Shown one piece after another: positions 1 to 63,599 of a stretch of 63,599 nt of DNA (position 1 is the first letter of the stretch; the number at the start of each line of letters is the position of its first letter). Under the pieces are notes generated by a model. The model searched no databases. It was not told where the DNA came from and saw only the letters and a list, made by a program, of their open reading frames with translations. This DNA comes from a virus: IMG/VR virus record IMGVR_UViG_3300045988_069679, positions 1 through 63,599 of that record. One strand, given 5' to 3'. Made by a program: the position numbers and the translations under genes.

Positions 1-55
1 CATAGCACCTTGTTCTTGGAAATAATACCACTTTCCTCCAACATTTTTCCAGCCA
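1..55. repeat. Terminal overlap, copy 1 (identical to 63545..63599); indicates a circular or circularly permuted assembly
   Basis: Read directly: both ends read CATAGCACCTTGTTCTTGGAAATAATACCACTTTCCTCCAACATTTTTCCAGCCA. Confidence 0.9.
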
Positions 56-774
56 GTAGCCATTTGACCTGAATTATCAAACCAGTACCAATAGCCGTCA
101 CTATGTTTCTTCCATTTGTTAGATAACATATAACCACTATTATCAAAGTAGTACCAAACTTCTTTAATCTTCTTAAACTGTTCTTTAGGATAAGTTCCAT
201 CAGCGTATTCATACCAATAACCGTTGGTGTTCTTCTTCCAACCCTCAGTACCTCCAATACCATTCTCAATATCTTTCTTGAATTGGGCTTTTGAAATTCC
301 CCAACTTTCTAGATAAGGATATGGGTCAACGTGGTCTGAGTGGTTATCAGGCTGATTATAAGTACAGTAGTAATGAGTCTTAATACCAGCTAAATCATCA
401 GTATCTAATGTTACTGGGATTCCACCTTCTACTGCAAGTTCACGGAGGAGCTGTACATAGAGTCTATAATCAGTATCAAATTCTTCTTGTGTTTTATGAC
501 TTTCAATCAATTCCACAGAAGCATAAGACTCAGCGTTCCAACCTCCTCCAACGTCATACGAGCCACGATTGGTTTGGGCTGTTTGTAGCACTCTTCCATT
601 CCCTACAACGTGTGTAAAGAATCCTGAATCAATAGGTCTTCTTAGATGGTAATCAGCTTCATTATCCACAGTGGAGTTCTTATTCCCTGTAGAGTGTGCA
701 TGAACTTGTCTATATGGAGCATACCCTACTTGTGGAGTATCCCATCTAAGTTTATGCTTTTCTATTTTTAGCAC
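1..774 (-). CDS. Endolysin, 5' part: LytA-like N-acetylmuramoyl-L-alanine amidase (Amidase_2) plus first choline-binding repeats. The gene wraps the window junction and continues at 63544..63350 (322 aa in total).
   Basis: Manual minus-strand translation gives [31 protein letters not shown]...[46 protein letters not shown]...[23 protein letters not shown], collinear with pneumococcal LytA as I remember it. GTG start at 774-772 sits 6 nt after AAGGAGA. It is absent from the ORF track because it runs off the window. Confidence 0.9.
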
Positions 775-1102
775 TAGCTTTCTCCTTACTAAATTGCCAT
801 TCTAGCTTAGTATCCAATCCATGAATATAGTGGTTTCCTTGAAGATTATCAAAGTATTCCTTCACAAGAGGTCTAGTCATTTCCCATTTCTCTTTTGCTG
901 TGAACTCTGTTGAGTTATAAATCTGCAAGTATTCTGAGCGTAGGCTAGAGCGTTTAGCTCCCTTAGTAATTTCAATGAGCTGTTCTCTCTTACGATTTAA
1001 AAAGAATACTCCAAAACTACAAGCAGTAGTAATTAATAGAGTTAAACCTGTAACTACTGTTTGGTCTTCTAGGAGCTTTAATACAATACTATTATTACCC
1101 AT
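752..1102 (-). CDS. Putative holin / lysis membrane protein (single N-terminal TM helix)
   Basis: ORF track 752..1111. TM segment [20 protein letters not shown]. The gene ends 22 nt inside the lysin start. ATG 1102 (AGGTGG, 5 nt spacing) is preferred over GTG 1111. Confidence 0.5.
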
Positions 1103-1424
1103 ATAGACCACCTGTTTCTATTTCTAGGATTGGGTCTTCTCCACCTTCTGCAAGTTTCTCAAGGTCTTTAAGGATTTCCTCTTTACCTTTACCCACACAA
1201 GGCATCTCAATAACCTTTTCTTCTGGAATAGGTGTTGGTGTAGGAGTTACTCCACTACCATTACCTTTTCCATTGTCAAGGCTACAGTCAAAGTCAATTT
1301 GTATTCCATCACACTGACCATCTAATTGCTCACAAGTTGCTTTAGGAATCTGTGAATAACGTTTAGACCAGTCAATGTATGAAATACCACAGAGTTTATC
1401 TGCTTCATCTAATACATAGACCAT
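1095..1424 (-). CDS. Hypothetical late protein with Cys residues and a TPTPTP linker
   Basis: ORF track; tightly packed between the CHAP gene and the holin candidate. Confidence 0.6.
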   Translation of the reverse strand: MVYVLDEADKLCGISYIDWSKRYSQIPKATCEQLDGQCDGIQIDFDCSLDNGKGNGSGVTPTPTPIPEEKVIEMPCVGKGKEEILKDLEKLAEGGEDPILEIETGGLYG

Positions 1425-1426
1425 GT

Positions 1427-2494
1427 TTACCTCACATAAACGTCAAAGGACGTTTTATCATTAGTTGTATATACTTTACCCTTAAATCCGAAGGGTGTGT
1501 TGTAAGTTCTGCCTATAATATCACCATAAGTCTTAGGAGCTGACATGATTATATTACCATCACCATCAGACAAGAATCCATAGGCATTGAATCCCTTACC
1601 AGGAACTACTACATTATCAGGAAAAGAGCTTCCTGCTGAGTAAGTCCATTCATAATTGGCTTCTTTTATACGACCTAGTGAAACAAACTGTGCTAGGGAA
1701 TAGATTTTCTGTGTACCAGATTGGTCTATTCCATCAGTAGTTTTGTCTGTAAACCAGTCATAACCATTAGGTGTTTCATATTTCTTTTTCTCTTCCTTCT
1801 TAGTGGTAGAGTAATCATCTAGCTTCTTCACACAAGAGATAGGTATATAAGCCACAGAGCCATCATACTTATCATAGATGAGCCATTCACCATTTATATT
1901 ACCTGTTACTTTGTTACACTTATAGAATGTCTCTATCACAGTGCTATCTCCAGGAGATTTAATTCCCTCAACCTTGTCACAAGTAATTTCAAAGAAGTCT
2001 CTAGCAATGAACTTATCAGTCTCTTTAGCATTACCTACTTTAACACCATTGGCATCAGCAGGTTCATAGTTGTCTTGACCCTTAATGCGAATAACACTTA
2101 TTAGAGTGTTACCATAGCCATAAACAGCTCTTCTGTGCTCTATTGTACATTGGTGTTGATAGTTCTGTTCAACCACAAGGGCATCAGATAAATCTCCACC
2201 ACCATACACAAAGACGTGACCATACGTCCAACCCTCACCTTGTGGTTCTCTTGTAGTGATAATATCACCTACATTAAGTTTCATGCCATCAGTATAAGGA
2301 ATAACATCAGCAAAGGAGGATATGTCATTGACAAGTCCAAAGTCTTTAGCACCTTCTCCATCAAACTTGAATCCCCAATGTTGAGCTACAATATTAGCTA
2401 AGTCTGCACACTGATAAGGCTGTTCAGGAGGATAACCATCAATGTCAACACACTGTCCTGCATATTGTTGGGCTATCTTATAAGCATTTGTCAT
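1427..2494 (-). CDS. CHAP-domain peptidoglycan hydrolase (second lysin or virion-associated hydrolase) with a C-terminal binding-type domain
   Basis: N-terminal motifs YQCADL ... GDIITT ... YGHVFVYGG ... VVEQNY match the Cys-His-(Glu/Asn) CHAP pattern. Confidence 0.75.
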   Translation of the reverse strand: MTNAYKIAQQYAGQCVDIDGYPPEQPYQCADLANIVAQHWGFKFDGEGAKDFGLVNDISSFADVIPYTDGMKLNVGDIITTREPQGEGWTYGHVFVYGGGDLSDALVVEQNYQHQCTIEHRRAVYGYGNTLISVIRIKGQDNYEPADANGVKVGNAKETDKFIARDFFEITCDKVEGIKSPGDSTVIETFYKCNKVTGNINGEWLIYDKYDGSVAYIPISCVKKLDDYSTTKKEEKKKYETPNGYDWFTDKTTDGIDQSGTQKIYSLAQFVSLGRIKEANYEWTYSAGSSFPDNVVVPGKGFNAYGFLSDGDGNIIMSAPKTYGDIIGRTYNTPFGFKGKVYTTNDKTSFDVYVR

Positions 2495-2505
2495 AATAAT
2501 TATAC

Positions 2506-2790
2506 CTAAAATTCATCATCTAGTAAACTCAAACACAAGTGAGTAAGGTGTGTAAAATCATAGCTAAATTCTTCTTTATCAAGCTGAATTATGTTAGATT
2601 TTCTAAAGCAGATAACCTCTTTATCCTCAATCCTTAATGAGAAATCATCAGAGTGAATGAACTCACGAGCACCACCTACATCATTACTATGGATAAGCTG
2701 TCTCACAAACTGCTCCACAATGTCTTCTGCAAGGATTCTATTTCTCATTCTGTGAACAAGGTCTTTTCTAATCTTCTTATTCTTTGGCAT
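2506..2790 (-). CDS. Hypothetical late protein
   Basis: ORF track; overlaps the upstream gene by 14 nt in an operon arrangement. Confidence 0.6.
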   Translation of the reverse strand: MPKNKKIRKDLVHRMRNRILAEDIVEQFVRQLIHSNDVGGAREFIHSDDFSLRIEDKEVICFRKSNIIQLDKEEFSYDFTHLTHLCLSLLDDEF

Positions 2791-2983
2791 CTACTTCCAT
2801 CTCCTTCAATACTTGTTTCAGTTTATACTCTAACCAATATATCTCACCCTTTAGCTTTTCATTAGCTATCACAGATTGGTAGTCTGTAGGGTGCTGTGCT
2901 AGGTGTCCTTCTAGCTTGTATTGTTTAGTCTCTCTGTGAACCTTTCTTAGCAAGGTGTTCTTATATGTACCATATAGGCTCAT
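2777..2983 (-). CDS. Hypothetical late protein
   Basis: ORF track; compact operon context. Confidence 0.6.
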   Translation of the reverse strand: MSLYGTYKNTLLRKVHRETKQYKLEGHLAQHPTDYQSVIANEKLKGEIYWLEYKLKQVLKEMEVDAKE

Positions 2984-2991
2984 AGTTCCTC

Positions 2992-4245
2992 CTAGTTAAT
3001 ATGACTATATTTTAAGAAGTTTCTAAGGGTAATCTTAGCTTCACCTAGTGCATACACAGTGAATACCTTCTCACCAGCACTGAACAAAGCACTACGCTGT
3101 GAATCATTTAGATACCATGCAGAATACATTAAGTCATAGCCTTCTAGTGGTTTGTTATTAGGGAAAATACCCTCTCCACTAGCATCATCACCAATCCAAT
3201 TACAACCCCACTGTCTTCTAAAGATTTCAGTAAGGTCAATCTCAGCAGTCTCTCCTGTATGCTCATTCTTAGCTGACACAGTTAAGTGAACGTCTGCAAT
3301 AGGATTTACTTTTCCTCCATCACAGCCACTCTTATTCTGCTCAACAATGAACTTTAAGAACCATCTTTGGAATCTATCCAAGTCTGATGGAACTAACACA
3401 CGGAAGGAAGCTGATGATTGGTCTTTGTTAATTGGTACTACATCTTCTGGGTCTGGTTTATCATTGTCTGTGTTTCCACTACCATCACCCTCTAAGACAT
3501 TCTTAATGAACTCATAGTGTTTCTTAGCAAACTCAATACGCTCTGCTGGTTTATTATCAGGTTGTCCTCCCCAATCAGAAAGGAAACGTTGTGTAAGTTC
3601 CCCTATATCTCCATCACTAGAAGCTACCTCTTTTAACACACTAGACCTACCCTCTTCTGAAAGCATGAACTTAACTTGTGTGCCAAATGAGAAAATGCTT
3701 CTACGCTTATCCTTCTTAGCAAAGTCATATAAGGCTTTAGCCCTCACACCAGTCCATTGTCCTAAACCTAGACCTATCCAGTGCTTACCATCTACTAGAT
3801 AACCGCTCTCATCAAGGGTCAGGTTTTTATATAAACTAGCAAAAGCTCCCCATGAGCCTAATAGTTTTTCTGCTGTGGGTTCATCTTCCATCAACCCATA
3901 CTTATTATCTGTTAAGTAGTCATTCTCATAACGTTTAGCCTTAACTTCACTCTCAAGACCAAAGAATCCTACAATAGCAGAAGCACCCTCTGGTTTAGTT
4001 CCAGGGATTTCTTTCTTAAGTGCTTTAACTAGCTTTTTAATTCTACCTTGAACATCTTTGTCATCTCCATCACCATCAGCTTCCTCTTTACCATAAGGAG
4101 CACAAGCCTTGGCAGTATGAAATGTTGATACATAGTCAAGAGCGTAGAGGTCAGTTACACCTCCACGTCTTTGCTTTGATTGCTGAATAACCCTAGCCTT
4201 AGTTCTAGCCACAGAGTTTACTAACTTTACATAACTGTTTGACAT
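2992..4245 (-). CDS. Tail-associated lysozyme-like protein
   Basis: Motif GLGLGQWTGVRAKALYDFAKK resembles the phage tail lysozyme (GxxQWtgxR) signature. Lies directly after the Tal-like gene. Confidence 0.55.
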   Translation of the reverse strand: MSNSYVKLVNSVARTKARVIQQSKQRRGGVTDLYALDYVSTFHTAKACAPYGKEEADGDGDDKDVQGRIKKLVKALKKEIPGTKPEGASAIVGFFGLESEVKAKRYENDYLTDNKYGLMEDEPTAEKLLGSWGAFASLYKNLTLDESGYLVDGKHWIGLGLGQWTGVRAKALYDFAKKDKRRSIFSFGTQVKFMLSEEGRSSVLKEVASSDGDIGELTQRFLSDWGGQPDNKPAERIEFAKKHYEFIKNVLEGDGSGNTDNDKPDPEDVVPINKDQSSASFRVLVPSDLDRFQRWFLKFIVEQNKSGCDGGKVNPIADVHLTVSAKNEHTGETAEIDLTEIFRRQWGCNWIGDDASGEGIFPNNKPLEGYDLMYSAWYLNDSQRSALFSAGEKVFTVYALGEAKITLRNFLKYSHIN

Positions 4246-4253
4246 ATTCCCTC

Positions 4254-5531
4254 CTACTGGTTCACAGTAATATCTCTATCACTGTACAAGAACTTGGATA
4301 GTTTTAGCTTTTGTAAGTGTGTATTACCTACATCATACTCATCAGTAATGTGTGTCACATAGAACCAATCACTTTGCTTAAGAATCTTCTCATAATACTT
4401 GGTACAAGCAGTCAATTCCCACACACCAGCATTAAGAGTAAACATTACCCTATCACCTACACCTAATGTTCTAGGCTCTAAAGGCTCTATTGTAATGTCA
4501 TAGGTAACTTTACGTCTAGAGTTAATCAAACGTCTTATAGCTGTCCTATAGAGCTGTTCTGTAGCTCTAAGCCTATCTGAATCTGTAATCTCTCTATTGT
4601 CATCAGCAATGGATTGTGTGTCATTATCAGTCACAGTACCCCAATAAAGCTCTCCAGCTTCTAAAGCAATACCTTCTTCGTCCATTACAGCAAACTCATC
4701 ACCAATAATTTCAGGAGCAAACACAGGAAGCTGAGGATAATCATAATAGCGCTGAGAATTTACTTTATTACCTGTCTTAATCACAGGGAAGCCTTTTAGC
4801 ATGAACTTAGGGTTATGGAAAATATCTCTAAGGGTAAGGGAACTAGCGCCACTATCAGACTTATCTGACATAGCTACAGCTATATTCACAGTGTCCTCAT
4901 AGTTTTCCTCTACCTCATTCAATGCAATCAGCTTTGTGTGTTCATTGATTAGAACATCTCTCTTATGACCAAAGATTCCAAACTGAATCAGATAAGGGTC
5001 TTGTCTACTTACTCTCCAATAAAGAGCTGTAGTCTTCTCACACACCTTAGTTAAGAACTCTAGGAAAGTCTCATTAGAAAACTCATACTCAATCAAGTTC
5101 TTCTCTGCATAGTCATCTAGGTACTCAATCTTGAAGTCATTTAGTAGGTCATCTTTGTGTTGTTCACCTTTCCAATAACCCATAGCTTGTTCCACAGCAG
5201 ATACAACAGACCTAGCTTTTACTGTTACGTTTGTAGGAAGAGTTCTTTTACCTAATCTACCAATAATATGAGAGATATCTACACTCACAGTCATGTTAGT
5301 AAAGTCATTTACCTTATTACCTACATAACCTCTATATTCCCAATCATCAGTCTTGATAATGATATGAGTATTCCCATTCATCATCTTACCATATCTGATA
5401 GGAAGTGTGAGCTTAATAGAAGGAACTTCCATAAGGGAGAACTCTACTGAGATTCCCCCTAAGAAGTCATCTTTGGCTATAATTGCTGAACCTAGTCCAG
5501 AGCTTACTGAATTTTCAATATAACCAATCAT
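4254..5531 (-). CDS. Tail-associated (Tal-like) baseplate protein
   Basis: Position immediately after Dit, and size; called by synteny only. Confidence 0.55.
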   Translation of the reverse strand: MIGYIENSVSSGLGSAIIAKDDFLGGISVEFSLMEVPSIKLTLPIRYGKMMNGNTHIIIKTDDWEYRGYVGNKVNDFTNMTVSVDISHIIGRLGKRTLPTNVTVKARSVVSAVEQAMGYWKGEQHKDDLLNDFKIEYLDDYAEKNLIEYEFSNETFLEFLTKVCEKTTALYWRVSRQDPYLIQFGIFGHKRDVLINEHTKLIALNEVEENYEDTVNIAVAMSDKSDSGASSLTLRDIFHNPKFMLKGFPVIKTGNKVNSQRYYDYPQLPVFAPEIIGDEFAVMDEEGIALEAGELYWGTVTDNDTQSIADDNREITDSDRLRATEQLYRTAIRRLINSRRKVTYDITIEPLEPRTLGVGDRVMFTLNAGVWELTACTKYYEKILKQSDWFYVTHITDEYDVGNTHLQKLKLSKFLYSDRDITVNQ

Positions 5532-6634
5532 ACTGTTACACCCTCATAATCAATAAAAATACAAGCATTTTCACTTTCTACACCACTAACTGATACTTGG
5601 TTGACTCCCTTCTTGATATAAGGAGTTTCAGCACAGAGGGTAAGCACAGAGAGGGAAACCTCTTTATAGCTGAACTCTATACATTCCCAAGACTTAGCAT
5701 ATCTGATTTCACCTTTATAATTAGCTGTAAGAACTCCATTGTACTCACCACTAATCTTAAAGTCAATGTCATTGATTCTAACCACAGGGTCTTTAAACTG
5801 ACCATCTAAGGCAAAGCTCCACTTATGACTATCAAGCACTGTGTCAGATATAAAGCTACCATTCAAGACCTCATGCACACAGTTATCACAGATTGCATGT
5901 TTGTAGAAGTCTTTAAGGGATTGATTACATTTACCTTTTGAGCAGTTATAGACTATTCTCCATTTAGAGTTACACTCTTCAAAGAAGTCATTCATGAACT
6001 CTACATTGGCTTGTGCTGTACACAGGTCAATCATATCGTCCATATCCTTACAGTCTTGCTCACAGCACTCACAGATATTATTACAATTAGGTAGACCATT
6101 ACAGCAATGCCTTGACTTAGCTACACAGCTTGCTTTCATATCTAGGAAGTCACAGTTATCAAAAGGTTCTAGGAAGGTCTTGGCTTCATCAGCCTTATAC
6201 CACACACCATCAGGGTTATCAAACTCAACTTTAAACACAAGGTAGTCATCATCAGTGATTATCCACTCTTTGTTAGGCTGAATACTTGTAACATAGGCAT
6301 TACACCACACGAGTTGTAGCCCTGTGTTCACAGCCCATAGCTTACCAGGAGTGAAGAGCTGTTCAATGATAAAGTCATAGTGTGCTTGTATATGTTCCTC
6401 TGACCAATTATGAGTTCTTAATGCAATTTTAAGTGAGATAGAGTTACTATCTACTAATGATTTAGACCCAATATTTCCAACATAAGACCCATTGGTAAAA
6501 GTGCGTGAGGTTTTACTCTCACGCAAGCTAATACTCTCTGTCTGTTCATCAATAGATTTTCTACCAAGGAACACTAGGTCATTGAATTGGATATATCGTT
6601 TGGGCTTTGAGAAATTTTCATCACACGCAAACAT
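5528..6634 (-). CDS. Distal tail protein (Dit) with a Cys-rich insertion
   Basis: Immediately downstream of the tape measure, with ATGA-type overlap. Internal cluster CCNGLPNCNNICECCEQDCKD...CNSKW..CSKGKCNQ..CDNC. Confidence 0.65.
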   Translation of the reverse strand: MFACDENFSKPKRYIQFNDLVFLGRKSIDEQTESISLRESKTSRTFTNGSYVGNIGSKSLVDSNSISLKIALRTHNWSEEHIQAHYDFIIEQLFTPGKLWAVNTGLQLVWCNAYVTSIQPNKEWIITDDDYLVFKVEFDNPDGVWYKADEAKTFLEPFDNCDFLDMKASCVAKSRHCCNGLPNCNNICECCEQDCKDMDDMIDLCTAQANVEFMNDFFEECNSKWRIVYNCSKGKCNQSLKDFYKHAICDNCVHEVLNGSFISDTVLDSHKWSFALDGQFKDPVVRINDIDFKISGEYNGVLTANYKGEIRYAKSWECIEFSYKEVSLSVLTLCAETPYIKKGVNQVSVSGVESENACIFIDYEGVTV

Positions 6635-9600
6635 TAAACATACCTCATCAATTTATCTACACCAAACATACCGTTTAGATATTGAGATTTATTATCAATA
6701 TTTTGACTAATTTTGGCATTATTTGTGTTATATACATTGTTAATTATAGTTGATTTATTCATGGTTTGCAAGGCATTTACACCATACTTGTTAAGGTTAT
6801 TTAGGAAGTTAGTACCTAGACTATCCACAGCCTTTTTACGGAGCACATACTCACCAGGAGTAAGCATTGCAGGCACAGTATCAGTACCTCTAGGTTGCCA
6901 ATTTATACCTACTGGTAGACCTTGTGAATGGTATTCAGGAATAAGACCTCCTGTTTGATACCCTCTTTGTACTCTTGCGTACTCAGCTAATTTTCTTTCA
7001 GTTACAAGCTCGTTTACTTCATCCCAGTTATTAGCAAGTTTTGCTTTTTCAATACCCTCTTCTATCTTACTGATAGCTTTTTGAATTGAATCACTAACAG
7101 AAGTCTTAAGTTTACCAATACTAGTAGATATACCATAAGTAGGGATACCCAATATGTTCTCATTATTAATTAAACCAGCTCCTTCAAGAAGTTTTTTCTC
7201 TCCATCTTTAAGGCTGTTTGTAATTGAGAATTTATACTCAGTAACTTTCTTACTTAGAGGGTCTACACTAATATTAGATATACCAGCTAATTCAAATAAC
7301 TTAGAAGCTTCCTCGGCTTTAAGATACCCTTTTTGGATAAATTCTTCAACCTTAGTCTTAAACTCCGTAATCTTAGTAGGGTCAGCTTTAGAACCACCAG
7401 CTGTTTTTATCTCCTCTGCATTATTAAGTAATGCTAAATAGCTGTCTAGCTCTTCATTACCAATACGCTCCAACACTTTACCAAGAGTATCTTTATAATT
7501 AGATACCTTAGTTTCAATCTGTGTTTTAATACCAGCGAACTGATGGTCAGAACTTCCACCAAGCTTATCTCCATTCTTGATAATCTCTGTAACTATATCC
7601 ATTTTCTCAGCAATAGTCTTGCCTACAAACTCTGTAGTATCAACTCCTATCTTGTTGAGAATTTCATCAATGGCTTTGCTTTTAGCTTCACTGTTTAGAC
7701 TACCCTCTTTTTGGATAGCTGTTAACTGCTCAACCACAGAAGAAATATCCTTGAAGATAAGCTCTTTGCCTTCTTGTAGTTTAAGACCTAGCTCTCCTAG
7801 TTTACCCTTGAATGTATCTATGTTAGAGCTTTGTCTGTGTTGTTCTCCACTTGTAAGTGTAGGAATCTTAGCTACAACCTCTTGACCAGTCTCATTCACA
7901 AGCTCTACAAACTTCTCACCAATAGCTGATTTAGCTAGTTGAAGTGATTGTAGTAACTGTTCATCAGTGTAACCTGTAGATTCTTTAAGCTCTTTCCAGC
8001 TCTTAACTTGGTCTCCAATCTTCACAAAAAGACTATCAACATTCTTTGGAACTTTGGCTACCTCAATACCTAATTGAGATAAAGCTCCTGCCACAGTAGT
8101 GTTAGAGTTATTCTTGATTGCTTCAATAGTAGAGTTAGCTCCAACCACACTATCAACTAATGAGGTATCTTTTGTGATTGTCTTGAAGTAAGAATCTCTA
8201 ATTTGGTTATTCTGCTCAGAAATTTCTCTTAAGTGTGCTCTTTGTTGTAGGTATTCTTCTTTTGATTGCTTTTCAGCTTCTTGTTTAGCTTCTGCTTCAA
8301 GACGTTTCCTATCTTGTGCATTTTTGTGATTATCCCACAAACCAAGACCAAGACCTATCAATCCTCCAATACCGCCACCAATAGCCATACCTAGTCCTCC
8401 ACCAAAGCTACCAAGTAATGCTCCATTTGAAGCCCATGAAGCTGTACTAGCAAGTACATTAGTGAAGTCTTTAGCACCTTGAGAAGCTTTAGTAGAATTT
8501 TGTACTAGCCCATTACCATACCCAATAGCAATATCAGTTCCAAGTAATGCAAGGTTAGCGATATTAGTCATTCTAGCAGATTTAGCTCTAGCTCTTCTTG
8601 AAAGATTTTCTTTAGGAGCATTTTTACCTGCTCTTGACAAACCACTATGAGCTACATCAATGTCATAAGAAGACATACCTTGTTTAGCAAGTCTTTCCTT
8701 ACTAAAGTTACTACCTAGTCCTAGAGGGTTTATTTTTCCTCCACTCACCGAACTCATAGCAGTAGCCACAGTAGTCAATGAGGTAATGATATTAGAAGCC
8801 CAAGAGACAAATTTAGTACCAATATATCCCATAAGGATATACTTACCTACTCCACCTAATAGAGTTGCTACTCCAGATGCCATATTGATAGCTAAGGTTA
8901 GAAAATCTAATAGTTTCTTAAGTCCACCTTCTACTGAACCTCCAATAGCCACAAGAGTCTGTTTAATAGCATTAGTCACAGCTTTTACAAAATTTTCCAC
9001 TGCTTTAAAGAAGGCTTCACCACTAGAAGATGATAGGGTAGATATAATACCTTTACCAAGTTCTATAAGAAGAGGTTTAAGATGGTTTATAATACCCAAC
9101 AGAGCTTCTCTAAGGCTGTCTACAGCTTTATTAAATGCTCCTTGGTTAAATCCCTTAATTCCTTTTACAATGTCTCCTAGAGCACTTAGAGCTGTTTTAA
9201 TAACAGTAGCAAAATTGCTAATTAAGTTCGTCTTAGTTGCTACAGTTTCCACAAAAGAGATAACTTGAACAGCTAAATATCTAATAGCTCCAAACACACC
9301 TTTAACATCTGTAGGGTTGATTGATTTTACAATCTTATTGAGTGTATCTGAAAGATAATCATAAATAGCAATAATGTCTTTAAGAGCTTCTGACTTCACA
9401 GCTAACTTAGCTAGATTATTGTAGACATCTACATATTGAGATAGCACTTTAAGAGCACCAGCATTGATACCTTGTGTTGTTAGTTTAGAGATGCTACTCA
9501 AGAAATCTGATGCACTATGAACAATGTCCTTGGTGAACTTACCAAACTCTGTACCTGAGTTTTTCAACACAGTAAGCATATCTTTTGTGATATTGAAGAA

Positions 9601-11055
9601 TCTGTTACCTACATCAAGACCACTTACACCTTGTTTAAAATCACTAGCAAACTTCTCAATACCTTTAAGAATCTGACTACCAAAAGTGAGCTTCCAAGCT
9701 GAACCAAACTGGTTTACTTGTTGGATTGTTCCTCCAATAGCATTACCTAGTTTAGTGACATACTCTTTAAACTTATCAGTACCTACAATCTCTGTGATAC
9801 CTTTAATAAAGTCACGAGTAGCTACATATACTTGGTTTAGTGCTCCTGGTTTAGCATTACCCTCTTCATCAATCTCATCAAACACAAGAAGGTTGGATAG
9901 AGTTTCCTTAAAGTTAGCAATGGCTTGTCTAGGTGTAACAATAGAGGTAACTAGGTTTTGGAATATGTCTTCATTACCAAGTTTGTTTACAATATCTAGA
10001 TATTCATTGGCTGTAATCAACTTCTTACGAGTTGCATCAGTGATGGAATCCTCACCTTTAGACTTGGCAATCTTAAGAAGCTCCTCATTCAATTTAGAAG
10101 CTCCTAGAGCTGATAGACGTTCACGAATGAAACGGTAGTCACCTTGGTTTAGATAACCATTAGCAAGCATTTGTGAGGTCTGTGTGGTAACTGTCTTCAT
10201 ACCTTGAACTGGGTTCTTAGTCTGAGCAAGTAAACCTGCATAACCTCTAACAATATCCTCAGCATCTTTACGACCATAAGCAGTATAAGTAGAAGCTTGT
10301 TCTAAGAGGTCAGTAGCATCAAACACAGAAGCCTTACCATAGTCACCTAGACGTTTAATGGATTTATTTGTCTCTTTCTCACTAAAGCCTAGAGCTTCCA
10401 TGTTGATTCTATAAACCTGCATTGCATCTCCAAGGTTATTAGCTTCATCTTTAAGTTGACCAACACCACTCTTCACAGCACCTAGTGTACCTTGAATAGC
10501 ATTACCTAAAGCACCAGTTACCTTGTTACCTACTAAGCCCATGATATTGTTCTGAATACCCATCACAGTAGAGTTAACCTTATTAAACACAGAGAGTAGT
10601 CCTTTTGCTGGGTTTACTGCTCCTAGCTTAATCATTTGTGATGACAATCCCATTGTAGAGGTTGTAACATCTTGTACAGCTTTGTGTAGGTTTCTCCATG
10701 ATTGGTAGTCTTGGTCACGGACTTTTACATATTCAGCTACTTTCTCTTTAGGTCTAGTTACTTGGGTTTTATCAATAGGAGCTGAACTAGATTCTGTAAT
10801 CTTTCCCTTTTTGCTGTTTACATTGATAGGGATACTCTCAATTTGTTTTTTAAGAGCTAAAAAGTCTTTAAGGGCTTTATCTGTATTTAGATTCAAGTTA
10901 ACATTAAAAGAGAGCGGAGAAGTATTCTTCCCGCCCATCTTTTTCAGTTTCTTCTCAAAGTCTAACACAGAATCCCTAAGAGCTGACACAGACTTCTGGG
11001 CTTTTTCAATTTCCTTTAAACCTGTAATATCAACCTTAATGGTTCTAATTGTCAT
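6634..11055 (-). CDS. Tail tape measure protein (1473 aa)
   Basis: Size, long helical/coiled sequence, Gly-rich TM-like segment (GGGLGMAIGGGIGGLIGLGLGLW), and position before Dit. Confidence 0.9.
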   Translation of the reverse strand: MTIRTIKVDITGLKEIEKAQKSVSALRDSVLDFEKKLKKMGGKNTSPLSFNVNLNLNTDKALKDFLALKKQIESIPINVNSKKGKITESSSAPIDKTQVTRPKEKVAEYVKVRDQDYQSWRNLHKAVQDVTTSTMGLSSQMIKLGAVNPAKGLLSVFNKVNSTVMGIQNNIMGLVGNKVTGALGNAIQGTLGAVKSGVGQLKDEANNLGDAMQVYRINMEALGFSEKETNKSIKRLGDYGKASVFDATDLLEQASTYTAYGRKDAEDIVRGYAGLLAQTKNPVQGMKTVTTQTSQMLANGYLNQGDYRFIRERLSALGASKLNEELLKIAKSKGEDSITDATRKKLITANEYLDIVNKLGNEDIFQNLVTSIVTPRQAIANFKETLSNLLVFDEIDEEGNAKPGALNQVYVATRDFIKGITEIVGTDKFKEYVTKLGNAIGGTIQQVNQFGSAWKLTFGSQILKGIEKFASDFKQGVSGLDVGNRFFNITKDMLTVLKNSGTEFGKFTKDIVHSASDFLSSISKLTTQGINAGALKVLSQYVDVYNNLAKLAVKSEALKDIIAIYDYLSDTLNKIVKSINPTDVKGVFGAIRYLAVQVISFVETVATKTNLISNFATVIKTALSALGDIVKGIKGFNQGAFNKAVDSLREALLGIINHLKPLLIELGKGIISTLSSSSGEAFFKAVENFVKAVTNAIKQTLVAIGGSVEGGLKKLLDFLTLAINMASGVATLLGGVGKYILMGYIGTKFVSWASNIITSLTTVATAMSSVSGGKINPLGLGSNFSKERLAKQGMSSYDIDVAHSGLSRAGKNAPKENLSRRARAKSARMTNIANLALLGTDIAIGYGNGLVQNSTKASQGAKDFTNVLASTASWASNGALLGSFGGGLGMAIGGGIGGLIGLGLGLWDNHKNAQDRKRLEAEAKQEAEKQSKEEYLQQRAHLREISEQNNQIRDSYFKTITKDTSLVDSVVGANSTIEAIKNNSNTTVAGALSQLGIEVAKVPKNVDSLFVKIGDQVKSWKELKESTGYTDEQLLQSLQLAKSAIGEKFVELVNETGQEVVAKIPTLTSGEQHRQSSNIDTFKGKLGELGLKLQEGKELIFKDISSVVEQLTAIQKEGSLNSEAKSKAIDEILNKIGVDTTEFVGKTIAEKMDIVTEIIKNGDKLGGSSDHQFAGIKTQIETKVSNYKDTLGKVLERIGNEELDSYLALLNNAEEIKTAGGSKADPTKITEFKTKVEEFIQKGYLKAEEASKLFELAGISNISVDPLSKKVTEYKFSITNSLKDGEKKLLEGAGLINNENILGIPTYGISTSIGKLKTSVSDSIQKAISKIEEGIEKAKLANNWDEVNELVTERKLAEYARVQRGYQTGGLIPEYHSQGLPVGINWQPRGTDTVPAMLTPGEYVLRKKAVDSLGTNFLNNLNKYGVNALQTMNKSTIINNVYNTNNAKISQNIDNKSQYLNGMFGVDKLMRYV

Positions 11056-11070
11056 ACTTTTCTCCTATGG

Positions 11071-12426
11071 TTACGCTACGTCCTCAACGTTTCTACGGAT
11101 TTCATAGAAGTTACCATTTTCATCACGAGACACAGTGAATGTAAGTGACAAGGTAATTTCTCCTTCCGTACCAAACTCACGAGAGTTTTCAGTAATAAGG
11201 ACATTGTTGAATACATAGTATTCTTTAATTCCACGAGTGTTTTCAACTTCTTGAATAACACGGAAGTGAGTGTTACGGAGACGTTTGTCATTAGCAACAA
11301 TCAATTCTACATCACGTTCACCATTGTAAGTAACCAACAATTTCTCACCAATGTACATTGGGTTTACTAGCACAGTACCACGGTCATATCCATGATATTG
11401 TTGTGTCATAGCAATGAACTCATCATCTTCAAGCTCAATACCTGGAGACATTGGCATACTAGACAAGTAAGTACATGCACAACGGTCTGACGAAACTGTG
11501 ATTGTGTTACAATCTTCATAGTAAAGGTCAGGAATCAATAATGAACCATAACGTTTACCATCTACAGTGATTTCTTCAACAGTGAAGCTATCTGTAACAG
11601 GAACACCACTAGTCATTTTCTTAGACATAGATTGAAGTGGATTCAACCAATAGTCATTACATGAAGTAGTAGTTGCTGTAATTTCTTTTGTAATCTCAAC
11701 TTGAGCTTTATCATATTGACGACCAAAGCAACGAGCATCAGTAGCTGGTACTGAAACGTTGTGTGTGAATGAAGTCAAACATGAAAGCAATACATTAGAG
11801 AACTTACGAAGCTCAGAACGGTCATTCACAATAGCTGGTGAAGAGAATCCAATGTGACCTGTAAGAGCATCATCTCCCTTATAAGTTACCTCATAAGTTA
11901 CAACAACACCGTGGTCAGTAGGTTTCCAACCTGTACCTGTCTGAGTCATTACTCTTGAATCTGCAAAGTCCACAGTACGAAGAACATAACCTGGAGCTGA
12001 TGAGTTGAATGTGTAAGTGTACACATAAGAGTTTGTTTGAGCTACATCTTTAAAGTCAGATACAATAGCTTTGAACTCATATCTACCAGCTTTTGGTAAT
12101 TTCAAGTATACCATGTTGAACCCTAGTGCAAAGTCATCAGCATCAGAACGAACTTGGAACTTAGCAGAAGCTTTTTTGTTTGCAGGGTTTACATACAAAG
12201 TACCTGTATTCAAACATTTAATAGGGTTACAGTTGATTTGGTCTTCTGGCACATCTTTACGTACGTAGCTCACAAGAGTCCCTGATGGAATCTGAATTTG
12301 TTTGCTTGTTTTCCAACGAACACAAGGACGAATCTCTTCTGTGATAGATACAATAATTTTTGCATCTTTATCTTGTGTGTTGTAACCGTACATAGGGTGT
12401 GACATATCTACAAAACAGTTAGACAT
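11071..12426 (-). CDS. Putative major tail (tube) protein, unusually large (451 aa)
   Basis: Only large gene between the neck genes and the tape measure; RBS GGAGAA. No recognisable G/GT chaperone pair. Confidence 0.35.
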   Translation of the reverse strand: MSNCFVDMSHPMYGYNTQDKDAKIIVSITEEIRPCVRWKTSKQIQIPSGTLVSYVRKDVPEDQINCNPIKCLNTGTLYVNPANKKASAKFQVRSDADDFALGFNMVYLKLPKAGRYEFKAIVSDFKDVAQTNSYVYTYTFNSSAPGYVLRTVDFADSRVMTQTGTGWKPTDHGVVVTYEVTYKGDDALTGHIGFSSPAIVNDRSELRKFSNVLLSCLTSFTHNVSVPATDARCFGRQYDKAQVEITKEITATTTSCNDYWLNPLQSMSKKMTSGVPVTDSFTVEEITVDGKRYGSLLIPDLYYEDCNTITVSSDRCACTYLSSMPMSPGIELEDDEFIAMTQQYHGYDRGTVLVNPMYIGEKLLVTYNGERDVELIVANDKRLRNTHFRVIQEVENTRGIKEYYVFNNVLITENSREFGTEGEITLSLTFTVSRDENGNFYEIRRNVEDVA

Positions 12427-12651
12427 CTATTTCTCCTTTTTGTCTTGGTTTACATTTGGTTTTACAGGAGCAGTTTCTTCCTGAACTACAGGCTTAACTG
12501 TTTCCTGAACTTGCTTTTTTGAGCTTTCATCTACCATGTGTTCTCTCACACGAGCAATAGCTTGAAGCTCTAATTTTCCACCATGACGGTTAGCAATCTC
12601 ATTACGAGACATAAAGAACTCATCAAGGTTTAATGGTTGTTCTACAGCCAT
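12427..12651 (-). CDS. Hypothetical small tail-module protein (Lys/Glu/Pro-rich C-terminus)
   Basis: ORF track 12427..12672. Internal ATG 12651 has AAGGAGA 6 nt upstream and avoids overlap with the upstream gene. Confidence 0.55.
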   Translation of the reverse strand: MAVEQPLNLDEFFMSRNEIANRHGGKLELQAIARVREHMVDESSKKQVQETVKPVVQEETAPVKPNVNQDKKEK

Positions 12652-12662
12652 CTCTTTTCTCC

Positions 12663-13235
12663 TTATAGACATGTAAATATTGAGAGCGTTGCAGGGAATG
12701 AGAACATTTCTACCTCATCTACTAACTCATTAGAGAAGTCCTCTGGACAACCAATGTCTTGAACTTGCACACGGATTGGTAAATACCAACCATCTAATGA
12801 AGCTACATCTTGAGCGAATGTCTTTCTCTGAATACCTCTCGGTGTTTTAACTTGGTGAACCAACATATTCTTAAGTTGGCAATGTACTTCTTCTCTATAC
12901 TCTAGCTTACCCTCTGGAGTGTTCTCAATACAAACCTTACCAGTAGGAGGTGTAACTGGAGAGTAGTACACAGAAAAGTTTACATATACCTTAGAGAAAC
13001 ACTTTGCACTATTATCACAAGTAATATCAATGGCTAGGAAGGGGAACTCCACACCTTGATTTAATTGGAAATGCTCAGACGTTCCTACGTGTTGGTTAAA
13101 TTGTACGTCAAAGTTATCATAACGTTTTCTTGGGTCTAGCTCATCTATATGGTCTGGTTGAATGAAGTAGTCAAGCACATCAGCACCATACATTTGTAGC
13201 CATTTTTTAATGTTGATATACACAGCACTAATCAT
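12663..13235 (-). CDS. Neck / tail-terminator-type protein
   Basis: Synteny: follows the HK97 gp10-like gene and precedes the tail tube candidate. Confidence 0.4.
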   Translation of the reverse strand: MISAVYINIKKWLQMYGADVLDYFIQPDHIDELDPRKRYDNFDVQFNQHVGTSEHFQLNQGVEFPFLAIDITCDNSAKCFSKVYVNFSVYYSPVTPPTGKVCIENTPEGKLEYREEVHCQLKNMLVHQVKTPRGIQRKTFAQDVASLDGWYLPIRVQVQDIGCPEDFSNELVDEVEMFSFPATLSIFTCL

Positions 13236-13714
13236 TTAGCTAATCTCCCTGGTATCTTAACTGTGCCCTTACTTCCCTGTGCATACAGATAATTTCTTCC
13301 TGGAGCTGTGTCCTTGGAAGTGTAATGAGCTGTTCCTGAACCTCTTCTCCCTGATGGTCTTTGTGCTTTATAGATACCATAGAATCCACTAGTTGAATCC
13401 ACAAGATTCTCACTATCACCCACAGTATCAAAAGCTGTAAAGATAAAAGGGAAAGCAGGGTTGTACTTGTAACCCTTAAACATATAAGTATTTACATAGT
13501 ACCGTTCTTTTCCTCTTTTAGTTGGAGGATAATCATTTCTATCAGCATACACAGAGAAGCCATCACCAATCTTCTTCATCTTGATTGAACGAACCATACG
13601 ACCTGTTTTCACAGAGCCTATAGCCTTGGCTTCTAGCATACCTGTCACAGTAAAGTCTACAAACTCTTTTGCAAACTCTATCCCTTTCCAGTCATGAATA
13701 TCAATCGTGGTCAC
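13232..13714 (-). CDS. HK97 gp10-like head-tail joining protein
   Basis: Motif VKTGRMVRSI resembles the TGxLrxSi signature of the HK97 gp10 family; neck-module position. Confidence 0.5.
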   Translation of the reverse strand: MTTIDIHDWKGIEFAKEFVDFTVTGMLEAKAIGSVKTGRMVRSIKMKKIGDGFSVYADRNDYPPTKRGKERYYVNTYMFKGYKYNPAFPFIFTAFDTVGDSENLVDSTSGFYGIYKAQRPSGRRGSGTAHYTSKDTAPGRNYLYAQGSKGTVKIPGRLAK

Positions 13715-14201
13715 GAGTAATCACCCCCTGTAATTGTTTCACATAAGGCTTACACTCTAAGAGTAGCTGTTCACTTTCACGTCCAGCTAATCTCTCACCA
13801 GTTAATTTCACGTCCCAGCAACCAGGAAAAATTTCATACGCTCTACTAGCTACCACTTTCCAAAAGAGATAACCAGCATCTTCTGGGCAACTAAATCTGT
13901 TACACCTTGTAGAAATTCTCTGTAATATGTAATACCCATGCTTAATGTCAAAGTCACAATCATGGGATTGGTTATGTAATGAAAAATAAAATGTTTCTAG
14001 CTGTCTTGAAGTCTCTAAGCCATGCGTTGTTGTAGCATCACTTTCAGCACCTCTTGACGTTGGCATGTGGTCTACACACTTAATGTGTTCCACTTCTTCC
14101 CATAAACACTTCATTACTTGCCTACTATTCTCATCATAAGTGGGAGTAGCAGTACCTTGTCTCAACACAAGGATTTCCTTATTATTCCAAGGGAGAGCCA
14201 T
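13701..14201 (-). CDS. Head closure / neck protein
   Basis: ORF track; synteny between the connector and the gp10-like gene. Confidence 0.4.
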   Translation of the reverse strand: MALPWNNKEILVLRQGTATPTYDENSRQVMKCLWEEVEHIKCVDHMPTSRGAESDATTTHGLETSRQLETFYFSLHNQSHDCDFDIKHGYYILQRISTRCNRFSCPEDAGYLFWKVVASRAYEIFPGCWDVKLTGERLAGRESEQLLLECKPYVKQLQGVITRDHD

Positions 14202-14211
14202 GATAACCTCC

Positions 14212-14514
14212 TTATAGGGTCATCTCATTGTCCGTATTGGTATATGTACTCTCCATGTTATCTGGAACTTCCTCAAATTGGTTGCGAATATTTCCATCTT
14301 TGTCTGTGTATTTTAGGTTCTTCAAATACTTACCTAGAATATCATCTACTGGGTATACCTTATCTTTTTCAAAGATATAAAGACGACCACTATAGTAGGT
14401 ACGATACACAGTCTTATAAGTCTCCACACCATTGATTGAACGTCCAGTACCACACTTTGAACAGCCATAAGAGCGTGACTCTCTAGCATATTCACCATTA
14501 TATCTTACTAACAT
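14212..14514 (-). CDS. Hypothetical small structural-module protein (CSKCGTG motif)
   Basis: ORF track; operon context. Confidence 0.55.
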   Translation of the reverse strand: MLVRYNGEYARESRSYGCSKCGTGRSINGVETYKTVYRTYYSGRLYIFEKDKVYPVDDILGKYLKNLKYTDKDGNIRNQFEEVPDNMESTYTNTDNEMTL

Positions 14515-15293
14515 TCTTTCCTTCTTCCAATGGTCAAATACATATTATCTGTGTAAACCCTCTTACACAGTGATAGTGAACTTAGCGTTTGTAATGCCCA
14601 TGTATTTATGAGCTTCACATAATACCTATCAATACTTGATTGGTCTACTGTCCATTCTCGTACAATATAGTCTACTGATTTCTGCTTGAGCACAGCTCCT
14701 ACAGCCAATCTATCCATATTAGCACACTCATCTAAAGTACCACAGTCATTCTGATAGGCAATAAAGATATTTAGGAAGTGACACATTGCATCATACACAC
14801 AGTCAGGTAAAGTTTCAGAGGTGTAACCTGCTTCATAGTCAAGCACGAGTTTATACTCAGCTTCACACGAACAAGGGTCACAGCATTTACAGCAAGGACT
14901 TAGCTCATCAGTTACATTCACAAGGATTGTACCATCTACAAAAGACCAATTCCATTTATCTGTATCTAGCTCATACTCTTCACGCTCAAGACCTTTTCTC
15001 TTGTGCATATACACCTTAAGTGTAGTGGGGTCAAAACCTTTCCAATAGTAAGGCTTAACCTCCACCATAGCATCACACCCACAGAGGTGAAAACTCGTGA
15101 GTGGAATTACTTCATGTCTTAAGGCTCTTAGTATTGTCGAACATTCACCATCAGTCCAACAGAGCAATCTAGCAAGGACACGGAGAAAGCTCTCCATGTA
15201 CCTTTGCATAGTTGCACCATCATCACAGTCAAAACAACCACAACGTTCTTGAAGATTTTGAGTAATCTTGATTAGTTCAAGAGCTGGTTGCAT
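14508..15293 (-). CDS. Head-tail connector-type protein, Cys-rich (19 Cys in 261 aa)
   Basis: Directly downstream of the capsid gene. Clusters ERCGCFDCDD and SPCCKCCDPCSCE; Cys counted from the supplied translation. Confidence 0.45.
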   Translation of the reverse strand: MQPALELIKITQNLQERCGCFDCDDGATMQRYMESFLRVLARLLCWTDGECSTILRALRHEVIPLTSFHLCGCDAMVEVKPYYWKGFDPTTLKVYMHKRKGLEREEYELDTDKWNWSFVDGTILVNVTDELSPCCKCCDPCSCEAEYKLVLDYEAGYTSETLPDCVYDAMCHFLNIFIAYQNDCGTLDECANMDRLAVGAVLKQKSVDYIVREWTVDQSSIDRYYVKLINTWALQTLSSLSLCKRVYTDNMYLTIGRRKEC

Positions 15294-15304
15294 AACTTAT
15301 CTCC

Positions 15305-16495
15305 TTATTTAGCAGGGATTGTAGCCATTGGGAATGGGTTAAGACCTGTAAGAAGACCTTGGATACGTTCAAATACCACAGCAGGGCAAGTTTGTTCAAG
15401 AGGAATGTTTGCCACAAGAAGGTGAGAGATATGTGAGTTAGTATGTACCAAACCGAAGTTTTCATACTTGTCACAGATTACTTCACACCCTGGTTTTGAA
15501 ACATCTTCTGTACGAACTGTGTGGATTGAAGATTGAGGTACGAACAAGTCGTATTGAGTCAATGCTTCTACACGAGCCAAGTCAATTACATAGGCTTCAC
15601 CAGTCATTGTTTGTTCAAGGTCATAAGGCAAGTGGTAAGATACACCGAATGGAATATCTTTGAATGAGATAGACTCACCGTTCACAGACCAACCTTGAGG
15701 TAATTTACCATCTTTACCAGGCACAATTTCAGCTTTGATTCCACGAAGAGTTAGTGGGTGTACATAGATTTTGTAACGAGCTGATTGGTTATCCAATACA
15801 TCTAGGTAGCAAGCTACTTGACGGAAAGCACCAATAACTGAACCAGAAGCATCAATAGGAGTTACACCTGGGTGAGACATCATTTCAGCCACACCAGCAA
15901 AAGGACGTAGACCTTGACCACTAAAGTTCAACATACCTTGAACGATATGACGTTGAACGATAAAGGCGAATGTGTACCATGCCATGAATTGTTCTGCTTC
16001 TTCATAAGACATACCCAAACGTTGGAAGATATTGATAAGGTCTCCTTGTTTGAAGTGCATCTTGTCTTTCATCAAACGGTCAAGACGAGTTTCACAGTCT
16101 TTAAAACATAGGTAACGTACAGGAGTAGCATCACCAGTAGCTTGCATAGTGAATTTCTCAGTAAAACAGCAGGCATCAGAATTGTCATTAGCAAAGTCTG
16201 GAGCTTTTGTTCCCCAAGTAATTCCCTCAATAATCCAGTCACCGTTCTTAGCTTGTCTCAAAGCACCAAAACTTGATTGCTCAAAACGCTTAAGAATGTC
16301 GTTAACTAGCTCATCACCCATACCAACTTCTCTTAGTGAGGGTACTGCTTTAGACCAGTCACGAGAGATACCGAATGGGATTTTACCATCTTCATTAGTG
16401 AAGTTTTCTTTAGTTGCTAGTTGGGCTTTAGTACGCTCATACAAGTTGTCAATAGCTTCACCCAACAAAATATCAAAATTAGTTGTTGTACTCAC
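15305..16495 (-). CDS. Major capsid protein (GTG start, 396 aa)
   Basis: Follows the protease/scaffold gene. GGAGGA, 7 nt, then GTG at 16495, one base after the scaffold stop. The ORF-track start at 16525 lies inside the scaffold gene. Confidence 0.75.
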   Translation of the reverse strand: MSTTTNFDILLGEAIDNLYERTKAQLATKENFTNEDGKIPFGISRDWSKAVPSLREVGMGDELVNDILKRFEQSSFGALRQAKNGDWIIEGITWGTKAPDFANDNSDACCFTEKFTMQATGDATPVRYLCFKDCETRLDRLMKDKMHFKQGDLINIFQRLGMSYEEAEQFMAWYTFAFIVQRHIVQGMLNFSGQGLRPFAGVAEMMSHPGVTPIDASGSVIGAFRQVACYLDVLDNQSARYKIYVHPLTLRGIKAEIVPGKDGKLPQGWSVNGESISFKDIPFGVSYHLPYDLEQTMTGEAYVIDLARVEALTQYDLFVPQSSIHTVRTEDVSKPGCEVICDKYENFGLVHTNSHISHLLVANIPLEQTCPAVVFERIQGLLTGLNPFPMATIPAK

Positions 16496-16496
16496 T

Positions 16497-17570
16497 TTAT
16501 TGTCCTCCAAAGCGAACACGTCCAAAACGGTTCACAGGTTGCTCTTCTTTGATTTCTGCTTTTTCTACTACAGGGTTAGCTTTATCCAACAATGTAGCCA
16601 ATTTAGCTAGTTGTGCATCTACAGCATTTTCATTAGCTTCTTTTTGAGCCACAGTAGCTTTCAATTCAGTATTTTCTGCTTTAAGTTCTTCAACTTCTGC
16701 TTTCAATGCTTCAATAGATGCAATAGCTTGTGCCAATGTATCACCTTCCACAGCAGTTTCTTCTTTAACTTCTTCTACTACTGGTTCTTCAACTTCTACA
16801 ACTTCCTCTGTAGCAACTACTTCTTCTGTAACTGCTTCTTCTGGAGCTACTTCTGCTGAAAGGTGAGCAAGCACTTTATCTAGAATTTCTTTCTTATTCA
16901 AGTGTTCTTCCTCATTTCTTACTAGTAGTGATGGTTCATATCCACCACTCTTTGCATTTCCTGGATTTCCCACAAAGGAGAATCCTGTAATTTCAATTTC
17001 GTCTGTGATTGGTACGTCAATATCACCACCATGCTCAATGTTATAAACAACTAGCTTGGCATATTCTTCAATGTCACTGTCTTGTATCTCTTTAGCATAC
17101 CACAGAAACTCTGATGAAATAGCAAAAGGCTCATCTTGTAAGATAAGGTCTTTCACGTTGCTCAATTCTAGATTTACATGGGGTTTTACCAATAGGTCAT
17201 AGCGACCATTCTCATCTTGTACCAATTTAAGGTCTGATTTCTTAAAATAACCTTCTCTAACAGGGTAAGAGTTTAAATCTCTATGACCTGTAGAGACATA
17301 TCCTTCAAAAGTACCATCAATACTGTCATACCATTTCTTGAGTGTACCTTTACACAAATACAAACGAATAGTGTCGTCTGTATAGAGCACAGAACCCTCT
17401 GATAGTAGTGTCATGTACCCTTCTGAATTATCAACCTTATCCACAGACAGACGTTCTACCTCTTGCTTATTAGCTGAGAGGTTCATCATTGCATCAAGAT
17501 TATCTTTCTTCTCAATGTACTCATTGATTTCATTCATAATTCTCTCTGCTATCTGTGTTTTAACTGGCAT
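16497..17570 (-). CDS. Prohead protease fused to an acidic coiled-coil scaffold domain
   Basis: N-terminal protease-like region (STGHRD, FVGNPGNAKSG). C-terminal half is EEV/AEV-rich coiled coil. Lies before the capsid gene. Confidence 0.6.
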   Translation of the reverse strand: MPVKTQIAERIMNEINEYIEKKDNLDAMMNLSANKQEVERLSVDKVDNSEGYMTLLSEGSVLYTDDTIRLYLCKGTLKKWYDSIDGTFEGYVSTGHRDLNSYPVREGYFKKSDLKLVQDENGRYDLLVKPHVNLELSNVKDLILQDEPFAISSEFLWYAKEIQDSDIEEYAKLVVYNIEHGGDIDVPITDEIEITGFSFVGNPGNAKSGGYEPSLLVRNEEEHLNKKEILDKVLAHLSAEVAPEEAVTEEVVATEEVVEVEEPVVEEVKEETAVEGDTLAQAIASIEALKAEVEELKAENTELKATVAQKEANENAVDAQLAKLATLLDKANPVVEKAEIKEEQPVNRFGRVRFGGQ

Positions 17571-17896
17571 TAGTCAATAACCTCAAACAAATTGTACTTT
17601 AATTTTCTCACTTTCTTACCACCACAAGATGCACAGTATGAATACTCGTATGGAACTCCATCTTTCTTCAACCCTGCTTCTGTTTCTGGTGTGAAAGGTA
17701 GTTGTTCTGTAGCTTCCTTAATACTTTCAAGAAGAACTTGGTCAGTAGTTGTATACCAACCATTGCTCTCTTGATTGTTATCTGGGTAGAACTCAAAGAA
17801 CTTGCGTTGATTTTGAATAATACCACGTTCGTTTAAGAAGTTTACACGAACTACTAAATCACGTTGGAGAAAGCGAGCAACCCTAAACTTACTCAT
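17570..17896 (-). CDS. Hypothetical head-module protein (CASCGG zinc-ribbon-like motif)
   Basis: ORF track; ATGA-type coupling to the protease gene. Confidence 0.6.
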   Translation of the reverse strand: MSKFRVARFLQRDLVVRVNFLNERGIIQNQRKFFEFYPDNNQESNGWYTTTDQVLLESIKEATEQLPFTPETEAGLKKDGVPYEYSYCASCGGKKVRKLKYNLFEVID

Positions 17897-18023
17897 TATC
17901 TACCACCTTAACTAATGTGCCCTCTGTAATCTTAGAGATGACATCAGATTCACGTCCAAATTGCTTTGCACGGACTTCACGGAGGTATTCCTCGTAAGTT
18001 TGACTTACTGTTTTAACTTCCAT
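17889..18023 (-). CDS. Small ORF (44 aa, MEVKTVSQTYEEYLREVRAKQFGRESDVISKITEGTLVKVVDNE), below the ORF-track cutoff
   Basis: Fills the 126-nt gap. TAATG overlap with the upstream stop and an 8-nt ATGAGTAA overlap with the downstream start. Confidence 0.5.
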   Translation of the reverse strand: MEVKTVSQTYEEYLREVRAKQFGRESDVISKITEGTLVKVVDNE

Positions 18024-18307
18024 TATTTATCTCCAGCGTATGTAATAGGGAAACCATAGCAATCAAACTCAGTATCTTTGAGCTTAACTTCTTCCACAGT
18101 GTAGTCGAATGAGTATTTATCTCCACAGCAGTAAGTGAATGATTTGAACTTGTTAGCTTCTACATCATAATACTGAATCTGCTCATGTCCAACTACAATT
18201 TTGCGTACTTGTGCTAGAATTGTTTCTGCCAATGGTGATTTGAACTCTTTAGTCTCACCAGCAACTTCTAGTTTTAAGTGCATAATTGGAACTTTAATCG
18301 TAGCCAT
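18023..18307 (-). CDS. Hypothetical head-module protein (94 aa)
   Basis: ATG 18307 preceded by GGAAAGGAG with 7-nt spacing. The ORF-track start at 18325 lacks an RBS. Confidence 0.6.
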   Translation of the reverse strand: MATIKVPIMHLKLEVAGETKEFKSPLAETILAQVRKIVVGHEQIQYYDVEANKFKSFTYCCGDKYSFDYTVEEVKLKDTEFDCYGFPITYAGDK

Positions 18308-18348
18308 GTATATGCTCCTTTCCATGAATGTTCTAATAATAGTATAAC

Positions 18349-18373
18349 AAAAAAAGAGAGTTTGACAACTCTC
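18349..18373 (-). terminator. Intrinsic terminator after the 194-aa gene, overlapped by promoter-like TTGTCA-16-TGtTATACT
   Basis: Minus strand reads GAGAGTT-gtca-AACTCTC followed by T7. Confidence 0.7.
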
Positions 18374-18384
18374 ATGACTTTTAG

Positions 18385-18969
18385 TTAGAACTCAATGTTA
18401 GAAATTACTTTTGCAGTACCATGTTCAAGTTTATACTTGTTAATAATATCCATAATATCTTCCATTGCTTGTGTATCAAAGGTAGTATCAAAGTCATTAA
18501 TGAACTCATCTTCCTTGATATGGATAACTCCACGAACCTCTGGTTTAGGTTTCTTACCATCTTTTGCACCATTACCTACTACATAACCAATAACATAGTT
18601 AGCATAGATATGACCTGATGATTGTTCCATCAAGGCACGTTGGTCAACCACAAAGGTGTATACTTTCTCAGTAGAGCCATCTTCTAGTGTTTCTGTAGCT
18701 ACTTTCACACGATTGTCAAAGGCTACGTCTACGTTCACAGCGTAAGAAGTACGAGGTGTACGAAGCATATTACCGTTAGCACCGATTGTAGGAATCTTTT
18801 GTGTAACGTTCATCTCTCCACCGTTGATTAGCACTTCTGCATCAAGGTCTGTAATCTCTGCATACTTACGAAGAGTATATACAGGTTTACCAGAACGTAC
18901 ATATTCAGGAGTAATCTTGCTACGTTTCTCATCTAAGAAACCAAGTACGTCTGAAATAAGGTTAGTCAT
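18385..18969 (-). CDS. Hypothetical structural-module protein (194 aa), probably abundant
   Basis: ORF track; followed by a strong terminator. Confidence 0.6.
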   Translation of the reverse strand: MTNLISDVLGFLDEKRSKITPEYVRSGKPVYTLRKYAEITDLDAEVLINGGEMNVTQKIPTIGANGNMLRTPRTSYAVNVDVAFDNRVKVATETLEDGSTEKVYTFVVDQRALMEQSSGHIYANYVIGYVVGNGAKDGKKPKPEVRGVIHIKEDEFINDFDTTFDTQAMEDIMDIINKYKLEHGTAKVISNIEF

Positions 18970-19381
18970 CTAGTTTTCCTCCATGACGGTACATGTTTCT
19001 AAGTCCGTCTTTTTTGTCTTCAATATTTGCTCTCTGCTTATCCACAGATAGGATTTGATATACATAAGGTTTAGGCTTACCATAGTCTGTCACAAACTTG
19101 CCTTGACTTTGCTCATCTAGGTTTAAGTAATCATTATAACTTGTGAATGCTTTTTCATTAGCCAACTTAGCATAAATCACAGTGACATCAGGGTAGTACA
19201 TTCTATCAAGAACATAGCCATAGTCCATATTATATTCTTTACACAGAGTGAGAGCCATTTCTTCTACATCATCAAGCTCAACTACTACCATATCCTCATA
19301 AGCTAGACCTTTATACTCATCTAGGGGCTTAATTGCCCCTTGAGTAAATGCCCAGTTATAACGGACTAGGTAACTAATCAA
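18962..19381 (-). CDS. Hypothetical head-module protein
   Basis: ORF track; 8-nt overlaps with both neighbours. Confidence 0.6.
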   Translation of the reverse strand: MISYLVRYNWAFTQGAIKPLDEYKGLAYEDMVVVELDDVEEMALTLCKEYNMDYGYVLDRMYYPDVTVIYAKLANEKAFTSYNDYLNLDEQSQGKFVTDYGKPKPYVYQILSVDKQRANIEDKKDGLRNMYRHGGKLDD

Positions 19382-19919
19382 CTTGAAAAAACGAAGGGTT
19401 CTCTCTTAGGATTTTTCCACAGTTCTCAATAAGTGATACGTCTGTGATATAAGCTGTAAGGTGTTCAGGAATACCTAGAACCTCTCCTACCAATTTCTCA
19501 CAAGCATCAATCACATTATCATCAAACACCTCATAGATTTTGAATAAATCATCTGGTGTGTAGATTTCTGTAGAGCCATCTTCTCTAAAGTCTGTGAAGG
19601 CAATAGAGATGATTGAAGCATAGTTACGAACCTTACGAGCAATACGAGGTGTAATATACTTTTCTTTAGCAGTGACCTCTTGTACATAGGCTTTACCATC
19701 TTGTACAATCTCAGCTCCAGCAGGAGCTTGACCAACAATAGGCAACCATAAAGTCACGGTATAGTCTTTCGGAGTAATACTTCCAATCTTTGTGCTATCT
19801 CCATTTACCACAGAGTTTGTAGCTGTTTGGATAGCCACAGGAGCATCACTTTGGACTGCATCTTGGAAGTTACCTTGGAGTTTTGATAGCTCCTCAATAC
19901 TCATAATCTTACTTGTCAT
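19374..19919 (-). CDS. Hypothetical head-module protein
   Basis: ORF track; follows the portal gene. Confidence 0.6.
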   Translation of the reverse strand: MTSKIMSIEELSKLQGNFQDAVQSDAPVAIQTATNSVVNGDSTKIGSITPKDYTVTLWLPIVGQAPAGAEIVQDGKAYVQEVTAKEKYITPRIARKVRNYASIISIAFTDFREDGSTEIYTPDDLFKIYEVFDDNVIDACEKLVGEVLGIPEHLTAYITDVSLIENCGKILRENPSFFQVD

Positions 19920-19926
19920 TTCTTAC

Positions 19927-21270
19927 CTACACAATCAAATTTTTCTTCAAATAGGCTTCTGCCATATCATCATCAATACCTTTCAATCTATCATAAACAT
20001 CAAGGATATAAATGTCGTTATTGTAGTTATAGTTAGTTGTGAACTCATAACTATCAAACTTAATATGTGAGTCAAGCCCTGTAGCATTTTGGAGCAACTT
20101 AACAATCTGTCCTATGAAATGGTCACGCATTGGAATAATAGTGTTCTTCATAGAGTTGTCAATGATACTGTAAGTACCAATGTTAGATACAGTTTTGTTA
20201 AGGTCAAAGAGACGTGCTGGAACTCCAAACATTTGACAGATAATAGCTGGAACATACTGCGATAGGTAGTCCAAGAAATCTGTAGCTTTGGTATCACGCT
20301 CAAGTTGCTCAAGATTTTGGAAGTTTCCTGAATACACAATGGCATCATTGAACTCTGTCTCAGAGAGTTTTTCTGCAAAAGCATTCATATCTTCCACAAT
20401 CTTCTTGTTACGCTCTTCTTTGGCTTGTCTACCCATATCAAGTAAATCACCACTTCCAAAGGACGTACCTTGCTCTACACTTTCCTCAATCTGCTCTTCT
20501 AGGGTATCCTTGGCTTGCAAAGCAATCGTACCAATACCGTTTCTAGAAATATCATAGTTCATACGATTCAAGATATTGAGGATAAGTTCAACACGCTTAC
20601 GGTCTTTAAGTAAGGGAGACATACAGAATACTTGGGAAGTATCTAACCTCACACAAGCGAATTGGTCTTCTGTAACAACCATTACCTCCTTCTTGAACCG
20701 TTCAGGGTCTTTAAGGATTTGCTTAATGTCGTCCTCAGAATAATCACTAGCTACTCTAGGATTCCCTGTTTTACGGTCATAAGGTGTCACAAAGATATTA
20801 TTGTTTTTAATCAAGTATGTAAGGGTCTGTCTAAGCACAGGCATCTTAGGGTAATCAATCACACAAGCGAGAATATCTTTAGGGTGAACTCCCACAAGAC
20901 CATCACCAGTATTTAGGATTCCATAATAACCATATTTACGATAGCCTTTGGCTACTTGTTTTAATACATCATAGTTTCTCTGACCATTGTAGTTATGTGC
21001 ATAGAGATACTCTCTGAGTTTTTCATCCTTAGTGTAGTCATCTGTGGTTAGATAGTTTGTAAACATGTAGTTCACAATATTATCTAGGATATAATCAACA
21101 TCAGGAAGGTCAAGAGCTAATCTTTCAATGTCTTCTAGATTCTCACTTACTGGTGCTCCTCTAAAACCTGAACTCTGAAAAATTAGTCTATCTTTATACT
21201 CAGCATTGAAGTATCTATCCATTGCACAAGAGCCACCACAGTCATCTTTTTTGCACTTTCCACAGCTCAT
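19927..21270 (-). CDS. Portal protein (N-terminal CGKCKKDDCGGSC cluster)
   Basis: 447 aa, immediately after the large terminase with a one-base overlap. Confidence 0.6.
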   Translation of the reverse strand: MSCGKCKKDDCGGSCAMDRYFNAEYKDRLIFQSSGFRGAPVSENLEDIERLALDLPDVDYILDNIVNYMFTNYLTTDDYTKDEKLREYLYAHNYNGQRNYDVLKQVAKGYRKYGYYGILNTGDGLVGVHPKDILACVIDYPKMPVLRQTLTYLIKNNNIFVTPYDRKTGNPRVASDYSEDDIKQILKDPERFKKEVMVVTEDQFACVRLDTSQVFCMSPLLKDRKRVELILNILNRMNYDISRNGIGTIALQAKDTLEEQIEESVEQGTSFGSGDLLDMGRQAKEERNKKIVEDMNAFAEKLSETEFNDAIVYSGNFQNLEQLERDTKATDFLDYLSQYVPAIICQMFGVPARLFDLNKTVSNIGTYSIIDNSMKNTIIPMRDHFIGQIVKLLQNATGLDSHIKFDSYEFTTNYNYNNDIYILDVYDRLKGIDDDMAEAYLKKNLIV

Positions 21271-22910
21271 TAAGAACCTCCAAGGTAGAATAACTCAGCT
21301 ACATGTAATGATAGCAACACACTATCCAATTCATCCGGAGAGTGTTTTAACAATTTCTTAATTTCTGATTTAGGACGTATTTTAACCAATCTATCCTCTG
21401 GTTTCTGAATCTCAGACACAAAGGACATTTGACGACTAATACTATCCCACACAGATTTAACAAAGGATACCCTCTGTGCTTCCATCATACCTCTTAACAT
21501 TAAGTGCATCTCTGCTCTTCTGTTATAGGCATATTCAGCACTAGGGTCTTTTGCCAATACTTTAATTTCTGTAGGCTTTCCACCAAAGTTAATGTCATAC
21601 ACAGGACACTTTAGCTTTCCACCTAGTCTTCTCATTTTCAATGGTTGTACAATATGTGCTCCTCCACCAGCATCTATACCAATAGCTTTGGCATTGAGTC
21701 TGTTAGCTAGAGTCACAATCTTGTCAACAATCTCTATGGCAGTAATACCATCTATCCACTCAGCAGGCTTAATATCTTTCGTATCTAGCACAGTGAAGTG
21801 ATTATGCTTATCTACCACAGTAACAGTAACTTGAATACTGTCAGCACCTTTATAGGCACTATCCACACCAATGAAGTAGTCATATTCCTCTGATTTAGGG
21901 TCAAAGGAATCTAGCACATTAGGTGATGAATCAAAGAACGCTGAACGCTCTGTAGGAAACTCACACAGAAGGTTTTCACGAATAGAATCCTCTGTAATGG
22001 TGAACTGTGAACGCATAAGCTCTTCTTTGGTGTACCTGATACTACCCTCTTCAATGGCTGTCACAACGTCAAGCCACATTACAAACTCATCATCAGCTAA
22101 GTCCTCATTGGTCATGAAGTCATAGAAGTTGTTAAGTGAACGAGGGTTAGAGATTAGATACATAATGAGCTTACGTCCATCATCAGACTCAAACTCCCTA
22201 CGACCCATGTGACCAAGGGCTATAGGTGAAATATCTGATGCTTCATCTCCAAACATATTACCACCACGACCAATGACGTGGATTTTAGATGGGTCAGTGA
22301 AGTTAGAACCAGCACTAAGACCCTCCAATTTACCCCCATTACGGAAGGTGAAACCCTCACTAGAGAATGAGGATAGACCACGTTTAAGTCGCTTATCTAC
22401 TGCTGTTACGTCTTTCTCATCAAACGAGAGCATAGCCTTAACATCAGGGTGAGCATTTACCAAGATTTCTCTTGCGTGTTGGATAATGATACCAGAATAT
22501 TCTTGTGTTGAACCTACAGCATAACAGTTTTCACCTTCATAGGCAAAGTGGTTAGACATAATTCCACACAAGAATGACTTACCATAACGAGGAGTTGCCA
22601 CACAGTAACCAGTCTTGTAATCACCACTTAAGAAAGCTCCAAATTGTACTGCTTGAGACCACCAAAGCTCTAAATTAAACTCAGAAAGGGCTGTTGTAAA
22701 CCCTAACTTGTAATATTCAAGCTCTTTCTCAAAGCCATGTCTTTCTCGAATGGTATTACGCTTAAAGTGTTTAGGGATTTTACCCTTCACAGCATCTCTA
22801 AGTTGGTCTTGTGGGGTTACTTGGTCAAGAAGTATAGATAACTTCTCACGATTGGAGAGTACCTTACGCTTTTGAATAAGTGACCCAACATCTGCATCTT
22901 GGGTGTGCAT
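21270..22910 (-). CDS. terL: Terminase large subunit
   Basis: Walker A-like ATPRYGKS, Walker B-like MFGDEASD, C-terminal nuclease-like IGVDSAYKGADS / IGIDAGGG. RBS GGAGGAG 9 nt upstream. Confidence 0.85.
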   Translation of the reverse strand: MHTQDADVGSLIQKRKVLSNREKLSILLDQVTPQDQLRDAVKGKIPKHFKRNTIRERHGFEKELEYYKLGFTTALSEFNLELWWSQAVQFGAFLSGDYKTGYCVATPRYGKSFLCGIMSNHFAYEGENCYAVGSTQEYSGIIIQHAREILVNAHPDVKAMLSFDEKDVTAVDKRLKRGLSSFSSEGFTFRNGGKLEGLSAGSNFTDPSKIHVIGRGGNMFGDEASDISPIALGHMGRREFESDDGRKLIMYLISNPRSLNNFYDFMTNEDLADDEFVMWLDVVTAIEEGSIRYTKEELMRSQFTITEDSIRENLLCEFPTERSAFFDSSPNVLDSFDPKSEEYDYFIGVDSAYKGADSIQVTVTVVDKHNHFTVLDTKDIKPAEWIDGITAIEIVDKIVTLANRLNAKAIGIDAGGGAHIVQPLKMRRLGGKLKCPVYDINFGGKPTEIKVLAKDPSAEYAYNRRAEMHLMLRGMMEAQRVSFVKSVWDSISRQMSFVSEIQKPEDRLVKIRPKSEIKKLLKHSPDELDSVLLSLHVAELFYLGGS

Positions 22911-23544
22911 AGACTATATCTCCTCCAGTATAGCTTAATTGCTCAACAATGCCCACAGAAGGAGCTACTGTTGAAAAACTTTCTGTTACAGGTATAGTCA
23001 GTCCATTCATAGCCAAACAAGTAGGACAAGTATTAGAATCCCCAATACAGTTCCATGTTTTTAGAATGGAGTTTTCTGTAACAAGCTCAAATAACTTGGC
23101 ACTTTCCACAGAAGCCTTTTCAATACCCATTTGAACTTCACTTAAAGCCAATCGCTCTAGGTTACTGCTGAACTCTTTGATAATATCATCAAAGCTCACA
23201 GTATCGATAGAATCAATCAACTTAGCTCTAAGGTCACTAGCATGAGCATCTAAGATTTCTTTCAGTCTGCCATAGTTGCTTCTTGCAAAAGCAGAAGTAT
23301 TCACACCATTTCTAATTTCGATTACTTCCTCTGGTGCTAAATCTACACCAAGCGCATCAAGGATATAATCAATCTCGTCTAAGAACACAGTGGAATACAT
23401 GTCAATCAAGTACCCAATTAGGGAAGATTCAGCACTTAGGTAATCTCCACTCACTACAACGGAGTTAACAAAGGCTTCAAGTAAGGATACTATATCATCA
23501 TAATGCTTTTGGAAGAGGTCTTCTCTAGGACTGTGTGATGCCAT
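22864..23544 (-). CDS. Minor head protein, MuF / SPP1 gp7-like
   Basis: C-terminal NTCPTCLAMNG...HPRCRCWV motif typical of the family. Confidence 0.65.
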   Translation of the reverse strand: MASHSPREDLFQKHYDDIVSLLEAFVNSVVVSGDYLSAESSLIGYLIDMYSTVFLDEIDYILDALGVDLAPEEVIEIRNGVNTSAFARSNYGRLKEILDAHASDLRAKLIDSIDTVSFDDIIKEFSSNLERLALSEVQMGIEKASVESAKLFELVTENSILKTWNCIGDSNTCPTCLAMNGLTIPVTESFSTVAPSVGIVEQLSYTGGDIVYAHPRCRCWVTYSKA

Positions 23545-23903
23545 TACATATCTCCAAACAACTCGTCAAGTTTGGCTTTGGTGTAGTTTTTAAGCTCATC
23601 AACACCATCTTTAGTATCATGGTTCACATTGACTGTAGTTTGTGTGGCTTTACCTTCAATACGGTCAGCCCACTCTTTACGCTCATAGCTATCCTCGAAG
23701 GAAGCCATAATCTGTAACATTGCATTTCTAGCTACTGGAGTGCAAGGAGGAATTTGGGAATAGACCTCAAAGCCAACTTCGCTGAGTAATGTTTCATCTA
23801 CGTCAATTAGACCCCAACGCATTTGGTAAAGCTCTAGTGACTTTTCATCAAGCAAGCTTAACTCTCTCATAGTCTCAGAGTATAATTTTGATTTACTAGC
23901 CAT
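23544..23903 (-). CDS. Hypothetical protein, first late gene (small terminase candidate by position only)
   Basis: ORF track; RBS AAAGGTAAAG; no motif recognised. Confidence 0.3.
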   Translation of the reverse strand: MASKSKLYSETMRELSLLDEKSLELYQMRWGLIDVDETLLSEVGFEVYSQIPPCTPVARNAMLQIMASFEDSYERKEWADRIEGKATQTTVNVNHDTKDGVDELKNYTKAKLDELFGDM

Positions 23904-23928
23904 TATCTTTACCTTTCTAAAAATTTAA

Positions 23929-24002
23929 TACACCCTACTGGGCTTGAACCAGTGACACTACGCTTAGAAGGCGTATGCTCTATCCAACTGAGCTAAGAGT
24001 GT
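23929..24002 (-). tRNA. tRNA-Arg (anticodon UCU)
   Basis: Hand-folded 74-nt cloverleaf. Acceptor ACACTCT/AGGGTGT, D arm GCTC-AGTTGGATA-GAGC, anticodon arm TACGC-CTTCTAA-GCGTA, T arm ACTGG-TTCAAGC-CCAGT. Confidence 0.85.
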
Positions 24003-24058
24003 ATATGGTGGGAATAACCACCATTTAGTATTCACAAGAGTGATACCTATCAACCAAA

Positions 24059-24130
24059 AGTACGTAGTGGGATTTGAACCCACGAATGGTGCTTTTGCAG
24101 AGCACAGCGTTACCACTTCGCCATACGTAC
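24059..24130 (-). tRNA. tRNA-Cys (anticodon GCA, U73 discriminator)
   Basis: Hand-folded 72-nt cloverleaf. Acceptor GTACGTA/TACGTAC, anticodon arm GTGCT-CTGCAAA-AGCAC, T arm GTGGG-TTCAAAT-CCCAC. Confidence 0.85.
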
Positions 24131-24260
24131 AAAACCCACAGAGGAAAGGATAACTCTGTAGGAAAAACTTGAAAGGAGGCTTGGCGATTATGCCAAAGGA
24201 AATGTTCCACACCATTCTCGCCTATGGTGGGAGGGAACTATAATCTCGTTATCTAGTATA

Positions 24261-24719
24261 TCACACAGAAACAAACTTGTCAAGTGTGAAAAGTCCAATG
24301 AGAATCGCTTCTGCTTCATCATCATTCTTGACTTTATACCCTAGGCTTGTACACAGAGCTATAGCCTTTCGTTTGGCTTCCTCTCGTTTGCCATTTAGTG
24401 AGAATTGCTTTCTCCACACAGTAGGTGATACAAATTCCACAAGAGAATTATTAAGCTCTCTAAGAACCATTCCTTGCACAATCGCTAACATCACTAGTGT
24501 TTTCTGATTTGAGATGACTTTAAGCTCTTCAATCACTACTTTGTCGAACTTTCCATACTTCTCACAGAGCAATCTCACAAATTCTGCCATGTATTGACCT
24601 CTCACCGTAAAGTCTTTATCCTGTGAGCTTATAGTACCATAATCAATCACAGAACCATTACTTATCACACAGTAGCCAGAACTCTTTGTGGAAAGGTCAA
24701 GAGATAAAATCTTAACCAT
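24261..24719 (-). CDS. ruvC: RuvC-like Holliday junction resolvase (152 aa)
   Basis: MVKILSLDLSTKSSGYCV...VVIEEL...NDDEAEAILIG matches the RuvC-fold acidic motifs of Gram-positive phage resolvases. The ATG at 24719 is the leaderless start. Confidence 0.75.
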   Translation of the reverse strand: MVKILSLDLSTKSSGYCVISNGSVIDYGTISSQDKDFTVRGQYMAEFVRLLCEKYGKFDKVVIEELKVISNQKTLVMLAIVQGMVLRELNNSLVEFVSPTVWRKQFSLNGKREEAKRKAIALCTSLGYKVKNDDEAEAILIGLFTLDKFVSV

Positions 24720-24725
24720 GAATAA

Positions 24726-24754
24726 ATTATAACACACACAGAAGAGAATGTCAA
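24726..24754 (-). promoter_or_regulatory. Consensus sigma-A promoter TTGACA-17-TATAAT, 6 nt upstream of the RuvC ATG (leaderless mRNA)
   Basis: Minus strand reads CCTCTTGACAttctcttctgtgtgtgtTATAATttattcATG. Confidence 0.7.
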
Positions 24755-24801
24755 GAGGTAATTATAAATACACTCAACTGTGCGGAGCTTGTATCGTCCC
24801 C

Positions 24802-24836
24802 AAAAAATGTTTGCAACTCGATTGCGAACATTTTGC
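24802..24836. promoter_or_regulatory. Hairpin A: 11-bp AT-rich stem flanked by A/T tracts (terminator/attenuator or palindromic operator); inverted copy of 33680..33712
   Basis: AAAATGTTTGC-9 nt-GCGAACATTTT. On the minus strand it is followed by TTGGGG. Confidence 0.6.
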
Positions 24837-24923
24837 TTGGTCTATCAGAGGGCTATTATGTAATCTTTTATTGCTTATACAAGAATACTAGTATTCTAGT
24901 ATATATACTAGAGTATATAGTAT

Positions 24924-24952
24924 ATAATATAGCTAACTTATACTTCCATCAA
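24924..24952 (-). promoter_or_regulatory. Promoter TTGATG-17-TATTAT inside the inverted copy of the 33.5-kb repeat unit
   Basis: Read on the minus strand; homologous to the two TTGGTG-17-TATAAT/TATATT promoters at 33458 and 33565. Confidence 0.5.
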
Positions 24953-25011
24953 AAAGGTACATATTCTACATATCGCACAAAAGGATAAATAGAATAATCT
25001 ACACTTACCTC

Positions 25012-25040
25012 TTGCTTTTTATTTTCGACTGTGCTATACT
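25012..25040 (+). promoter_or_regulatory. Early promoter TTGCTT-17-TGcTATACT
   Basis: ACCTCTTGCTTtttattttcgactgTGcTATACT, 20 nt before the ATG at 25060. Confidence 0.6.
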
Positions 25041-25059
25041 ATTCTATGAGGACTTAATC

Positions 25060-26007
25060 ATGAACACAAAAATTATTTGGCACTTTGACAGTGATAAAAA
25101 AGAACGTGGAACTACCTTTGCCACAAAGGAAGAATACACACTTGCTATCCAATTTGAAGATAAAGCACTAGTAGACCAAGACTTAAAAACTCAAGTCAAA
25201 AAATTCATTAAAACTCGCTACAAGGTCTCTGTGCATCAGCTAACCTATCGCGAAAGACCAATGTACACAGTAAGCAAGCTATTTGGAGGAGCTAAAGGGC
25301 TGTGTGAAGAGCTTAACCTTTCCACAGAAGAGCTCTGTGAGCTATCCAATTCCTTTTCTTCCCCACACAAGAAATCAAGGCTTATTGTGGACTACTTACT
25401 CCCTGTGCTTAAAGACCAAGACTTTGCTAATTGGTTTTACTCTACTGTGTATAACCTATACAACAACACCACAGAACCACTTTTACTTGTACCTAGTTCA
25501 TTACCACAAGAGTTCTATGAGTGGCTATCAAAAGAAAGTAGATACACAAAGCTAATACCTTTCCTAACAGGTAAATCTATACCTAGTGGAGTAATGATAG
25601 GTGATTACATATATGAGCATAGAGGAAGCTACTCACAGCTCTATGATGCCTATTCTTCATTACTTTCAGAATACATTACACAAGAGAGTGGAAAAGCTCC
25701 ACAGTACATAAACAGCCTTCAACAGAGAACCACAATGGCTCTTAAGAAGTATGGTGTACTAGTATCACATAAGCTAGAGTCTATGGGGCTTAATTATAAG
25801 TCTTATATGAGTATGTTCTATACCACATCACCTAGTATGACACATTACATTAGCACCATAGCCAATGAGGTAGGATTTGACCCTTATGATATGCTATACA
25901 CCATTGTTCTCAATACAGTAGAGTATTATGCCAAGAAGCCTAGTCATAAGAGGAATGTAACACTAGACTACTTTAAAGAACAGAAGATACAGCTCAAGAG
26001 ACTGTAG
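25060..26007 (+). CDS. Hypothetical early protein (315 aa)
   Basis: ORF track 25012..26007. The ATG at 25060 has a GAGGA RBS; upstream codons overlap the promoter. Confidence 0.7.
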   Translation: MNTKIIWHFDSDKKERGTTFATKEEYTLAIQFEDKALVDQDLKTQVKKFIKTRYKVSVHQLTYRERPMYTVSKLFGGAKGLCEELNLSTEELCELSNSFSSPHKKSRLIVDYLLPVLKDQDFANWFYSTVYNLYNNTTEPLLLVPSSLPQEFYEWLSKESRYTKLIPFLTGKSIPSGVMIGDYIYEHRGSYSQLYDAYSSLLSEYITQESGKAPQYINSLQQRTTMALKKYGVLVSHKLESMGLNYKSYMSMFYTTSPSMTHYISTIANEVGFDPYDMLYTIVLNTVEYYAKKPSHKRNVTLDYFKEQKIQLKRL

Positions 26008-26094
26008 GAATTACCTATGGTCTTTTTTATTACGCTTTAGGATAATATAGAATATTTATATGGAGTAGCATGTTTTTGAATGATTTAGGTTATA

Positions 26095-26216
26095 GGTGAA
26101 TAGGGGAATTTGGGTAGGGTAGTAGGTAACACATTTTTTAATCACCCCTTTTGTTGGTGAATAGAGAAAACCAAGCCCTCTCTCCCTCGTTCCATTTTTT
26201 AATCACCCCTTTTGTT
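26095..26216 (+). repeat. Two tandem 61-bp units: GGTGAATAG + variable core (G-rich in unit 1, C-rich in unit 2) + CATTTTTTAATCACCCCTTTTGTT
   Basis: Read directly; units are 26095-26155 and 26156-26216. Confidence 0.8.
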
Positions 26217-26480
26217 ATATTAAATTTTAATTGCCATTGCCTTTGCCCTAACATGATACTGCTTTTAGGCTAATTGATTGGAATGGAAGGGTAAATAAAA
26301 TACATTTATATAGATGTCAAATATAATTTACCACCAAAATCATACCTAACCAAACCAAAACCCCAAAAATAAAAACGTAAATACTTGACTTTCTTAAGCT
26401 ATAGCACTCGCTTATATATATCAAATTATCCTTGTCTCTCTATGCTTTACCCTCATTCTTCTCTCTTGAAAAATTCCTTA

Positions 26481-26527
26481 ATTTACTATACTAAAAATTA
26501 TTTCATTTACTATACTAAAAATTATTT
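26481..26527 (+). repeat. Two direct 23-bp repeats ATTTACTATACTAAAAATTATTT (period 24), followed by ATCGCAA x2 at 26531-26550. Candidate operator sites.
   Basis: Read directly, about 40 bp upstream of a consensus promoter. Confidence 0.8.
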
Positions 26528-26568
26528 TAAAATATCGCAAATTATCGCAAGAAATTGTTAAATTTCTA

Positions 26569-26597
26569 TTGACAAGCCTATTTCTTAATGATATAAT
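26569..26597 (+). promoter_or_regulatory. Consensus promoter TTGACA-17-TATAAT
   Basis: TTGACAagcctatttcttaatgaTATAAT. Confidence 0.75.
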
Positions 26598-26680
26598 AGT
26601 TATAGTTAAAAGATAACAGAAAATAGTCTAGAAACGTTGATTTATTAACTAAAATATTCTAAATTATTCTAACTTATCTC

Positions 26681-26709
26681 TTGACAAATAAACTGAAATA
26701 GTTTATAAT
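26681..26709 (+). promoter_or_regulatory. Consensus promoter TTGACA-17-TATAAT
   Basis: CTCTTGACAaataaactgaaatagttTATAAT, 45 nt before the ATG at 26755. Confidence 0.75.
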
Positions 26710-26754
26710 AAATACATAAAATAAAACAAGCCTAAAAGGCAAAGGAGAAAAATC

Positions 26755-27012
26755 ATGAAAACACCTAATTTCAATTATGCAAATACAGAGCTTTACACCT
26801 CTCGTTATTCTCAATATGGCTATTGCCTATTTGTGATGGTAGACATTGAAAATGGAACCTTTGTATTTGGACAAAGCAACTCTACTTGTGTATCTCTACA
26901 TAGAGCAGAGTACAGAGTTATGGAAAGAATGACTCAAAAACAGGTTAGAGACTTAAGAGATAGATTTCTACAACGTGGATACACTCAACTAACTACTAAA
27001 GACTTTATTTAA
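26755..27012 (+). CDS. Hypothetical early protein
   Basis: ORF track; RBS AAAGGAGA. Confidence 0.7.
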   Translation: MKTPNFNYANTELYTSRYSQYGYCLFVMVDIENGTFVFGQSNSTCVSLHRAEYRVMERMTQKQVRDLRDRFLQRGYTQLTTKDFI

Positions 27013-27302
27013 AGCCTTCTAGGTTCAAGCCTAGCGCCAATCTTGCAAGGGATTGGGGGCTATACTCTTCTAAAGTGCTACAATCATATTAAGCATTATA
27101 ATACTAGTCAAAGCCCTCTTAATGTAAGGGATATGCTTTCTAGACTTGCTTAAAACATTGCAAAAAGCAGACCAGAAGAAAAAGTAAACAGATTGCCCCT
27201 ATAAAGCTATAAAAAGGGGGAATAGTCAGAAGATAGCACTGTACTAACGCAAAATATAATAAAATCGAAGGGAATAGCCTAAAGGCTATAGAGGTTTAAT
27301 TT

Positions 27303-27596
27303 ATGCTTGAGTTTAAAACTCGTTATACTAGCGTTATAATTGATGAATTAAGCTCTGTAAAAAGAATTGGTAAATATCCAATAAACTACAAAGCTGTTAC
27401 ACGTTTAGACGGTAGAAGAGTCACAGCAAAAGAAAACTATGTAAGCTTTATCTTTGAAAAATATGAGATTCTGATAGCTTGTAATAACTCTAAAAAAGTT
27501 TGTGAATTGATTGAAGAAACTTTCTTGAATCCTATCAAGTATAAACACAATAAGACAACCATAAAAGCTGAAAGCATTAACATTTATAAGATTTAA
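27303..27596 (+). CDS. Hypothetical early protein
   Basis: ORF track; RBS AGAGG. Confidence 0.65.
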   Translation: MLEFKTRYTSVIIDELSSVKRIGKYPINYKAVTRLDGRRVTAKENYVSFIFEKYEILIACNNSKKVCELIEETFLNPIKYKHNKTTIKAESINIYKI

Positions 27597-27656
27597 AGGT
27601 TTGGGGATTCTTTCCCCTTACCTAACTATTAAAGAATAAGAAAGAGAGAAAAGAAA

Positions 27657-27935
27657 ATGGCAAATTTTTATAGCACAAATTGCGTTGTAGAGTTTTTACA
27701 AGGGAATAACAAGATAGAAAGCTATAAAGTTACAAAGGTGGAACTATTAGACTTTAATGACATGGAAGGTTGGAATTATTTAGTACATGTTTCTGTTAAG
27801 TCTATAGAGGGTTATAAAAACAAACGAATCAAGTTAGTTACAAATAGCACATACTTAGAAGGCTTTGAATGGAATGATGAGGAAACACAAGTAGCTAATT
27901 TTGATAACTGGTTAGCTGAATTAGTAGGAGTGTAA
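27657..27935 (+). CDS. Hypothetical early protein
   Basis: ORF track. Confidence 0.65.
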   Translation: MANFYSTNCVVEFLQGNNKIESYKVTKVELLDFNDMEGWNYLVHVSVKSIEGYKNKRIKLVTNSTYLEGFEWNDEETQVANFDNWLAELVGV

Positions 27936-28025
27936 GGGGGTAATTTTACCCCTTGGGATTTAAGAAATTGAAAAACTGTATAAGTATAATCAACTAACAC
28001 AAAAAAAGAAAGTAGAGAAATTAAA

Positions 28026-28319
28026 ATGAAATTATTAAAGGGTTTGGGCATTGCTTTGGTATTGTTTTACGCTTGGGTATTTATAGCAGTCAACTTTGTT
28101 ACTGTTGGGGTAAATAGTAAAGATACAGCACAAGAAAGCACTAAATCTGTAGAAGAAACTAGCTTGAAAGCAGAAATGAAAGACGCTGAGATTTTGAGCA
28201 AGTTCTACAATGAAAAAGGGTATTTTATTGTAGTATACAATGGAATCACAAAAGCCCCTGAGGTGCTTCAGGTTGATTTTTCTGAGTGGGAGCTGATGAG
28301 TATTGGGGAACTGTATTAA
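28026..28319 (+). CDS. Hypothetical early membrane/secreted protein (N-terminal TM or signal)
   Basis: ORF track; hydrophobic LGIALVLFYAWVFIAVNFVTV. Confidence 0.65.
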   Translation: MKLLKGLGIALVLFYAWVFIAVNFVTVGVNSKDTAQESTKSVEETSLKAEMKDAEILSKFYNEKGYFIVVYNGITKAPEVLQVDFSEWELMSIGELY

Positions 28320-28372
28320 AACGCTGTAGGGGGCTTGTGAGAGCCTTCTAGGGCTATGCTAGAGGTAAATAT

Positions 28373-28627
28373 ATGAGTAGATATGATAAAATGCTGGTAG
28401 TTCATATCTTTGGGGGTTCTGCTATTTTCAAAAGTCCTTCTGGAAAATTATTAGAGGTTGAAGCTAGCCCTTTTGGATATGTAAAAATGTTAAAAGATAT
28501 AAACTTTTTATACTTTGAGTTCTTTGTATTAGATAATTTTATAAATACTTTTTACATGGGTTATAGTTATGAAGAGTTTTACAAACAATTAAAAATTAGA
28601 ATGGGAATAGAACAAAATGAAAATTAA
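28373..28627 (+). CDS. Hypothetical early protein
   Basis: ORF track; RBS AGAGG. Confidence 0.65.
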   Translation: MSRYDKMLVVHIFGGSAIFKSPSGKLLEVEASPFGYVKMLKDINFLYFEFFVLDNFINTFYMGYSYEEFYKQLKIRMGIEQNEN

Positions 28628-28631
28628 AAAA

Positions 28632-28772
28632 ATGAAATTACTAAAATTTATGGCTTTGCCTTCTTTCTTGGGGTATAGTGTGTTAGCTAACCTAAACTAC
28701 ACTTTTTCGCTGATGATTCTTTGTGGATTTGTGGTTGTCACAGCCTTACAATTCATGTATGTTACAGACTAG
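28632..28772 (+). CDS. Small hydrophobic ORF (46 aa, MKLLKFMALPSFLGYSVLANLNYTFSLMILCGFVVVTALQFMYVTD), below the ORF-track cutoff
   Basis: Fills the gap between flanking genes and predicts two TM-like segments. No clear SD. Confidence 0.4.
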   Translation: MKLLKFMALPSFLGYSVLANLNYTFSLMILCGFVVVTALQFMYVTD

Positions 28773-28784
28773 GAGGGCATTAAA

Positions 28785-28997
28785 ATGAGAGAATACACAG
28801 CAAATAACGGAACAAAGGTAACTATACTAGGTAACACTTTAACTTGTGTCAGGGAGGGTCTTATTATGGTTTTCCCTAATGTGAAAATGACTTATGTATC
28901 TAAAGTTGGATTTATTGCAGATAATGGAATTTATAAAGTGTACCCAGAGTTAGATAGTGGGAAAATTGAAAGTTTTAATATAGAAAAGGTTGAATAA
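28785..28997 (+). CDS. Hypothetical early protein
   Basis: ORF track; RBS AGGAGGG. Confidence 0.7.
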   Translation: MREYTANNGTKVTILGNTLTCVREGLIMVFPNVKMTYVSKVGFIADNGIYKVYPELDSGKIESFNIEKVE

Positions 28998-29209
28998 TGG
29001 ATAAGAGAACTTTAAAAAATGCTTGGCAAACTGCTAGAAATAAGCGTGTGACTGCTGAGGTATTAGACACATTTCTGATTGAGGTTTTTGTGTTATACAG
29101 TTATGACCACAAAGAAGAGCCTCCTTTCTTGCTTGGTAAGGATTTACAGAAGGCATTGAATTTACCTTTTGCTGTTAAGTTTAGACAGCTTGAGAGGGTT
29201 CTTGGATAA
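28997..29209 (+). CDS. Hypothetical early protein
   Basis: ORF track; TAATG coupling. Confidence 0.65.
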   Translation: MDKRTLKNAWQTARNKRVTAEVLDTFLIEVFVLYSYDHKEEPPFLLGKDLQKALNLPFAVKFRQLERVLG

Positions 29210-29406
29210 TGAAAATAGAAAAAGATATGATAATTAGGTGCATACGCAACATTGGAAGGCATAAAGAGGGTCTTATATTTAAAGTTGTAGACGTTGGGGG
29301 TTCTCTTGCCTTTGCTATAAATGTAAATGATAAAAACGATAAGATGATACTCTATAGGTATTCAGAGCTTGTAGAAGAGGTAGGGAAAGGAGATTTCTAT
29401 GTTTAA
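29209..29406 (+). CDS. Array-1 paralogue a (65 aa, single small beta-barrel-like unit, ends GDFYV)
   Basis: ORF track; TAATG coupling; C-terminal motif shared with the next three genes. Confidence 0.7.
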   Translation: MKIEKDMIIRCIRNIGRHKEGLIFKVVDVGGSLAFAINVNDKNDKMILYRYSELVEEVGKGDFYV

Positions 29407-29614
29407 TATTGGGGACATAATTGAACTAACCAAAAATGTATTATTTTATAAACAAGGCTTAATTTGTAAAGTTTTAGAAATTGATGAAGATAATTCTAAT
29501 TATGGTTGGGTTGAAATTTTAAAGGATTCTAATGGTAAATTAGATGTAGGTAAGAGAAAACATGCAAACCTAACTATATTTAAGTTAGTAAGAAGGGGTG
29601 GTTTCTATGTTTAA
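29399..29614 (+). CDS. Array-1 paralogue b (71 aa, MFNIGDII..., ends GGFYV)
   Basis: ORF track; ATGTTTAA start/stop overlap. Confidence 0.7.
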   Translation: MFNIGDIIELTKNVLFYKQGLICKVLEIDEDNSNYGWVEILKDSNGKLDVGKRKHANLTIFKLVRRGGFYV

Positions 29615-29948
29615 GGTTGGCGATATAGTATGGGCTAAAAATAGTGGATATTCAATGACTTTCTATCATAGACCTTGCAAAGTATTGAGCTATAATAGTG
29701 AAGGTATGCGTGTTAGGATTATAGATAGTGGTAGCACCTTCACAGTGCAAGAATCTGTATTTGAGCTTGTTCCAGAAGGTGGAATACTTGACCCAGGTGA
29801 TAAACTTATCCACAAAGAATCTAAGGAAATGCTAGTTTTTACAGCGTATGTTGATTGTGATTTTATAAAGTGTAGAGACTCTTTTAATGAGGTAAAACAA
29901 TTTAAAATCCAAGAGGTAGAAAGGTTTAGGGAAATATTTTATGTTTAA
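29607..29948 (+). CDS. Array-1 paralogue c (113 aa, MFKVGDIVW...YHRPCKV, two-unit, ends EIFYV)
   Basis: ATG 29607 chosen by analogy: same ATGTTTAA junction and MFK start as its neighbours. Confidence 0.7.
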   Translation: MFKVGDIVWAKNSGYSMTFYHRPCKVLSYNSEGMRVRIIDSGSTFTVQESVFELVPEGGILDPGDKLIHKESKEMLVFTAYVDCDFIKCRDSFNEVKQFKIQEVERFREIFYV

Positions 29949-30285
29949 AGAAGGTGACATTGTATGGTGTACTGATGATAGATATAGAGTGACTAGTTAT
30001 CATAGACCTTGCTTAGTTAAGGGTTATGATAGTTTTGGTAGCTTATTACTACAAGCCTTTGACCAATCAGATTTAACAGAATATGACGTAAAAGAGAGAT
30101 ATTTTGAACTAGTACCAAGTTTTAAAGTATTAAAAGCTGGTCAAATGATTGGAATTATGGGATTAAGTAGGTTAGTTGAATTTAAAAAGTATAAAAATAA
30201 AGGTTATATTGAAGTAGCTGATGGTGATTGGTACTCAGAATACCATGTAAATGACATTATATTTGAAGAGAGGTTTTATATCTAA
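29941..30285 (+). CDS. Array-1 paralogue d (114 aa, MFKEGDIVW...YHRPCLV, two-unit, ends ERFYI)
   Basis: ORF track; ATGTTTAA junction. Confidence 0.7.
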   Translation: MFKEGDIVWCTDDRYRVTSYHRPCLVKGYDSFGSLLLQAFDQSDLTEYDVKERYFELVPSFKVLKAGQMIGIMGLSRLVEFKKYKNKGYIEVADGDWYSEYHVNDIIFEERFYI

Positions 30286-30629
30286 TGCTTGCAAACTTAA
30301 CAGGTCATGATATTTACATTGTGGATAGACATGGCACAGTAGTAACCACTATACAGCCTTGTGAGACGGAAGAGCCTTTGAGAGCTGAGGTTACACTAAG
30401 AAGACAGAAAAAAATCGAAGGAATCAAGCTAACTAAGTTATATTATAGGTCTAATATCACAGAGCGTAAAATGCAAGAATTGCTGAATAAGTATGATGGT
30501 ATTATTGTATCTAAGATAACAGCAGAGTGCTTGAAAGAGCTAGGATACACAGATAAGATTTATATCACAGGTAGAAAATTCTATAAGCATGGGGAACTTA
30601 TCGGTGTGAAAGAATTATGTATATTATAA
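30285..30629 (+). CDS. Hypothetical early protein
   Basis: ORF track; TAATG coupling. Confidence 0.65.
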   Translation: MLANLTGHDIYIVDRHGTVVTTIQPCETEEPLRAEVTLRRQKKIEGIKLTKLYYRSNITERKMQELLNKYDGIIVSKITAECLKELGYTDKIYITGRKFYKHGELIGVKELCIL

Positions 30630-30647
30630 GGTAAAGGAAAGAAGAAA

Positions 30648-32189
30648 ATGAAAATGCAATCAGTATCAAAAGAAAATATGGAAACATTCAAGGAATCAAT
30701 GCTATCAAAGAAAGAGTTTGAGGAGCTTGTGGGAGAGGTAAAAACAAACAAAGAGCTTGCTGAAAAGCTTGCACAGATTGAAGCACCAGCAGACATTGAA
30801 GGTTATGGAGCTGACTTTGTGGAAGCTGTTAAGACCTTAAACAGTCATACAGATTTTGTTGAGATTATCCGTCAATGGGATTTAGTAGATAAACTAAGAG
30901 AGTATCAAAGCTTATTCCCTAGTGGATATACTTTCAATGATATTTACCTAACTAGTCCTATTCCTACTGTTCTTGTGGGATTGGATAAGGAACGCACACT
31001 TTTAACATATCCTGAAAAGTGGTATGAAGACCACAAAGAAGAGCTTTTAAAAGTGCTTGACTCACTGATTTACCGTAAGAAAAATGAAGGTGTGGCTTAC
31101 ACAGAGCCTAAGAATAAAATCAAAGACCTTGAAAGATTTATTTCAGATAACAACCTAAACAGATACCCTAAAGTGTTCTCTTACATGCTTATGAGAAGCA
31201 CTAATGAAAGGTATACTACTGATGGACATAAAGTAGACATTTTAGGCAAGTTTCAAGGTTATGTGTCTAAGAAATTTGATAAAAAGATTCAAGGAATCAA
31301 TGAAAATTTAGTAAAAATTACTTATGCAAGCATGGTAAAAGACTACTTTGGTCTTGATTTAGATGAATCAAAAAATGCTCCTAAGTTGGCTAAACAGCTT
31401 AAAAAGGCTGGTATTGACTACACAGAAGAAGAAATCCGTCACTTTGGAGAGGTTAAGTTCTGGTGGGAAGATTGGAACAAGGTTAACATTTCCACAATTA
31501 GCAATAGTGTCTTTCGTGCAAGAGACTTGTGGGTAGATAAAGCAGACTTTAATATCCCAGCTCTTGTGGACGATTGGGCTTTCAACGATAGCTGTAACAA
31601 GTATGATAGTAGCGCTGGTTCTGATACTCATCTTGTGTTAAGAGCTTTCGGATTTGAATACCTCAAAGGGTATTCTGTAGGATATACAAAAGATAATGGA
31701 TATGCCTTATACCCAGCTATGAGAACTTATTTCTTGAGAAAAGACAGCGATATTGCTCATGCTGGTACTTATGCAGACTTTAACGGTACAAGAGCCAAAG
31801 CATGCTATGAATTTACTACAGTCCTCTTGTGTATCTTCTTTAACAAGAAAGTAGATGACTTTTCTAAAATCTATGGTATGAATATTGACTGTAAATCTTA
31901 TGATGACCCACACTATAATAATATCAACTTTTGGGCTAACCAAGCTAAGAATGAATACGCTAAATGGGGTACAGCACAGCTTTTCAGAGACTATGGTAAA
32001 GAAGATATGCTACACTACATTAGTAACAATGAGAGTCTACGAAGCACACTCTATGACCGCTTAGATACTTTTGAGCTAAGAGCATTGAAACAAAAATACA
32101 TGAACTTTACTGGTGTACAACTAACAGAGAAAGCACCAGAAGTTAAAGAACTAACACCACTTACTAAAGAACTATTGGAATTGATTTAA
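30648..32189 (+). CDS. Large early protein of unknown function (513 aa)
   Basis: ORF track; RBS AAGGAAAGAAG; no motif recognised. Confidence 0.75.
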   Translation: MKMQSVSKENMETFKESMLSKKEFEELVGEVKTNKELAEKLAQIEAPADIEGYGADFVEAVKTLNSHTDFVEIIRQWDLVDKLREYQSLFPSGYTFNDIYLTSPIPTVLVGLDKERTLLTYPEKWYEDHKEELLKVLDSLIYRKKNEGVAYTEPKNKIKDLERFISDNNLNRYPKVFSYMLMRSTNERYTTDGHKVDILGKFQGYVSKKFDKKIQGINENLVKITYASMVKDYFGLDLDESKNAPKLAKQLKKAGIDYTEEEIRHFGEVKFWWEDWNKVNISTISNSVFRARDLWVDKADFNIPALVDDWAFNDSCNKYDSSAGSDTHLVLRAFGFEYLKGYSVGYTKDNGYALYPAMRTYFLRKDSDIAHAGTYADFNGTRAKACYEFTTVLLCIFFNKKVDDFSKIYGMNIDCKSYDDPHYNNINFWANQAKNEYAKWGTAQLFRDYGKEDMLHYISNNESLRSTLYDRLDTFELRALKQKYMNFTGVQLTEKAPEVKELTPLTKELLELI

Positions 32190-32202
32190 AAGGAGAATTA
32201 AC

Positions 32203-33327
32203 ATGAAACACACATTTATTGACGTACTAACTAAAACACAAACAGAAATGCAAGAATGGCTTCCAGAAGTATTGGCTGATTATGGTTATCAGATTAAGGT
32301 AACAGATTACATGATTCAAGCTATTAGCTCAGAAGAGAATCAGCCTTGTCTTGTGGCTCACCTAGACACAATCAACACTAAGCGCAAGACCTACAACTAC
32401 GGTACTTACTATCAAACTACAGCAACTACAAGCACAGAAAAAGACCGTACCCCAGAGGTACAAGATATTCTAGTCACAGAGCGCTATATCTTATTGTCTC
32501 CTGAGTGTAAATCTAGTATTCAATGTTTGGGTGCTGATGACAGAGTTGGAGTTAAGACTATCCTAGATATTCTTGAGATGGGTCTCAGACCTCATATTTT
32601 GTTCACTACAGACGAAGAAGTGGGTTGTGTGGGTTCTAGGAAGGCATTAGAAGAAAATGCGCTAGAGGGGCTAAAAATGGCTTCTATGCTTATCCAAATT
32701 GACCGTGGTGTTCATAAGCGTTCTTGGCATGAAATGGTGACTTATGATTTTGACCCTGAATCACACAAGGAAATCTTTGATGAATTGGGTAAAACTTATA
32801 CAATGGCTACAGGTTCATACACAGACGTTGCAGTTCTTGGGCCACATTTAGACAAGCCTATTGTGAATGTATCAGCAAGCTATCGCCATGAGCATACCAC
32901 AGACGAATTTATCAACCTAGATGCCTATGAATATAACACACAAGGACTAATCAAGTTCATTAAATGGGCACAGGAACAAGACACAAGCGAATGGAAGTAT
33001 GTAGCTAAGTATGTACCACCAAAACCAGTAACAACATACACACGTACCTCAGACTTTACTAACTACCCTCCTAAGTTTGGGATTGCAAGACCTAGCTTGT
33101 GGGTAAAAGGTAAGGGTTATGGAAAAGCAGAAGACTACCTCACAGAAATGTGTAAGTCACAGTTCATGAGACCTAAAGACATCTTTGATAGATTCATTGA
33201 TGAAGGATATGATGAAGAAGAGCTACTTGACTGTTTAGACTTAGCTTATAGCCTTGGAGCTGAGTTCACAAACATGTGGCAATTAAACTATATTCTTGAA
33301 GGTAAGATTTACCAACACGTTGAATAA
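32203..33327 (+). CDS. M28/M20-type Zn metallohydrolase-like protein
   Basis: Ordered motifs AHLDT, GADDRVG, TTDEEVGCVGS, IQIDRG, YRHEHT resemble the M28 metal ligands (HxD, D, EE, D, H). Confidence 0.5.
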   Translation: MKHTFIDVLTKTQTEMQEWLPEVLADYGYQIKVTDYMIQAISSEENQPCLVAHLDTINTKRKTYNYGTYYQTTATTSTEKDRTPEVQDILVTERYILLSPECKSSIQCLGADDRVGVKTILDILEMGLRPHILFTTDEEVGCVGSRKALEENALEGLKMASMLIQIDRGVHKRSWHEMVTYDFDPESHKEIFDELGKTYTMATGSYTDVAVLGPHLDKPIVNVSASYRHEHTTDEFINLDAYEYNTQGLIKFIKWAQEQDTSEWKYVAKYVPPKPVTTYTRTSDFTNYPPKFGIARPSLWVKGKGYGKAEDYLTEMCKSQFMRPKDIFDRFIDEGYDEEELLDCLDLAYSLGAEFTNMWQLNYILEGKIYQHVE

Positions 33328-33332
33328 AAGAA

Positions 33333-33362
33333 AAAAGGAGAGCTAATTTGCTCTCCTTTTAA
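33333..33362 (+). terminator. Intrinsic terminator ending the 25-33 kb early operon
   Basis: AAAAGGAGAGC-taattt-GCTCTCCTTTT. Confidence 0.8.
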
Positions 33363-33457
33363 GGTTACTTTATGTACTTATAAGTATATCACACACAGCA
33401 GAATCTTGCAAATTAAAAACTCTTTTAGGTTAAAACTTTTATAGGTTATGTACCTTT

Positions 33458-33486
33458 TTGGTGGAAATATAAGTTTTCTTTATATT
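33458..33486 (+). promoter_or_regulatory. Promoter TTGGTG-17-TATATT (repeat unit B1)
   Basis: TTGGTGgaaatataagttttcttTATATT. Confidence 0.5.
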
Positions 33487-33564
33487 ATATATACTCTTGT
33501 ATATGTGATAAATAAGTACATAGTCTACTTTATTCTACACAGATATTATAGCGTATGTATACTT

Positions 33565-33593
33565 TTGGTGGATATATAAGTTTTCTTTATAAT
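33565..33593 (+). promoter_or_regulatory. Promoter TTGGTG-17-TATAAT (repeat unit B2)
   Basis: TTGGTGgatatataagttttcttTATAAT. Confidence 0.55.
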
Positions 33594-33679
33594 ATACTAT
33601 ATACTAGTAATTAGTATACTTGTATATGTGATAAAAGAATACATACCATATGACTAAAATACCAAACCCTAGACCAAGC

Positions 33680-33712
33680 AAAATGTTCGTAGTCAAGCTA
33701 CAAACATTTTTT
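33680..33712. promoter_or_regulatory. Hairpin B: 13-bp stem with one mismatch followed by TTGGGG (terminator/attenuator or operator); inverted copy of 24802..24836
   Basis: AAAATGTTCGTAG-tcaag-CTACAAACATTTT. Confidence 0.6.
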
Positions 33713-33744
33713 GGGGACAATATAAAATTTCTTGTAGTTGACTA

Positions 33745-33773
33745 TTGCTTTCTGTGTGTGATTGTGCTATACT
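33745..33773 (+). promoter_or_regulatory. Promoter TTGCTT-17-TGcTATACT for the replication operon
   Basis: TTGCTTtctgtgtgtgattgTGcTATACT, with the same -35/-10 as the 25012 promoter. Confidence 0.6.
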
Positions 33774-33806
33774 AGATTTATCAATTAACGAATGAGAGGT
33801 TACTTT

Positions 33807-34691
33807 ATGTATTTCAAAGTACATGTAAATATGTTTCAGCACAAAGATTTAAAGAACTTATCTGACATATTCTTGTATAGCTTTCTGTGTGGATTTGCCA
33901 AGGAAGACCAAAAAGAGGTTTATTCTCACTATACTAACCAGCAACTTGTGGATATTTTTGGATGTTCATCACAAACAATCTCTAACTCAATCACTCGTCT
34001 TGTGAAGCTAGGATTGGTTAAACGTTATGAGGATACTCGTTTCAGTGAATCTAACCATGATTTCTTCTGTAGACGAACTATTGTGACAGATACTACATTG
34101 TACCGTAGCTATGCTGGAGAGCATTATCTTTCTGTGAACACTAATTGGTTATCAGATTGGAAATTACCTTTCAGAGCTGTGCAGTTACTAGCATTGTTTT
34201 GGTCTAGCTATTTCATGAATAACTCTAGAATTATTGAGTTTACTACTGAGCATGTAATGGACATTATGGGAAATGTAAATTACAGAACGTATATCAATAA
34301 CTATAACCTTTTAGAAGAGCTAGGATTGATTAAAGTATACTCAGAGAAACATGAGCATTATAAATGTATTGAGCTTTGTGTGGAATACCTTGGGGAAGAG
34401 GTAAATCCAGAAGAGGTTCTAGGTTCTGCTGTGGAAACTGAAAGCATTAAGTCTTCTGTGGGAAAGCTAAAGTCTGTGGTATCTTACTTTGTTAAATTCC
34501 TAAGACAGAAGAGTAGTAAGGTAGTTAAGAATCTGTTACACAAGCTAGACCCTTCAATCTCTGTGAAGAGAACACTAGAGCCTTTGTGGCAAGCCTTTGA
34601 CTATTATGACAGACTATCAATCAGGTCAAGAATCCCAGAAGATGCAGACCCTAGAGATGGTTATTTTGTACAAGGAGAAGGATATGCCTAA
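33807..34691 (+). CDS. Winged-helix DNA-binding protein, replication initiator candidate
   Basis: Segment QQLVDIFGCSSQTISNSITRLVKLGLVKR looks like an HTH/wHTH. First gene of the replication operon. ATG 33807 has a GAGAGG RBS. Confidence 0.4.
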   Translation: MYFKVHVNMFQHKDLKNLSDIFLYSFLCGFAKEDQKEVYSHYTNQQLVDIFGCSSQTISNSITRLVKLGLVKRYEDTRFSESNHDFFCRRTIVTDTTLYRSYAGEHYLSVNTNWLSDWKLPFRAVQLLALFWSSYFMNNSRIIEFTTEHVMDIMGNVNYRTYINNYNLLEELGLIKVYSEKHEHYKCIELCVEYLGEEVNPEEVLGSAVETESIKSSVGKLKSVVSYFVKFLRQKSSKVVKNLLHKLDPSISVKRTLEPLWQAFDYYDRLSIRSRIPEDADPRDGYFVQGEGYA

Positions 34692-36444
34692 GAATAAGTT
34701 TATTGAACTCTTACAACGAAACTTTGGAGAAAAAGACCTTGTTAACTTTGGGGTAAATAAAAAGTATTACCTAGAGCGTAAGGCTAAAGAAGACCCTGAG
34801 TTTGAGGATAGATTCAGTCGTGACTTTGAACAAGCAAAGCACTTTGTGAAAAATATTGGTTCACAAGTTAAAGCTCTAAGAAACAAGTATGACCTATACT
34901 TATCATTCACACATACGGGTGGACAAGAGCGTAAGAAAACCAATGCACAAGACACTTATATCATTGCACAAGACATTGATGGAGCACCTATTCCTACAGA
35001 CCTACCTCCTAGCTATTATTGGGAAACAAGTCCTAATAAGTATCAAGGGGTATGGGTATTAGATAACAAGGTGAATCCACAAGAGCATGAGGTTCTGTGT
35101 AGAAAACTTGTTAAAAAGTATGGTTTTGACCCTTGTGGTGTGGATATTGTACATCTCTATCGAATCCCTGGTACTGTGAATCACAAGTATGCTACAGACT
35201 TTAAGGTTAGTGGTATGAAGGGTGATGGTACTGTGTACCGTAAGCGTGAATTTGTGAAGTTCCTAGAGGACGTAGACATTTCTACACGCAAGATGGCTGA
35301 TGAAGGGGGTATTGAGTATATCCAATATGACTTAGATGCTGTGTTATCTGAGTATAATGCCTTTCCTGAGTTCACTCATCAGCTTGCTATTGATAGGTCT
35401 GAATGGGCTTGGAAATTAGAGCAGAAGATGATTTTTGGTGGAGCTAGTAAGGAAGAGGTTAAGTTTGTACTCTTAAATGCTCCTGACAAGATGGCTAAGT
35501 TCACAGAAGAGACTGTAGATGCAGAAGTACACAGAGCCTTTGCTAAATCAGAAGAAGGTGAAGAAGAAGCTGTAGAAGCTGTTACAGAGCTTCCTAAGAA
35601 AGTAACCATTGAGGAGAATAAGGGTAAGACCTTATCTACTGTGAGACAAAAAGGGGAGAAGAAAAAGAACAAGTTTAATATCGTCAGAGTTGATGAGATT
35701 GAACCTTTTGACCCTACAGACTTTTGGCTCATTGAAGATTTCTGGGAGAATGGTTCTGTGGGAGTTATTGGGGCACCTTCTAAATCCTTCAAGTCAACCT
35801 TTGCCCTTAACTTAGCTTGTGCTGTGGCTACTGGTAAGCCTTTTGATGGTAGAGAAGTTAAGCAAGGTGCTGTGCTGATTATTCAAGGCGAAAATAACTT
35901 GTCTATGGAACAGCATAAGATTTATGCCATTACTGGTTCTGAAACACCTCCTCCTATTTATTTTGTGGAAGATGCTATTAACATGCAACAAATGCACAAG
36001 TTAGAGAATGACATTAGAGAGTTAGAAATTAAGCTCTTAATCATTGACCCTATGTATTTGCTCTTTGGTAGTGGAGATATTAACCGTCACCAAGATATTG
36101 TAGAACGGTTAGAGATTCTCACAAAACTATCAAAGAATACTGGTTGTGCTGTGATGTTGATTCACCACAGTAGAAAGCTAGAGCGTGGAGCTAAGATTCA
36201 AACTGCTGATATGTATGGTTCAGCCTTCATTGAGGGTTGGTATGAGTCTATGATTCTCCTTCAACGTAAAACCAATAACTCAAGTACCCTTACTACATAT
36301 TTCCGTAACCATAAATCAGGAGATGTGTATGACCTTGTGGTAGATGATAACATGGGTTGTAAAGCCTATGCTCGCAAGGGAGAAAGTGCTTATGAAGCTC
36401 CTGAGACAGACTTTGGTGTATTGGCAGGTGATGAAGATGACTAA
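34684..36444 (+). CDS. Primase-polymerase (RepB/prim-pol-like N-terminus) fused to a RecA-fold AAA_25-type helicase/ATPase domain
   Basis: AQDIDG, YQGVWVL and RIPGTVNHK in the N-terminal half. GAPSKSFKST (Walker A) and LLIIDPM (Walker B) in the C-terminal half. ATG 34684 has an AAGGAGAAGG RBS. Confidence 0.65.
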   Translation: MPKNKFIELLQRNFGEKDLVNFGVNKKYYLERKAKEDPEFEDRFSRDFEQAKHFVKNIGSQVKALRNKYDLYLSFTHTGGQERKKTNAQDTYIIAQDIDGAPIPTDLPPSYYWETSPNKYQGVWVLDNKVNPQEHEVLCRKLVKKYGFDPCGVDIVHLYRIPGTVNHKYATDFKVSGMKGDGTVYRKREFVKFLEDVDISTRKMADEGGIEYIQYDLDAVLSEYNAFPEFTHQLAIDRSEWAWKLEQKMIFGGASKEEVKFVLLNAPDKMAKFTEETVDAEVHRAFAKSEEGEEEAVEAVTELPKKVTIEENKGKTLSTVRQKGEKKKNKFNIVRVDEIEPFDPTDFWLIEDFWENGSVGVIGAPSKSFKSTFALNLACAVATGKPFDGREVKQGAVLIIQGENNLSMEQHKIYAITGSETPPPIYFVEDAINMQQMHKLENDIRELEIKLLIIDPMYLLFGSGDINRHQDIVERLEILTKLSKNTGCAVMLIHHSRKLERGAKIQTADMYGSAFIEGWYESMILLQRKTNNSSTLTTYFRNHKSGDVYDLVVDDNMGCKAYARKGESAYEAPETDFGVLAGDEDD

Positions 36445-36895
36445 GATATATAAGGGTTATGCAGACCTTCCTTGGTTTGAGGATATATTGGATAATGGTT
36501 GTGAGTCTCTTGTGTGGTTCTTTGAGGAATTACTAAATGATGCAGAAGTGCAAGACTTGAGTATTCAATCATACATTATCCAATATGTTGAGAGTGGATT
36601 CATGAAGAGCAATATTCTTAGGAATCTGAAACAATACAAGTTCCCACAACCTCAGTATATTCATAAGTTCCCTTTTCTCAGCCAAGAAGCTATTGATTGG
36701 CTTGAATGGGAAGCTGTGAATAATGTAAAGCAAAAGCTTTATAGCAAGGTATCACAACCTTATCTAGAAAAATGGCTAGATAAACCTGAACCTACTAAGC
36801 CATCTTCATTGAGAGGAAAGAGTGAATACTTTAAATCTGTGAGAAAAGCTTCTCGCCAATACTGGTTAGAGAAAGCAATTTCTATGGGGGTATAG
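36437..36895 (+). CDS. Hypothetical replication-module protein
   Basis: ORF track 36344..36895. ATGACTAA overlap start chosen at 36437. Confidence 0.55.
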   Translation: MTKIYKGYADLPWFEDILDNGCESLVWFFEELLNDAEVQDLSIQSYIIQYVESGFMKSNILRNLKQYKFPQPQYIHKFPFLSQEAIDWLEWEAVNNVKQKLYSKVSQPYLEKWLDKPEPTKPSSLRGKSEYFKSVRKASRQYWLEKAISMGV

Positions 36896-36896
36896 T

Positions 36897-37109
36897 ATGG
36901 CACTTATATCAATAAAACCAACAAAAAGAAGTGGGAGTCTAGGACTAGAGTATAGTGAGGTACTATTGCTAGATGAAGATAGAATGATTACAAAACTAAT
37001 GCTCACACAGTATGGTTCTGTGATGGTCTACTGTGGAAGAGACATGGTAGGATTCTATAATGGTTATGTAGAAGATTTACTTGTAGGATTGGGGTGGAAT
37101 GAATGTTAA
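36897..37109 (+). CDS. Hypothetical small protein
   Basis: ORF track. Confidence 0.6.
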   Translation: MALISIKPTKRSGSLGLEYSEVLLLDEDRMITKLMLTQYGSVMVYCGRDMVGFYNGYVEDLLVGLGWNEC

Positions 37110-39025
37110 ATACAATAGACACCTCAAAACCAGTTTGCTTGGATATTGAGACAAAGGGTCTTGATAGACACAGACATGCTATTACCTCAATTCAGCTAGG
37201 ATTCACTCACACAGAGACACAAGTATATACTCGTAAGTTTTTTAACTGGGATAAGCTAGGTAAAAAGAGACAACTAGCACTCATGCGTAAGTTACAAGAG
37301 TGTAAGCTAGTTACCCACAATGGTAAATTTGACTTACTGTTCCTTTATGTTAAGACTGGCATCTCTTTAAACTTATGGCTAGATACTCTTGTGCTTGCTC
37401 ACGTTTGTGGAGAAGAAGAGTTAGGTCTTAAACCCCTCACAGAGAAGTATTTCCATGTTAAGTATGATATTTCCAAAGAAGCTAAAACTGGTACAATTAC
37501 AGAACAGTTCAAAGCCTATGGTCTTGATGATGTACTGTATCCTATGAAGCTCTTGAAGATTTTCCAAAAGAAAATTGCACGTTATGACTTGCTTAAGGTA
37601 TTTAAGCATGAAATGAGAGCATATAAAGCATACTATGAGGTTGAAAAAGGTGGAGTGCCTATCAGTCCTAGAAGACATGAGGTGCTTGAGAAACTAGAAG
37701 CAGAGCTTAAACCTTACACAGAAAAACTATTAACCTATGGAGACATAAACTGGAACTCTAATGCACAAGTAGCTAAGATTCTATTTGAGAAGTTAGATAT
37801 ACCTGTATATGATGAAAAAGGTGAGAGGTTAGGCACTGAGTATAATGTATATATTGATGATTATACTGATGGTGGTTACACTAAAATAGAATCTTGTATA
37901 GGTACATTTAAGACTAGAAAAGAAGCTAACGCTTTTGCAAGAACTATTGAAAAAACTACTTATGTAAGAAGTAATCCATTGTGGAAAAGAACTATCATAG
38001 GTTATGGTCAAGGTCTTAAAGTAATTGAGCGTACAAAAAAGGGAGCACCATCTATAGGTATAGACACACTCTCTAACTATGTAGGCAATGACTGTGTGGA
38101 TACCTTGCTTGAATATAAACGTATCTCTAAACTAATTACCTTTATTGAATCATGGGAAGACCTACAAGTAGATGGTAAAATTTATCCTAGTTTTAATATC
38201 ACAGCAAGAACAGGTAGAACTACTTGTAATTCACCTAATCTTCAACAGTGCCCTCAAGACAGCTATGTGCGTAACTTGATTGAAGCTAGACCAGGTTGGA
38301 AACTAGCAGAAATTGATTACTCACAGTTAGAGCTTCGTGTGGCTAGTTGGCTATCAGGCGACTTAAATATGCAACATGCCTATCAATCAGGAAGTGACTT
38401 GCACAGTAAGACTACAGAGCTTCTGTTTGGTGATACTAGTGAGTTAAGCCATGAAGAGCAGAAAAGAAAACGTACTCAATCTAAGAGTGCTAACTTTGGC
38501 TTTTTATATGGAATGGTTGCAAAAACATTTATTACCTATGCTAAAGGTTATGGACTAGACCTTACACAAGAGGATAGTGAAAAAATCCGTGCTGATTTCT
38601 TTAATGCCTATCCTAGATTGCTTGTGTGGCATGAAGAGTGTAAGGAGTTTGCTAGACAACATGGTTATATAGAGTCACCTATTGGACGTAAGAGATGGTT
38701 TGATAATATCAATGGATATGACTTTAAGAAGCGCTCTGCTGATGAAAGACAAGCCATTAACTCACCAGTGCAAGGGTTTGGGTCTGACCTATGTACCAGT
38801 GCTTTAGCTGAGATTGTATTCAGCAAGGAACTAGACCACACAAGATTTAATGTACTAGGTTCTGTGCATGATGCTATTCTCTTTGAGATTAAAGATGACT
38901 ATGTAGAAGAACTAATACCTAAATTACAATCAATTATGGAGAATCCTCCTATAGTCGAAGGGTTAGATGTACCTATCCCTCTTGTGGCTGATGTTGAAGT
39001 TTCTTCATGTTGGGGAGGACACTAA
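37103..39025 (+). CDS. polA: Family A DNA polymerase (3'-5' exonuclease + polymerase domains)
   Basis: CLDIETKGLD (Exo I), DYSQLELRVASWLSGD (motif A), RTQSKSANFGFLYGM (motif B), SVHDAILFE (motif C). Confidence 0.9.
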   Translation: MLNTIDTSKPVCLDIETKGLDRHRHAITSIQLGFTHTETQVYTRKFFNWDKLGKKRQLALMRKLQECKLVTHNGKFDLLFLYVKTGISLNLWLDTLVLAHVCGEEELGLKPLTEKYFHVKYDISKEAKTGTITEQFKAYGLDDVLYPMKLLKIFQKKIARYDLLKVFKHEMRAYKAYYEVEKGGVPISPRRHEVLEKLEAELKPYTEKLLTYGDINWNSNAQVAKILFEKLDIPVYDEKGERLGTEYNVYIDDYTDGGYTKIESCIGTFKTRKEANAFARTIEKTTYVRSNPLWKRTIIGYGQGLKVIERTKKGAPSIGIDTLSNYVGNDCVDTLLEYKRISKLITFIESWEDLQVDGKIYPSFNITARTGRTTCNSPNLQQCPQDSYVRNLIEARPGWKLAEIDYSQLELRVASWLSGDLNMQHAYQSGSDLHSKTTELLFGDTSELSHEEQKRKRTQSKSANFGFLYGMVAKTFITYAKGYGLDLTQEDSEKIRADFFNAYPRLLVWHEECKEFARQHGYIESPIGRKRWFDNINGYDFKKRSADERQAINSPVQGFGSDLCTSALAEIVFSKELDHTRFNVLGSVHDAILFEIKDDYVEELIPKLQSIMENPPIVEGLDVPIPLVADVEVSSCWGGH

Positions 39026-39495
39026 TGCACTTATATGACAAGTACAGTTACTCTATGGAAGACTATAAAGAGCTTAGAGAGAAGAACAGACTGTGCTTTC
39101 AAGCAGACGTAGAGCACTACTGTAGAAACCAGATTGATTATGAACCTAAATATGAGATTGGTGTGGAAGGTAGAGAATATGTGATGTGTAAGTTTGTAAA
39201 AGGCTTAAGGCATATCAATAAAACATACGGTGAAAAGATTACTGTGTTTGCAAGTTTTGATGAAATGTATAAGCTAAACTTTAGACTACCATCTAACATA
39301 GATTTTATGGTCATGCACAATAGTGCTGTGACATTCATGAAAACACGCTACGTCTCACACAATATAGCCTTTACTTACGCTGTGGGAGATAGAGGAGACC
39401 AGCTACAGATTCACTATCCAGCTAACACACCAGAGGTTGAGGAATTGGCTAAGTTCATTATCAAGAATGGTTTTAGAGAGTATGTACGCAGTTGA
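39025..39495 (+). CDS. Hypothetical protein (156 aa)
   Basis: ATG 39025 overlaps the polymerase stop (TAATG), with GGGGAGGA 5 nt upstream. Confidence 0.65.
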   Translation: MHLYDKYSYSMEDYKELREKNRLCFQADVEHYCRNQIDYEPKYEIGVEGREYVMCKFVKGLRHINKTYGEKITVFASFDEMYKLNFRLPSNIDFMVMHNSAVTFMKTRYVSHNIAFTYAVGDRGDQLQIHYPANTPEVEELAKFIIKNGFREYVRS

Positions 39496-39667
39496 CGAAT
39501 ACTTTGATGGGGAATTAGTAGAAGAGCATTTATTTCTCACTTATGAGAAAGCCTATGCCTTCTATGACCTCATGTTCAATAAGACTAAATCTACCTACTT
39601 TGTGAGGTATGAATACAGAGGTTTAATACATGACAGTAAACAAGAACAGCTCAGTTGGTATTACTGA
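39482..39667 (+). CDS. Hypothetical small protein (61 aa)
   Basis: ORF track 39437..39667; internal ATG chosen to minimise overlap. Confidence 0.5.
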   Translation: MYAVDEYFDGELVEEHLFLTYEKAYAFYDLMFNKTKSTYFVRYEYRGLIHDSKQEQLSWYY

Positions 39668-40130
39668 GGATATTATTACTAATATCATGCACTTAGGTGC
39701 TAGTGAATACCATCTTGAAATTCTTATCCGTAAATATGAAGACCAAATTAAGTTTTGGTATAACCTAGACACACCAGACTTGCAGACAGAAGAGGACAAG
39801 ATTGCCATCTATGACACAAAGGATAAAGTGAATCAGATTACAATGACCCTACAGCAAGTCACAGAACAGCGTAGAAGGGCTATGGAGCTACTTAAATCAC
39901 AAGCTAATGATAATGGCAACCCTGACCTTTGGTGCTTGTTAAAACACGTTCTCGTGGCTGTGATAACGTCCTTTGAAGCTTGGCAAGTAGATATTGCTAA
40001 TGATAAGGTTAAGTTTGTATTCTTGGAGCAGTCTCGTGTGGCTAATCAAGTATTAGCTATGTTTTTAGGCTATGAAGTCACTCCTTGCAGTGCTTGCTTA
40101 ACTGACCAATTAAAAGAAGATGGAAAATAA
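39630..40130 (+). CDS. Hypothetical protein
   Basis: ORF track; RBS AGAGG. Confidence 0.6.
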   Translation: MTVNKNSSVGITEDIITNIMHLGASEYHLEILIRKYEDQIKFWYNLDTPDLQTEEDKIAIYDTKDKVNQITMTLQQVTEQRRRAMELLKSQANDNGNPDLWCLLKHVLVAVITSFEAWQVDIANDKVKFVFLEQSRVANQVLAMFLGYEVTPCSACLTDQLKEDGK

Positions 40131-40164
40131 AAGGGAAAATTTTTAAATTTTCTCTAATTTCCTC

Positions 40165-40193
40165 TTGACAAATATCCGAATATAGGTTAAACT
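40165..40193 (+). promoter_or_regulatory. Promoter TTGACA-17-TAAACT
   Basis: CCTCTTGACAaatatccgaatataggtTAAACT. Confidence 0.65.
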
Positions 40194-40217
40194 AGTATAT
40201 GTAGAAAGGAGCAAGAC

Positions 40218-40892
40218 ATGAAAGAACAAATTTTAAAAAGTCTTGAGACCATGAGCAAAGCTCAGTTAAGTAAAGAAATTGGTATCACACCATTCATCTT
40301 AAACAAGTTTATTTCATGCAAGATGGAAACAATTAAAACAGAGTATTTAGATAAAGTGAAAGCCTATTATGGAGAAGAGGAAGAGCCTAAACAAGATAGA
40401 GCTACACTCTCTGTAGAAGTACCTGAGCTTTCTAAAGAAGAAATTAAATTTTTCAATACACTACAAACAAGTAGTATTCATGATAAAATTAGCACACTAG
40501 GTTACATTAACTATGTATTTACGTCTAATGCAAGACAATCACAGCCTTGGTTTATCCGTCTAGCACGAGGTAAGAAGGCTGATGAGATTAAAGACTTAAT
40601 TAAACGATTAGGATTGGCTGTTCTGTGTGGACGTTATAATGAGAAGGAATCTGAAAAAACTTATGCAATTAAGTTGCCATCAGAGCATTACTTCTGTAAA
40701 TATGGTAATGGAAGCACTGGTTGGTCTGTAGAACCTAATAAGTTCACAGTCAAGTCAACTAATAAGGAAGAACTAGCTAAAGAGTATCCTGAATTTAAAG
40801 ATTTCATTGTGGAGCTTGGTGTGCTAATTGAGCATTACAATGGAAAGCCAAGAGGATATACAATTAGTGAGCGTACTAGGAAGAAGAATTAG
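40218..40892 (+). CDS. Protein with an N-terminal HTH-like segment (224 aa)
   Basis: ORF track; RBS AAAGGAG; MSKAQLSKEIGITPFILNKFI. Confidence 0.6.
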   Translation: MKEQILKSLETMSKAQLSKEIGITPFILNKFISCKMETIKTEYLDKVKAYYGEEEEPKQDRATLSVEVPELSKEEIKFFNTLQTSSIHDKISTLGYINYVFTSNARQSQPWFIRLARGKKADEIKDLIKRLGLAVLCGRYNEKESEKTYAIKLPSEHYFCKYGNGSTGWSVEPNKFTVKSTNKEELAKEYPEFKDFIVELGVLIEHYNGKPRGYTISERTRKKN

Positions 40893-41271
40893 AGAGCTAC
40901 GTCTCTCAAACAAGATGACACAAATGCAACTATCTAAGCGATTAGGTTATAAGAATAACTCTCGTGTGGCTAGTTGGGAGAATGGTCATAACTTACCGTC
41001 TGCTATGAATGTTAAGCGACTATCTGAGGTATTTGAGGTAGATTTGATGCAATATGTTAAAGAAGGTGTACCTACTATTGACATTGAGATTGGACGTATT
41101 ATCCGAAAAGCAAAACAGCTTGGTAAAACTCGTATGCAGACAATCAAAGCCCTAGATAGAAAAGGACTAATCACAGAAGAAAATGAAAAGAAAGTTTTTG
41201 AAGCTATACTGTCTGGTAAGTGGGTGTCTACTATTGCTCCTAAGTCTAGCACTAATGCTGATGCTGAATAG
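40840..41271 (+). CDS. XRE-family (HTH_3) transcriptional regulator; start uncertain (TTG 40828, ATG 40840, GTG 40867)
   Basis: LGRRIRELRLSNKMTQMQLSKRLGY...VASWENGHNLPS...RLSEVFEV is a canonical XRE HTH. Confidence 0.7.
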   Translation: MESQEDIQLVSVLGRRIRELRLSNKMTQMQLSKRLGYKNNSRVASWENGHNLPSAMNVKRLSEVFEVDLMQYVKEGVPTIDIEIGRIIRKAKQLGKTRMQTIKALDRKGLITEENEKKVFEAILSGKWVSTIAPKSSTNADAE

Positions 41272-41413
41272 AGTGAATGAGTTAGACAAGAAACTTACCA
41301 CAGTAAAGAATGATTTGAATGTAGAGAGAACACAGCGTACTGGAGCTGATTATTCAATAGGTATGAGGTTTGATACTCTCATTCATTACTTGCAAGAAGG
41401 GAAACAACCATGA
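41183..41413 (+). CDS. Hypothetical small protein; start uncertain (alternative ATG at 41255)
   Basis: ORF track. The 89-nt overlap with the XRE gene makes the long form doubtful. Confidence 0.4.
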   Translation: MKRKFLKLYCLVSGCLLLLLSLALMLMLNRVNELDKKLTTVKNDLNVERTQRTGADYSIGMRFDTLIHYLQEGKQP

Positions 41414-41844
41414 AAATAACAATAAGGATACCAAGAGAAATTGGTGAGTGGATTGAATACTGTAAGTCTCATTGTATTACATTATATGGAGCTTTAGACC
41501 CTATAGACAAGTTTGGTGAACATATTGCTGAATCTTTTAAAGGTGATGCGAATAAGTGTGCTAAATGGGCTAGAACAAACTCTAATGATTTTGCCTATGC
41601 TTGGGTAAATGGTTATGAAGTAGATGAGAAATACTACTATATAGTTATACCTTGTGGTGAGGGTACATATAGAAGAGTGTTTATGAATAGCAATAGAAAC
41701 TTAGTAATAGGTGGGTTTACATATTATTCTGAGGAAGAAGCTATAAAAATAGCAAAAGATAGTAGTTTTAAACTTACAGAGAAGATGGTTAAAGATTCTC
41801 CTCTTTCATGGGCTTGGCAGTTTGCTAAAGAATTGGAGTTGTAA
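41410..41844 (+). CDS. Hypothetical protein (possibly DUF1642-like)
   Basis: ORF track; ATGA coupling. FAYAWVNGYEVDE resembles a motif common in streptococcal/lactococcal phage proteins (from memory). Confidence 0.6.
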   Translation: MKITIRIPREIGEWIEYCKSHCITLYGALDPIDKFGEHIAESFKGDANKCAKWARTNSNDFAYAWVNGYEVDEKYYYIVIPCGEGTYRRVFMNSNRNLVIGGFTYYSEEEAIKIAKDSSFKLTEKMVKDSPLSWAWQFAKELEL

Positions 41845-41846
41845 TT

Positions 41847-42302
41847 ATGGATAATCTATTAGAAGCATTAGCAAAAGGCATGAATGTATCTATAGATGGT
41901 ATATCATCATTACTAGGTTCTATCAAGGAAAATACACCACAGCTCTATGAACAACTAGTTAGAGAGTGGACTTATTATCAAGTTTTAGGTAAATTAGCTG
42001 GAGCTATGTACATACTTATAGTTGTATTTGTTGTGATTTACCTTTGTGTAAGATACAACCTTGAGGTAGATGGTGATTATATAAACATGTCAGATGTTCC
42101 TAATAATATGTCTAGGTGTGCTTATGCAAAATTACTTACACAGGAAAACATTAAAAAAGCTAGTAGTAAATTTAAAAAGATATATGTAGGTATGTTTTTA
42201 TCTCTTGCTTTAGGTTTAGTATTTGATGTTACTAGGTATATAGTATCACCTAATTATTCATTCTTTCTGAATGAAATTCTACCAAAGTTAGTGAATAAAT
42301 AG
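41847..42302 (+). CDS. Hypothetical membrane protein
   Basis: ORF track; TM segments AGAMYILIVVFVVIYLCV and IYVGMFLSLALGLVF. Confidence 0.6.
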   Translation: MDNLLEALAKGMNVSIDGISSLLGSIKENTPQLYEQLVREWTYYQVLGKLAGAMYILIVVFVVIYLCVRYNLEVDGDYINMSDVPNNMSRCAYAKLLTQENIKKASSKFKKIYVGMFLSLALGLVFDVTRYIVSPNYSFFLNEILPKLVNK

Positions 42303-42310
42303 GAGGAACT

Positions 42311-43120
42311 ATGAAATTTAGTGTATCTCGTGTGAATACCTACCTAGAAAATCCTTGGGAGCATTGGTGTAAATACATTGCTGGATATAAGGAATTACCT
42401 TCCCCTGAACGTACAAAGTACATGGATAGAGGTACAGTATTCCACACAGCTATGGAACTAATGGCACAGCACAATGGAGAACTCACAGAAGAACAGCTTA
42501 AGGAGATGACCCTTAAAGTGCATGAGTTTTCACCATTCAGTGATGAAGCTAGACACACAGGGTTACTTGCTTTGGAGCGCTATCTTGCAGAAGGTGAAAC
42601 TGTAGATTTCACCAAGGTAGTAGAGACAGAGAAGAAGATTGAGCTTAAATTGCCTAATGGTCATGAGTTTATAGGCTTTGTTGATGCTGTGATTGATAAT
42701 GGTGATGGCACTGTGTCTCTTATTGACTATAAGACCTATAGTGAAGCACCACAAGAAGCTAAGATGAAGTATAGCCTTCAAGGTAACATGTACATGGAAG
42801 TCATGACCAAGCTAGGCTATAAAGTAAAAGATTTCTGCTTTGAATGTGTGAACCCTAAAGAGGTTCTAAAAGGCAGAATGTATCGTGTGAAGCATATTAA
42901 ATTCCCTTACAATAAGTATCGTGGAGCTGATATGTTTGAGCAATTCTGTGAATTAACCACAATGATTGCTAAAAACCCTAATCTTCGTATGTATACACCA
43001 CCAGAAAAAAGACAACCTGGAGTATATGACTACTTCTATAAAGTCTATATTGGTGATGTTGTAGAAGATTTAGATGAATTTATTGAAAAAAGTTTTAAAA
43101 AAGTTGAAATTACCTCTTGA
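42311..43120 (+). CDS. PD-(D/E)XK (RecB/Cas4-like) exonuclease
   Basis: GFVDAVIDNGDGTVSLIDYKT (D...D/ExK core) and QGNMY (QxxxY). Confidence 0.7.
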   Translation: MKFSVSRVNTYLENPWEHWCKYIAGYKELPSPERTKYMDRGTVFHTAMELMAQHNGELTEEQLKEMTLKVHEFSPFSDEARHTGLLALERYLAEGETVDFTKVVETEKKIELKLPNGHEFIGFVDAVIDNGDGTVSLIDYKTYSEAPQEAKMKYSLQGNMYMEVMTKLGYKVKDFCFECVNPKEVLKGRMYRVKHIKFPYNKYRGADMFEQFCELTTMIAKNPNLRMYTPPEKRQPGVYDYFYKVYIGDVVEDLDEFIEKSFKKVEITS

Positions 43121-43145
43121 CAAGGTAACACGTTTTTGATAAACT
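43117..43145 (+). promoter_or_regulatory. Promoter TTGACA-17-TGaTAAACT; the nuclease stop codon lies within the -35
   Basis: ACCTCTTGACAaggtaacacgtttTTGaTAAACT. Confidence 0.65.
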
Positions 43146-43210
43146 AATATTGTGGTGGTAGAGCTAATCACTTTAAACCCTCTACAAATATTATTAAGGA
43201 GGTTAGCACA

Positions 43211-43495
43211 ATGGCTAACAAAAAAGAACTATTTGTCTCACTCGCTCAAGAACTTGGAATTGAATTACCAACTGACTTTCTTGAACCACGTTACATTATC
43301 TTCGTAGGTAAGAAACCACGTCGTGTTAAAGCACCATACATTGCTATCAATGCTAATGGTGAGCTTTCTGGATTCACAGAAGAAGCTGACGTGCTTGGTC
43401 ATGGTACTGACAAGATTGGTAAATTCACTCTTGCTGAAATTGAAGAACGTTTCCCTCAATTCAATCATGAAGCGTTCCTAGTTAAAGTAGACTAA
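43211..43495 (+). CDS. Hypothetical protein (94 aa) in a single-gene transcription unit
   Basis: ORF track; strong RBS AAGGAGG; own promoter and terminator. Confidence 0.75.
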   Translation: MANKKELFVSLAQELGIELPTDFLEPRYIIFVGKKPRRVKAPYIAINANGELSGFTEEADVLGHGTDKIGKFTLAEIEERFPQFNHEAFLVKVD

Positions 43496-43502
43496 TGGGT
43501 AT

Positions 43503-43530
43503 GGGCTACTTAGTAGCCCTTTACTCTTTG
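43503..43530 (+). terminator. Intrinsic terminator-like hairpin
   Basis: GGGCTAC-tta-GTAGCCC followed by TTTACTCTTT. Confidence 0.6.
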
Positions 43531-43541
43531 TGAGGTAAGTT

Positions 43542-43721
43542 ATGGGTAAAGATACTTTTACTAAAACGTTCAAAACAGCTAACACAGAGCAGTTTGATGA
43601 AAACCTAAACAAGTTCCTTGAAGGTGAAGATAAGATTATCACAAGCGTTAAGTTTGGTGATGGACGTGTGACCTTCAATGGAATCACAGTTAAAAAAGAA
43701 GAAGAGAAACAAGATGCTTAA
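43542..43721 (+). CDS. Small ORF (59 aa, MGKDTFTKTFKTANTEQFDENLNKF...), just below the ORF-track cutoff
   Basis: RBS GAGG; 8-nt overlap with the DHFR start. Confidence 0.5.
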   Translation: MGKDTFTKTFKTANTEQFDENLNKFLEGEDKIITSVKFGDGRVTFNGITVKKEEEKQDA

Positions 43722-44199
43722 GTTTATTTGGGCACAAGATAAGAATGGACTAATTGGTAACAAAGGGAGATTACCCTGGTCTAATAAAGCTGACCTTAAC
43801 TACTTTAAAAACCAAACAACAGGTGGAGTAGTTGTCATGGGTCTAGCTACATGGGTATCAATCGGAAGTAAACCCCTTAAGGGTAGAATCAATGTGGTAT
43901 TGACACACAAAGATGAGATTGATGGCTATGATGATGAGAATGTGTACATTGCTAACTCTGTGGAGGAGGTCTTACAGTTTGAAAAAGAGACTGACCGAGA
44001 TGTTTGGGTCATTGGAGGAGCAAGAACATTCAAAGCCTTTGAAAAATACTGTGAGGAAGTAGTAGTAAGTACCATTGATGGAGATTACAGTGGTGATACC
44101 TATTACTTAGGCTTAAAGGACAAACTCACAGATGATAAAGTAGTAGTAACAACGAAAGGTGAGGGCTTCACAGTGAAGCACTATAGGTTAGTAGAATGA
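43714..44199 (+). CDS. folA: Dihydrofolate reductase
   Basis: MLKFIWAQDKNGLIGNKGRLPW...DLNYFKNQT..VVMGLATWVSIG.KPLKGRINVVLT...VIGGA matches DHFR motifs. Confidence 0.85.
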   Translation: MLKFIWAQDKNGLIGNKGRLPWSNKADLNYFKNQTTGGVVVMGLATWVSIGSKPLKGRINVVLTHKDEIDGYDDENVYIANSVEEVLQFEKETDRDVWVIGGARTFKAFEKYCEEVVVSTIDGDYSGDTYYLGLKDKLTDDKVVVTTKGEGFTVKHYRLVE

Positions 44200-44498
44200 T
44201 TGAAGCACTTTTAGCAGTGATTACTGTATTGATTATAGCTCTGTGTGTTTCTATTTACTTTGTAATAGTCCTACAAGGCTCTAAAACGTCCCTAGAAGAA
44301 GATAAAAAGAACCTTGGACATATTATAATGAGCTATAGAAAAAATGAGGAGAAACAAGTTGAGAGCCTTATAGGAAGTATTGATGGAGTAACCTCTGTAA
44401 ACTTATCACCTATCCGTTACTTGGAGTTAGTTAAGGCTGAGGAAGACTTAGCTGAGTATAGACTAAAGATTAGGACGATTGGAGATTATCATGAGTGA
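44196..44498 (+). CDS. Hypothetical membrane-anchored protein
   Basis: ORF track; N-terminal TM ALLAVITVLIIALCVSIYFVIVL; ATGA coupling. Confidence 0.6.
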   Translation: MIEALLAVITVLIIALCVSIYFVIVLQGSKTSLEEDKKNLGHIIMSYRKNEEKQVESLIGSIDGVTSVNLSPIRYLELVKAEEDLAEYRLKIRTIGDYHE

Positions 44499-44583
44499 TA
44501 ACTTATATAATTTACTAGAGCAAGCTCTACTTTGTATCTTTATTATCTCCGTGTTCTATATTGACAGACGAGGTAAGAAGTAA
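44491..44583 (+). CDS. Micro-ORF 1 (30 aa, MSDNLYNLLEQALLCIFIISVFYIDRRGKK)
   Basis: GGAG RBS; overlaps the upstream stop; hydrophobic core with a basic tail. Confidence 0.45.
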   Translation: MSDNLYNLLEQALLCIFIISVFYIDRRGKK

Positions 44584-44669
44584 TGGGTGATTTAGATAAA
44601 TATCTCTATCTTCTTATAATCTTTATCTTTGTCCTAAATATAGTTTATACTAACACAAGAGGTAAGTAA
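44583..44669 (+). CDS. Micro-ORF 2 (28 aa, MGDLDKYLYLLIIFIFVLNIVYTNTRGK)
   Basis: GAGGTAAGAAGTAATG junction; same architecture as micro-ORF 1. Confidence 0.45.
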   Translation: MGDLDKYLYLLIIFIFVLNIVYTNTRGK

Positions 44670-44773
44670 TGAAAAGATTTATTGTAAACCTACTAGGGTA
44701 TATGTGGATTTTTATTCTGATTCTAATGTTAGGTTTTGGTGTATTGGCTATAATAGGATTTCTTATTAGTTAG
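44669..44773 (+). CDS. Micro-ORF 3 (34 aa, MKRFIVNLLGYMWIFILILMLGFGVLAIIGFLIS)
   Basis: AGAGGTAAGTAATG junction; single TM. Confidence 0.45.
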   Translation: MKRFIVNLLGYMWIFILILMLGFGVLAIIGFLIS

Positions 44774-44782
44774 GAGTAGGTA

Positions 44783-45172
44783 ATGAATGAAGATATTGAA
44801 AACCCTAAACGGTATACTCACACAAAGCTGGAGTGTTGGGATTTCTGGGTAAAAGCTGGACTTGACCCTTTAATTGCTTCTGCTGTGAAGTATGTATGGA
44901 GATACAAACACAAGAATGGGTTAGAAGACCTTAATAAAGCTAAGGTATTCTTAAGAAAAGCTATTGAGGAAGTACACAAAACTGAACTCTACCATTCATA
45001 TAAGTTTTATTTATTACCTCACAGTGAAGTAGAAGACCTATCTGATAAACAGTATAAATTTATGCTGAATGCAACAGGTACTACTGGTAACACTCATTAT
45101 GTTTATCACTGTGAACAAATGATTGATTTGGTAGATGAAATGATAAAGGAGTATGAATCAAACAATGACTAA
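44783..45172 (+). CDS. DUF3310-like protein
   Basis: ECWDFWVKAGLDPLIASAVKYVWRYKHKNGLEDLNKAKVFL resembles the DUF3310 signature (..KYl.R...K....DL.KA..Y) from memory. Confidence 0.5.
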   Translation: MNEDIENPKRYTHTKLECWDFWVKAGLDPLIASAVKYVWRYKHKNGLEDLNKAKVFLRKAIEEVHKTELYHSYKFYLLPHSEVEDLSDKQYKFMLNATGTTGNTHYVYHCEQMIDLVDEMIKEYESNND

Positions 45173-45683
45173 GATTGAATTAGCTCTTGTGATTATTGTA
45201 GCTGTGTATTTTGGATTGAATTTCTTTGTACACCTATATGAACTGCTACATAATTTCAAAGTAATTAAACTAAAAGCAATAAATGAAGGTGTAAACCATA
45301 TTCACAATATTTCAGTTGGAGATTGGATTGACCTTGCATCTAATGCAAAAGTAAACTATAAAGCTGGTGACACAGTAGTGATTTACTTTGGTGTGGCTAT
45401 GGAATTACCTAAAGGGTATGAAGCACACCTATTGCCACGCTCAAGCACTTTCCAGAACACTGGTCTATTACTCACAAATAGTATGGGTATCATTGATAAC
45501 TCTTTCTGTGGAGATAATGACTTTTGGAGTGCTAAATTCTATGCAACTAGAGATGGGAGCATTGATAAGGGACAACGTGTGTGTCAGTTCAGAATTATGA
45601 AGAACCAACCTGAGTTACATTTCAAGGAAGTAATGAGCCTTGGCAATGCTGACCGTGGTGGATATGGTTCAACCGGAAAGTAG
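45165..45683 (+). CDS. dut: Trimeric dUTPase (YosS/YncF-like) with an N-terminal hydrophobic extension
   Basis: GDWIDL, AMELPKGYEAHLLPRSS, GIIDNSFCGDND, RVCQFRIM, RGGYGSTGK. The N-terminus IELALVIIVAVYFGLNFFV is in frame, with no internal start before the catalytic core. Confidence 0.85.
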   Translation: MTKIELALVIIVAVYFGLNFFVHLYELLHNFKVIKLKAINEGVNHIHNISVGDWIDLASNAKVNYKAGDTVVIYFGVAMELPKGYEAHLLPRSSTFQNTGLLLTNSMGIIDNSFCGDNDFWSAKFYATRDGSIDKGQRVCQFRIMKNQPELHFKEVMSLGNADRGGYGSTGK

Positions 45684-45689
45684 GAAAGA

Positions 45690-46433
45690 ATGAAGCTAAA
45701 AAAACTTAATAAAATCAAGTTGCACACAATGACTGTGTTCTATGGTTTACCTGGTTCTGGAAAGTCAAGCTTTATCAACTCACTACCTGGTAGTGTATTG
45801 ATTATTGATACTGACCGTGGACTAGCTTCTGTGGAACAAGATGACCGTTTCTCTGTAGCTGAGTGTGCTAGTTGGTCTGACGTAATTGAAGCTCTTAGCT
45901 ATGCTAAAGACTTTGATAGTATCGCTGTAGACCACTTAACAAACGTTCAAGAGCTTTGCTACAAGGACATTATGGAATCTAATAATATCAAGAAAATGCT
46001 TATTAACCACTATGGTGAAGCATCTACTCGCTTAAAAGCCTTTATTGATGAGCTTGTGGACTTATCTTATCAAGGTAAGAATGTGTATGTAATTGCACAA
46101 GAAAAGAACTTGAACATTGAAGATGTAGTAGATGAGAATGTACCAGCACAGACTGTACCTAACCTTATGGATAGTGTGGCTAAGTACATTACAGCATCAT
46201 CTCGTATCATTGGTCATACAGAACGTGTGACTAAATCTAAGATTGTTAAGGGAGAGAAAAAGGTTAAGGACTTCTACCAAGTACGTCTTGCAGGAAATCC
46301 TATCTATACCCTTAAGGTAACTCGTAAGCCTGGTCTTACAATCCCTGACACAATGGTTAACCCTACATGGGAAGCTGTTGTAGGATTGACTGATGGTAGC
46401 ACACAAGAAAAAACGAAAGAGGTTAAAGAATAA
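45690..46433 (+). CDS. Sak4-like / AAA_24 RecA-fold ATPase (recombination)
   Basis: FYGLPGSGKSS Walker A, VLIIDTD; paired with a downstream SSB-like gene, as is usual in Gram-positive phages. Confidence 0.65.
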   Translation: MKLKKLNKIKLHTMTVFYGLPGSGKSSFINSLPGSVLIIDTDRGLASVEQDDRFSVAECASWSDVIEALSYAKDFDSIAVDHLTNVQELCYKDIMESNNIKKMLINHYGEASTRLKAFIDELVDLSYQGKNVYVIAQEKNLNIEDVVDENVPAQTVPNLMDSVAKYITASSRIIGHTERVTKSKIVKGEKKVKDFYQVRLAGNPIYTLKVTRKPGLTIPDTMVNPTWEAVVGLTDGSTQEKTKEVKE

Positions 46434-46849
46434 TGTCAATTATTACTGTACAAGCAACTAAAAGAGAAGATTTTGCCTATGAACCTGGCAGATATGAAGC
46501 AGTTATTCAAGGTGTAGAGCAGACTGTATCACGTTCACAGATTGATATGGTCAAAGTAACACTTAAAGGTGACTTTGGTAAAAACGCTCCTCACACAATC
46601 ACTTCATTCATGTTGGATAACAAGATTGGACGTGAGCAACTTTACAGCCTACTCTCAGCATTAGGTATGCAAGATGAAGAAGCTGTAGATACTGATGACC
46701 TTCAAGGTAAATATGTAGGTATTGTTATTAAAGAAGGTCAACCTTACAATGACAAACCTTCATGGAACGTTGTAGACTTCTTCCCTCTTGATGAAGATGA
46801 TTCTGATGACGTAGATGTTGACACAGACGATTGGTCTGATGCAGAGTAA
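46433..46849 (+). CDS. SSB-like (DUF669-type) protein with an acidic C-terminal tail
   Basis: TAATG coupling to the Sak4-like gene; C-terminus DEDDSDDVDVDTDDWSDAE. Confidence 0.5.
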   Translation: MSIITVQATKREDFAYEPGRYEAVIQGVEQTVSRSQIDMVKVTLKGDFGKNAPHTITSFMLDNKIGREQLYSLLSALGMQDEEAVDTDDLQGKYVGIVIKEGQPYNDKPSWNVVDFFPLDEDDSDDVDVDTDDWSDAE

Positions 46850-46863
46850 TTAACCCAATGGGT

Positions 46864-47024
46864 GAGTGACTAACCAACTAAACTAAATCAAAAGAAAGAT
46901 TTAATTTCTAATTAACACCTAGTCACTCCTCTCATAGAGCTGGTAGGATACACTCCTTAATTTGTTAGATTTTCTTACATTTTTACTGACGTTTTCCTTA
47001 AGCCATTAGCAGATTACCTACCAG
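46864..47024 (+). other. Structured non-coding segment: two long-range inverted repeats, GAGTGACTA/TAGTCACTC (46864-72 / 46920-28) and CTGGTAGG/CCTACCAG (46940-47 / 47017-24)
   Basis: Read directly; no ORF on either strand. Confidence 0.6.
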
Positions 47025-47027
47025 TTC

Positions 47028-47057
47028 CATGAGGGGAAGCCCTCGTCATGATTTTTA
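47028..47057 (+). terminator. Intrinsic terminator
   Basis: CATGAGGGG-aa-GCCCTCGTCATG followed by ATTTTT. Confidence 0.65.
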
Positions 47058-47280
47058 CTCCTAATATTAATTCTAGCGTGGAAGGATTTTCCTTCCTAAA
47101 TGCACACAATTATTTATGGTATCCTCTGTCTCCTGTTTTTTAAAAATGATTGTCATAAATAATAAATTATCAAAAGATTGAATAGCACTCTCAGGGTAAG
47201 TTTCAAATTCATAGTCAAATTCCAATACAGAACGCTTTCGCTTTATAGTAATTGAATTGTGTGCATCTAGGAGGGTAAAT

Positions 47281-48183
47281 ATGTCAATAACATTAGATGG
47301 TCTTAAAGAGTATGTACTCAAGAGACGTGATGCCTTTGAATACAAGTATGATTTGAATGGCATGAAAAGAAACCCCTTGTACCGTAAGCACTATCCAAAC
47401 AACCTTAAATACTTAGATAAAACTTCACAGATTCTAATTAGGACAATGAACAATCACCCTGTACCTATTAGAGAGAAACTACTTACTGTGCTAGTGTATC
47501 GCTTTGTGGGTGATAAGGACTTTGTGAGAAGACATACGAATAAGCAAGGTATGATAACACTCAAAGAGCTAAATATTTTAGCTAAGAAGTTAGATAATGA
47601 GAAGACTAGACTAGTACACAGATATGCAACACCACTTAGCAAAAGAGGAATCACAGGGCTAAGTAGAGGGGAGTTCTTACTCGCTGTGGCTTGTGACTTC
47701 TTAGACAAACTTCCTAAAGATAACTTCTATAAGTGGAAGACCTCAGAGATTGCTAGACAGTTCATTGAGTTTGAGAATGTTTATGGAATAAGTTATACTA
47801 TGGCTTATCAGTTAGCTTCTGATATAAGTTATATCAATGAGCTGTGTGTTAAGATTGACTTTATAAAGGCTGTACCTGAGAGAGCTAGAGAAATGTTCTC
47901 ATACATTACAGGTCAACCTTATAGACTAGAACGCTATGAGCAGTTCACTTATGAGTTTATGGATTGGTATGCAGAGCAAGATTTCTTAGAGAATAAAGAA
48001 AGACTTGTGTTACCTCATGATGTTACACAAATGTTGTTAGGGTATAGGCTCTATACTTTTGGAGGAGCACTTATAACTAGACACAGAATAGAACGTAAGC
48101 CTAGAAGAATTACAGGTGGTATTGTTATATCAAGGAGTATGTATGAGTATTATAAAGAAGGTGTGGATTCTAAAGAGAATTGA
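47281..48183 (+). CDS. Protein of unknown function (300 aa); weak, memory-based resemblance to DNA base hypermodification (aGPT-Pplase-type) enzymes
   Basis: AGGAGGG RBS 5 nt before the ATG at 47281. Motifs YPNNLKYLDKTS and YTMAYQLASDISY. Confidence 0.7.
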   Translation: MSITLDGLKEYVLKRRDAFEYKYDLNGMKRNPLYRKHYPNNLKYLDKTSQILIRTMNNHPVPIREKLLTVLVYRFVGDKDFVRRHTNKQGMITLKELNILAKKLDNEKTRLVHRYATPLSKRGITGLSRGEFLLAVACDFLDKLPKDNFYKWKTSEIARQFIEFENVYGISYTMAYQLASDISYINELCVKIDFIKAVPERAREMFSYITGQPYRLERYEQFTYEFMDWYAEQDFLENKERLVLPHDVTQMLLGYRLYTFGGALITRHRIERKPRRITGGIVISRSMYEYYKEGVDSKEN

Positions 48184-48370
48184 TGAGTTAGGTAACTGCT
48201 ACCACACATTAGAAATTAGTAGTTATGTCACACGGAACAAATTCATTAGAGAATGGATTGGAGATGAGACTGTGTACACAAGAACTAAAGAGGGTGATGT
48301 AGATATTATCCTCAAGCGTAATGGAGAGGAGCTGTGGTACTATGAAGACTACCCAGAATCTTACCGCTGA
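48143..48370 (+). CDS. Hypothetical small protein (75 aa)
   Basis: AAGGAG RBS before the ATG at 48143. Confidence 0.55.
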   Translation: MSIIKKVWILKRIDELGNCYHTLEISSYVTRNKFIREWIGDETVYTRTKEGDVDIILKRNGEELWYYEDYPESYR

Positions 48371-48614
48371 TGAAGCATCAGACAAGTATATAGAGCTTGA
48401 GAAGTTGTATAAAGAGGTTGGTAAGGAAATAAAGGATACTCTTGACCACAGAAAGCTTAAGAAGCTCAGACGTAAACGTAAGCTCATTAGAGCTGAACAG
48501 AACATGCTTTACCCTTATATGGTCAACACAGGTTATGTAGCTTACACAGAGCATGTACTAGGTCTAAAGGGTAATCAAGCCCTATATGGTAGATATATAA
48601 GAGGTAAGAAATGA
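48342..48614 (+). CDS. Hypothetical small basic protein (90 aa)
   Basis: ORF track 48321..48614; GGAGAGGAG upstream of the ATG at 48342. Confidence 0.55.
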   Translation: MKTTQNLTADEASDKYIELEKLYKEVGKEIKDTLDHRKLKKLRRKRKLIRAEQNMLYPYMVNTGYVAYTEHVLGLKGNQALYGRYIRGKK

Positions 48615-48898
48615 TAGACTTAGAAATTTTAAGAAGAAAGGCTAAAAAGGGTATCTGGTTTCCTAAACAGACTCCACGGTGGGTTGAGTTGTTTGGTGTG
48701 AGATGCCTAGCCATAGGATTCTATAGAGGTAATGAGAGACGTGTACTCTTTATTGCTGAGAAGCCTACACCAAAGTTTCATAGTGGTCATAAGATTTTTA
48801 GGTTTATCTTATCTCTAGAAGCTAGATGCTATGAGTTACCATTCACAGGACAAGTAGACTTAGGTACAGAGATGTTCCCTAAAGGGTTTTATGTATAG
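48611..48898 (+). CDS. Array-2 paralogue a (95 aa; VLFIAE...FHSGH; ends KGFYV)
   Basis: ORF track; ATGA coupling. Confidence 0.7.
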   Translation: MIDLEILRRKAKKGIWFPKQTPRWVELFGVRCLAIGFYRGNERRVLFIAEKPTPKFHSGHKIFRFILSLEARCYELPFTGQVDLGTEMFPKGFYV

Positions 48899-48907
48899 GA
48901 GTGTATC

Positions 48908-49213
48908 ATGGAAACGCTAAATGAATTAATGAAAATCATAGATGAAAACTTAGATGATTGTTTTTGGACAGCTAAGAATCCTAAAAGGTGTGTACTCAAT
49001 AAGTATTATGGTTTATGGAATATACCTGGGTATGTTGTTGAAATTTTTGATAGAAGTTTTGATATGGAGTTGTTATTCATAGCTGATATACCAGATAGTA
49101 CAATGTTTCATCATGGCTCTCATATTTTTGATACAAGGTGCTTTAAAGATAGATGCTTGTGGATAGACTATAAAGATATAACTATAATAAAAATAGAGGG
49201 ATTCTATATATGA
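48908..49213 (+). CDS. Array-2 paralogue b (101 aa; LLFIAD...FHHGSH; ends EGFYI)
   Basis: ORF track; AGGAG RBS. Confidence 0.7.
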   Translation: METLNELMKIIDENLDDCFWTAKNPKRCVLNKYYGLWNIPGYVVEIFDRSFDMELLFIADIPDSTMFHHGSHIFDTRCFKDRCLWIDYKDITIIKIEGFYI

Positions 49214-49503
49214 CAGTTATGACTAGACAAAGAGCTTTAACTGTGCTGACTGATGACTTATTTATTGGAGAATTTGTCCATTTTAAGTCACCATGCTTTA
49301 GAGCCTTAAATATTAGAGATGGAGTGAAGGGTTATGCTAGAAAGTTACACCCAAAAGGCTACCTATTCATAGCTGATGAGAGACAAAAGAAACAAATGTA
49401 TGGCTATGGTTTTATACTTGAAAGGAGTGAACTATTAGCTAGACGTTGTTTATTATTAGAAGATGGAGCTGTTAGAATCATAGAGAAAGGACTATGGATA
49501 TGA
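49210..49503 (+). CDS. Array-2 paralogue c (97 aa; YLFIAD; ends KGLWI)
   Basis: ORF track; ATGA coupling. Confidence 0.7.
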   Translation: MTVMTRQRALTVLTDDLFIGEFVHFKSPCFRALNIRDGVKGYARKLHPKGYLFIADERQKKQMYGYGFILERSELLARRCLLLEDGAVRIIEKGLWI

Positions 49504-49805
49504 CAAATGTAGAAAGAGTAGTAAAAGCTATTGAAAATAGAGGGTTTACCATTACTCATTACCCTTGTAGGGCATCTATAGAGATATATGAAGCTGATTT
49601 TAAACGTTTTGAAGGTAATGTGGTAGAACTTGAAAATGCTACGTCTAGAACTTCACTTAAATATACTCTATTTATATCTGATGAGGAAGACCATGTCCAA
49701 TTCCACAATGGGTTCTCCTTGATTAGTGACGATAGTATGCCAGACGTATTATGGTTTAAAGAAACTGCTGATAAAATTACTAGACTTGAAGGATTTTATA
49801 TTTAA
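49500..49805 (+). CDS. Array-2 paralogue d (101 aa; TLFISD...FHNG; ends EGFYI)
   Basis: ORF track 49494..49805. The second ATG (ATGA overlap, better SD spacing) is preferred. Confidence 0.65.
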   Translation: MTNVERVVKAIENRGFTITHYPCRASIEIYEADFKRFEGNVVELENATSRTSLKYTLFISDEEDHVQFHNGFSLISDDSMPDVLWFKETADKITRLEGFYI

Positions 49806-49815
49806 GGAGATAGGT

Positions 49816-50109
49816 ATGGAAAAACACCAAGAGGAGTATATAAAATTGCTAGATGATAAGTTTAATATAGCTGGTGAACCTAGAATAGCTACATATAATA
49901 GACACAGACATACTATTGAGAGTGGTATTGCAGTAGAGATAAAAAACTTTGGTGATGGTGTAGTAGTATTCATAGCAGACAATCCAAAAGGATACTTACA
50001 TAAGTTCGCAACAGAGTTGGATAGTGAGCATTTACCTCCTTGTGTATGGCTTACTAGATGGTCTGACAAAGATTTAGAGTTACACCTAGACAAAGGATTC
50101 TTCATATAA
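49816..50109 (+). CDS. Array-2 paralogue e (97 aa; VVFIAD; ends KGFFI)
   Basis: AAGGAG RBS 6 nt before the ATG at 49816. The ORF-track start at 49726 overlaps the previous gene. Confidence 0.7.
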   Translation: MEKHQEEYIKLLDDKFNIAGEPRIATYNRHRHTIESGIAVEIKNFGDGVVVFIADNPKGYLHKFATELDSEHLPPCVWLTRWSDKDLELHLDKGFFI

Positions 50110-50112
50110 AAC

Positions 50113-50140
50113 AAAAAGAGCCAATTAAGGCTCTCTTTTT
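50113..50140. terminator. Bidirectional intrinsic terminator between the convergent early and late blocks
   Basis: AAAAAGAGCC-aattaa-GGCTCTCTTTTT. Confidence 0.8.
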
Positions 50141-50996
50141 ATTTATTCTTTTTATCATCACAGTTACAGTCATCTTTAGGAATCTCTGTGAACTTCAAGC
50201 AGTCAGGTAGGTCTTTACCTTCAATGATAGGAACATACTCAACCTTGAATTGGTGAAGTCTGAACACACCGCTAGCTTGGTTATCAGGTACAACTCTTAC
50301 CTTAATGTATTGACCAGCAGGTACAATGATTGTATCAGACATTTCCATAGCACCATCAGAGATACCAGTCATTTGCCAATGCACAGAGCGCTGTTTAACC
50401 ATATCTGTGGTATAGCTTTCTCCACTGTGGTAGACTACAATCTGAATAGTGTTATCCTCTTGTGGATTCAATGTAGTACCATCAGCACACCAACGTAGGA
50501 ACACACGGTACTGTCTATCTGTGAGCTGTCTACGCTTATCATCATTCTCAAAGTCCACACCAGTAGTAGAATCCATGTAGAGGTCAATGTCATACTCTTT
50601 AGTAATAGGAGCATAGAATGTAGCAGAAGATACAGCAGAGTTACGAGAGTAGTTCGTGTGTACCTTACCCATATCTCCAATAGATGCTACATACTCACCC
50701 ATACACTGTACCATATCCCACAAAGCACAGATATTCTCAATGTAGTGGTTAAGCTGACAAGCTAGTTTCTTAATGAATGATGAGAAGAACTTAGGGTTAT
50801 AGCACTTCTGTGATTCTGCCATACAAGCAAAACGTCCTACACCCTTGTTGTTTTCCTCCACAAGCCTATCACAGTCAGCAATAGGAATGTCTTCACAGTC
50901 ACAGTTATCATACCAGCATCTATCTTTAGGATTCTCATTGTAACTCTTGAAAGATGCTTCATTAAGTCTTGTGTTTTTATTATCTTCGTAAGCCAT
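50139..50996 (-). CDS. Cys-rich adaptor-domain protein (285 aa) with a beta-rich C-terminal domain; last gene of the late block
   Basis: N-terminus DRCWYDNCDCED..CDRL...ACMAESQKC...LACQL..ICALWDMVQC. C-terminus PDCLKF...DDCNCDD. Confidence 0.7.
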   Translation of the reverse strand: MAYEDNKNTRLNEASFKSYNENPKDRCWYDNCDCEDIPIADCDRLVEENNKGVGRFACMAESQKCYNPKFFSSFIKKLACQLNHYIENICALWDMVQCMGEYVASIGDMGKVHTNYSRNSAVSSATFYAPITKEYDIDLYMDSTTGVDFENDDKRRQLTDRQYRVFLRWCADGTTLNPQEDNTIQIVVYHSGESYTTDMVKQRSVHWQMTGISDGAMEMSDTIIVPAGQYIKVRVVPDNQASGVFRLHQFKVEYVPIIEGKDLPDCLKFTEIPKDDCNCDDKKNK

Positions 50997-52372
50997 TAGC
51001 TACCTATCTTTCCTTGTCTCTTCCAATTACCATCTTTACGGATATAGTTACCTCTAACTACTCCAGAGTCAGCAGGTTCTACATACCCAAACCTAGGGTC
51101 TCTAGGAATAACTTGTCCTACTTGCTCCTCATTTATTTCAGTAGAAGCTCTCTCCCAAAGGCTTTTGTGACGTTTAGACATGTGGATATTCTTAGTTACA
51201 AAAGATTTCCATGAGCCACTATTTCTAATAGCCCAAGGTCTAATCTTAGCTACCCTATCATAGAGGATTGTAATGTCTCTAGTCTCAGTAGGCTCTTTTG
51301 GTTTTATAGGGTCTGCATAAGAGAACACCTCACCACGAGAAGCATTACCAAAGAATCCTAACTCAAAGGAATCTCCTACTTTCTCTTTACCTGGGTTATA
51401 GATGATTCTGTTTCCAGGTCTATTACCCAAGGCATTGAAGTTGATTGTACTACCAATACCAGCAAGCATGAATGAACCTCTTGGAATATCAGAAGTACCT
51501 TCATAGTGAGCACCATTAGTATCACCAATACGACCAGAACCCATAAAGGTAAGTCCTGAACCTGGAGGTCTTAATAGCACAGAGTTGCTATCACCAAAAC
51601 CTGCTCTTACACTTTGGTTAAAGTCAATATCGGCTACTGCTGTAGAAGCTAGAATCTTTACTGGTCTATTGGTGTATTTCTCCACAAAAGAGAATGAGAA
51701 GTCTACTGAGTAAACATCATAGAACCATAGACCAATACCAGTACCATCATAAGGAGCTATCCACACACCTGGAGTTGCTCCAGCAAAGCTTACCACCTCA
51801 TAATCATTGATTCTAATAACCAAGTTTAAGGTCTTACCACTTAGTGTATAAGATACCTCAGTAAGCTCGAAGGTCATACCTGGATACATTCTACCAGAAG
51901 AACCTTCTTTACCTGAGTAGTTATACTCTCTGTTACCATGATAGGTAATAGGTCTTGCTAGAAGTTCTGCTTCTTGGTCATTTGTGAAAATCTTTACTGG
52001 GTTAAAGTAGTTATATCCAGAAGAATAAGTGCTATACTCTTCCACACCAGAGATAGAGCCATACTCAAAGTAGTTAGGGTTTCTTCTTAAGCTATCTACC
52101 CTCTCAGCATTTCTCTGTGCTACAGCTAAGCCATTATAGTATTTTCTAAGTAAGTAGTTATAAGATTGTACATCTTGTCTACTATTATAGTCACTCTCAG
52201 AAGGTGTTCTCTTTTGAGTCTCATACAACTCCCTAGCAGTATAGCCTTGGAAGGTCTTCTGTGTCTCAGTAATTGCTGTACTAAACTCATCATAACCAAC
52301 AGTCACAGGAGAAGCTAAGTCTTGTCCTGTTTGGGCATCTTTATAATAGATATTATAATTAAACTTAGCCAT
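50996..52372 (-). CDS. Adhesin/lectin-like receptor-binding candidate (458 aa); paralogue of the C-terminal domain of 55534..56829
   Basis: N-terminus NYNIYYKDAQTGQDLASPVTVGY is MucBP-like. Shared motifs ADIDFNQS, PRGSFMLAGIGSTINF, FFGNASRGEV. Confidence 0.6.
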   Translation of the reverse strand: MAKFNYNIYYKDAQTGQDLASPVTVGYDEFSTAITETQKTFQGYTARELYETQKRTPSESDYNSRQDVQSYNYLLRKYYNGLAVAQRNAERVDSLRRNPNYFEYGSISGVEEYSTYSSGYNYFNPVKIFTNDQEAELLARPITYHGNREYNYSGKEGSSGRMYPGMTFELTEVSYTLSGKTLNLVIRINDYEVVSFAGATPGVWIAPYDGTGIGLWFYDVYSVDFSFSFVEKYTNRPVKILASTAVADIDFNQSVRAGFGDSNSVLLRPPGSGLTFMGSGRIGDTNGAHYEGTSDIPRGSFMLAGIGSTINFNALGNRPGNRIIYNPGKEKVGDSFELGFFGNASRGEVFSYADPIKPKEPTETRDITILYDRVAKIRPWAIRNSGSWKSFVTKNIHMSKRHKSLWERASTEINEEQVGQVIPRDPRFGYVEPADSGVVRGNYIRKDGNWKRQGKIGS

Positions 52373-53331
52373 TAGCTGATTCCTCCTGCAAGGTCATTCT
52401 CTGTGCTACCATTGTTTGTTCTAATGAAGGCATCACCATCAGGAGTACCACCAAAGAGGTTGATATTACCTGTAGCAAGGTGTCTATTAGGTTTAAGATT
52501 ACCTTTGAAGATAGTATCTCCAGTTTGTTCCCAAGCTCCAGAGCCTTTAAGGTCTTCAAGTAGCTTAGTAAAAGCATCTTTAAGCTCATTGTACTGATTC
52601 ACAGTGACATAGTTATTAAGGTCAGGCTGAGGAATATCCACAGAGTTTCCATTAGAAATGGTTAGCCTATTGTTACTGATAGAGAGAGTCTGATTATCAT
52701 TATCCCTCTTAGCTTCAAGCACACCAAGTCTACGCTTAATATCTGCATCATTGTATGGTGTAGCTGTAGGAATATCTACCTCTCCACCTCCATTAGATAA
52801 TACAATCTTGTTACCACTCTTACTGATAGTTTGCTTATCATTAGGGAGAGTAACATTATTACCTCCATCAATGGATAGCACACGAGTGTTAGAGTTAAAG
52901 TTAAGGTTCTTACGAAGGATAGTATCATAGTTACCAATACCTTGTACTTTAACATTATCTCCACTAACCTCTATGATTTTCCAGATACCTCTATTGATAA
53001 CTGTTTGGTCAGCCCAATGGTCTTCTGCTGTGTCACCTACTTTAACTCCATCAGGGTTTCTAAAGTTGTTTTTCTTAACAGTGACTATAGTGTTTGATTC
53101 AGCTCTTCCTGGAATATCTCCATTGTAGAATCTGTGTGTAGAGCCACTAGGTAAGGCTACTGTGTTACCTCCACTAATTGTAAGGTTATTGCCATTCACA
53201 GACAATGATTGGTTATCCCTATCTTGCTTACTTTCTAAAGCAGTTAGTCTAGCCTTTAGTTGAGTATCATCATAGGCTGTCACAGTAGGTGTAGCTTGTT
53301 GTTCATTCTTGATATATGTAGTCTTTGACAT
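52372..53331 (-). CDS. Fibre protein (319 aa) with LTISNGN-type repeats and a conserved C-terminal NINLFGGTPDG...NDLAGGIS module
   Basis: ORF track; repeats NNLTISGGNTVALPSG, VLSIDGGNNVTLPNDKQT, RLTISNGNSVDIPQP. Confidence 0.7.
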   Translation of the reverse strand: MSKTTYIKNEQQATPTVTAYDDTQLKARLTALESKQDRDNQSLSVNGNNLTISGGNTVALPSGSTHRFYNGDIPGRAESNTIVTVKKNNFRNPDGVKVGDTAEDHWADQTVINRGIWKIIEVSGDNVKVQGIGNYDTILRKNLNFNSNTRVLSIDGGNNVTLPNDKQTISKSGNKIVLSNGGGEVDIPTATPYNDADIKRRLGVLEAKRDNDNQTLSISNNRLTISNGNSVDIPQPDLNNYVTVNQYNELKDAFTKLLEDLKGSGAWEQTGDTIFKGNLKPNRHLATGNINLFGGTPDGDAFIRTNNGSTENDLAGGIS

Positions 53332-54968
53332 TAGTTCAACCTCTGAATCTTCTCATATCTGTTATTGGTAGGGTTTTTAAGGTAAATACGGTTTTCTGAC
53401 GTTTGCATATAGAAACTTAAACCTGAAAGAGTTAGTGTGAGTTTACCAATAAGGGTTTCACCTTTTTTAACTTCAACCACAATAGGCTCTCCTGAGTCAA
53501 TCTCCTCTTTAGTTAGGAAGTGTGTATAATACTCTGTATGTGAGCTTAATTGTACACCCCAAACTAGTTTTGGTCTTATATTAATAACAACTTTATTATT
53601 AGAATCTTTCCAGATTGCAGTTATAATACTCTCAATTTTAATGTCCTTACTTAGCATTGCAAAGTTATTAGCAACTACAGTAGAAGCATCTGTTGAAGTA
53701 CCTGATATTCTAAAGTTATTCCCTGAAAAATCAGCGTTTGGTAAACCATCATACGTGTAGTTACCTGTGTAATTAAATACTATTCCAGCTTCTAAGAATG
53801 ACCCTGTTTGGGGAGTACCATCATTATCTACTGCATAGGCAATTCCATCTTTAAGACCAGAGTTATATCTTTTGTCAGGTGTAGCAGGTAATGCTCCATT
53901 ATTACCATTAGTACGGTAAGGACGTGAGACAATGGTATTAGTAGCCATATCAATACTAAAGTTATTATCACTATCAAGTAGTAGTCCATTACCTTTAGCT
54001 TTGTACTTGGTATCCTTATCCTCTTTTGCTTCTAGTGCATTAAGTCTATTGACCACAGAGGAATCATCATAAGGCTGTGTACTATTAGGTTGTGGTAGCT
54101 CTACCTCACCTCCGCCATTAGAGAGAATTAGTTTATTCCCTTCTTTTCTAATAGTCTGTTTGTCATTAGGTAGAGTTACATTATTACCATTAGAGATAGT
54201 TAACACACGAGAGTTATTGTCTAGTGTTAGATTCTGATTATCTCTATCTTGTTTGGCTTCTAAGGCATCAATTCTATCATATAGGGTCTTACCAGGGTAA
54301 GGTCTAGCTTCTAGGTCATCTAGCCTTCTCTTAACATCTCTATCATCATAAAGGGTATCCTTATCAGGTTTATCCTCTAAGGCTTTAACTCTAGCTTTTA
54401 AGGCTGTATCATCATAGGCTAAACTAATTGTGTCCTTATCCTCAAATTCAACCTCTTTAGGAGCACCATTCACAAAGGTATAGGTAAGCTTAACCTTATT
54501 CCCTTCCCTAGATACTGTCACACCACTCACAAAGTTATCAGCCTTATCTTCCACAGCTTGAATACGTCTACGGAGTTCAGCATCATTATACACAGTGTCT
54601 CTATCTTCTGGTAGGTTGATTGCATTACCATTGCTGATAGTGATTGTTCTACCATTGATTGAGAGGTTCTGTGTATCATTAGGAAGGGTTACTGTATTCC
54701 CTCTTGTAATTGTAAGCTCTCTTGTGTCATTATTTAATTCAAGATTCTGTGGCTTCTGTACCGTACCTCCAGCACCTCCCATAAGAATCCAATGAGTTCT
54801 ATCAGGAGATAAGGCATACATGTTTCCATCAGGAGTTCTGAATAAGTGGTCAAAGTCACCCATGAAAGGGTCAGGAAGACTATCCACAGGAGCAATCCAA
54901 GTGTCTTTAGGGTAAGTGCAATCTCTACAAAATGTATTGGGATTTCCTCCACAAGAATAACAACCCAT
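53331..54968 (-). CDS. Fibre / receptor-binding protein (545 aa); N-terminal GCYSCGG..FCRDC cluster, shared fibre modules, unique C-terminal domain
   Basis: The module NFVSGVTVSREGNKVKLTYTFVNGAPKEVEFEDKDTISLAYDD also occurs three times in the 1171-aa protein. Confidence 0.7.
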   Translation of the reverse strand: MGCYSCGGNPNTFCRDCTYPKDTWIAPVDSLPDPFMGDFDHLFRTPDGNMYALSPDRTHWILMGGAGGTVQKPQNLELNNDTRELTITRGNTVTLPNDTQNLSINGRTITISNGNAINLPEDRDTVYNDAELRRRIQAVEDKADNFVSGVTVSREGNKVKLTYTFVNGAPKEVEFEDKDTISLAYDDTALKARVKALEDKPDKDTLYDDRDVKRRLDDLEARPYPGKTLYDRIDALEAKQDRDNQNLTLDNNSRVLTISNGNNVTLPNDKQTIRKEGNKLILSNGGGEVELPQPNSTQPYDDSSVVNRLNALEAKEDKDTKYKAKGNGLLLDSDNNFSIDMATNTIVSRPYRTNGNNGALPATPDKRYNSGLKDGIAYAVDNDGTPQTGSFLEAGIVFNYTGNYTYDGLPNADFSGNNFRISGTSTDASTVVANNFAMLSKDIKIESIITAIWKDSNNKVVINIRPKLVWGVQLSSHTEYYTHFLTKEEIDSGEPIVVEVKKGETLIGKLTLTLSGLSFYMQTSENRIYLKNPTNNRYEKIQRLN

Positions 54969-55534
54969 TAGTTAATACCTCCTGCCAAGTCATTTTCAGT
55001 GCTTCCATTATTAGTACGGATAAAGTATTGTCCATCTGGTGTTCCACCGAACAAGTTAATGTTACCTGTGGCAATGTTACGATTAGGAACAAAGTCACCA
55101 TCTAGTCCACCTTGCCAAGCTCCACTAGCTTGTAAGTTATTTATAATCTTATTTAAAGCTCTCTTAAGCTTCTCATTCTCTGCTCTCAAATCAGCATCAT
55201 TGTAGGGTTGTGAAGGACTTGGAATATTCCCTGTAAAGCTAATAGTACCATCTTTAGAGATACTAATTAAGTTACCTGCTTTATAAGTAGGAGCAGTAGA
55301 ACCTCCACCTCCAGCATTATTAGCTAACCAACATAGCTGATTAGATACATTCTTATTGAAACACCACTGTGAGTAGGCAAACTTAGCTGTCTGGTCTACA
55401 ATCTCACACATTTGGCTATCCCTAAGAACTAGAGCGTGCATTTTAATTTTATCATCATTCTGTGCTAAGAGTGATTGGCAAGCTGTCTTACCAACTACTA
55501 TATCTTCACACTGACAGTTTACACAATCTGACAT
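54968..55534 (-). CDS. Cys-rich adaptor-domain protein (188 aa) ending in the NINLFGGTPDG...NDLAGGIN module
   Basis: N-terminus SDCVNCQCED..ACQSL...MCEIV...QWCFNK..LCWL. Confidence 0.7.
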   Translation of the reverse strand: MSDCVNCQCEDIVVGKTACQSLLAQNDDKIKMHALVLRDSQMCEIVDQTAKFAYSQWCFNKNVSNQLCWLANNAGGGGSTAPTYKAGNLISISKDGTISFTGNIPSPSQPYNDADLRAENEKLKRALNKIINNLQASGAWQGGLDGDFVPNRNIATGNINLFGGTPDGQYFIRTNNGSTENDLAGGIN

Positions 55535-56829
55535 TAGTTATCTCCTAAACAATCAAAATCACATGACATTAAGTCACATTCTTCTATAGGGGGTATAGGT
55601 TTTGGAGGTTCATGAAGGTCTACAGTTTCCCCTCTAAAGTTATTACCAAAGAAGTCCATTACCCAGTTACTTGGCTCTTCTGCATCACCATTCTGTTCTG
55701 TGGCATCAGGAGCACCACCTATAATCTCAAAATCAATCTTGGTAGCCACACCAGCCATAAGCATAGACCCTTTAGGTACAGATTCCTCATATTCATAGGC
55801 ATTATTGTAGGTACTCTTGAAATATGCTCCATCTTTTACAATATCAGCATCATTAGGAATACTATAGATAGTTTGGCTGTTATTAAAACTTGCTTTAAAA
55901 CTTTGCAACCAGTCAATATCACTGATAACCATTACATTCATAAGGTTAAGAGGTGCTCCACTATCATCAGTAAATTCAAAAGAACCTCTAACTTTATAAA
56001 TCTTATACATATCAAAAGATATACCACCAGAAGAGCTATAGATTTGTAAGTATCTATCACTAAGACCAGTCTTGTAGAAAGACTCTCCTCCAGCTTTAGA
56101 GAAGAACTCACTGACAGTTATTTTTACATGCACATTCTTACCAGAGGTAGTTCTAGCTACATTTCTTAGTGTGTAGGTTAAACCTGGAGCTAATTCACTT
56201 CCTAGGAATTTATGAGCTTTGTTATCTCTTCCAAAGCCTATACCTCCTACCACATAGTCCACACCCTCTTTAGAGGTTGCTAGTGAGAACTTAGAGTAGT
56301 AATCATAACTACCAGCTCTTGAAGGGTCAAAGTCACCAGAGATATAAATACCGTCTATCTCTTGCTTGTTAGGGTCATTCTTCATTTCCTCTAAGCGCTT
56401 CTTAGCTTTCTCTAATCGTTTGAGCTGTTCTTCATAGATGGCTTTAGCTTCGTTGTAGATACCTCTTTTATCATTAGGAGTATTAGGCTCTTTCTGCTTG
56501 TACTTCTTAATCATGTCCTTGTTACGCTTCACTGTGATTGAGTTAGCTTCAAGGATATTAGCTTTCATACAATGTAGGGTTACACACAGTGATTTAATCT
56601 TCTTCTGTAAACACACCATACGTTGCATTACATCACAGATAGTCTTGATAATCTTTCTTAATCTACACCAAAGCCTAAATACACCCTTCTGTGTATTAGG
56701 AACAATATCACACTGCTCAGAGTCTTTGATTATATCACCAGCACGCTTAATATCTTCTTGTGATTCATTTTTGTCACAGTATTTACCAGTGATTACTTTA
56801 TCATCACAACGACAATCACAAACGTCCAT
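55534..56829 (-). CDS. Cys-rich adaptor domain fused to a coiled coil and an adhesin/lectin-like domain (431 aa)
   Basis: ATG 56829 has AGGAGG 4 nt upstream. N-terminus VCDCRCDDK..YCDK...QCDIV...LWCRL..ICDVM..VCLQ..LCVTLHC. C-terminus ECDLMSCDFDC. Confidence 0.7.
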   Translation of the reverse strand: MDVCDCRCDDKVITGKYCDKNESQEDIKRAGDIIKDSEQCDIVPNTQKGVFRLWCRLRKIIKTICDVMQRMVCLQKKIKSLCVTLHCMKANILEANSITVKRNKDMIKKYKQKEPNTPNDKRGIYNEAKAIYEEQLKRLEKAKKRLEEMKNDPNKQEIDGIYISGDFDPSRAGSYDYYSKFSLATSKEGVDYVVGGIGFGRDNKAHKFLGSELAPGLTYTLRNVARTTSGKNVHVKITVSEFFSKAGGESFYKTGLSDRYLQIYSSSGGISFDMYKIYKVRGSFEFTDDSGAPLNLMNVMVISDIDWLQSFKASFNNSQTIYSIPNDADIVKDGAYFKSTYNNAYEYEESVPKGSMLMAGVATKIDFEIIGGAPDATEQNGDAEEPSNWVMDFFGNNFRGETVDLHEPPKPIPPIEECDLMSCDFDCLGDN

Positions 56830-56837
56830 AAGACCTC

Positions 56838-57200
56838 CTAGCACTTATCACAGCTAACCTCACAAGGAGTAACTGGTTGTTCTTTTAATACACTCAGAAC
56901 CTCTGCAATACTGTCATTCTGACATTTAACAGTACCACACAAGCTATCTACTTTCTTTTCTAAGCACTCTAGCTTTCTAATGATATAGCACAAGAAACCT
57001 ACAATGTTTTTGATTACACACCACACACCATAGAAGGCTTGTCTAATAGCTTCTTGAAGATTACACCACTCAGAGGTTGAGATTTTCCTCATTGCTGGTC
57101 TAATCTTTAGGTCATTTAGCTCTAGTAACTTAGCACAGTTCTCTGGTCTTGGCTCAACTTTCTCACACTCACAGTGCTTATTTAAACAGTTATCTGCCAT
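56838..57200 (-). CDS. Stand-alone Cys-rich adaptor-domain protein (120 aa, 13 Cys)
   Basis: ADNCLNKHCECEK..NCAKL...EWCNL...VWCVI..FLCYI..LECLE..LCGTVKC...PCEVSCDKC; Cys counted from the supplied translation. Confidence 0.7.
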   Translation of the reverse strand: MADNCLNKHCECEKVEPRPENCAKLLELNDLKIRPAMRKISTSEWCNLQEAIRQAFYGVWCVIKNIVGFLCYIIRKLECLEKKVDSLCGTVKCQNDSIAEVLSVLKEQPVTPCEVSCDKC

Positions 57201-57403
57201 TATTCATTCTCTTTCTTGTATGTGATATTAGACAGTCCTAAGACTGTTCCCAAGAATGTATTAAAGGCTGTGAGGACTACCACAGGGGTAGTCATCTCAT
57301 AACCTAATTGCACTCCTACCACACCAATAAAAGTAATGAAGGCAGGTAGCGCTGTAGTTGCTATAAATTTAGCAATATCATAATACTCATTACTTAATCT
57401 CAT
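57200..57403 (-). CDS. Small two-TM membrane protein, holin-like (possibly Dp-1-type holin family)
   Basis: 67 aa; TM1 FIATTALPAFITFIGVVGVQLG, TM2 VVVLTAFNTFLGTVLGL; charged C-terminus. Family assignment is from memory. Confidence 0.5.
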   Translation of the reverse strand: MRLSNEYYDIAKFIATTALPAFITFIGVVGVQLGYEMTTPVVVLTAFNTFLGTVLGLSNITYKKENE

Positions 57404-57418
57404 TTATATTCTCCTTGC

Positions 57419-57896
57419 TTAGTATGCTCTAGGAAATGTTACATTTGTAATTTCACTTGGATTTGTACTAGGACTTACTCTATGGTTTACATAACCTATA
57501 AAGCTAGAATTTTCCTCGTGTATAGTATTGACAAACTCATTACCTTTATGCTCAGTTCTAGTGTAAGCATAAACTAATACCCTAGTATCATTTACATCTT
57601 CATCATTATGTAAGTTTACTCTTATTTCTAACTTATCCTCTTCTGTAAGCACAGCCCTTATACTTAATAAATCAGTATTACATACATAAGGGATATTTTG
57701 GAAACCTATATAGGATTCATCAACAAAACATATAGGGTATAAAACTTTATTTTTGATTACCTCAAATTTTAATCTAAGGTAGTATCTATCCTCAATACTA
57801 TTTACAAATTTAAATAAGTTGTATTTGTATATTGGTATTAGTGTAAAAGAGTAAACTGTAAACTTTTCATGGGTTTTATATTTTTTTTTCAGACAT
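57419..57896 (-). pseudogene. Gene interrupted by an A9 tract. ATG 57896 reads 6 codons to a stop, and the +1 frame continues open into ORF 57419..57652. The restored product is 158 aa.
   Basis: Codon-by-codon translation of 57653-57898 shows no stop and no start codon. SD AGAGG lies 6 nt before the ATG at 57896. Span length 478 nt = 3n+1. Confidence 0.7.
57881..57889 (-). repeat. Homopolymer A9 (T9 on the plus strand) at codons 3-6 of the interrupted gene
   Basis: Read directly: ctgAAAAAAAAAtataaa on the minus strand. Confidence 0.95.
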
Positions 57897-57905
57897 ACTT
57901 AACCT

Positions 57906-58436
57906 CTAAGCATATAATCCAACAAAGTTGATAATGAATCTCTTACCAATCATAGCTTGTGTAAATCCTGTACTTCGTACCTTACCACCTCTATCCAACC
58001 AGAAAGAGATAGGTTCATTTCCAATGTACTGTTGAATCTCTAAGAACTCAATAGGAATAGGTGCTCCTGACGGTAATTCAGCAATCACAGCACTATGACC
58101 AATAGTACCTCTCACAAAACCGTCTACCTTAAAGATTCCAAAGGAGTTTACTGGGTTGTGAGATAGCACAGGAGGTCTATTATCATAGTTAAAAATATTA
58201 GGTACATTGAATCTACCACTATACTTTGTTAGTGTTTGTGCTTTCTTATTATTTTCAGCAATAGCCTTATCTACTTCACCCTTTGTGTAGTGCTTTTCAA
58301 AGGCTACATCAGCATTGATTGTGAATACCTCTTCCCCATTCTCTTGTGACTTAACCACAGTAAGTCCATCAGTAGTAGATTTTAGGTTGTAGAGTGTATC
58401 CTTATCTTCTAATTTATTGTAGTTCTTTGTTGTCAT
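57906..58436 (-). CDS. Receptor-binding knob candidate (176 aa), paralogue of 59381..59776
   Basis: N-terminus MTTKNY. The C-terminus GKRFIINFVGLYA parallels NRRMIINIVGLWSYTE, a C1q/TNF-like terminal strand pattern. Confidence 0.6.
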   Translation of the reverse strand: MTTKNYNKLEDKDTLYNLKSTTDGLTVVKSQENGEEVFTINADVAFEKHYTKGEVDKAIAENNKKAQTLTKYSGRFNVPNIFNYDNRPPVLSHNPVNSFGIFKVDGFVRGTIGHSAVIAELPSGAPIPIEFLEIQQYIGNEPISFWLDRGGKVRSTGFTQAMIGKRFIINFVGLYA

Positions 58437-58690
58437 TAAAGTCCTACTTTCTCTTTGATTCTTTCAATTTCAGCATCTTGTGTTTCTAGGACTAATTTAA
58501 GTTGCTCTGTAATTTGTGAGTTATTCACAGAAGTACCATTCACTCTAGTCAAGGTAAAATACTTATCATCTATCTGTGTTTCTTCATATTGATTGAAGCA
58601 AGTTTGTACAGTAGTGTGTAGTTCATTTACCTTATCCCACAGAGGTTCAAGACCTGTCTTATCTATTACTTTAAACTCTTTACTTGCCAT
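58436..58690 (-). CDS. Small coiled-coil protein (84 aa)
   Basis: ORF track; one-base coupling to both neighbours. Confidence 0.6.
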   Translation of the reverse strand: MASKEFKVIDKTGLEPLWDKVNELHTTVQTCFNQYEETQIDDKYFTLTRVNGTSVNNSQITEQLKLVLETQDAEIERIKEKVGL

Positions 58691-58691
58691 A

Positions 58692-59384
58692 TTATACCTT
58701 ATCTAACTTACCAGTAGGGTATGGGTCATCAGTGAACCATGAAGCACTAGAGAAACGTACATCATTGAAGGGTTCAGTAGGAATTACCTCATCAAAAATC
58801 AGTCTCATAAAGTTGGAATCATCAGTTCCTCCAACATACCAACTACCATATACCTTTTGTTTAGTTTGGTCATCTTGGAAAATCATTCCTTGTTGAGAGT
58901 ATGTAGCTCTAAACCCTTGAATAATATCACCTGGAACAATAATTCTACAACCTCTATCAGCTTGGTGATTCTGAGGAACATATCCTGGCTTACCTCTACC
59001 AACAATACCTAATCTACCAAAAGAACCACCAACTACTTTAAAGGTTACAGTATCATTCACACGTCTCATAGCAATATACTGACCTTTAGGTACACTTACT
59101 GTCTTCATCTTAACCCAACCAGTGTCACCTCGTAAGATTTTCCAACCTGTATTACCACCTTCTGATGTCTTTATCCACTTCACAGCACCATTGGTTACAT
59201 CTAAGTCGATATATGTAGTACCTATATGTCCTGTAACTTTACCTTCTGGGAATCCATGACCACTAAGCTCAGTAGGTAGTTCCACAGTATTACCATTACT
59301 AATAGAAAGGTTCTGACCATCTAAGGAAAGTGTTTGATACTCTTTTGATGGCCCTTGAGCTATATTATAATTTTTACTTGTCAT
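58692..59384 (-). CDS. Fibre / receptor-binding protein (230 aa)
   Basis: Start MTSKNY chosen by analogy (ATGA overlap). NLSISNGNTVELP repeat; GHGFPEGKVTGHIGTTYIDL..GAVKWIKTSEGGNTGWKILRGDTGW is typical of Gram-positive phage fibre proteins. Confidence 0.65.
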   Translation of the reverse strand: MTSKNYNIAQGPSKEYQTLSLDGQNLSISNGNTVELPTELSGHGFPEGKVTGHIGTTYIDLDVTNGAVKWIKTSEGGNTGWKILRGDTGWVKMKTVSVPKGQYIAMRRVNDTVTFKVVGGSFGRLGIVGRGKPGYVPQNHQADRGCRIIVPGDIIQGFRATYSQQGMIFQDDQTKQKVYGSWYVGGTDDSNFMRLIFDEVIPTEPFNDVRFSSASWFTDDPYPTGKLDKV

Positions 59385-59776
59385 TCTGTATAACTCCATA
59401 ACCCTACAATGTTAATAATCATTCTTCTATTGAACACAGTAGATATATCACCTTTAATATGACTAATCTGAACTTCTCTTGAATTTTTCTCTATGTATAA
59501 GGCAAAAGATACTTCTCCAATATTGACAGATTCTTCTATTAGCTCTACAGGAGTAGGTGTGTTTCCTTCAATTACACCAAGTTTTTGTCCACTTTGGTAT
59601 GTCCTAGCAAGAGAAAAATCGCATTTAGCAATGCCAAACCCTGTGGCATCATTGTAGAATAATTTAGATTTTCCAGCACTTTGGCTGTTTTGAAGAGTAA
59701 GTTCTGTATCATAATATGTTATATCAAAAGTTTTTAGAGTAGGGTCTCCATATTTAATATAATTTTTAGTTGACAT
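59381..59776 (-). CDS. Receptor-binding knob candidate (131 aa)
   Basis: N-terminus MSTKNY. The start codon abuts the (TA)10 tract and has no SD. Confidence 0.6.
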   Translation of the reverse strand: MSTKNYIKYGDPTLKTFDITYYDTELTLQNSQSAGKSKLFYNDATGFGIAKCDFSLARTYQSGQKLGVIEGNTPTPVELIEESVNIGEVSFALYIEKNSREVQISHIKGDISTVFNRRMIINIVGLWSYTE

Positions 59777-59795
59777 ATATATATATATATATATA
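59775..59795. repeat. (TA)10 dinucleotide microsatellite running into the ATG of 59381..59776
   Basis: Read directly: 21 nt of alternating A/T. Confidence 0.95.
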
Positions 59796-59810
59796 CCTTG
59801 TTATAATAGT

Positions 59811-59833
59811 TTAAAGGGGGAATAAACCCCCAC
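59811..59833 (-). terminator. Hairpin GGGGG-tttatt-CCCCC followed by TTTAAA, after the 1171-aa gene
   Basis: Read on the minus strand, a few nt downstream of the stop codon at 59838-59840. Confidence 0.5.
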
Positions 59834-59837
59834 TAAA

Positions 59838-62800
59838 CTACCCTTTCTTCTGAACTTTGTAAGAGTTAATTGAAGCAGTCACACCAGTGAATGTAGCTTC
59901 TACATAACCTTGCTCAACTCCACCTTTAGAGATTGAGATTCTAGCTGGCTCTGTACCTTGCAACTCAGCTAGGCTAAGTGCTTTACGGTATTTAACCACT
60001 TCATTTTCATTCTCTGGTTCATATACAAGGAAGGCTTTCACAGTAGAACCTGTATAGAAGAACTCTACATACACAAACTCATTGATAGAATTTCTGTGTG
60101 AACCTTGAATTTCATCTCCAGTAGTACCAGAGTTGAATCCAACCTTACCTGCCACAGTAGTTTCTTCACCACCAAATGGTGATTTAACTTTAGCTGAGAC
60201 ATTACCAGTGAGGACTAACTCTTTAAGTGGGTCAGTAGTTGCTTCTGATGCTAGGTTGATTACACCCTCACCTTGACTTAATGTCACAGCTTTGGTAGTT
60301 TTAGCTAGTTCATATTCAACTTCTGGTTTATTTTCAAGAACTTCAACTCTACCTCTAAGAGCACTATCATCATAGGCTACTGATACAGTATCATTGTCTG
60401 TGAATGAGACTTCTTTGTTATCACCATTTACCATAGTGTAAGTCAACTTCACAGTGTTACCTTCTCTTGATACACCTACGTTAGAGACAAAGTTATCAGT
60501 CTTACCTTCAAGAGCAGTAATCTTGTCACGTAACTCTTTATCATTATAGACTGTATCTTTATCCTCTTTAGTCTCAAGGGCTGTCAATCTAGCAGTCACA
60601 GCAGAGTCATCATAGATTGTATCCTTGTCAGGTTTAGCTTTAAGAGCTTCAACGTCTTTAGTCAAGGTGTTAATCTTGTTCTCATGCTCATCTACCATAT
60701 TGTCAGTAGTAGCAATGCTATCCTTGTTAGCTTGGATAAGCTTCTTAACTTCTGTATCATCATACACTGTATCTTTATCAGGCTTAGTTTCCAAAGCTGA
60801 GATACGAGCATCTAGTGCTGTGTCTTTGTCAGTCAACTCAGATACTTTAGTTTTCAAAGCTGAATCATCATAGATAGTGTCTTTATCTTCTTTAGATTCA
60901 AGAGCACCAATACGGTTTTCCAACTCAGTATTCTTAGTATCTTGTGCTTGTTTATTGTTATCTGCTTTTGTATCTACAGCTTGAATCTGAGCTTTAACCT
61001 CAGCATCATTGTAGATTGTGTCTTTGTCTTCTTTAGCTTCTAAAGCAGTAAGACGTTCTTTCACAGCAGTGTCGTCATAAGCAAGAGTTACTGTATCAGA
61101 ATCTTCAAACTCAACCTCTTTGTTAGAACCATCAACATAACTATAAGTCAATTTGACTTTTTTACCTTCTTTGTTCACAGAGACACCAGATACAAAGTTA
61201 TCTGTTTTAGCTTTGAGTGTGTTGATTTCATTAGTCAACTCTTGGTCTTTGTTAGCCAATTCTGTGTCTTTAGCCTTAAGCTCTTCCACACTAGCTTTCA
61301 AAGCACTGTCATCATATTTAGGAAGGGTAACTGCATTACCTCCACTGATTGACAATGTATGGTCTTCAAGACTAAGAGTTTGATTATCATTATCAACCTT
61401 GTTTTCCAAGGCAGTAATCTTACCTTCAATCTCTTTGTCTTTAGCATCAAGCTCTGCATTTTTAGCATCTTGTGCTTCTTTGTTAGCAGGAACAGTAGTC
61501 TCAAGAGCAGTAACTCTACCAGCAAGAGCTGTATCATCATATACAGTATCTTTATCTGGTTTAACTTCTAAGGCTTGGATTCTATTTTCAAGCTCAGTGT
61601 TCTTACCATCTTGAGTAGTCTTGTTACCATCTACCTTGCTCTCTAAGGCTGTAATTTGCCCTCTGACAGCACTATCATCATAGATGGTATCTTTGTCTTC
61701 CTTGTTCTCTAAAGCTTCAAGACGAGCGTCTGTGTGCGTTCTAAGGGCAGTTAAGTCATTCTCAACTCCTTGGATTGCATTTTCATTAGCTTTGATACCT
61801 TGCTTAACTTCTGTGTCATTGTAGATAGTATCTTTATCTTCCTTGTCTTCCAAGGCTTTGATACGAGTCTTCAATGGTTCATCATCATAGGCAAGGGTAA
61901 CAGTATCACTATCCTCAAACTCTACTTCACTAGAAGAACCGTCCACACGAGAGTAAGTAAGTTTTACCTTACCATCAGCCTTAGACACAGCAACATTATT
62001 GATAAAGTTATCTGTTCTATTTTCAAGGGCTGTAATCTTCTCATCTTGTGCTGTATTCTTAGCTTCGATTTCAGTAAGTTTATTCTCAACTACTGGTTTA
62101 GCTTCTTCAAGAACATTCACACGAGTGGTAAGAGCATCATTCTTACCTTCTAAGAAGTTCTTCACAGACTCAGTATAGTCATTAGCTTGTTTAATACTCT
62201 CTTTCACAGAAGAGTCATCATATTGTGGTAGGTCAACTTCATTACCATTAGAGATAGAAAGTTTGTTACCAGCAATAGCCAATGTCTGTTTGTCTGAATC
62301 TTCCTTAGATTCCAAAGCCTTAACTCTTGTATCAAGTCCTTGTGCTTTGTGGTCAATCAAGTCAACTGTTTTACCAAGAGTTTCACCCAATGTTTCAAGA
62401 GCAGTTTCTACTTCTGCATCTTTCTTCTTAAGGGCTTCAATCTCAGTATCTTGTGAACCATCTTTCTCAGCTTGTGCTTTAGATTTACCCTCAGCATCTT
62501 TAGCCAATTTGTCAGTTCTATTCTCAAGCTCAGTCACAGCATTAGTAATGTCTTCTACCTCTGTGTGTACTGCTTTGACTTCTTCCTCAAGTCCACCATC
62601 TAGGAGTTTAAGTTGGTCATTAATTTCATTAATTGAGTTATCTAGCTCACTAGTCAACTCTTTCAAGCCTTGAGAATCTTTTTGTAAGTCTGCAATAGCC
62701 TTACCATGCTCTTCATCTAGGTGTTGCACAGACTCATTTAAGTCTTTAACAGACTCTCCTAAGTCATCAAGAGCACCATCTTGACGTTCATTCTCTTTCT

Positions 62801-63353
62801 TAAGCTCAAGAACTTTAGCATCAATAAGGTCTACTGTTTTCTCAACAGCCTTACCTACAGCTTCTAGAGCATCATCTACTTGGTCATCATGAGCTTTCAA
62901 AGCTTCTAACTTAGTGTCTTGCTCAGAGTCTTTAGCTTCAATAGCTGAAAGTTTAGCATCATGCACAGCATCTTTAGCTTCCAAAGCAGATACTTTAGTA
63001 TCCAACTCTTTGTCTTTAGCTGTCAATGAATCTAATACTGCTTGGAATGAAGGAGAAGTAGTCACAGTGAACGTTACATCACCATTCTCATTATGCACTT
63101 CTTTCTTCACAGTGATTAGACCTTCACCTACTACATCAATTACTTGTGGAGACAAGTCAATGGCATCATAGCCACTTCTGTCAGGACGTAGTACATAAGC
63201 ACGTTTGTCTTGACCTGCATTGTCTTTAGGCACAAGGTAGATATAGTTTAGTTCAGCTGTTTCTTTAGGAGGTAGCTCACCAACAATCTTAACGATTGGG
63301 TCTTTTTTAAGTAGCTCCATTAAGCAACCTAAACCAACTTTAACTTTTGTCAT
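59838..63353 (-). CDS. Long repetitive fibre protein (1171 aa)
   Basis: ATGA overlap with the lysin stop. Many ALE(A/N/T)K.DKDT(I/V)YDD heptad-like repeats, three copies of a 60-aa NF(I/V)(N/S)xVxVxxxGxxVKLTY...FED(S/N)DTV module, LSISGGNAVTLP repeats. Confidence 0.85.
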   Translation of the reverse strand: MTKVKVGLGCLMELLKKDPIVKIVGELPPKETAELNYIYLVPKDNAGQDKRAYVLRPDRSGYDAIDLSPQVIDVVGEGLITVKKEVHNENGDVTFTVTTSPSFQAVLDSLTAKDKELDTKVSALEAKDAVHDAKLSAIEAKDSEQDTKLEALKAHDDQVDDALEAVGKAVEKTVDLIDAKVLELKKENERQDGALDDLGESVKDLNESVQHLDEEHGKAIADLQKDSQGLKELTSELDNSINEINDQLKLLDGGLEEEVKAVHTEVEDITNAVTELENRTDKLAKDAEGKSKAQAEKDGSQDTEIEALKKKDAEVETALETLGETLGKTVDLIDHKAQGLDTRVKALESKEDSDKQTLAIAGNKLSISNGNEVDLPQYDDSSVKESIKQANDYTESVKNFLEGKNDALTTRVNVLEEAKPVVENKLTEIEAKNTAQDEKITALENRTDNFINNVAVSKADGKVKLTYSRVDGSSSEVEFEDSDTVTLAYDDEPLKTRIKALEDKEDKDTIYNDTEVKQGIKANENAIQGVENDLTALRTHTDARLEALENKEDKDTIYDDSAVRGQITALESKVDGNKTTQDGKNTELENRIQALEVKPDKDTVYDDTALAGRVTALETTVPANKEAQDAKNAELDAKDKEIEGKITALENKVDNDNQTLSLEDHTLSISGGNAVTLPKYDDSALKASVEELKAKDTELANKDQELTNEINTLKAKTDNFVSGVSVNKEGKKVKLTYSYVDGSNKEVEFEDSDTVTLAYDDTAVKERLTALEAKEDKDTIYNDAEVKAQIQAVDTKADNNKQAQDTKNTELENRIGALESKEDKDTIYDDSALKTKVSELTDKDTALDARISALETKPDKDTVYDDTEVKKLIQANKDSIATTDNMVDEHENKINTLTKDVEALKAKPDKDTIYDDSAVTARLTALETKEDKDTVYNDKELRDKITALEGKTDNFVSNVGVSREGNTVKLTYTMVNGDNKEVSFTDNDTVSVAYDDSALRGRVEVLENKPEVEYELAKTTKAVTLSQGEGVINLASEATTDPLKELVLTGNVSAKVKSPFGGEETTVAGKVGFNSGTTGDEIQGSHRNSINEFVYVEFFYTGSTVKAFLVYEPENENEVVKYRKALSLAELQGTEPARISISKGGVEQGYVEATFTGVTASINSYKVQKKG

Positions 63354-63599
63354 TTAGTTTCTCCTTTTTGGATTTTAATAATACCATCTTTGTCCGTTGT
63401 GAATGTTCCATTAGTGTTCATCACACCATCATTATCCACAAAATACCAACCATCTCTACCCTTCACAAAGGTGTTTGTTTGCATATCACCATTAGCTGGG
63501 TCTAGATAGTACCACTTCTCTTTGTCTTTTAACCAACCAGTCTTCATAGCACCTTGTTCTTGGAAATAATACCACTTTCCTCCAACATTTTTCCAGCCA
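63350..63599 (-). CDS. Endolysin, 3' part (choline-binding repeats); continuation of 774..1. Bases 63545-63599 duplicate 1-55.
   Basis: ORF track fragment MKTGWLKDKEKWYYLDPANGDMQTNTFVKGRDGWYFVDNDG shows GW..WYY choline-binding repeats, in frame with the 1..774 translation. Confidence 0.9.
   Translation of the reverse strand, partial: GWKNVGGKWYYFQEQGAMKTGWLKDKEKWYYLDPANGDMQTNTFVKGRDGWYFVDNDGVMNTNGTFTTDKDGIIKIQKGETK
63545..63599. repeat. Terminal overlap, copy 2 (identical to 1..55)
   Basis: Read directly. Confidence 0.9.

Follow-up and report, generated by a model that had tools for sequence, protein, structure and literature searches.

A run of nine adenines interrupts a gene upstream of the holin

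The gene described here lies on the minus strand of the window, which comprises positions 1 to 63,599 of IMG/VR virus record IMGVR_UViG_3300045988_069679. It spans positions 57419..57896 and occupies a slot between a 176-aa gene upstream (57906..58436, minus strand), the 3′ end of which forms the conserved left flank of the slot, and a Dp-1-type holin gene downstream (57200..57403, minus strand), which has its own Shine-Dalgarno sequence and forms the conserved right flank. The ATG start codon (57896-57894) is separated by the 6-nt spacer TTAAGT from the Shine-Dalgarno sequence AGAGG (57907-57903), which overlaps the TAG stop codon (57908-57906) of the upstream gene. Translation from this ATG reads ATG TCT GAA AAA AAA ATA TAA (57876..57896), so that the product from the true start is the peptide MSEKKI, ending at a premature TAA (57878-57876) after six codons. 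Codons 3-5 (GAA AAA AAA) and one further A make up an A9 homopolymer at 57881..57889, which is T9 on the plus strand.

The body of the gene is found in the +1 frame, which is open from TAT at 57880 to TAA at 57421-57419 and contains 153 sense codons followed by the stop (57419..57880, YKTHEKF...NVTFPRAY). Because the first 76 of these codons (57880-57653) contain no ATG, GTG, TTG or stop, ORF finders list just the 77-aa ORF that follows, which begins with GTG (57652..57419). The other two frames carry 0.11-0.18 stops per codon, or one per 6-9 codons; an open stretch of 153 codons is thus not due to chance, and the frame is real coding sequence. Secondary lesions are absent from the gene body. 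When the length of the tract was altered in silico, A8 gave a 158-aa protein and A11 a 159-aa protein, and A10 gave a 19-aa peptide.

The A9 run is the only homopolymer of at least 8 nt in the window. By composition, a single run of this length is unremarkable, since a first-order model evaluated analytically predicts ∼2 A/T runs of at least 9 nt. The same model predicts ∼22 A/T runs of at least 7 nt and ∼6.7 of at least 8 nt, and the window contains 6 and 1, respectively. Long A/T runs are therefore depleted ∼3.5- to 7-fold, and the A9 at 57881-57889 is the lone survivor. In the homologous 20-kb loci L001 and L002, A/T runs of at least 8 nt are likewise confined to this tract. The original prediction for this locus had drawn attention to the start codon with its Shine-Dalgarno sequence and early stop, to the open +1 frame devoid of ATG, GTG and TTG up to the GTG ORF, to the 158-aa product of an A9-to-A8 change and the short product of a shift in the other direction, and to the A9 run as the longest homopolymer noticed; each of these points was recovered when the sequence was read again.

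Genomic context and predicted product

The genome is that of a complete, ∼63.5-kb, virulent-type phage, and encodes a DNA polymerase, a primase-helicase, a terminase, and portal and tail genes. The portal is only 23% identical to its best matches among cultured phages, which belong to the Lactococcus P087-like group. A 235-aa protein encoded two genes upstream of the slot shares 41-47% identity with the C-terminal ends of proteins annotated as tail fibres in prophages of S. mitis, S. pneumoniae, and S. parasanguinis, and relatives of the phage carry a choline-binding amidase. Together, these two features point to a host that is very probably a mitis-group Streptococcus.

The downstream gene, proposed to be holin-like, matches Dp-1-type holins in both Pfam (PF16938, E 3e-14) and PHROG (phrog_881, E 7e-23). 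The upstream 176-aa gene is a paralogue of a 131-aa gene at 59381..59776. It had been described as a receptor-binding knob gene, an assignment that family searches do not confirm, although the context of the module fits host recognition. The module as a whole is very probably devoted to host recognition and leads on to the lysis genes.

No homologue of the 158-aa protein was found in Pfam, PHROG, or cultured phages. An AF2 model calculated with 12 sequences is marginal (pLDDT 58.8, pTM 0.56) and predicts an all-beta fold of about nine strands; with 3 sequences only, the model was unusable (pLDDT 48). Foldseek returned weak, generic Ig-like matches with TM values of at most 0.45, the top viral match being an uncharacterised protein of Streptococcus phage SOCP within the same limit. 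Assignment of a function from these matches was rejected, as they are generic Ig-like hits to a marginal model. The predicted fold is compatible with a binding or decoration domain, or with a protein that is recognised by host defence. The role in the host-recognition apparatus that had been proposed is suggested by the position of the gene, with the tail-fibre similarity of the 235-aa protein as supporting context; the Pfam and PHROG searches gave no match, and the Ig-like fold matches are weak.

Relatives of the gene and its true start

All relatives were recovered through the ENA/Logan protein index. The protein searches covered 5.8 billion clusters and 1.84 billion representatives, and the alleles were found among ∼15 billion proteins; P0001 and the exact +1-frame translation served as queries in the representative and structure searches. 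Only two small groups of homologues emerged, a 158-aa subfamily and a 143-aa subfamily that are ∼45% identical to each other, and the gene is thus a near-orphan. Searches of the locus against 50,697 phage records by megablast, blastn, and tblastn gave no match, and no relative turned up when IMG/VR viral contigs, JGI metagenome contigs, and GTDB genomes were searched for related loci and scanned for DNA patterns.

The cluster listings contain 13 distinct alleles. Eight are intact (P0001, P0002, P0006, P0007, P0024, P0025, P0027, and P0029), and five are truncated calls, namely the 77-aa call of the window, the 119-aa P0005, and P0023, P0026, and P0028 of 116 aa each. An A9 run was verified at the DNA level for three of the five truncated alleles; P0026 and P0028 are known as protein calls. 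No further stops or indels occur in the truncated alleles. At the loci read as DNA, the tract is A8 and in frame in L001, L002, L010, L011, and L035, where an intact 158- or 143-aa protein follows from the equivalent Shine-Dalgarno sequence and ATG. It is A6 in L008 and L009, which lack the GAA codon and encode an in-frame protein of 157 aa. It is A9 in the window, in L006/L007/L025, and in L032/L033/L034, where frame 0 ends after MSEKKI or MAEKKI and the +1 frame is fully open.

The Shine-Dalgarno sequence and the ATG are kept in every one of these loci. An alignment of 12 sequences reveals 46 residues that are invariant across positions 36-141 in both subfamilies, and residues 36-81, which are encoded upstream of the GTG, are conserved between the 45%-identical subfamilies. 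This conservation places the true start at ATG 57896. The GTG at 57652 was rejected as a start on the same grounds and is an artefact of ORF finding. An alignment of homologues had been suggested as a check on the original prediction; in it, the tract is polymorphic (A6, A8, and A9) rather than uniformly A9, and the relatives begin at the ATG rather than at the equivalent of the GTG.

Recurrence of the A9 tract

The A9 state is found on several genetic backgrounds. Over 3 kb of flanking sequence, the A9 locus L006 is 99.5-99.7% identical to the A8 genomes L001 and L010, whereas L006/L007/L025 are only ∼95-97% identical to the window in their flanks. The 143-aa subfamily has A9 in L032-L034 and A8 in their relative L035, and L032 is closest to genomes that carry A8 or a different slot family. 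Neighbour-joining trees were built on the 176-aa gene, on the holin together with a 120-aa gene, and on both combined. In these trees, the window, L006, and L032/L034 fall into different clades, three in all, and A8 loci neighbour each of them. It follows that at least three independent ±1 events took place, in addition to the in-frame A6 variant, among 9 DNA-verified haplotypes, a minimum that is to be read with the visible mosaicism of the flanks in mind, since short-patch recombination could imitate independent events. In the closest pairs of genomes, the tract is the only uncompensated single-base indel. All three DNA-verified breaks are +1 alleles; A7 and A10 were not seen, though both would be expected from unbiased slippage.

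A9 strains persist and recur across samples. L025, from another sample, is 100% identical to the L006 contig / L024, and L032 differs from L034 at 1 of 2355 nt. The proposal that the tract acts as an on/off element is in this respect supported, as A9 occurs on at least three unrelated backgrounds with the rest of the ORF intact each time. Reversion from A9 to A8 is suggested by the phylogenetic pattern.

A probable slipped-strand mutational hot spot

The explanation that we favour, with a probability of roughly 0.6, is that the A run of codons 3-5 acts as a hot spot for slipped-strand mutation, i.e., as a locus of the contingency type, and that the window captures it in the OFF state. A8 would be the ON allele, in frame and encoding the 158-aa protein. 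As the phage DNA replicates, the run would gain or lose one A, giving rise to A9 as a heritable OFF allele on which ribosomes that initiate at ATG 57896 would terminate after six codons, so that little or no full-length protein is made. A single-base lesion in a long run should revert at a high rate; lineages may therefore flip between A8 and A9, with selection during the ON phases keeping the remainder of the ORF intact. The gene itself is a late gene that evolves fast and is conditionally dispensable; its slot, in which cassettes are swapped, lies just before the holin, where the tail-fibre region ends.

As is typical of contingency loci, the repeat lies within the ORF that it controls (A8/A9 at codons 3-5), its length moves the reading frame (A8, 158 or 143 aa; A6, 157 aa; A9, a 6-aa peptide), and polymorphism recurs among close relatives (three A9 clades, and L006 versus L001/L010). 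Switching the gene OFF is tolerated, and the OFF state is probably favoured at times. What the comparisons show directly is the states of the tract and their recurrence on different backgrounds, the integrity of the ORF and its true start, the evolutionary regime of the gene, and the pattern of its dispensability; replication slippage as the cause, reversibility, and a fitness benefit of the OFF state are what we infer from this pattern. That the gene body is intact in every OFF allele agrees with either a recent origin or frequent reversion under intermittent selection.

Loss of the gene and evolution of its slot

The most serious competitor, although we consider it unlikely, is plain, non-adaptive pseudogenisation, in which the gene is dispensable, the A run is simply the likeliest site of a disabling mutation, and A9 is a dead end that precedes decay or replacement of the cassette. 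Several features of the slot agree with such a scenario, beginning with the near-orphan status of the gene and its rate of change. Within the 158-aa subfamily, dN/dS is 0.8-2.6, compared with 0.06-0.13 for the 176-aa and 120-aa genes and 0.2-0.4 for the holin. In this gene, the window differs from L001 by 3 synonymous and 17 nonsynonymous changes (0 versus 11 in the C-terminal half), and residues 122-127 form a hypervariable patch. The slot, which lies between the 176/177-aa gene and the holin, is also replaced wholesale by unrelated cassettes, as it holds at least four unrelated allele families, of 158/143, 133/134, 156, and 154 aa. These have only an N-terminal M-x-x-K-[KL]-Y motif in common, and the possibility that they are divergent forms of one domain was discarded, as hhalign finds no homology past the first 6-9 residues.

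An unbroken A run for Lys-Lys is confined to the 158/143 family; the 133- and 156-aa families spell Lys-Lys as AAG AAA, and Lys-Leu takes its place in the 154-aa family. The tract-less 133/134-aa family is inactivated as well, by varied lesions that include a 2-nt deletion at codon ∼12 (L017 and L021), mid-gene frameshifts (P0039 and P0064), other truncated calls (P0056 and P0058), and loss of the start codon (P0043, P0059, and P0060). Truncated alleles account for 5 of 13 in the family with the tract and 5 of 37 listed alleles in the tract-less family (8 of 37 if start-codon loss is counted), a difference that is not significant (one-sided Fisher p = 0.067 for 5/13 versus 5/37). Because the truncated fraction is not significantly higher with the tract, frequent loss is a property of the slot gene and not of the tract alone. 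Loss of the gene is therefore generally tolerated or favoured, and the tract concentrates the losses on one reversible site.

Against simple decay, all five truncated alleles are otherwise intact over 143-153 AT-rich codons, a length over which the off-frames meet a stop every 6-9 codons. The 46 residues that are invariant between subfamilies of 45% identity indicate long-term purifying selection on the core of the protein, and the dS of the slot gene is lower than that of its neighbours, unlike an old pseudogene. In addition, a single-base change in an A9 run is inherently prone to reversion (PMC2831843; bioRxiv 10.1101/2025.10.21.683753).

The presence of the tract can be explained without selection for its use as a switch. 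The cassette's conserved left flank includes it, and codons near the start are generally biased towards AAA (PMC2831843); position and codon preference could together account for its conservation between subfamilies, and its location may have contributed as much to its presence as any selection for switching.

Expression from the A9 allele

Two further readings hold that A9 genomes still make the full-length protein. According to one, which we regard as distinctly unlikely, the tract is a heritable dimmer as well as a switch, and A9 genomes make a few per cent of the full-length protein by slippage of RNA polymerase or by a +1 slip of tRNA-Lys ahead of ATA. If so, populations would hold high-expression (A8) and low-expression (A9) subpopulations for a fast-evolving late protein that would serve as a host-range accessory or act as a trigger for host defence, and bet-hedging would be seen directly in human-associated phage populations and not in laboratory coliphages. 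The other, on balance more doubtful still, is recoding proper, in which A9 remains expressed and the length of the run sets the level, high with A8 and low with A9, either through slippage of host RNA polymerase on T9 to yield mRNAs with A8 or A11, or through tRNA-Lys, which would slip +1 on A AAA AAA A ahead of the rare ATA codon.

The sense-strand run does reach 9 A/T, and in many bacteria it is at this length that slippage during transcription becomes significant (PMC1088944); precedents exist in Thermus thermophilus dnaX, which uses an A9 run (PMC1088944), and in Citrobacter rodentium tssM, where an A11 run rescues expression at ∼20% (PMC4256274). The ORF is intact in each broken allele, and the exclusive occurrence of A9 among the verified breaks could likewise be taken to favour recoding. 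In the zero frame, the run is followed by ATA, which is the least used of the Ile codons in the late genes (6.3 per 1000, versus 29.7 for ATT), and then directly by a stop. The AAA-A sequence would also permit perfect re-pairing of tRNA-Lys, as in a prfB-type +1 shift, although here the codon that follows is a rare ATA and not a stop in the A site.

Several observations weigh against recoding. The dnaX, IS element (PMC1088944), and tssM (PMC4256274) systems resemble the phage gene in having an A run of at least 9 nt just before a premature stop, with another frame open, but in those systems the out-of-frame layout is conserved and functional and both products matter, whereas most homologues of the phage gene are in frame. 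The frameshifted layout is not conserved, since in-frame A8 alleles predominate in both subfamilies and 8 of all 13 alleles keep the frame. A dedicated recoding stimulator was sought and rejected, as the structure of the flanking RNA is unremarkable (z-scores -1.2 to +1.3) and none is common to both subfamilies; the only Shine-Dalgarno sequence belongs to the gene itself and lies well upstream of the shift site. To repair the frame, the mRNA would have to lose 1 nt or gain 2 nt. With E. coli RNA polymerase, slippage is undetectable below A8 and no deletion rescue occurs on the poly(A) runs tested (PMC6260861), which marks -1 or +2 nt as the disfavoured direction on poly(A) for bacterial RNA polymerase, and a scan of the long ORFs revealed no phage RNA polymerase. 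The programmed +1 ribosomal or transcriptional slippage that had been offered as one reading of the locus thus loses ground, given alleles that are mostly in frame and the lack of a conserved RNA structure, although some leaky expression from A9 may occur.

The A9 run in different assemblies

Lastly, an artefact in which a homopolymer sequencing or assembly error has added one A to a true A8, as had also been suggested, is very unlikely, far more so than any reading above: indel errors do classically fall in homopolymers, but the data are Illumina short reads, the A9 is identical in two different assemblies and recurs in other samples, studies, and assemblers on three backgrounds, and A8 was obtained from other samples of the same studies, which speaks against a systematic bias toward calling A9.

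The source scaffold, ENA ZHAN15-1_SAMEA2737921_METAG-scaffold_166, is from human oral metagenome project PRJEB6997 and matches the window at 100% over the 14.2 kb compared. A second assembly record of that project (ERR589454 k127_24355, 63,536 nt), which may or may not derive from the same sample, is a circular permutation that agrees at 100% identity over 20.5 kb, the A9 included. The assemblers concerned are SPAdes, MEGAHIT-style k141, and Logan, and contig names give k-mer coverages of 9-19x for the assembled A9 genomes. Some ambiguity was evidently met at the tract, as the circular SPAdes contig NODE_226 has a 55-nt end overlap that stops exactly at the last A. This breakpoint hints that the assembly graph branched at the tract, through either biological heterogeneity or read noise.

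Comparison with known systems and significance

A slipped-strand hot spot in this phage gene, the reading that we prefer, has close counterparts. In Listeria monocytogenes inlA, a 5′ poly(A) run shows ∼1000-fold elevated variation, and its frameshift, which leads to an 8-aa product, arose on at least two separate occasions (PMC2831843; Orsi, Bowen & Wiedmann 2010). Both genes have the poly(A) within the first few codons, where a ±1 change leaves a tiny peptide (8 aa in inlA, 6 aa in the phage), and in both the frameshift arose independently in natural strains, at least twice for inlA. Inactivation of inlA has been interpreted as efficient and reversible, and the same interpretation may be given to the phage gene. 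The two differ in that inlA is a bacterial surface-protein gene with a measured mutation frequency (∼1000x the point-mutation rate), while the phage gene is known from comparison; the phage tract (A8/A9) is also longer than that of inlA.

Among phages, the T2 agt simple sequence repeat (SSR; bases 288-296) and the T4 rIIA A6 are experimentally reversible contingency loci, the frameshift null alleles of which revert 1000- to 10,000-fold faster than SNPs and the OFF state of which confers an advantage against some host defences at a cost against others; SSRs are, moreover, over-represented in genes that are hypothetical or accessory (Gomez, Barrick & Waters, bioRxiv 10.1101/2025.10.21.683753). 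The oral-phage locus shares with agt and rIIA an A-run within a non-essential phage ORF, although its tract lies at the very 5′ end, in a genome that avoids long runs and has no other. The T2 and T4 loci were demonstrated experimentally in cultured coliphages, whereas the evidence for the oral Streptococcus phage is comparative and metagenomic.

Hypermutable poly-G tracts in receptor-binding genes of Campylobacter phages were reportedly described by Sorensen et al. in 2021, with a demonstrated phenotype in receptor usage. As with the A tract described here, a homopolymer in a late or host-recognition-module phage gene would produce ON and OFF subpopulations. The Campylobacter phages have several G tracts per genome, whereas the oral phage has a single A tract and a product with, at most, a putative receptor role.

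The kind of switch is thus already known, and phage homopolymer contingency loci have been shown experimentally only recently, in T2/T4 and in Campylobacter phages. What this locus adds is a natural example from an uncultured Streptococcus phage of the human mouth, with population-level evidence from oral metagenomes for repeated ON/OFF flips in one lineage and for OFF strains that have good coverage and recur across samples. The locus is also mis-annotated by gene callers, which report fragments of 77, 116, or 119 aa with spurious GTG or TTG starts, and homopolymer frameshifts in metagenome-assembled phages should not be corrected automatically as errors. Finally, cassette swapping, a dN/dS of ∼1 or higher, and knock-outs by many routes identify the slot that precedes the holin as a hot spot of conflict between host and phage, and its product is a good candidate for a host-range factor or a trigger of host defence.

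Allele families in the slot before the holin gene

The gene at 57419-57896 on the minus strand of the window lies in a slot between a 176/177-aa gene and the holin gene, and it was compared with its counterparts at loci L012-L021 and L027-L031 in relatives. The alleles in this slot belong to at least four families, unrelated to one another, that encode proteins of 158/143, 133/134, 156, and 154 aa. The sole feature common to them is an N-terminal motif, M-x-x-K-[KL]-Y; past residues 1-9, hhalign found no homology between the families. As judged from sequence, with conserved flanks on both sides, the slot looks like a cassette-exchange site.

The motif extends to three proteins encoded upstream of the slot, also on the minus strand: a 176-aa protein (57906-58436; starting MTTKNYNKL), a 235-aa protein (58692-59399; starting (MELYR)MTSKNYNIA), and a 131-aa protein (59381-59776; starting MSTKNYIKY). 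Their shared N-terminus, M-[ST]-x-K-N-Y, is that of the slot proteins. The 131-aa and 176-aa proteins are paralogues (hhalign probability 96%) that also have in common a C-terminal ...IINxVGL motif. The shared M-[ST]-x-K-N-Y motif may serve as a docking peptide or mark a recombination junction.

Variation and inactivation of slot alleles

Within the repaired gene (the slot gene of the window read with A8 in place of its A9 tract), codons 122-127 (window ~57519-57536) form a hypervariable patch, versions of which read VNTIHE, SCIINK, SYSINK, SYNINK, or GNTIYE, and which varies even among genomes that are >99.5% identical elsewhere. In its C-terminal half, the slot gene shows nonsynonymous differences only (10-11 nonsynonymous vs 0 synonymous). 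The allele of L002 (10001-10474), a relative with an A8 tract, carries a 30-nt in-frame insertion (VSHTVDNNEE) close to the C-terminus, and a G-to-T change creates an early TAA by which the final 11 residues are lost.

Natural 133/134-aa alleles, which have no such tract, are also inactivated, by lesions of other kinds. In L017 and L021 (~2120), a 2-nt deletion converts GTTAAAGGTAAT to GTTAAATAAT; further lesions comprise mid-gene frameshifts and lost ATG starts (proteins P0043, P0059, P0060, P0039, and P0064). Where the start is lost, M is replaced by I or R, and gene callers then extend the gene upstream.

A circular SPAdes contig, ERZ21615897 NODE_226 (64,518 nt; the end of locus L026 and the start of L007), breaks precisely at the final A of the slot gene's A9 tract, with a 55-nt overlap (...ATGTCTGAAAAAAAAA), which suggests that the assembly graph in this sample branched at the homopolymer.

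A second 5'-proximal A run in the window is an in-frame A7 at 45698-45704 on the plus strand, in codons 3-5 (ATG AAG CTA AAA AAA CTT) of ORF 45690..46433, the gene for a Sak4-like ssDNA-annealing protein (phrog_124, E 1e-36).

Genomic setting and lineage

Four consecutive genes after the holin gene (53331-57200, minus strand) encode proteins of 120, 436, 188, and 545 aa, none of them assigned to a family. All have N-termini rich in Cys (such as MADNCLNKHCECEK, MDVCDCRCDDK, MSDCVNCQCED, and MGCYSCGGNPNTFCRDC) and coiled-coil or repeat bodies; these features place the holin gene in the middle of a cluster of fibre-like genes. In some relatives, the gene for a 290-aa BspA_v-domain protein substitutes for the 120-aa gene.

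The window is a complete genome of ~63.5 kb that assembles circularly with a terminal overlap of ~55 nt. Because no DNA match to 57200-58500 or 40000-63599 was found among 50,697 phage records, and its portal shares 23% identity with those of Lactococcus P087-like phages, we assign the genome to an uncultured phage lineage. In the assembly collection, 252 blocks contain the holin protein, and the lineage is therefore apparently common in human oral metagenomes.
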